Source: Octopus vulgaris (lineage: Eukaryota). Taken from it: 64,000 bases of DNA. Location: contig OX597827.1 in NCBI GenBank assembly GCA_951406725.2, positions 12,276,001 to 12,340,000 of the forward strand. Direction: 5' to 3'. The position numbers and the translations under genes were made by a program. This document shows positions 1 to 64,000 of this stretch, piece by piece; the stretch's first letter is position 1, and each line of letters starts with the position of its first letter. The notes under the pieces were generated by a model. That model was not told where the DNA came from and searched no databases. It was given only the letters and a program-made list of their open reading frames with translations.

Positions 1-15132: not shown

Positions 15133-16109
15133 ATGTATGCATGCATGTATGTATGTATGTATGTATGTATGTATGTACGTACGTATGTATGAATGTAGAC
15201 AGATTGTCAGACAGATAGATGAGTAAATTCTTTGACAGAAAAGATATGTTTCTTTATTATATGCAACAGAAGATGACAGCCAAATGAATTTTCATTTGAA
15301 CTAAAAGGGAAACACAAAGTCAGAAATTATGACTCATATTAATGAAGCCCGTATAGTTATAATCATCTGCAAGCAAAGATACTGAAATGTGGAAGTTGGA
15401 AAACAATCTTAGAACAGAGGTCAGTTGAGGATTATGTTTCCTTTCACTTGACAGCTGACTCCATTAGCCAAAATATCACTAACTTAACAGTGATTTCAGG
15501 GAGTTTAACAACACAGAAAATGCAGTAATAGGCTTAAGGAAATGATCAGAGGTCAGTGTACAATTGTTGTTGGTGGTGTTGCTATTTTTCTTGTTGTTCT
15601 TGCGGATTATGGTGATGTTATTGTTGCTGCTGCTTAGAGCCCTAAGAAGGCTCTGTTTGGGCAGACCTATTATGAAAGGTATTCAAACTATGACATCTCA
15701 TTCAATTATCAAGAGAATCCCACCAGCTACATTATTCAGTCAATAGTGTGTGGTCTGAAGTAAGATTTGCTTGCTATTTCTAGCAAATGGTACGATTTGG
15801 CTGAGGATTCTGCATTGGTCTGATTAATCCGATTTTGATGATAATGATTGTGATTATGGTGGTGGTGGTGGTACTGGTGCTGGTGGCGGCAGCAGTGGTG
15901 GTGGTGGTAGTGGTAGTGGCAGTGGTGCTGATGGCAGTGATGGTGGTGGTGGTGGGGGGGATGGTAGTGGCGGTAGTGCGAGGTAGGGGTGGTTGTGGTG
16001 GTGGTAGTGGTGGAGTAGTAGTAGTGGTGGTAGAGATGGGGTGGTAGTAGTGGTGGTAGAGATGGGGTGGTAGTAGTGGTGTGGGAGTTGTTGTTTTTGT
16101 TGTTGCTGG

Positions 16110-16310
16110 TGGCACAAGGCCAGCAATTTTCAAGAAAGTGGGTAAGTCAATAACATCATCCTCAGGGCTCAACCGGTACTCGTTTTTATCGATTCTGAAA
16201 GGATGAAAGGCAAAGCTGACCATGGCAGAATTTGAACTCAGAACATAAAGACAGACAAAATGCTGTCAAGCATTTTGCCAGGCATGCTAATGATTCTGCC
16301 AGCTTACCGC
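16110..16310 (-). mobile_element. tRNA-derived SINE family B, older copy
   Basis: minus strand GCGGTAAGCTGGCAGAATC...GAGTTCAAATTCTGCC (B-box). Confidence 0.85.
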
Positions 16311-16376
16311 TTTATATATCTTTCTCTTTTTGTCGTTTTAATACCGTGACCTGTTCACTGACAAAAATCCATGCAG

Positions 16377-16577
16377 CACGGATTTTTGTCAGCGAACAGG
16401 TCGCGGTCTTATAAAGCGACGAAAATATTTTGACAAATTAAACTTAAATGTTGAAGTGAATCGAACGCCTTTTGTGTGTTTCTTAAATGGCTTACAAACA
16501 CCTTCCACGCTGCAATTGTTTTCGTTCCAGCACACGGTCTCAGATCAAATCACTTGCTATGCGAGTACATCTCCGTA
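16377..16577. mobile_element. MITE with short CACGGA / TCCGTA termini (possibly Chapaev/CMC type), left end mirrored at 16328-16374
   Basis: terminal motif and a hairpin spanning 16328-16425. Confidence 0.55.
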
Positions 16578-16584
16578 ATAACAT

Positions 16585-18583
16585 AATTTAGATTTATGTA
16601 AAGAATAACCACAAGATTTGTCTATCCAAACATGTATTCAGCATATAAGCCAGTCCATCATGATGGAGTAATTTCCAAAGATGAGGAAACGGACAATGAT
16701 GGAGGCACAGTTGTTAGAGGTGCGAGACCTTCCAACAGAACCTGAATATATATTCCTGAAGAAAATTCGGAATCAAAGTTATTTATTCAAATGTCTTTCA
16801 ATAATCTTGTAAAAGACTTGTTGCTTTCTGTACACCAAAGGAAGGTAATTTATTCAACTATAAAATGTGTAAGTTGGTTATTATCAAATGTGAAATTTTA
16901 ATTTGGCAACATGCTTTACAGCAGATAGTCTACTGACATCAATGAGTTCTTCACAAACTTATCTCCGGTAGCATTTGAACTTCTTCATCACAGACTTTGT
17001 CCACTTGAAAGAAATAGATGATAACATGGATGTATTACAGGAAATTATTTGATACTACACTCATCAATGGAAGCACTGTGGAGATCTTAGATTTACTGGC
17101 ATGCTAATGATTTACAATAGAGTTATTTGGAGTACTGGAAGTACGATAGAGTACTGGAAGCATGATTTACAATAGAGTTGACTTTTGTCCTTAGGACCAG
17201 TTGTGCTTTCATGGTTCACTCTATTGCATATGAGTGGCACCAAGATCATTATGTGTTCTAAGGAAGAAGAATGTTCACTTTGGTCTTTTAATTGATTCCA
17301 AGAAGATATTTGTACCACTTCTCTTTATTATAATTAGTTTAATGAAAGAAATTTGTTAAAGCAGTGACTAAAGTCAATACATGAGGAATTCAATACCTTT
17401 CTGAAAAAAGATTCCATATGTGAGTACGGCAAAGATAAAGGGGTATATTTCTGCAAATCAGGGAAGCTTCAATAGATATTTAATTTCAATACCCTATCAA
17501 CACACAGGGATTAAAACCTTGGCAACCATTTAAGTAGTTATCTGAAAGCTTTTGGGAGAAATAAGCTATTTCTAGTGAGGTGGAGTTGAGAACCATTTTG
17601 GGGCCAATATAAAAATGAGTGGTTGATTCATTAAAAACACATGTCCAGCATTTTCATCAAGATTTTTTTCCGATAAATTTTGCAACGAATGATGAGTAAG
17701 AAGAGCAATTCATGAAGATATGGTGGCTGACTATGGTTTGATTCTATATTAGGACTACCACAAAGAGAGAAGAGCAAAGACTGGTAATGGCTCAAAGAGC
17801 CATGGAAAGGTCAATGCTTGGTATCTCGTTGAGAGAGCACATAAGTAGCAAGATCATCAGAAAGAAGTCCGGCGTGAGAGATGTCATCGCAGAGTATACA
17901 CGCAGAAAGTACAGATGGGCTGGACACGTCGCCCGGCTCACCAATAATCGGTGGACCCACGCAGTTGTCGAGTGGTACCCGCGTGAGCAGAAAAGACCAC
18001 CCAGAAGACCTCCACGACGGTCGAGTGACGATTTCAGGAGGACGATTGGGATCACGTGGATGAGAAGGGCGCGATCAGAGAGGAGTGGACAGCGTGCTGT
18101 GACCAGCGGTGTCAAATGGACGCCTGACGGACTGGTCGGTCAAAGTGATTAGGACAATCTAGACCAAGTTTATTACAGAAAATCCTATTCAAAACACTTT
18201 TGAAAACTTGTATAATGTATATTTTTTAATTACATGAGCATATAATTGTATCTATCATGTATAAAAGGAGGTTAGAATTAATTATATATAATTTTGATCA
18301 ATTGCGTACTCTGGCAATAAAAAATTTTATATAAAATACTGCTTAATATCAATTGCTGGTAGGGACACTATATTTCGTTTTTCAATCAGTGCTGGCTCTA
18401 AATTCTACAGAAAATCTGTAGGGATAGACTTAAAAACTATTTAATACATCTAAGTATAAATAAAAATCCATATTTCAAAAATTAGATGTCCTTAAGAAAA
18501 TCTAAAGACAGATTTGGAATCAGCATTTAAAAATGCATTCTAGGAAGGTTAATTTAATCTCCAATAACATTTAATCTGCAGTG
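16585..18583 (+). pseudogene. decayed Chapaev3 (CMC)-type DNA transposase, interrupted by an RTE insertion
   Basis: frameshifted motifs in the expected order: VYPNMYSAYKPVHH, FNNLVKDL, HQWKHCGDL, LMK/FVKA, STAKIKG, SLKTHVQHFHQDFFP, VADY; right end GATTTGGAATCAGC...GCAGTG. Confidence 0.75.
17756..18147 (+). mobile_element. 5'-truncated RTE-clade LINE (C-terminus of RT ORF plus 3' end)
   Basis: AQRAMERSMLGISLR...RWAGHVAR...RWT...W.PR..KRP; TSD ATTAGGAC at 17748-17755 and 18148-18155. Confidence 0.9.
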
Positions 18584-19051
18584 CAATGTAAGCTTCACAA
18601 AGTTCTTAGCAGATACATGTACACACACCTCAGAATACAGAGACAAGTGGTTAAACTACAAGTCTTTCTCACTGTGGTTAGAAAAAGTGACTAATCTGAT
18701 TGGTGTTCTATATATATCAACATTTCATCAGAGATCAGTATCTCATACCATATCTACACAGAGAGGAATAGCTTAAAATTTTTAGTACATGCAAACCTAG
18801 ACAAGACAAAATTGGTCTTCCTTGTTTGCACAGAGTGGAAGATCTAGAGTTTAACAACACTGTTTACTTGTGACAGCAAGATTGAATTGTCTGTTTCTTA
18901 TAAACCACAGGCATGGCTGTGTGGTTAAGTAATTCACTTTGCAGCCATGTAGTTTTGGGTTCAGTCCCACTCTGCAGCACCCTCAGCAAGTGTCTTCTAC
19001 TAGTAAAAGATAAAAGATATTAGATAGCATAACATCAAATAGGTTTAAAAT

Positions 19052-19280
19052 ACCTATTTCTTTATCACCCACAAGGGGCTAAACACAGAGGGGACAAACA
19101 AGGACAGACATAGGTATAAAGTCGATTACATCGACCCCAGTGCGTAACTGGTACTTAATTTATCGACCCCCAAAAGGATGAAAGGCAAAGTCGACCTCGG
19201 CGGAATTTGAACTCGTAACAGCAGACAAAATACCGCTAAGCATTTCACCCGACATGCTAACGTTTCTGCCAGCTCACCAC
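19052..19280 (-). mobile_element. SINE family B, young subfamily
   Basis: reverse complement of 32837-33069. Confidence 0.9.
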
Positions 19281-19509
19281 AAGTAGAATGATACCTTTAA
19301 TCATAGGTTTCTTCAAACCAGGGCCTCTGTTGGTTAGGATTAACTACGTATCTACATCTGTATGTGGAGACCTGGGTATGTTCTTTTCGAAGTAGACAAG
19401 CAGCCAGCCATAAAGGCAACTATTTCCTCTTCTTACCATCAATATTATTAAGGTAAAAGATAAAGATATGCTTTTAAGGTTTATTGTATACTTCTAATTA
19501 TCTTAAAAC

Positions 19510-20010
19510 CTATTTCTTTATTACCCACAAGGGGCTAAACACAGAGGGGACAAACAAGGACATGAAAGGTAAAGTCGACATCGGCGGAATTTGAACTCAC
19601 AACGTAGCAGTAGACGAAATACCCATTTCTTTATTACCCACAAGGGGCTAAACACAGAGAGGACAACCAAGGACAGACAAACGGATTAAGTCAATTACAT
19701 CGACCCCAGTGTGTAACTGGTACTTATTTAATCGACCCCGAAAGGATGAAAGGCAAAGTCGACCTCGGTGGAATTTGAACTGAGAACGTAGCAGCAGACG
19801 AAATACCTATTTCTTTATTACCCACTAGAGGCTAAACACAGAGGGGACAAACAAGGACAGACAAACAGATTAAGTCGATTACATCGACCCCAGTGCGTAA
19901 CTGGTACTTAATTTATCGACCCCGAAAGGATGAAAGGTAAAGTCGACATCGGCAGAATTTGAACTCACAACGTAGCAGTAGACGAAATACCGCTAAGCAT
20001 TTCGCCCGCC
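19510..20010 (-). mobile_element. SINE family B head-to-tail trimer
   Basis: three units joined at GAAATACC(C/T)ATTTC; one unit internally deleted. Confidence 0.9.
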
Positions 20011-20846
20011 ATTGAGTAATGCTTATATTATTGACATAATTCATGTTACAGTGCATGCAGCAATGTTACAAAACATTAATATATATACAAGTGTGTGTGT
20101 GTCTGTGGGGGGGGGGGGTGTTATTTGCAAATATGTATGACTTATAGTATGTGCCACTTTCTTTAATTGTTTTAATTCCCTATGTAATTTCAAACAGACA
20201 TATCTGCCTTCTCAACCCTGCTGTCTCTTGTCCCGACGGATTATCTAAGATGTGATTATTGCAGAGGGAAAGGACTATACCAGCACTAAACTGGTGTTCA
20301 TCTTTGGTTTAGCTGTGTAGCATAAAGAACTTTGCTTAATAACATTATGCACTGCCTGGTCAAGGAATTGAACTATGATCTTATAACCATCAGCAAAACA
20401 TCTTCGATATACACCACATGCCATCATGTACAAATTAGATAAATTCAGTTCTAGCTAGGTTTTTATTCTGCGAATGTTTATAAAGTAATATTCTCTCAGT
20501 AAATAGAATGCAATGGTAATAATGAAATGTGAAAATCAGACTAAGCTGGAATTTCATCGATTAACATATTCTTCTATACACAATCATACAAACTTGGATA
20601 TAAATAAATAAATAAATATATATATATATATATATATTATGTGAAATAGAAAGATGAATAATCTTGTAGTAGATTAATCAAAAGTTTAACCGATACCTTG
20701 GTAGCAAAAATCACAGCAGTAAACAGCACGGTTGGAGGTACAACCATATGGTGTTGCAACCGTGCGTTGGTGCGGATAATTGAAATTAAAATATTATTGG
20801 TGAATTGAAGAAATGGAGCTGAACGAAGATTGAACAGAAATCATTT

Positions 20847-20939
20847 TATTTCATTCTACCCGTGTTTCGAAAGGCACAATTTACCAAAATCCGATTGAAT
20901 AATGGGACCATATTGTGTCTTTCTCTTCAGGAAGAAATA
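20847..20939 (-). ncRNA. type-I hammerhead ribozyme with intact catalytic core
   Basis: minus strand: stem I TATTTCTTC/GAA(T)GAAATA, CTGAAGA, stem II GAAAGACACAAT/ATTGTGCCTTTC, GAAA, stem III AC-ACGG-GT, GTA triplet; inside a TA-flanked insert 20638-20950. Confidence 0.8.
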
Positions 20940-21299
20940 GGAAATCCGAATATATATATATTCATATATATTTAAATAATGAGGCAGATAAATTAATATT
21001 AATTTAAAACCAGTAGCCTAGCATACAAAAATCTGAAAAATCAGAGAAAATTCTAATACATGTGTATATTCAAAGGTCAAGACCGCTAGGTAGTCGGCCG
21101 TATGCTAGAAATAGATCACCAACGATCAAACTACAAAGAATGTTCTCTAGAGGAAAATTCAGCAAACACCAGAACAATTAGGTGGGCAAGACAGATGAAA
21201 ATTATATAAAAAACAGAATTAATCACATATATAAGTATATATAAATATATATATATATACACGCATATATACATATATAGAAAGATAGATATGTGTGTA

Positions 21300-21522
21300 T
21301 ATATGTGTTTATGTAGTTGTGTGTTTGTGTTTGTCCCTGCACCGTTGCTTGACAATGAATGTTGGTGTGTTTACATCCCAATAACTTAGCAGTTCAGCAA
21401 ATGAACTGATAGAATAAGTACTAGGCTTACAAAGAAAAGTCCTTGGGTCAATTTGCTCGACTAATGGTGGTGCTCCAGCATGGCTACAGTCAAATGACTG
21501 AAACAAGTAAAAGAGTAAAAGA
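21300..21522 (+). mobile_element. SINE family A 3' half
   Basis: CTCCAGCATGGCTACAGTCAAATGACTGAAACAAGTAAAAGA tail. Confidence 0.85.
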
Positions 21523-21533
21523 ATATATATGTG

Positions 21534-21585
<52 letters not shown>

Positions 21586-21701
21586 ATTCTCATATAAAAT
21601 TTCTATTTTGGATATATTTGGGGTACTTAAGTGTACTCAGGACTTAGTGTTTGCTTCTTCCATGGGTATAAATAAGTATTTCATTTATTTCTTACCATAT
21701 T

Positions 21702-21756
21702 TATAGCTGATGAGGAGAAAATTCTTATGAATTAACTCTGAAATCAGGGTCGATAC
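21702..21756 (+). ncRNA. decayed type-I hammerhead motif in a TA-flanked insert (21580-21906)
   Basis: CTGATGA-GGAG...CTCT-GAAA-TCAGG-GTC; stem I pairs poorly. Confidence 0.5.
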
Positions 21757-21905
21757 GATAATAATGGAATCTTAAAGAAATTTCTGTCGGCTTACTTTGA
21801 GACACGTGCTTATAGTGATGAATCATATGGTTATTGACGATTTAAGTCAATTTTCGGCATATTTGGCATTAGAATCTTTTCCTTTGCCCTTGTTTATAAG
21901 TTGTT

Positions 21906-21941
<36 letters not shown>

Positions 21942-22304
21942 CATACATATATATATATATACATATATATTGAGAGAGGTTGTTTATATATAAAAAGATA
22001 GATAGAGAGACAGACATCTACATATGTATAGAACTCTACGTACACATACTTAATAACATTTCATTGTCAAAATTGATTAGAAAAAAATCAATATTAAATG
22101 ATATTTATATATAATCATGCATGCATATTTAAATAGTATCATCTGTAACTATATGTTTGTGTGATAATATGTGTGTATGTATGATCTATGTATTTATGTG
22201 TGCGTTTGTGTATGTGTGTATTTAATGTGACTATGATAAGGAAATCTTCAGAAACGAATACATTAGTGAAAAGTTTTAGCATTTATAAATATTTAAGTGT
22301 GTGT

Positions 22305-22383
<79 letters not shown>

Positions 22384-24290
22384 TGTGTGTGTGTATAATA
22401 CATCAAAAATACAGTTACCTCTGATACAGCTAACACTGCTTATATACACCCTCTTTTCGTTATCTGTTGCTTCTTTTCACTGGAAGAGTCCAAGAATTAT
22501 TGAATTATTGTTTAGAATTAACTACATAGAAAAGACAAACAGCCAGAAGAATGAGGAAGAATACATTATAGTTATATATAAATAGTTTGAAACAGCAGAC
22601 TAGCATTCGACAGGAAGAGAAATACATCTTGAGAATTAAAATCTAGAGTTGAAAATAATGCTTATCCACCTATTCTATGGCTCCAAAAATGTATTTTGAA
22701 ATAGTATATCACAGGGAGACTGAAGTCAGTGTCTAGCAATTTACTAAGGAAGTTCATTAAATAACATATTAGAAAGTTTCAAAACACCTAGTCAAATATA
22801 GATTATGTAATTATACAGCACATGATTGAGGATCGGCTCTTAGAGCTTACTAATAGACTTTCTAATTATCTAACACAAATAAGAGTCTCAATCCATTCTG
22901 CAAATTAACATTAAGAAACGGCCAGCTAATTACAGGTGTTCAGTCAGTAAATTAATGTTAAGAAATGGCCAGCTAATTACAGGTGTTAATTATATTTCTT
23001 TGAGAAATGGTCATAATTATGAAGTAATTTATTTACTAAATTAATTATCTTTCTCCATGTTAGCAATGCAATTATTTGGCAGTTTATAACTTCATAATTC
23101 CAGCAATTTAAATATATTGCCTTTAGGAATGCTTTAAACTCAATGACCACTAAAGACAAATTTAACGAAACGGTTTCGACAATGCTTTCAACAAGCCGAT
23201 AACTTCATTCTAGAAACCTTACAATTCATAAAAGGAAAATATTCCAAATGTATTTCTTACATCATTTACCTGAAATTTATTGCATTTTCTTGACTCTTTA
23301 TAAAGAAACATTTAAAAATCATTAATAAAGCATACATCTCGGATATAAAAATTCTATTGCTGTACATTGCATATTTCATTTCTTAAATGCATAAGAAAAC
23401 ATTTAATCAAATAAATTACAACTATTCAACAAAGAAAAAAATTTAAATAAGGCAGCAAAGAAAAATATTTTATGATATAATTGTTTTTTTATTTTCTTTC
23501 TTTCTGCGTGATGAACTAAGCTCTGATATATTTGAAGTTTGCAGAATTCTCAAGAAATAAATATAATATAATAAAAAAAATTTTAACTGATTTTTCTTTC
23601 TGGCTTCAGAGTTTTTTCCATTTTCTTTATATTAATCATACATAACAGATTCTAATGGTAAGTAGAAGCAAACGATGAATACAGTTTGGAATACAAAATA
23701 TTTTTCATTTATCTATTTATTTATTTATTTGTTTCCTAATTGTTGGATATTGATATCCAGACTGTATTTGGAAGAAGAAGAAGAAGAAGAAATAACTGAG
23801 TTGAATCAGTAAAACTCGTAAGTGCAAAACCTAGTTATGTATTGTGTAAACCACTCGTTAATACATACGCATTTTCACAAAGACATGTGAAGTGATGGAC
23901 AGAAATGGATTTACATAAAGAATGCCCTCTAAATTTCAAGCTAAATAAAATTTAAATTACATTTTCATTTCATACTTATTGTACAGTTATTTCATTCATT
24001 GGGTAGTTCATGCTGGTTCTTTGCTACTATAAAGCTGCGTTTAGTCAAACACATTGAGTGGGTATTTCTATATTCAGAGGGAAGAATTCAAATGAAATGA
24101 GATATTGATTTATATGAGTAATATTTGTATTTTTAATTGTCTTTGCTTTAGTTAGACCATTTACAATATTTAATTAATATAATATGAGACTAAGACAAAT
24201 AACTGAATTTAATTTGTGTCAATGAAGTTTGGATATTTCTATGATGCTAGAAATTTTTGAGAATTTTTTAACAGTTATGTGGTTGCAGTT

Positions 24291-24459
24291 GCTGTTGCTG
24301 TTGCACGTAGCAGTCTTTGTCCAGTGGGAAAAGTCCGAAACGTGGTCCTTTGCTATTCATAAGACCCGTAGAAGAGAAAGCAGGTCAACCCCCAACACCG
24401 GGAGCATCGACGGATGGATGAATACGCATCCAGGCTCAGCAGTTGCGTAGGAAGTTGGG
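24291..24459. mobile_element. short retroposon fragment with 13-bp TSD
   Basis: TGTGGTTGCAGTT at 24278-24290 and 24460-24472; GC-rich relative to flanks. Confidence 0.7.
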
Positions 24460-24514
24460 TGTGGTTGCAGTTCATAGCCAGATGGTTCTGGCTTTGATAT
24501 TACAGGCAAGTGGG

Positions 24515-24651
24515 AGGCAGTAAGCTGGCAAAATCAAATTCTGCCAAGGTCAATTCTGTCTTTCAACCTTTCAAGATTGATAAAATAAGTACCAGTTGAA
24601 AACTGGGGTTGATAAAATTGACTTACCCTGCTCCCCGAAAATTGCTAGCCT
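24515..24651 (+). mobile_element. SINE family B, decayed
   Basis: GGCAGTAAGCTGGC...AAATAAGTACCAGTTG. Confidence 0.75.
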
Positions 24652-24744
24652 TACAGTTCTTACATTTTAAGAGATGAGGAATTATGTACATTATTTACAT
24701 TATTTATATTTGACAGATATTTGTCCTCATCTTGTTTGTTGTTA

Positions 24745-24788
24745 ACACAACATTTCGGCTGATATACTCTCCAGCCTTCATCAGGTGT
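24745..24788 (-). ncRNA. minimal type-I hammerhead ribozyme of the PLE type
   Basis: minus strand ACAC-CTGATGA-A-GGCTG(10 nt)CAGCC-GAAA-TG-TT-GTGT; loopless stem III. Confidence 0.72.
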
Positions 24789-24790
24789 AT

Positions 24791-24834
24791 ATGGCGTAGT
24801 GGTTAAGAGCACAGTCTATTAATCCCAAGATTCC
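24791..24834 (+). mobile_element. truncated tRNA-like head (A-box only) abutting the hammerhead in the opposite orientation
   Basis: ATGGCGTAGTGGTTAAGAGC resembles a tRNA D-arm / A-box; no B-box follows. Confidence 0.6.
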
Positions 24835-25609
24835 AGACTTTTTCAAACAATGAAAAAGCAGAATACATATATATATATTCACCATGATAATTGGTGAACA
24901 AGTCATCTATTTCTACCTTACCTGCTTATATGTCTAAAATTTATCTGACAATGGTGAGTTTTGCTTAGATGCATTCTATGAATGTATTAATAAATTGCTG
25001 CCGAAACAGCTGTTGTGAATTTTGAACACCACTTGCGATCTCGTGTGTGTGTGTGTGTGTGTGCGTGTTTAAATACATTGTTCATTTTTACATCAGAGCT
25101 TTTATGATAGCAAACATTATTGAGACATTTATCTTGTAGTTGGATGCTCTTTATGACGATAACCTATACTAGCTTTTCAAGTAAGGGGCCTCTTATTCTA
25201 TGCTGCTTCAAAGGCATGAAGTGAGTAAGTGATTTATTGATGAGAGAGGGGCCAACAGGAACATCGTGCAAACATCATGACTTTCATATAGGTGAGTGGC
25301 AGATGTAAGCAAGGGCACAAACATATACAAATATACACACACTCACACACAAACACATGCACACACCCATGTATATGTACATATATGTATACACACCCAC
25401 CCACACACACACACAAAAAGACGTACATGTATGTGTGTGTGTTGTGTGTGTGTGTGTGTGTGTTGTGCAAGCATGACAGTGTGTTTTAGAAGTTTGCTTC
25501 CCAACCAAGGGGTTTTGAGTTCAGTCCCACTGTGCGGCACATTCAGAAAATGTCTTCAACCAAATAAAGCATTGTGAGTGTATTGGTTGAACAGAAGCTG
25601 AATGAAGCT

Positions 25610-25925
25610 ACATCAGTAGCGAGATCATCAGAAAGAAGTCCGGCATGAGAGATGTCATCGCAGATTATACATGCAGCAAGTATAGATGGGCTGGACACGT
25701 CGCCCGGCTCACCGGTAATCGGTGGACCCAAGCAGTTGTCGAGTGGTACCCGCGCGAGCGGAAAAGACCACCAGGAAGACCCCACGATGGTGGAGTTATG
25801 ATTTGAGGAGGACGATTGGGATCACGTGGATGAGAAAGGCGCGATCCAGAGAAGAGTGGACAGTGTGCTGTGACCAGCAGTATCAAATGGACGTCTGACG
25901 GACTGGTCGGTCAAGGTGATCAAGG
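25610..25925 (+). mobile_element. 5'-truncated RTE-clade LINE, second copy, inserted in a SINE A fragment
   Basis: close match to 17840-18147; TSD TGAAGCT at 25603-25609 and 25926-25932; (TCAAGGTGA)2 tail. Confidence 0.9.
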
Positions 25926-26674
25926 TGAAGCTGTTAAACTGTCTACTCACAAGATTCTGATTGGTCTGAGGTTATAGTAGACGACATTTGTCCAAGGTGC
26001 CACACAATGGGACTGAACCCAGAACTATGTGGTGGGGAACCAAACTTCTTACCACATAGCCATGCCTGCGCCTATTTAAATACACTCATAAAAATGATCT
26101 TTATTCAATACTTAAAATATACAAATGCAACAATTCACCTTGAGTTTTCTCTACATGTTAAATTCTATCTAGTAACAAATAAGTGAGTCTATGAATGTCT
26201 GTTTGCATATGTGTAGGTATGTTTGTGTACACTGTGTAATAACAATCCATCAATATGCATCCTTTGGCATCAAAAGTTAAGTTAAGCATTTGAGGTAGAG
26301 GAAATCAATAAAATCAGTTGAAAACCAACATATGTACCAGCATTGATATGATCAACTAAAACTCCTTGAAGACGGGGGAACTCTATTGGCAGAAACTAGG
26401 AAAAGAATGTGCTAAATAAGAGTTAAGCTATAGAAGCCTGTTGTTCTAACCAACTAAGATACAGAGACAGCAAGCATGGAAATCTTTAGGCACTGGCACG
26501 GCTGGTTAAGAAGCATGATTCCCAACTATGTGGAAACTGAAGCCTTATAATTGGATTTGGTGTTTGAAAACTGAAAGAAACCCATCTCACACACACACAC
26601 ATATATATGTGACCTCGTATGTACTGGGGTTTTTTTCCTCTGTCTTCCCTTCTCTGGATCTTTCCTTCTCTCAT

Positions 26675-26709
26675 GTTTCCGATGAAGAGCTCCGCTCGAA
26701 ACGTTAAAC
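26675..26709 (+). ncRNA. atypical minimal hammerhead-like motif in a TA-flanked insert (26610-26808)
   Basis: GTTT-ccg-ATGAAGA-GCTCCGCTC-GAAA-CG-TT-AAAC. Confidence 0.5.
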
Positions 26710-26811
26710 CCTCCTTCTTTCCTTCTTTCCTGAGCGTCCAATAATACTATATTTGTTCCACATCCTCGCGTTGTTGTGTTTTTTTGTGCTTTCTTGTTTG
26801 GATTAACTATA

Positions 26812-26955
26812 TATATTCAGAATGGTCATTTTGCTAGTTTAGCCAATAAAAACACACGCACTATATATTTGGTGTTGTTTTGCTTTAGTGTTATTTCTAT
26901 ATATAGTGTGTGTGTTTTTATTGGCTAAACTGGCAAAATGACCATTCCGAAATAT
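26812..26955. repeat. foldback inverted repeat (arms about 55 bp) in TA context
   Basis: GAATGGTCATTTTGCTAGTTTAGCCAATAAAAACACAC and its reverse complement. Confidence 0.9.
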
Positions 26956-27168
26956 AACAGTATCTGTTTCAACACACGACTTTACATAAAAAATCTTGCC
27001 AACAAATATATAAACGTATATATATATATATATGTACTTGCATATATGTATACATATGTATACATATGTATACATATATTCATATATTTATGTATATTTA
27101 TGTATGTGTGTATATATATGTGTGTGTGTGTATATGTAGATGTGTGTGTGTGTATATGTAGATGTGTG

Positions 27169-27207
<39 letters not shown>

Positions 27208-27259
27208 TCTGTAAAAAACATAAATCTGAAAGAAGAAGCACACTCTAAGATGTAGAGTA

Positions 27260-41597: not shown

Positions 41598-41825
41598 GAA
41601 GGCATGTGGCCTAGTGGTTAGGGTTTTACATTCGCAATCATAAGATTGTGGTTTCTATTCCTATACAAGGTAGTGTGACGTGTTTTTGAGAAAAACATTT
41701 CATTGTGCATTGCTTCTATACTCTAAGCTGTAAATGAGTTGTCCTACAACAGACTAGTACCTCATTCAGAAGGGATGTTGTGATCCTGATGACTTACATG
41801 AAAAGCTGGCAACTGGCTCTATGTG
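41598..41825 (+). mobile_element. old tRNA-derived SINE (family D-like head)
   Basis: TGGCCTAGTGGTTAGGG A-box, GGTTTCTATTCC B-box. Confidence 0.6.
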
Positions 41826-41829
41826 TTGC

Positions 41830-42226
41830 TCTTTTACTCTTTTATTTGTTTCAGTCATTTGACTGTGGTCATGCTGGAGCACCACCTTTTGTCGAGCAAA
41901 TCGACCCCCCAGGACTTATTCTTCATAAGCCTAATACTTATTCAAATGGTCTCTTTTGTCAAACCGCTAAGTTACAGAGACGTAAACACACCAGCATCAG
42001 TTGTTTGGGGGACAAACACAGACACACAAACATACACACACACACATATACATATACATATACGACGGGTTTCTTTCAGTTTCCGTCTCCTAAATCTACT
42101 CACAAGGCTTCGGTCAGCCCGAGGCTATAGTAGAAGACACTTGCTCAATGTGCCACTCAGTGGGACTGAACCCAGAACCATGTGGTTTGTAAGCAAGCTA
42201 CTTACCACACAGCCACTCCTACGTCT
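41830..42226 (-). mobile_element. SINE family A, full length
   Basis: similarity to family A. Confidence 0.9.
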
Positions 42227-43328
42227 AAAACTTGAGACAGTAATATCCAGGAGTTGACAATGAGGATGATAATGAATGCATCCCAGATTGCATTATTGTG
42301 TGTTCTTCCTTTGAAATTATGAGAGTGTCTTTGCTAAAACTAGTAGCCAAATCTCCCTCAAAGTGAGCAAACATGCAGAGGTACCCTTATCTGCTTGACA
42401 AATATCTTAGCGTAAGAATGATGTGTATTTTAACATATCTGTATAGTGTCAAGTAATATAAAACAGAAGTTTTGGTGTGTTGAGAATACATACTCTGAGC
42501 ATGAGTTTAAGGTTGGCACCTTCTATGAAATTCCGATATCATTATTAGTTTACCATGTCTCAAGACTAGAATTTATTTCTTTGAAAAATGGACCCAAGAG
42601 AAGGAGCGTAATCTCAGAAATGGCCAATAAGTTCAGAAAGCCGACTTAATAGCCATTCTAACATGTAGCCCTGGCCATAACATAAATCAGTCTTTGGTTG
42701 GAAAATGTCAAGAAAATGATCAAAATATATTTAATGATACTACTAACAGTTGCTAGAAATTTGCAGTCATATAGTCGTCGTAGCATTGGCCAAAGAATTG
42801 TATCATAGCCAAATGGTTGCTCAGTTTTATCAAATATAACTTTACTAACAATAAAACTAAATTGTCACATCTTGATCATGTTCAGCAATGAAGAGAATGT
42901 GTATGAAAACCGTGTTGTGTCTTCCTGATGACCTAATCCCCTCCTAGTGATTTAGTGTTAGTGCTATAAGGTTTCCATTAGATTAAAACCTAATGTATTG
43001 AAGGCAGAAAGGATAAAACTTCTAGATGTTAATCTGCTACACAAATACAATTACTATATAATGCAAGGAATGCTGTACTAGCAATAAAAATAAAAGATTT
43101 CATGGCACTCAAATTGTTAAGAGAAAGAAAAGAAATATTGATTGCACGGTATTGTGTGTTATTGTGTTTGCATTGTAAACAAAATGAATTTCAACTGGGA
43201 ATTGAAACCATGAAGTGGAGCAGATTCATTAAAACTAAAGTGTGTATATATATATATATATATGCCTGACCTGTATGAGCATGGAAAAGTGGACATTAAA
43301 ACAATAATGAAGATGAAAATGATGATAT

Positions 43329-43377
<49 letters not shown>

Positions 43378-43409
43378 CATACATATATATATATGTATAT
43401 ACATGTATA

Positions 43410-43463
<54 letters not shown>

Positions 43464-43544
43464 CATACATACATACATATATATATATATATACATACAT
43501 ATAAATATATATACATACATACATATATATATATACATACAAAC

Positions 43545-43578
<34 letters not shown>

Positions 43579-43626
43579 ATATATTTTCATCATCATCATC
43601 ATTTAGCGTCCGTTTTCTATGCTAGC

Positions 43627-43657
<31 letters not shown>

Positions 43658-43659
43658 CA

Positions 43660-43725
<66 letters not shown>

Positions 43726-43745
43726 CATACACACACACGCACACA

Positions 43746-44222
43746 CGAGGGGAAGAGAAAAATCATCCACACTTTCACCATAACATACTTTTATTTTTAT
43801 TATTGGGCACACTGCCTTCTGTGCATGCTAGCTAATAGTTGGTACTATTATGGCCACGTGATCGAGGTTTAAGCACGATCACATTATTTTTCTTTCTGGT
43901 TTTAAAGTGTAATCATGGCTGCTCCACTGTCCCTGTGTTGTGCACTGTCTCCACATTGTGCCAAAAGCCTCTGTTGAATTTCAGCACCTGATGCACCTTC
44001 CAACCAGCGAAATCAGACCATTACTCTTTGTTCGTCTTTGGTGCACATTGCTAGTGGAGCAGTCATGCTTACACTGCAAAGCCAGAAAGAAAAATGGTGT
44101 GATCCGGCTCAAACTTTGATCACATGAAAACAAAACAATAGTACCAACTATAAGCATGCATTTGCAGAAAGCAGTGTGACAATAATTAAGATATGTTATG
44201 GATAATTTTTGACTTCCCCTTG
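43746..44222 (-). mobile_element. internally deleted mariner element
   Basis: TIRs CGAGGGGAAGAGAAAAATCATCCA / TGGATAATTTTTGACTTCCCCTTG; minus-strand N-terminal remnant MTAPLAMCTKDEQRVMV*FRWLEGASGAEIQQRL from 44066. Confidence 0.85.
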
Positions 44223-44254
<32 letters not shown>

Positions 44255-45384
44255 ATCAAAATAAGCAACAAGAATGACTCTGATAATTTGGTACAATTGT
44301 TTCGCACTACATCAGATTTAAGATGCTGAGTGCTCATCAGCCAATTATATACATTTTCCATTAATATAAAAGCTTTCAAATCAAGTATATATATACATGT
44401 CTTTACAAGCAGCCCAGTCCAGTTATGCCACTGCCTTTGACCCTCTGGTTGGTTGCTAGGCACATGACTGAGTCAGCCTCTGCCCATTAAAGTACCAGTC
44501 AAGTACAAAGGTTCATTATGAGTCAAGCAATTATTTCCTCAAGGTAAGAAAAGATTTTACAATCAATTTCCAATATTCTTATTACATACCACTTCATTAA
44601 TCCGTTGTCCCTTTACCCCTAATTTTTTAAATCTTGAAATGCCTCCACTTCTCCACTTTTCCATAGAGATGATTGTATATACTTTCATGTGATGCCCATA
44701 AAGTTCTAATGGACGCCTTGAACCGTTCAAGCTCCAAGAGGCATCAATGCAATCCAATTGAAAGAAAGGCTTTCTAATCAATGAACTACAGTGATTATTT
44801 GCACTGGGAGAGTAGAGGCAAGTCCCTTAACCAAGGATGCAATACTTACTGTAAATATACTAAATATTATTTATTTGTGGTTGAAATAAAAGCAAAAACA
44901 CCAGACTGGAATATGTGAATAGCATTATTAAAGGATTAAGCGATAAACCTATTGAGTAATCTTTGGTAAATTTCAGGTTTGTGTAAATATTATTCCAATA
45001 TTTTGATAAAATACTTTGACTTCTTTTCGGCAGTAGAATTTTCAATTACATTTAAAATCATTTTAATACACAATGCACAAATGGAATTATTTATATTCAA
45101 CAGCAAGCAATTTTCTAAAAGACATTCAGAAATATATTTGTAATTGCTTCATATTCTAAATATTCCTAAGTCCTTTGCTATATTACAAGGACCAGCTTAG
45201 TTTATCAACACACAAAGGGAATGGATTCAGAAGAATATTAACTAGTAAATTGATGAATTTATGTCGATCCCCGGAGTATTATGGGTGTGAGCTAAGTGAA
45301 ATGAAAGAAGCTTCACTTAGGAATCTAAACCATAACATTGTGTCAGCTCCCTGAGGGGACCCATCACTTCTTTTTCAGACACCA

Positions 45385-46510
45385 TCATCATTAGCATCAT
45401 CATCATTGTATATACATTTTTTTTTCTATACTAGCATGGAGAGTTCTACCCCTTCACAGTTTTCTTTCCATTTGTCATAGTCACTTGTTGTCAACTTTGC
45501 AAAGTTCAAAATCATAGGATCAGCTTTCACCCCATCTTGTTTAGGTTCCTTCCATTTGAATTATTTGACCCTTTTTACCCACCTGTCATCAACTACATTG
45601 GTCTCACATTTTGGCACAAAGCCACTGATTCTGAAGGAGAAGTAAGTTAATTACATCAACCCCAGTGATCAGCTGGTACTTAGTTTATTGACCCTAAAAA
45701 GGATGAAAGGCGAATCAACCCCAACAGAATTTGAACACAGAACAGAAGACAGATGAAATGTCACCAAGCATTTTGCCCGGCATGCCAACAATTCTTATTT
45801 CTTTACTGCCCACAAGGGGCTATACACAGAGGGGTCAAACAAGGTCAGACAAACAAATGAAGTTGATTATATCGACCCCAGTGCATAACTGGTACGTTTT
45901 TAATCGACCCCAAAAGGATGAAAGGCAAAGTCGACCTTGGCGGAATTTGAACTCAGAACATAACAGCAGATGAAATACCTATTTCTTTACTACCCACAAG
46001 GGGCTAAACATAGAGTGGAAAACAAGGACAGACAAACGGATGAAGTTGATTATATCGACCCCAGTGCATAACTGGTACTTATTTAATCGAACCCAAAAGG
46101 ATGAAAGGCAAAGTCGACCATGGCGGAATTTGAACTCAGAACATAAAGACAAACAAAATACCGCTAAGCATTTTGCCGGGCGTGCTAACGTTTCTGCCAG
46201 CTTGCTGCCTTATTGTTGGCATGCCAACAATTCCGCCACTTCTCTGCCTTTGTCAACCCTCATATTAATTCTATATCTGTACCAGTACCATCTTCTTTCC
46301 TTACACTACAAATAGATCTCTAATACCTATTTTCTTTGTTTATGTCTACATGTGCATGCTTCCATCATTCATATATGCTGACATTATACATGAAGCAGAG
46401 CAGGCTCAATTCATTTCTCCCTACTCTTCACATATCTTCTCATGCTTTCAGTGACCTTGTCTTCCTACCATGGCCATCTCTCACACATACCATACAATCT
46501 ACCCTTTAAT
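45385..46510 (-). mobile_element. decayed RTE-clade LINE 3' region with (GAT)n tail, interrupted by nested SINE B copies
   Basis: minus-strand remnants KGRLY, EDM*RVGRNELSLLCFMYNVS, KIGIR, ERRWYWY, VKAD...TSDYDKW; tail CCATGCTAG...GATGATG. Confidence 0.7.
45610..46250 (-). mobile_element. SINE family B dimer (45795-46210) inserted in an older family B copy
   Basis: 16-bp TSD GGCATGCCAACAATTC at 45779-45794 and 46218-46233. Confidence 0.88.
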
Positions 46511-46624
46511 CATTAATTCAAACTGAACTGGCACCATAACTGAAATAGAAAAATATTTTTGCCTTGAGAATTGTCAACATTATCAGTTGGAACAAGTTCT
46601 TTTCATTTACATTACTTATTCCTT

Positions 46625-47008
46625 AGGAGGTGCAATGGCCCAGTGGTTAGGGCAGCGGACTCGCGGTTGTAGGATCGCGGTTTTGATTCCCAGACCGAGC
46701 GTTGTGAGTGTTTATTGAGCGAAAACACCTAAAAGCTCCACGAGGCTCCGGCAGGGATGGTGGTGATCCCTGCTGTACTCTTTCACCACAACTTTCTCTC
46801 ACTCTTACTTCCTGTTTCTGTTGTACCTGTATTTCAAAGGGCTGGCCTTGTCACTCTCTGTGTCACGCTGAATATCCCCGAGAACTACGTTAAGGGTACA
46901 TTTGTCTGTGGAGTGCTCAGCCACTTACACGTTAATTTCACGAGCAGGCTGTTCCGTTGATCAGATCAACCGGAACCCTCATCGTCGTAACCGACGGAGT
47001 GCTTCCAC
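46625..47008 (+). mobile_element. tRNA-derived SINE, family E head with tail type 2
   Basis: A-box TGGCCCAGTGG; TSD ACTTATTCCTT at 46614-46624 and 47009-47019. Confidence 0.92.
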
Positions 47009-47764
47009 ACTTATTCCTTTGTCAAGGAATGGATGTATTAACCCCCAATTTTCCGACATATTTATTCCTAAATTCTTCATATGTAAGTCGACAGCTGTTC
47101 AAACTTACAGTTGATTTTTTTTTTCTTTTAAATAGACATGTTTTCTTCAAATATACTTTTCACAAAGACACAGATCATTTTTATTTTATTCTATTCGATT
47201 CTATTTTATTCTATAGCTGTGTATTGTTGCATGCAAGAAATCATTCCTCCTCCCACCAAATACTCTTGACATGTTTTACTTGATAACCAGAAGTTTATGA
47301 AGCAGAAACTATATGCTAACATGCTGAAATTCATTGGGAAACAACAACTTTATTCTGTAAGCTTTGAAGACAAAAAAATAATCTCTATAATTATAAAAGT
47401 CAATTCTGGCTCTAACAAAACTCATGTTTAGAAGGAATTTTGATGTGAGTAAAAAAAATAAGAAAATAGAAGTTTATTTTATGAGTAAAACATTTTATGA
47501 AAATGATAGGAGCTTTTGAGAAGAAAGGAAGCTCAAGAAAGCTGGATTTGTGACTTGGGATTGGAACCTGCTCGTAGCTTTATGACTTGTATTGCAAAAA
47601 GTCTTTCTTGTGGACCCAGTAACTGCTTCACTGAATTTATAGCAGGTTGGGTGATAAGGGAGTGTTTATGTAACTTTAGTTACAAAAAAATCACAATGTA
47701 TTTTTGTTAGACAATACTTGTTTATAAGCAAATTTTCTTGCCAGTGTGTATATCTTTTGTTGAT

Positions 47765-47797
<33 letters not shown>

Positions 47798-48372
47798 TTA
47801 CAAAGCGTAGCACTTCTCAGCACTAGTTGAGAAATGTTGAACACAGAAACTGATGTAATCTTAATTGTAGCAGACAAGGAAAGTCTTCTGATCAGAAAAC
47901 ATCGTAAACATATGAAACAGAATAAACAAATTTGGAAAGATGTATAAGAAACGATTTGTCACAACAAGAAGGTACATCTTGGGGCATGACAGAGCTAGGG
48001 CTTACCTACACTTGAACTTAAGCTAGTATTTTATAAAAGTAACAGAAAAGATATAGTTAGGCAAATGGATAATGGATACCTGAGTAGACGTGGTATGAGA
48101 TTATCCAGCTCTCAGGAACAGAAGCTATCAGAGGTGCAGGAATAGTTGTGTGGTTCAGAAGTTTGCTTTGTAACTATGCAATTTCAGGTTCAGTCCCACT
48201 CTGAAGCACTGGTGCAAGTGGTGCTATCTACTATAGTCCCAACCAGACAAATACTTTATAAGTCAATCTGGCAGATGAAAACTGTGTTGAAATCTATTGT
48301 GTGTACATGTGTATATTCATACATGCACACATATATACATATATATATACATATATATATATATACATACAT

Positions 48373-48431
<59 letters not shown>

Positions 48432-48442
48432 CATACATATAT

Positions 48443-48499
<57 letters not shown>

Positions 48500-48742
48500 C
48501 ATATATATAAGTAGATGTGTGTATTTTTCCCTTGTTAACAATTAACAGGGAAAAATATATAAATAGTTCCTTTATACCTCCTCTTTCTATAGGCTACCTT
48601 TGACATTATATCCTTAAAAGTGAAACAATCTTAAAAGTGACTGACCAACAAAAAAAAACCAACCAAGATTCAACCAAATCAAAAAATAAACACAAACACT
48701 AAGCAAGCATGATGAACCATCTCACTTCCACTGCATGTGCAC

Positions 48743-48773
<31 letters not shown>

Positions 48774-49363
48774 TTCACAAACCCCACCTTTTACATACAC
48801 ACCCATATATTCACACAGAGTTGAAATGCTGTTTGATTTATTTTTTCAGCGTACAATTTTCATCATCCCACTACCAAGTATGACATCCCTTCCTTCCTTA
48901 TTCATCTATCACCCCTTCCTTTCTCATTCATAAACACAAGAGTATTATTATAGTAGATTATCTCGGTGACAATGGGAGGCTATGAAAAATACAAAGACCA
49001 GCATCACCACCGGATCATTCTACACATCTATGTAATTTTTTTGCTCAATTCCACCCATTTGTTTGACTGTGAATCCCAAGACAAGAAAGAATCGCCCTTG
49101 TCAAATTTATATGTATAGATTCATAAATATATATTTATATACTTATATGTGTGTGTGTGTGCTGGTGCTGCATCAATGCACCCATGCTGGTGGCATAAAA
49201 AAAGCTTCCAGCAACTCTGTAAAGTATCCAGCCATAGAAGTAATGCCACAACAGACAATTTGAGTCTGGTCAGCTCCAGATCAAATCCTCAAACCCATGC
49301 TAGCATGAAAAACGGATGTTAAACGATGATGATGATGATGATGACGTCAACGACAATGACGAC

Positions 49364-49396
<33 letters not shown>

Positions 49397-50025
49397 ACCT
49401 TTTAAAAACAACATATCTCTGCCAAAAAACTTTGTGTGTATATACAGCAATACCTAATGAATGAGAAATCAGTTAAATATAGTATATTGGTCTCTGTTTA
49501 CTATTAACATTAATTGATGCAAATATTGAACTTTTAGTGGGAATGAAAAGCAATCAAATTCAGGCGATTTTTGTTTCCCCCCCCCCCTTTGATTGATTAA
49601 ATATTGGTCTTTTAGTTTGGCAAAATGCCACAAAATTGAAAAAAAAAGTGAAGATTTGTGACGTTCATTCCACTTTCAAGGTCATAAGTAATTAGCTTGG
49701 AATAAAAATCCAGGTGAGGCATCAGATGATGATGGTGATGATGATGATGATGATGATGAGGAGGAGGAGGAGGAGGAGGGTGACGACGATGACAATGATG
49801 ATGATGATAATGACGATGATGATGATGATACTGGTTTCAAATTTTGGTACAGGGTCAGTAATTTTACTGTAGTGGGTACATTGATGACATTGACCCTAGT
49901 GCTCAACTGGTGGTTATTCTATCAACCATGAAGAGATGAAAGGCAAAGTTGACTTTGGTAGGATGTGAACTCAAAGAGAGATTTGCAAGAAATGTCCCTT
50001 ATAGTAAGTTTATGGTATACATATA

Positions 50026-50195
50026 TACAGGGTGTGATGGGTAAATTGCTGCCATTTTATATTTTTAATTTCGCACATGTGCATTGTTTATTTTTTATTT
50101 AGTTGACAACACAGTATAGTAGGGTCAGCTGGGCACTGTCTGTGAGAAAAACAGCACCATGACGCAATTCATTCTGCTTGGAGTGTTTGGAGATC
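50026..50195. mobile_element. probable Tc1/mariner terminal fragment
   Basis: starts TA-CAGGGTGTG; no matching second TIR seen. Confidence 0.45.
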
Positions 50196-50269
50196 AATGT
50201 TATCAAGTGTACCGCCCTCTGCTATAAATGAGTGGTCATGAATCAATGTTAGAAATCATTATTTTCATA

Positions 50270-50960
50270 CTAATCTTAATTACGACTTACCCTATATATG
50301 ACTGATCATTGCTATGGTTGTTCTTCATTACAATTAGCTTGCCTTTTCTATAATAACTTGCTTTACCTCAATATCAATAAACTACATTTTCATAAGACTG
50401 ATCTTTGCAATGATCGGTCATCACTATGATCGACCTGAGTTTTCTATAAGTCGCTCTATATTAATATGGATTAACTGTATTTCTATCAGGGCTGACCTTT
50501 ACTATGGCTGACCATCACTATGTCCTCACTATGACTGGCTTGTCTTTTCCTTAATTTATTCCATATTAATATGAATTCTATCTGTCATAAGACAGCTCTT
50601 TGCTATGACTGTTCTCCACAATTTGGCTTGTCTTTTCTATCATAAATCATTCCGTATTTATATAAATTAATAATATCTTTCATAAGACTGAGCTTTTACA
50701 TACACACCCATATATTCACACAGAGTTGAAATGCTGTTTGATTTATTTTTTCAGCGAACAATTTTCATCATCCCACTACCAAGTATGACATCACCCCTTC
50801 CTTCCTTATTCATCTATCACCCCTTCCTTTCTCATTCATAAACACAAGAGTATTATTATAGTAGATTATCTCGGTGACAATGGGAGGCTATGATAGTTCT
50901 TCATTATGACAGACTGGCTTCCTTGCTATATTTCTATAAAGTTTGCAAATCCTATTCAAT
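50270..50960. repeat. degenerate tandem repeat (about 100-bp unit) carrying an inserted copy of 48788-48985
   Basis: recurring CATAAGAC...CTTTGC(A/T)ATGA...GCTTG(C/T)CTTTTC; insert at 50693-50893. Confidence 0.8.
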
Positions 50961-51098
50961 TACAGTTTATGATAGTATGTACCAACAGAAAGACATTTTC
51001 AGTTGTCTTCTCTTAATACTTATAGTTTGGAAATTTGCTTGCTATTTCCCTCTTTTGCACATATATACATATACATACATATAGACATACTTTATATC

Positions 51099-51463
51099 TT
51101 ACTCTTTTACTCTTTCACTTGTTTCAGTTATTTGACTGCGGCCATACTGGAGCACCGCCTTTAGTCGAGCAAATCGACCCCAGGACTTATTCTTTGTAAG
51201 CCCAGTACTTATTCTATCGGTCTCTTTTGCCGAACCGCTAAGTGACGGGGACAACCAGCATCGGTTGTCAAGCAATGCTAGGGGGACAAACACAGACACA
51301 CACACTTATATATATATACATATATACGACAGGCTTCTTTCAGTTTCCGTCTACCAAATCCACTCACAAGGCATTGGTCGGCCCAGGGCTATAGCAGAAA
51401 ACACTTGCCCAAGATGCCACGCAGTGGGACTGAACCTGGAACCATACAGCCACTCCTGCGCCT
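51099..51463 (-). mobile_element. SINE family A
   Basis: similarity to family A, small deletions. Confidence 0.9.
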
Positions 51464-51695
51464 ATATGTATGTGTGTGTATGTATATATATATATATATA
51501 TATATATGCTGCCACCATTCCATTGGAACATAAGGATGGTTCCTGTTGATACTAGCAAGAAACAATAATGAACTTCTTCGCTACACCCAACTATAATATA
51601 GCGATTATACCAACTACCAACAAAACACCACCACATGGATTCTATTGAGACCAGTAAGAAACAACTATGAACTTTTCTATTGCACTTTTTATAAT

Positions 51696-51740
51696 ATTTT
51701 TGATAAGGTTCGATTTTTCAAGAACCGAAACATGTAAAAC
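51696..51740 (+). ncRNA. decayed type-I hammerhead motif
   Basis: TTT-TTGATAA-GGTTC(10 nt)GAACC-GAAA-CATG-TA-AAA; two core substitutions. Confidence 0.55.
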
Positions 51741-52045
51741 TCATAAGAAAATTAAAATTTATCTAATATAGTAGCGTTTTCAAACTTCTTTTTTGATACC
51801 AGCAAGAAACAATAATGACCTTCTTAACTACATGCAACTATAATATTTGATATATATTTAAAATAATATAAATTAAATTAATTGTATGTATTGGCTTATG
51901 TCTTTCATTGTTTGATTTGCCTAATAATGGTTTTATCTCTAATATAATATAATATATATATAATATATTTATACTATAAAATTGGATTTAATCCTAAATC
52001 TGATTTTTCCCTGTAAGTTTAGATTTATTCCCTAATATTTTATTT

Positions 52046-52078
<33 letters not shown>

Positions 52079-52168
52079 CACTCTGCATGTGTGTTTATAT
52101 AACATCAATAATAACAACAACAGCAATAATAATAATGCTGATAATGTTGATGGTGACAATGCTGCTAC

Positions 52169-52200
<32 letters not shown>

Positions 52201-53346
52201 ATGATAATCGCTCACAGTATGTTTGTCCTATGTTATTCATTGTCGTCAATTTTCCAAAATTTGTTTCTATAGTAACTTCCATATATAGTTGTGGTCTGTT
52301 TAACAGCACATGTTTCTTTATTAACTCATAATATACTGGCCTATCTTCTGCTTTTGTGTCATTGCAACAACTGATATTATATCTTGCTGCTTCCCGGGCA
52401 GGATATGGCCTTTGACCTTCCATTGATTATTAGCGCTTGCTTCGGATGCGTTCCATTATGTAGAACAGATTGACAGCTGCTTCTGTCAATAGTGACAGTG
52501 AAGTAATCCTCACAAGACTCTCTGATAACTACATTTTCAATAATGAAAGAAGACCCTTGACTTTGCTTCTAACCATCAGATTTGGCACAACAATATCCCT
52601 ATTTGTTCTGTACTCCAACTTCCATTATTTCTTCATCTAAACAGTCAATGTCACTATCTGAAGCAACCTCTCTTGGCAGTTCTACATTCTCACTACAGTA
52701 AATCTGCCTACAGGAAAATTGGTTTCCATTCCAAAATTTCTACATCCTCACTCACTCACTCACTTTTCTGTTTGCATCTCAGCTTTTCGTCTGTCTTTTT
52801 TCTTTTCTTTCTTTCTCTCTCTCTCTCTCTTTCTCTCTTGCTCTCCTCCCTTCTTGTTCTGTTACATTCAAAATTCATTTTCACTTCTACCTGTCATAAT
52901 CTATGAAAAGTCTTTATCAGCCTACAAAACCTCAATACTCAAAAGCTATGAGTACATTTGCGTTCACTTCGCAAATGTTTACCAGACAAAAAAAAAAAAA
53001 AAAAAAAGGAAAAAAAGAAAAGAAAATGATAGTCTACAAATTCAAAAACTATATTCTCTTATTGATACAAGATGACTAAAAGCAACCTTGTTTATTGGTA
53101 TAGGCTTATTGTGGTCACCATCTGATGTTATTTACATTGAATATTATTTGCAATAATTTTTCATGAGGAAAAACTATTAAACAGATGGAAATTTCTAATA
53201 CAAAAACCAACAAAAGAATTATCAATTTTCCTTTTTATCTATGACAGATAAATTTGATATTTCAGTTTTTTTTGTTTGTTGATAGCATACACTAAATACA
53301 AAGTTTTAAAGTTTAAAAAAAACCCCCAGATCTTTGGTGAAGAACT

Positions 53347-53850
<504 letters not shown>

Positions 53851-54230
53851 GTTTGCTATCTATATATCTTTCTATGTGACTAAGTTTGCATAACTTATTT
53901 GTTCAATTGTAGAAAGAAACAATAATTAGAAAGAAATATAATTAGTGAAACCAGTTTTTTGGCATAAGATGTCAGCTTTTAAAAAGAACTGTGTGATCAC
54001 TATGATCAAGTCTCGTCTTATTAGATAACATTTGTTTTAGTAGCTATTTGCACAATCAAAATTTTAAATTTGGTATTTTACAAACTAGAGATAGTCCATC
54101 CAGGGTTTCTTTCTCAATTTCTAATATACACTACTAATGATGACATTAGTTATACAGAGGTTTTCTGACCTCAATACAACCAATATATAACTCCCAAAAA
54201 GACTTCAAACATACCTTGTGGTTCAAATTG

Positions 54231-54603
54231 TTTCAAACTCCACCCATCTAACACCCGTGGACATATTTACAAAGTCAGAAAACAGCACAGCTCCCATGAC
54301 TTTAGGAAACATTTTTCACGCTGAGAGTTGCTGAAGCATGGAACAAACTGCTGGCATCAGTTGTTAGTTGTCGGAGCACTGCATCCTTCAAAACTTCCAT
54401 GCTTCCTGAGATTCGCCAACACTACACCTGATTTTCTCCCCTCTATACACACACAAGCATGTATCTGACTCATACACTGTTCGCTTTCCCGACATTCGTA
54501 CATTACTGCACATGCTTTATACGCACTTTTGACAAGTTGTGGTGCACCTGAGCACTACATACAATAATTTCATTATTATGATTATTATTATTATTATTAT
54601 TAT
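54231..54603 (+). mobile_element. CR1-like LINE 3' end
   Basis: SNTRGHIYKV...FRKHF/LRVAEAWNKL..SVV....ASFK; (ATT)n tail. Confidence 0.85.
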
Positions 54604-54845
54604 TAAGATACAAAAATTCCTAGGCAGTATATTCTGAACAGTCATTAATAGATATTTATCATTAAGGTAATGAACTGAAAGAATCATAGGCACACTGAAC
54701 AAAATGCTTAGCATCATTCCATACATCATCATGTTCTGAGTTCAAATTCCATCAATGTCAACTTTGCCTGTCATCTTTCTAGGGTCAATAAGATAAGGAC
54801 CCGTTAAACACTTGCCTTGTGCTAAAGGTTGAAGCCAACATCATA

Positions 54846-55269
54846 CTTACTCTCTTTACTCTTTTACTCTTTTATTTGTTTCAGTCATTTGACTGCGGCC
54901 ATGCTGGAGCACCACCTTTTAGTCGAGCAAATCGACCCCGGGACTTATTCTTTGTAAGCCCAGTACTTATTCTATCGGTCTCTTTTTGCCGAACCGCTAA
55001 GTGACGGGGACATAAACACACCAGCATCGGTTGTCAAGCAATGCTAGGGTGACAGACACAGACACACAAACATACACGCACACATATATATATACATATA
55101 TATATGATGGGCTTCTTTCAGTTTCCGTCTACCAGATCCACTCACAAGGCTTTGGTCGGCCCGAGGCTATAGTAGAAGACACTTGCCTAAGGTGCGATGC
55201 AGTGGGACTGAACCCAGAACCATGTGGTTGGTAGGCAAGCTACTTACCACACAGCCACTCCTGCGCCTA
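54846..55269 (-). mobile_element. SINE family A, full length
   Basis: complete head to tail. Confidence 0.93.
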
Positions 55270-55393
55270 TATAATTATATACTTATATACTTAGCTTATA
55301 TAATTAAATAAAAAAAAGTTGGCAAGGGTAAATAACATAAACCATCAAGTGATTGGCTATAATATATTCATTTTAGTGACAAAGTTTGTTGGA

Positions 55394-55625
55394 TCATCAT
55401 CATCATCATCATCGTCGTTTAACGTTCGCTTTCCATGCTAGCATGGGTTGGACGATTTGACTGAGGACTGGCGAGCCAGATGGCTGCACCAGGCTTCAAT
55501 CTTGATTTGGCAGAGTTTCTACAGCTGGATGCCCTTCCTAACGCCAACCACTCTGAGAGTGTAGTGGGTGCTTTTACATGCCACTGGCATGAGAGCCAGT
55601 CAGGCGGTACTGGCAACGGTCATGG
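55394..55625 (-). mobile_element. family C retroposon
   Basis: reverse complement of 28170-28396. Confidence 0.85.
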
Positions 55626-55877
55626 AAAATCATGTTTCTTTTTTTCTTGGTTCATCTACTTATGCAAACTACATGTACAGTAACTAATAGTTTTAAAGCA
55701 GTTGTAGTATGTTCATAAATATAAAGAAAATGTAAAATGGAATGGGGAATAATTAATTTGTGACAGGTAGAACTTGCATCCAAGAGAACAATCAACAATA
55801 GCTCCCATTTGTAGGTCCACTCAGTTCTGGGTGATGCAATTTTTTTCATCATAGAATTACAGAAAGTTGATGCCATT

Positions 55878-56292
55878 GTATGTAGGTGCATTACGGTAGG
55901 AGGAGAGGGTGGGAGGATGGGAGGATGGGAGGAGAGGGGTGGGTGGATGGAAAGAGAGGGGTAGGAGGAAGAGAGGGTGGAGAAGGGAAGGGAGGAGGAG
56001 AGGTTGAAGGAGAAGAAGAGGAGGAGGAAGAAGAAGTGGAGGAAGATGAAGAAGGGGAAGAGGAAGAAGCGAAGGAAAAAGAGAAAGTAGTAGAGGAGGA
56101 AGAAGAAGAGGAGGAAGAAGAAGGGGAGGAAGAAGAAGGGGAAGAGGAAGAAGTGAAGGAAAAAGAGAAAGTAGTTGAGGAGGAGGAAGAGGAAGAAGAA
56201 GTGGAGGAAGACGAAGAGGAGAAAAAAGAAGGGGAAGAGGAAGAAGAAGGGGAGGAAGAAGAAGGGGAAGAGGAAGAAGGGGAGGAAGAGGA
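55878..56292. repeat. polypurine (GAG/GAA)n tract with higher-order repeats
   Basis: direct reading; GAAGGAAAAAGAGAAAGTAGT occurs twice. Confidence 0.92.
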
Positions 56293-57457
56293 GCTGACAT
56301 TGATATTGTTGATAACTATGATTACAAGTCAAGTTAAAACACCTATGTGAATTTATTATTCCCTTCATTCACAAAACTCTTCTTCGCTTCACCTTCAAAA
56401 AGACAAAAACACAAAACACACACATACAAACACACACAAAAAAAAATAAAAGAATGAAATACTGTTGCACTATCCATTAGCTCTTAATACATTTCTTTTA
56501 GATCTTTGTGAAGGCCAATATTTGAAACCGAGATACAGTTGTGATTTCTGTCCTTCAAACAGACTTGCTCGGTATGGTCACTGGAATATGATACGGCGAT
56601 CTTTATCCCATTTGCTAGTTCTTTCTTCAATACATTATTGATCACCCGGTATTTCTGCATTTCAACAACAATGCTAAACCCCCAGCACTTTGTTGCATCT
56701 CACCCATTGAATGAGGTGATGCCAAATATTTCCCATAAATCATTTTCACCAAATTCCTTTAACCAGAACATCATGACATATAACTGTGAAAGCATTCTAA
56801 CCATTATTTCAAGATCTTCTCATGATTCTATTACCATTTTTCCTGCTGCTGCTGCTGCTGATGATGATGATGCTAATGCTGATGATGATGCTGATGTTGC
56901 AGCTGCTGTCTGTTATCATTTCTAATGTGTGTCTTTGCAACATCTAATCTTATAACAGCTGTACGAAGATTACTGTCTTTCTCTCAGGTAATAGGACTGG
57001 CTAAACAGATTATGAATCCACAGATATACTCAAATATAGCTTCTCTTAGATTTGTATAAGCTGAATATTTTTTTATTGACACTTATATGGTAATATCCCA
57101 ACTTGTATGGCTAAATCATATTTTTTATTAAGCATCGCAAATGTTTTTTACAAACTATTCCGACAAAAAAAACAAAAAAATGTAACCATATTTTTTTGAA
57201 TCTTTTTTTTCCTTTCTTTTTAGTCATTATTTGAAATATAAATAATCAACTGATTGAACCATACACACACACACACACACATATTAACATATATACACAC
57301 ACACACATATATATATATATGTATGTATGTAAGTATGCATGTATGTATGTATGTATGTATGTATGTATGTATGTATGTACGTATGTATGTATGTAAGTAT
57401 GTATCGATGTATGTATGTATGTGTGTATATATATATACATACATGTATGTGTATATA

Positions 57458-57536
<79 letters not shown>

Positions 57537-57936
57537 ATATGTATGTACGTATGTATACACACACATCTGTGTGTCCATACTATCATTGTATTTAGTCTGT
57601 TTTCATGAGAAAAATCAAAACACCCATAGAAATGTGCTCTAGAATTATCTCTGCTCCGTTGTATCAAACTAGGAAGGAAGGATATATGCTTCCTGAATCT
57701 ACACAGTTAATCATAGTTATATTCATGTATAATGTCAACCATACAAGTATATGTTTTTATACACACATACACACACACACACACACACTTATTATATACA
57801 TTCACACATTTATATATGTCTATAATACATAAATGCATACATATAATATATATCATATATATATATATATACATACACCCATACACATACACACATATCT
57901 ACACACATACATTATATATCTACGCATATATATCTA

Positions 57937-58056
<120 letters not shown>

Positions 58057-58956
58057 AACATATATATATATATATATACATATATATAATAACAGCTTTT
58101 AGTATAAAAATGTGATTTGGAATGTTGGGGATTTTTATGAATTTTCTTTCCTTTTTTTACCATTCATGGACCCATTTCTTTTGTATTTGACATGTTGGCA
58201 AATGTGGTCATTTGCTTGTATCTTTTATACTGAAATACTCTATCGAAAGTCAACCTTTGTGTTTATATTGTGAAGTGTTTTCTGAGAAATATGTTATATT
58301 GCTAATCTATAAATTACTTTGGATAGAGCAGTCCACTGGAAAAATTACACGATGAATGTCCGCATTTGCTTGGATCTTTTATGCTAGAATACTCTATCTA
58401 AAGTTAACCTTTGTACGTTTTATTATGGAGTGTTTTCTGAAAAAATATATTATATCTCCAAGCATAAAGATACAATATTTAGTACAGAGAAAGAAAAAAA
58501 AAAAAGGATTCAAGGCAATAAGTGTAACTCCTTAATTATCATATCTTTACAATCTATAATATTGATGGTTTCTTTACTAGCTATAAGGGCATTTGAAAAT
58601 GGAGGTATTGAATGGATGGGAGCAAAGCATAGAAAGGAGATGGATTGGACAATTTTAACATGAAATTATTTAAATTATTGATTAAAAAGACAATATTATA
58701 AAATAATGAATGAGTAACTGAAAAAATGCCATAAAGAAAGCAGCCACACAGACTACATCAAGGCTTTCTGCAAACCACAGACATCACTCTCCGCTAAAGA
58801 TTAATGTTTTCTGTCTATCTAAAGTTTATGATTAAAAATATAATCATCAACGACAAACAAAAAAAAAAAAGCGGTATCTCACTAGAATGTTTTTAATCAT
58901 AGGACTGCTTGCTCTGGATTAAACCTGGAGCCTATGTTAAATATAGGCAGAATAAT

Positions 58957-59024
<68 letters not shown>

Positions 59025-59077
59025 TAATAATAATGATAATAATGATAATGATAATAATAATGATAATAATAATGATA

Positions 59078-59130
<53 letters not shown>

Positions 59131-59405
59131 TATGATGATGATGATGATGATGATTTCAAATTTTGACCCAAGGCCAGCAATTTCGAGGGAGGGAGCTAGA
59201 TGATCACATCAACCCCAGTACTTGACTGGTACTTATTTTATATCTACCCCAAAAGGACGAAAAGTAAAGTCAACCTCAGTGGAATTTGAACTCAGAACAT
59301 GCAAACTAATGAAATGCTGCTTAGCATTTTTGTCTGGTGTGCTAAAGATCCTGTCAGCTTGGTGCTTTAATCATCATCATCATCATCATCGTGATAGTAA
59401 TAATC

Positions 59406-59456
<51 letters not shown>

Positions 59457-59751
59457 GTAATAGAATTCATGCTTCCAGACTATCTATGACTGGATGACAC
59501 GAAGGGAACTCAAAGAAAAACTAGATGCTGCTGTTAAAGAGGCACAGAAGTATAAAAGAGGACTTAGATGTAAATGGTAATGCCATAGCGGCAATGCCAA
59601 CAGAAGCACCAAAACAACAAACAAAAGGCTAAAAAAATGAAAACTTGAAAAATCTTATAAACTAATGGCAAGAGAAACCACTCCATGGTCAGTATCCCAA
59701 ATGAACAAAGGAAGTAGATATAAATAAAGAAAGAACACATCAGTGGCTATG

Positions 59752-59960
59752 TATTGGGTTGTCCAGAAAGTTCATGCCGATTTATAGTAGCTTACCTTTC
59801 GACTAACCCTCCCAGGCACCTCAATTCTAGGAAGAGGGTATTTTCAAGTTAAAAAGAAAGTTTGTGCAACAAAATGGTTCATATTTGGTTGATTAAAAAA
59901 TGTAATGGCAAGTATTTATTGACCTTTTTCTTTCCTTTAAAAACCGGCACGAACTTTCCA
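59752..59960. mobile_element. mariner-type MITE nested in the Dong LINE
   Basis: TATTGGGTTGTCCAGAAAGTTCATGCCG and partial right TIR CGGCACGAACTTTCC. Confidence 0.72.
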
Positions 59961-60173
59961 TAGAAACTGAAGGTTTTAAAATGGCAGCTCAGTAGCAATC
60001 TCTACACACGGCAAACTATCAAACAAATGTTGTCTGCAGTGGTGCTGACCCAAACTGCAGACTGTAATAATGGTATTGAAATCATTGACCACATTGTGGC
60101 GGCTGCTTTAAAGTCTTAAAGACCAAGTACAAAACTGGACATGACAGAATAAGGCAGTAGCTACATTAGAATA

Positions 60174-60590
60174 TATTTCTTTACTACCCACAAGGGGCTA
60201 AACACAGAGGGGACAAACAAGGACAGACAAACGGATTAAGTCGATTACATCGACCCCAGTACGTAACTGGTACTTAATTTATCGACCCCGAAAGGATGAA
60301 AGGCAAAGTCGACCTCGGCGGAATTTGAACCCAGAACGTAACGGCAGACAAAATACCTATTTCTTTACTACCCACAAGGGGCTAAACACAAAGGGGACAA
60401 ACAAGGACAGACAAACGGATTAAGTCGATTACATCGACCCCAGTACGTAACTGGTACTTAATTTATCGACCCCGAAAGGATGAAAGGCAAAGTCGACCTC
60501 GGCGGAATTTGAACCCAGAACGTAACGGCAGACGAAATACCGCTAAGCATTTCGCCCGGTATGCTAACGTTTCTGCCAGTTCGCCGCCTT
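60174..60590 (-). mobile_element. SINE family B dimer nested in the Dong LINE
   Basis: two almost identical units of about 184 bp joined at AAATACCTATTTC. Confidence 0.92.
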
Positions 60591-60884
60591 GCCATTATGA
60601 CATTCCTCTTCCTAAAAACTGGTATGAACACCACCTGAGAAACCAGTCACAGAGAACTATTCTCTGGGACTTTACCATCGATACTTACAGACAGATAAAT
60701 ACCAAAAGACCTGGTATTATTACGAAAGACCATCAACAAAATGTCTGCTATGTAATTATCTGATCAAAATATCCCAATCTAAGAATTCAAAAAGTTAGGC
60801 TAAATACAAGGACCTAGAGATAGAAATCAACAGAATGTGGAAACTGAAAACAGTTACTCTAATGGTGGAGGGGTTGTGAAGGGG

Positions 60885-60924
60885 TTGTGGTGGCGGTGGC
60901 AGCAGCAGCAGCAGCAACAGCCAC

Positions 60925-60998
<74 letters not shown>

Positions 60999-61003
60999 TA
61001 GTG

Positions 61004-61059
<56 letters not shown>

Positions 61060-61195
61060 GGTGGTGGTGGTGGTGGTGGTGGTGGTGGTAGTAGTAGTAG
61101 TAGTGGTGGTGGTGGTGGTGGTGGTGGTGGTAGTAGTAGTAGTAGCAGTGGTGGTGGTGGTGGTGGTGGTAGTGGTAGTAGTAGTAGTAGAAGTA

Positions 61196-61236
<41 letters not shown>

Positions 61237-61282
61237 TGTGGTGGTTGTGGTGGTGGTAGTGGTGGTGGTAGTAGTGGTGGTG

Positions 61283-61313
<31 letters not shown>

Positions 61314-61333
61314 CAGTAGTAATAGTAGTAGTA
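60885..61333. repeat. (GTA/GTG)n expansion inside the Dong endonuclease region
   Basis: LINE frame resumes with GMVKKG after the tract. Confidence 0.92.
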
Positions 61334-61863
61334 GGCATGGTTAAAAAAGGATCTTCAGTTTTCCTTGGTAATACATCAGGAAAATTAAATATACACATGA
61401 TGTCCGAAAGATTGCTCTAACTTCAACAGCTGAACTCTTGAGAAAATTCCTATCATTCTAACATATTTATTAGCCTTTAGGTTTTAAGGGGAGACCCTAC
61501 AAGTAAATGGAATGCCCTGAAATCAAGCCTAAATATAAAATATAATAATGATAATAATAATGATGCTGATGGTGGGAGCTGCAATGGTGACTATGATGAA
61601 GATGATAACAACAGCAAGAACAATAATAATAATAATAATAATGCTGTTAGCAAACTTAGAAATATGGAAAGATTTGTTCTATGGACAAAGTTATGACCAA
61701 AACACATTGTGAAAAATTATACAAAATTTATAAACCACAAGAAACAATGAGATATAAACAAACTAAAATAGCACAACAGAACCTAGCTTCCCCCCAAAAT
61801 ACGTAAGACCCCATTCAAAATATATAAAAGGGACACAACAGAATCAATCATATCAAGTGAATA

Positions 61864-62164
61864 TCTTTATATATAAAAGTGAAGTTGTGTGCTGTCTGTC
61901 TCCTACGATTTAGATTCCTAACTACTCCCACATTTTGCGGTGCAGTTTAACCAAAACCGGGTATCTTATAGTCGTGATTCATATCGAGCCCTTCTGGGTA
62001 TTAGTGCACGTCTATGATGAGTCTACGATTAAAAAAAAATTTACCATAATTTTTTTCCCATTTTTAATGATTTTTTTGCTATTATATAAGGAAAGTAACT
62101 CTCTAAAAATGCTTATATAGTTATTTCCCTTACAAACCCGAGCAACGCCGGGCGATACTGCTAG
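61864..62164 (+). mobile_element. non-autonomous Helitron
   Basis: inserted between A and T; 5' TCTTTATATATAAAA; subterminal hairpin CCCGAGCAACGCCGGG at 62137-62152; 3' CTAG. Confidence 0.9.
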
Positions 62165-62280
62165 TAATATATGAAAACCCAAACCAAAGTGAAATTATCA
62201 CAGAGCTGTCCACAAAAGAAATAAACAGCAATGGTAAAGCAAATGTAAAACATCTATTGGGAGACGTGAGCTGAAACATA

Positions 62281-62683
62281 TTCTTTTATTCTTTTATTCT
62301 TTTATTCTTTTACTTGTTTCAGTCATTTGACTGCGGCCATGCTGGAGCACTGACCCCAGGACTTATTCTTTGTAAGCCCAGTACTTATTCTATCGGCCGC
62401 TTTTGCCGAACCGCTAAGTTACGGGGACGTAAACACACCAGCATCGGTTGTCAAGCGATGTGGGTGGGTGACAAATAAATACAAACACACACACATACAT
62501 ATATATATATATACATATATACGGCGGGCTTCTTTCAGTTTCCGTCTACCAAATCCACTCACAAGGCTTTGGTCGGCCCGAGGCTATAGTAGAAGACACT
62601 TGCCCAAGGTGCCACACAGTGGGACTGAACCCAGAACCATGTGGCTGGTAAGCAAGCTACTTACCACACAGCCACTCCTGCGC
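62281..62683 (-). mobile_element. SINE family A, full length
   Basis: similarity to family A. Confidence 0.92.
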
Positions 62684-63433
62684 ATATAAGACAAACACTG
62701 TAGGAATGCTTCACAAAATACACAAGTTCAACAAAAACATGTCCTCAGGCCTATATCTAATAAGAAACAGAATATTAAAAAAAAAACACTATCACCACCA
62801 AGATCCACTAGAACAGATAGTGAGGTTGACCAGATTGAAGCAATGACAAAATAGAAAAACTGTAAAGAACATCACAAATTCTATAAACAAGAATCAATGA
62901 AAAAGTCTCTCCGAACTACGAAGGAATAAACAGCTCAGTGAATGAAGGAATAAATAAAATAAGTATAATAGAACCCTTCAAGTATTTTATATTCATGACA
63001 ACAGAGTGTCTGAAAATTGACAGACTGAATAATCTGATCTGCTCTGTAGCTGTAATGATATTAAGAGAATGTTGGCTCAAGTCTAACAGGAAAAAAAGCC
63101 CCAGCCAAGCCCTAGACCCCAAAATGTAAAGGAAAAAATAGCACAAAAAAAATAATTGGAAAAACAATGGAAAGACTTATTCTAATTCTGTGAACTGGAA
63201 GAAAACGAATGCAATGTGAAAAAAACAGAAAAAAACAGGATTTAGGTGTGGCTGTGTAGAAGTTTGCTTTCTAGCACATGGTTCCAGGTTCAGTTCAACT
63301 GAATGACACATCAGGCAAGTGTTTTGTACTATAGCAATCAGGCCAACCAAATACTTGTGAGTGTATTTAGGGGATAGAAACTGAAAGAAGCTGGTTGTAT
63401 ACATGTATGTATGTATGTATGTATGTATGTATT

Positions 63434-63488
<55 letters not shown>

Positions 63489-63520
63489 CTCTCTCTATAT
63501 ATATATATATGCATGTATAT

Positions 63521-63552
<32 letters not shown>

Positions 63553-64000
63553 TTGTATATGCATATGTGTGTGTACCTTTGCCCAGACATATGATGGTTG
63601 TGAATGAGCATCATCATCATCATGCAAGAGAGGTTGTACATTTCCATTCTTCTATGGAAAACATGTCGAGCTATTGGAAAGTATTAGCTTACTTGGAGAC
63701 AGGTAAGGGTTGGCAACAGAAAGTTCATCAACCCAGAGGAAACCTGCAGAAATAAGTTTCGTCTGACCCATGCAAGTATGAGAAAGGAAATACTAAATGT
63801 TGATGATGATGGTGGTGGTGGTGGTGGCAGTGGTGGTGGTGGTGGTGGTAGGGTAGTGGTGGCGATGATGACAACAACAACGATGAAGAAGATGAGAAGG
63901 ACAATGGGGAAGAAGAGAAGGATGAGGAGGAGGAAGAGGAGGAAGGGGAGGAAGAGGGTCTTTCTATATGAAATATGAAAAGTTCAAGCCTGGTGCATAC

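Follow-up and report, generated by a model that had tools for sequence, protein, structure and literature searches.

Hammerhead motifs in the end repeats of a young Penelope-like element family in octopus, and a private loop mutation predicted to impair one truncated copy

We consider it very probable that the hammerhead motif at positions 20847–20939 of the window (the whole 64-kb stretch of Octopus vulgaris DNA analyzed here) belongs to the end repeat of a Penelope-like element (PLE) that is young and present in many copies, and that a loop mutation private to this truncated copy would cripple the copy-copy pairing likely needed for cutting. The motif had been described from the letters of the sequence as an intact ribozyme and the best candidate for activity (hereafter, the original prediction); it is not a stand-alone ribozyme, but the end repeat of an element that this first reading overlooked. 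This kind of arrangement, with a hammerhead in a PLE end repeat, is already known, and PLE hammerheads have been described since 2014. The family itself is possibly uncatalogued: a limited full-text literature search did not find in print a PLE family with the window sequence, and young Penelope-like families appear in a 2026 repeat annotation of octopus, the accessible text of which makes no mention of hammerheads.

Reading of the minus strand confirmed that all the core nucleotides are present, with a CUGANGA core, a GAA and an NUH triplet in the order typical of type I hammerheads (Table 1). The structural details of the original prediction were also borne out, namely the G-C closing pair and the 11 of 12 pairs of stem II, the 9-bp stem I with one bulge, the GUA triplet (A17 is 20857) with its predicted cut, and a second hairpin (GCACGGTTG/CAACCGTGC) within the same insert. 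Stem III contains only two pairs, A15.1-U16.1 and C15.2-G16.2, enclosing the loop ACGG (20863–20860); as a monomer, this hairpin is predicted to be unfavourable by about +2.5 kcal/mol, in support of the earlier proposal that it may need a dimer partner. A loose hammerhead descriptor had three matches in the window, this copy among them, and the 93-mer folded with a z of -2.49, with 4/200 shuffles being equally good; the lowest-energy structure predicted for the window copy differs from that of a hammerhead. Rfam searches did not retrieve any hammerhead match in the region 20640–21230, even at E ≤ 10, nor any hammerhead model along the whole window, where the 150 matches listed, out of 241, were chance matches to simple repeats; the long stem II and its loop, together with the 2-bp stem III, probably suit the Rfam models poorly. 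Recurrence of the motif, together with its folding, is more than chance.

Table 1. Features of the insert and of the hammerhead motif, in coordinates of the window.
Feature	Position	Strand	Remarks
5′-truncated PLE 3′ end (pseudo-LTR plus tail), 314 bp	20635..20948	-	Equivalent to L036:7017-7330
(TA)n/(TAAA)n microsatellite, 3′ junction, target site	20598..20634	.	From sequence
TA-rich flank, 5′ junction	20949..20975	.	From sequence
Position of the family short 3′ end (L036:7174)	20791..20791	-	Inverted partner arms of siblings stop here
Tail of 156 nt, delimited by the short and long 3′ ends	20635..20790	-	From comparison of sibling loci
Hairpin of the tail, with an outer stem of 9 bp and the palindrome ACCATATGGT inside	20726..20765	-	
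Type I hammerhead motif	20847..20939	-	GUA triplet, predicted cut 20857/20856; stem II loop of 31 nt
Stem I, 5′ arm	20939-20931	-	Read off the sequence
Hammerhead core CUGAAGA	20930-20924	-	Read off the sequence
Stem II arms	20923-20912 / 20880-20869	-	G10.1-C11.1; 11/12 pairs, one A-C mismatch
Core GAA	20868-20866	-	Read off the sequence
Stem III and loop, ACACGGGU in the window	20858..20865	-	Family form ACACGUGU, an 8-nt palindrome
Stem I, 3′ arm	20856-20847	-	9 bp, one bulged U

The only other clear hammerhead within the window (44340–44292) is a second type I motif on the minus strand (44283–44349), with a CUGAUGA core, a bulged 8-bp stem I and a palindromic ACAAUUGU stem III and loop that, unlike that of the 20847–20939 copy, is intact. 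A (TA)n tract occurs ca. 40 nt past this motif, whose repeat family is older (1,653 first-look candidates, with the best others being 76–87% alike along this stretch). Because the loops differ, the two hammerheads of the window could not partner each other.

A search of the same genome (2.8 Gb) yielded 1,250 first-look candidates; scoring of 40 of them gave full-length matches at 98–100% identity. Likewise, a 26-nt pattern covering the 3′ half of the hammerhead was found at 1,823 exact sites, and its reversed control at none. Several of 30 loci continue upstream into a common ORF end and, among eight that were extended, one (L036) is complete. This element is bounded by 331-bp direct repeats (3347–3677 and 7004–7334), each with a hammerhead, and contains an ORF (3718–6402) of 895 aa from the ATG, with a YRDD motif. 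The AlphaFold model of the product (mean pLDDT 74.6; disordered in 485–559 and 631–766) retrieved telomerase reverse transcriptases (RTs) as all the best nine Foldseek matches. In a feature search, the last 131 residues were similar to GIY-YIG clusters (0.95–0.96), and the motif AVY...YVG...R aligns with 18 homologues; assignment of this region as a GIY-YIG-like endonuclease is a lead. Sequence searches of Pfam, NCBIfam and PDB with the sibling ORF or its alignment returned nothing useful. The family thus displays the characters of EN+ PLEs: a single ORF with a telomerase-like RT and a putative C-terminal GIY-YIG domain, pseudo-LTRs, tandem and inverted insertions, and a one-ended tail. A tandem array (L077/L078; G000:C1, 119.51–119.53 Mb) contains at least three full 3.6-kb units that are 99.9% identical, indicating that the family is young, and one of these units keeps an open frame of 899 codons. 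Additionally, contigs from four other organism labels (X13, X16, X17, and X18) cover 29/29 bins of L036:6950–7325, so the family extends beyond the species label. In another locus (L029:575–940), a family copy adjoins the remnant of a different Hydra-type endonuclease frame, with an intact CxC...C linker.

The window insert is 98% identical to the full-length sibling L036, with two private substitutions, at 20860 and 20843. It stops at the long 3′ end of the family, lacks the inverted partner arm, and therefore corresponds to the long arm alone, with its 5′ end 9 nt upstream of stem I; it is a lone, non-coding fragment with no second copy nearby. The tail is predicted to fold better than most shuffled sequences (20631–20790; z = -3.04, 2/200 shuffles as good), and the outer stem of its hairpin is mostly kept across sister subfamilies. 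By inspection, the 71 stop-to-stop frames of at least 110 aa in the window contained only repeats and transposon remnants. Two of these regions on the plus strand (17742–18152 and 37438–38183) look by eye like remnants of the RT tail of non-LTR retrotransposons. The window also contains units of one abundant family of 184-bp tandem repeats (19562–19991, 45796–46146, and 60174–60541), as well as a long, near-perfect inverted repeat of complex sequence (27344–27436), with a sub-cut-off match to a microRNA model, which is possibly a small DNA transposon.

Variation among sister subfamilies bears on whether the family motif could work as a dimer. In a sister lineage, for which one pattern matched 875 sites, three stem II pairs had changes on both sides among 22 aligned copies, where 89.8% of the cells were paired, against 35–44% in slid controls. 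Controls for this covariation gave a mixed outcome: the count of two-sided pairs was near zero in slid controls, but 264/500 shuffles were as good, and relatedness among these 22 sequences inflates other measures of covariation. In a sister subfamily with a GUC triplet, the palindrome ACAUAUGU occurs in 99 of the first 100 sites listed, out of 282; the loop center is CG in the family of the window and UA in this subfamily, and the palindrome is kept. Another sister subfamily has ACAUGUGU, with UG at the loop center, in 14/25 loci, allowing wobble pairing only, and G-U replaces G-C at 10.1-11.1 in 13 of the 22 aligned sister copies, indicating that the constraint is not strict. A palindromic loop center was also seen in 25 of 30 other hammerhead-like sites (AT in eight, CG in seven, GC in five, and TA in five), which are not independent, since at least four derive from the family of the window or from its sister subfamilies, and their flanks were set by the search pattern. 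Together, the compensatory changes in stem II and the swap from CG to UA in the palindrome support a dimer-type ribozyme in the family. In agreement with this, Cervera and de la Pena (2014; PMC4209133) describe the hammerheads from PLE end repeats as inactive as monomers and of low activity as dimers.

Stem III could arise when two hammerheads of a full-length or tandem transcript pair along the 8 bp of ACACGUGU; cleavage after GUA would follow, probably at a low rate and perhaps assisted by the protein of the element. Cuts at both repeats would generate a 3,657-nt unit (L036:3452–7108) with the whole ORF inside. The 5′ junctions of genomic copies do not accumulate at the cut site (7, against 12 at a control position). 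Genomic copies thus show no trace of templates having been cut, in line with templates that were uncut or religated; in contigs, the junction of a circle closed at the cut site would look like the tandem DNA form. It is conceivable, although on balance unlikely, that the motif is kept in the family as a structure or a protein-binding signal, and that transposition does not need cleavage. This would agree with the lack of junction enrichment, with the 1,823 out of 1,823 counted sites that span the cut site, and with the tolerance of G-U at 10.1-11.1 in sister subfamilies; besides, in the Anolis element, hammerhead mutants left in vitro insertion unaffected and no RNA reads ended at the cut site (PMC11167929). 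Conversely, the changes seen in the family obey catalytic rules (A17 or C17 at the triplet, a palindromic loop, and paired stems), and religated circles would also yield copies spanning the cut site. We favour a dimer-type ribozyme for the family.

The copy in the window departs from this pattern. At 20860 this copy carries G, against T in all 105 aligned stretches of siblings; one sibling, L002, differs from it over the 93-mer at this position alone. Genome-wide, the ACACGUGU form is found at 1,823 sites and another base at six, with the G of ACACGGGU occurring once (1/1,829). This T>G change breaks the dimer palindrome, and the predicted energy of the in-register dimer helix goes from -10.3 kcal/mol for the sibling to -5.5 for a mixed window/sibling dimer, with a single mismatch, and to -0.7 for the window copy. 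The change is also predicted to favour a misfold of the 93-mer, in which the new G pairs with core C3 and stem I is removed: the probability of the closing pair of stem I is 0.00 in the window allele and 0.36 in the sibling, and that of core C3-G5 being unpaired is 0.00–0.03 and 0.23–0.46, respectively. This folding contrast depends on the construct, because in a 159-nt context the core is predicted to be sequestered in both alleles alike. The family has a palindromic loop III (1,823 sites) and the window copy has neither this nor a stable stem III; we thus file it as a damaged copy of the motif and not as a working ribozyme. Its designation as the best candidate for activity is unsupported, given the drop in the dimer helix and the predicted trapping of C3-G5, and the window copy is predicted to be among the poorer cleavage candidates of its family.

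It seems improbable that the window copy is an active ribozyme, either as a monomer stabilized by tertiary contacts or in trans with wild-type transcripts of the family. Its core nucleotides, G10.1-C11.1 and stems I and II are all intact, the mixed dimer would tolerate its single mismatch at the energy given above, and protein help has been reported for a PLE hammerhead (PMC11167929). Against this, stem III is predicted to be unfavourable in the monomer, the best predicted fold pairs the new G with core C3, and single metazoan PLE motifs did not show cleavage (PMC4209133). Under the remaining alternative, the insert would be a short retrozyme or SINE-like element, non-autonomous and only similar to a PLE end, as could be suggested by its 314 bp without coding capacity, its start just upstream of the hammerhead and the proposal that animal retrozymes derive from PLEs (bioRxiv 10.64898/2026.07.22.740005). 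This is very improbable and largely refuted, because siblings have 5′ ends at scattered positions, with sequence that continues unbroken into the 3′ UTR and ORF, no short tandem unit appeared in the loci examined, and the array is made of full 3.6-kb units.

Two fixed 3′ ends and insertion into (TA)n were evident in a survey of 38 loci that followed the order of the sites listed on C1 for the 26-nt pattern. Of these, 25 contained two head-to-head arms on opposite strands, one ending near L036:7174 and the other near 7330, with both arms bordering (TA)n; one end was seen in nine further loci, with the sequence continuing beyond the fetched stretch, and four had a single end. None of the 38 loci contained two ends of the same type. 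The endonuclease would cut (TA)n, and the RT would use a pair of RNA start sites separated by 156 nt, a different one for each DNA strand, leading to head-to-head insertions of a short-end and a long-end arm. The window copy could then represent one long arm that halted 9 nt past the hammerhead and subsequently mutated as inert DNA. In Hydra-type elements, a zinc-finger linker is thought to direct insertion to (TA)n. We tentatively propose, and regard as somewhat short of an even chance, that this is a recently active Hydra-like family that lost the zinc-finger linker yet kept insertion into (TA)n, and in which priming occurs at two sites 156 nt apart, around a conserved hairpin and with a strict polarity of one per strand.

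In itself, the flagged copy is a minor, decayed fragment. The family, conversely, is a clean example for two questions in the literature, the role of PLE hammerheads and the origin of head-to-head insertions with a one-sided tail, and its natural variation, namely a double-change palindrome, two 3′ ends used once each per insertion, and (TA)n targeting without the CxCx5C linker, offers testable predictions. If our reading is true, the intact ORFs and the CG/UA palindrome swap would make it a ready system for studying dimer-dependent cutting and PLE integration; for ribozyme assays, the family allele is preferable to that of the window.

Judged by its sequence features, the L036 element has its nearest counterparts in the Hydra clade of C-terminal EN+ PLEs, as defined by Craig et al. 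(2021; PMC8557442). It shares with this clade the change of DKG to DKT, an endonuclease that, by inspection, has CxxC and CxH around the conserved E and N and no CCHH, insertion into (TA)n, and a canonical hammerhead in the 3′ region. It differs in that its N-terminal motif is RWL, instead of the RWK described for the clade (RWK or RWR in most homologues), and in the CxCx5C linker, which in translated family copies is replaced by GCSS or GCRS, with one Cys left; CxC...C is kept in 18 of the 19 homologues aligned, out of 29 matches. As the CxCx5C linker is missing, we designate the element Hydra-like and do not file it as a member of the clade. Additionally, its unit is of about 3.65 kb, versus less than 3 kb, its ORF contains two disordered insertions (about 485–559 and 631–766), and its 3′ UTR spans 0.6 kb. 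Compared by eye, the octopus family Hydra-1_Obim (2,507 bp) is a separate family, with a different hammerhead.

The hammerheads of the octopus family resemble those described for metazoan PLEs in PMC4209133: they are of type I, occur in both end repeats, have a long stem II with G10.1-C11.1 and a short palindromic stem III, and are found as many dispersed single copies and as opposite-strand pairs. With regard to integration, Frangieh et al. (2024; PMC11167929) attribute the PLE tail to a pair of sites at which the RT starts, and a head-to-head layout has been described for rotifer Penelope elements from Adineta (PMC3846280). Poseidon PAc from Anolis and Penelope from Adineta are comparable to the octopus family, as portrayed in these texts, in their two fixed 3′ ends with a one-ended tail, AT-rich target, head-to-head insertions, and low-complexity insertions within the ORF. 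In contrast, their tails are 30–40 nt long and lie inside the ORF, whereas the tail of the octopus family is of 156 nt, holds a long hairpin and is located entirely upstream of the ATG.
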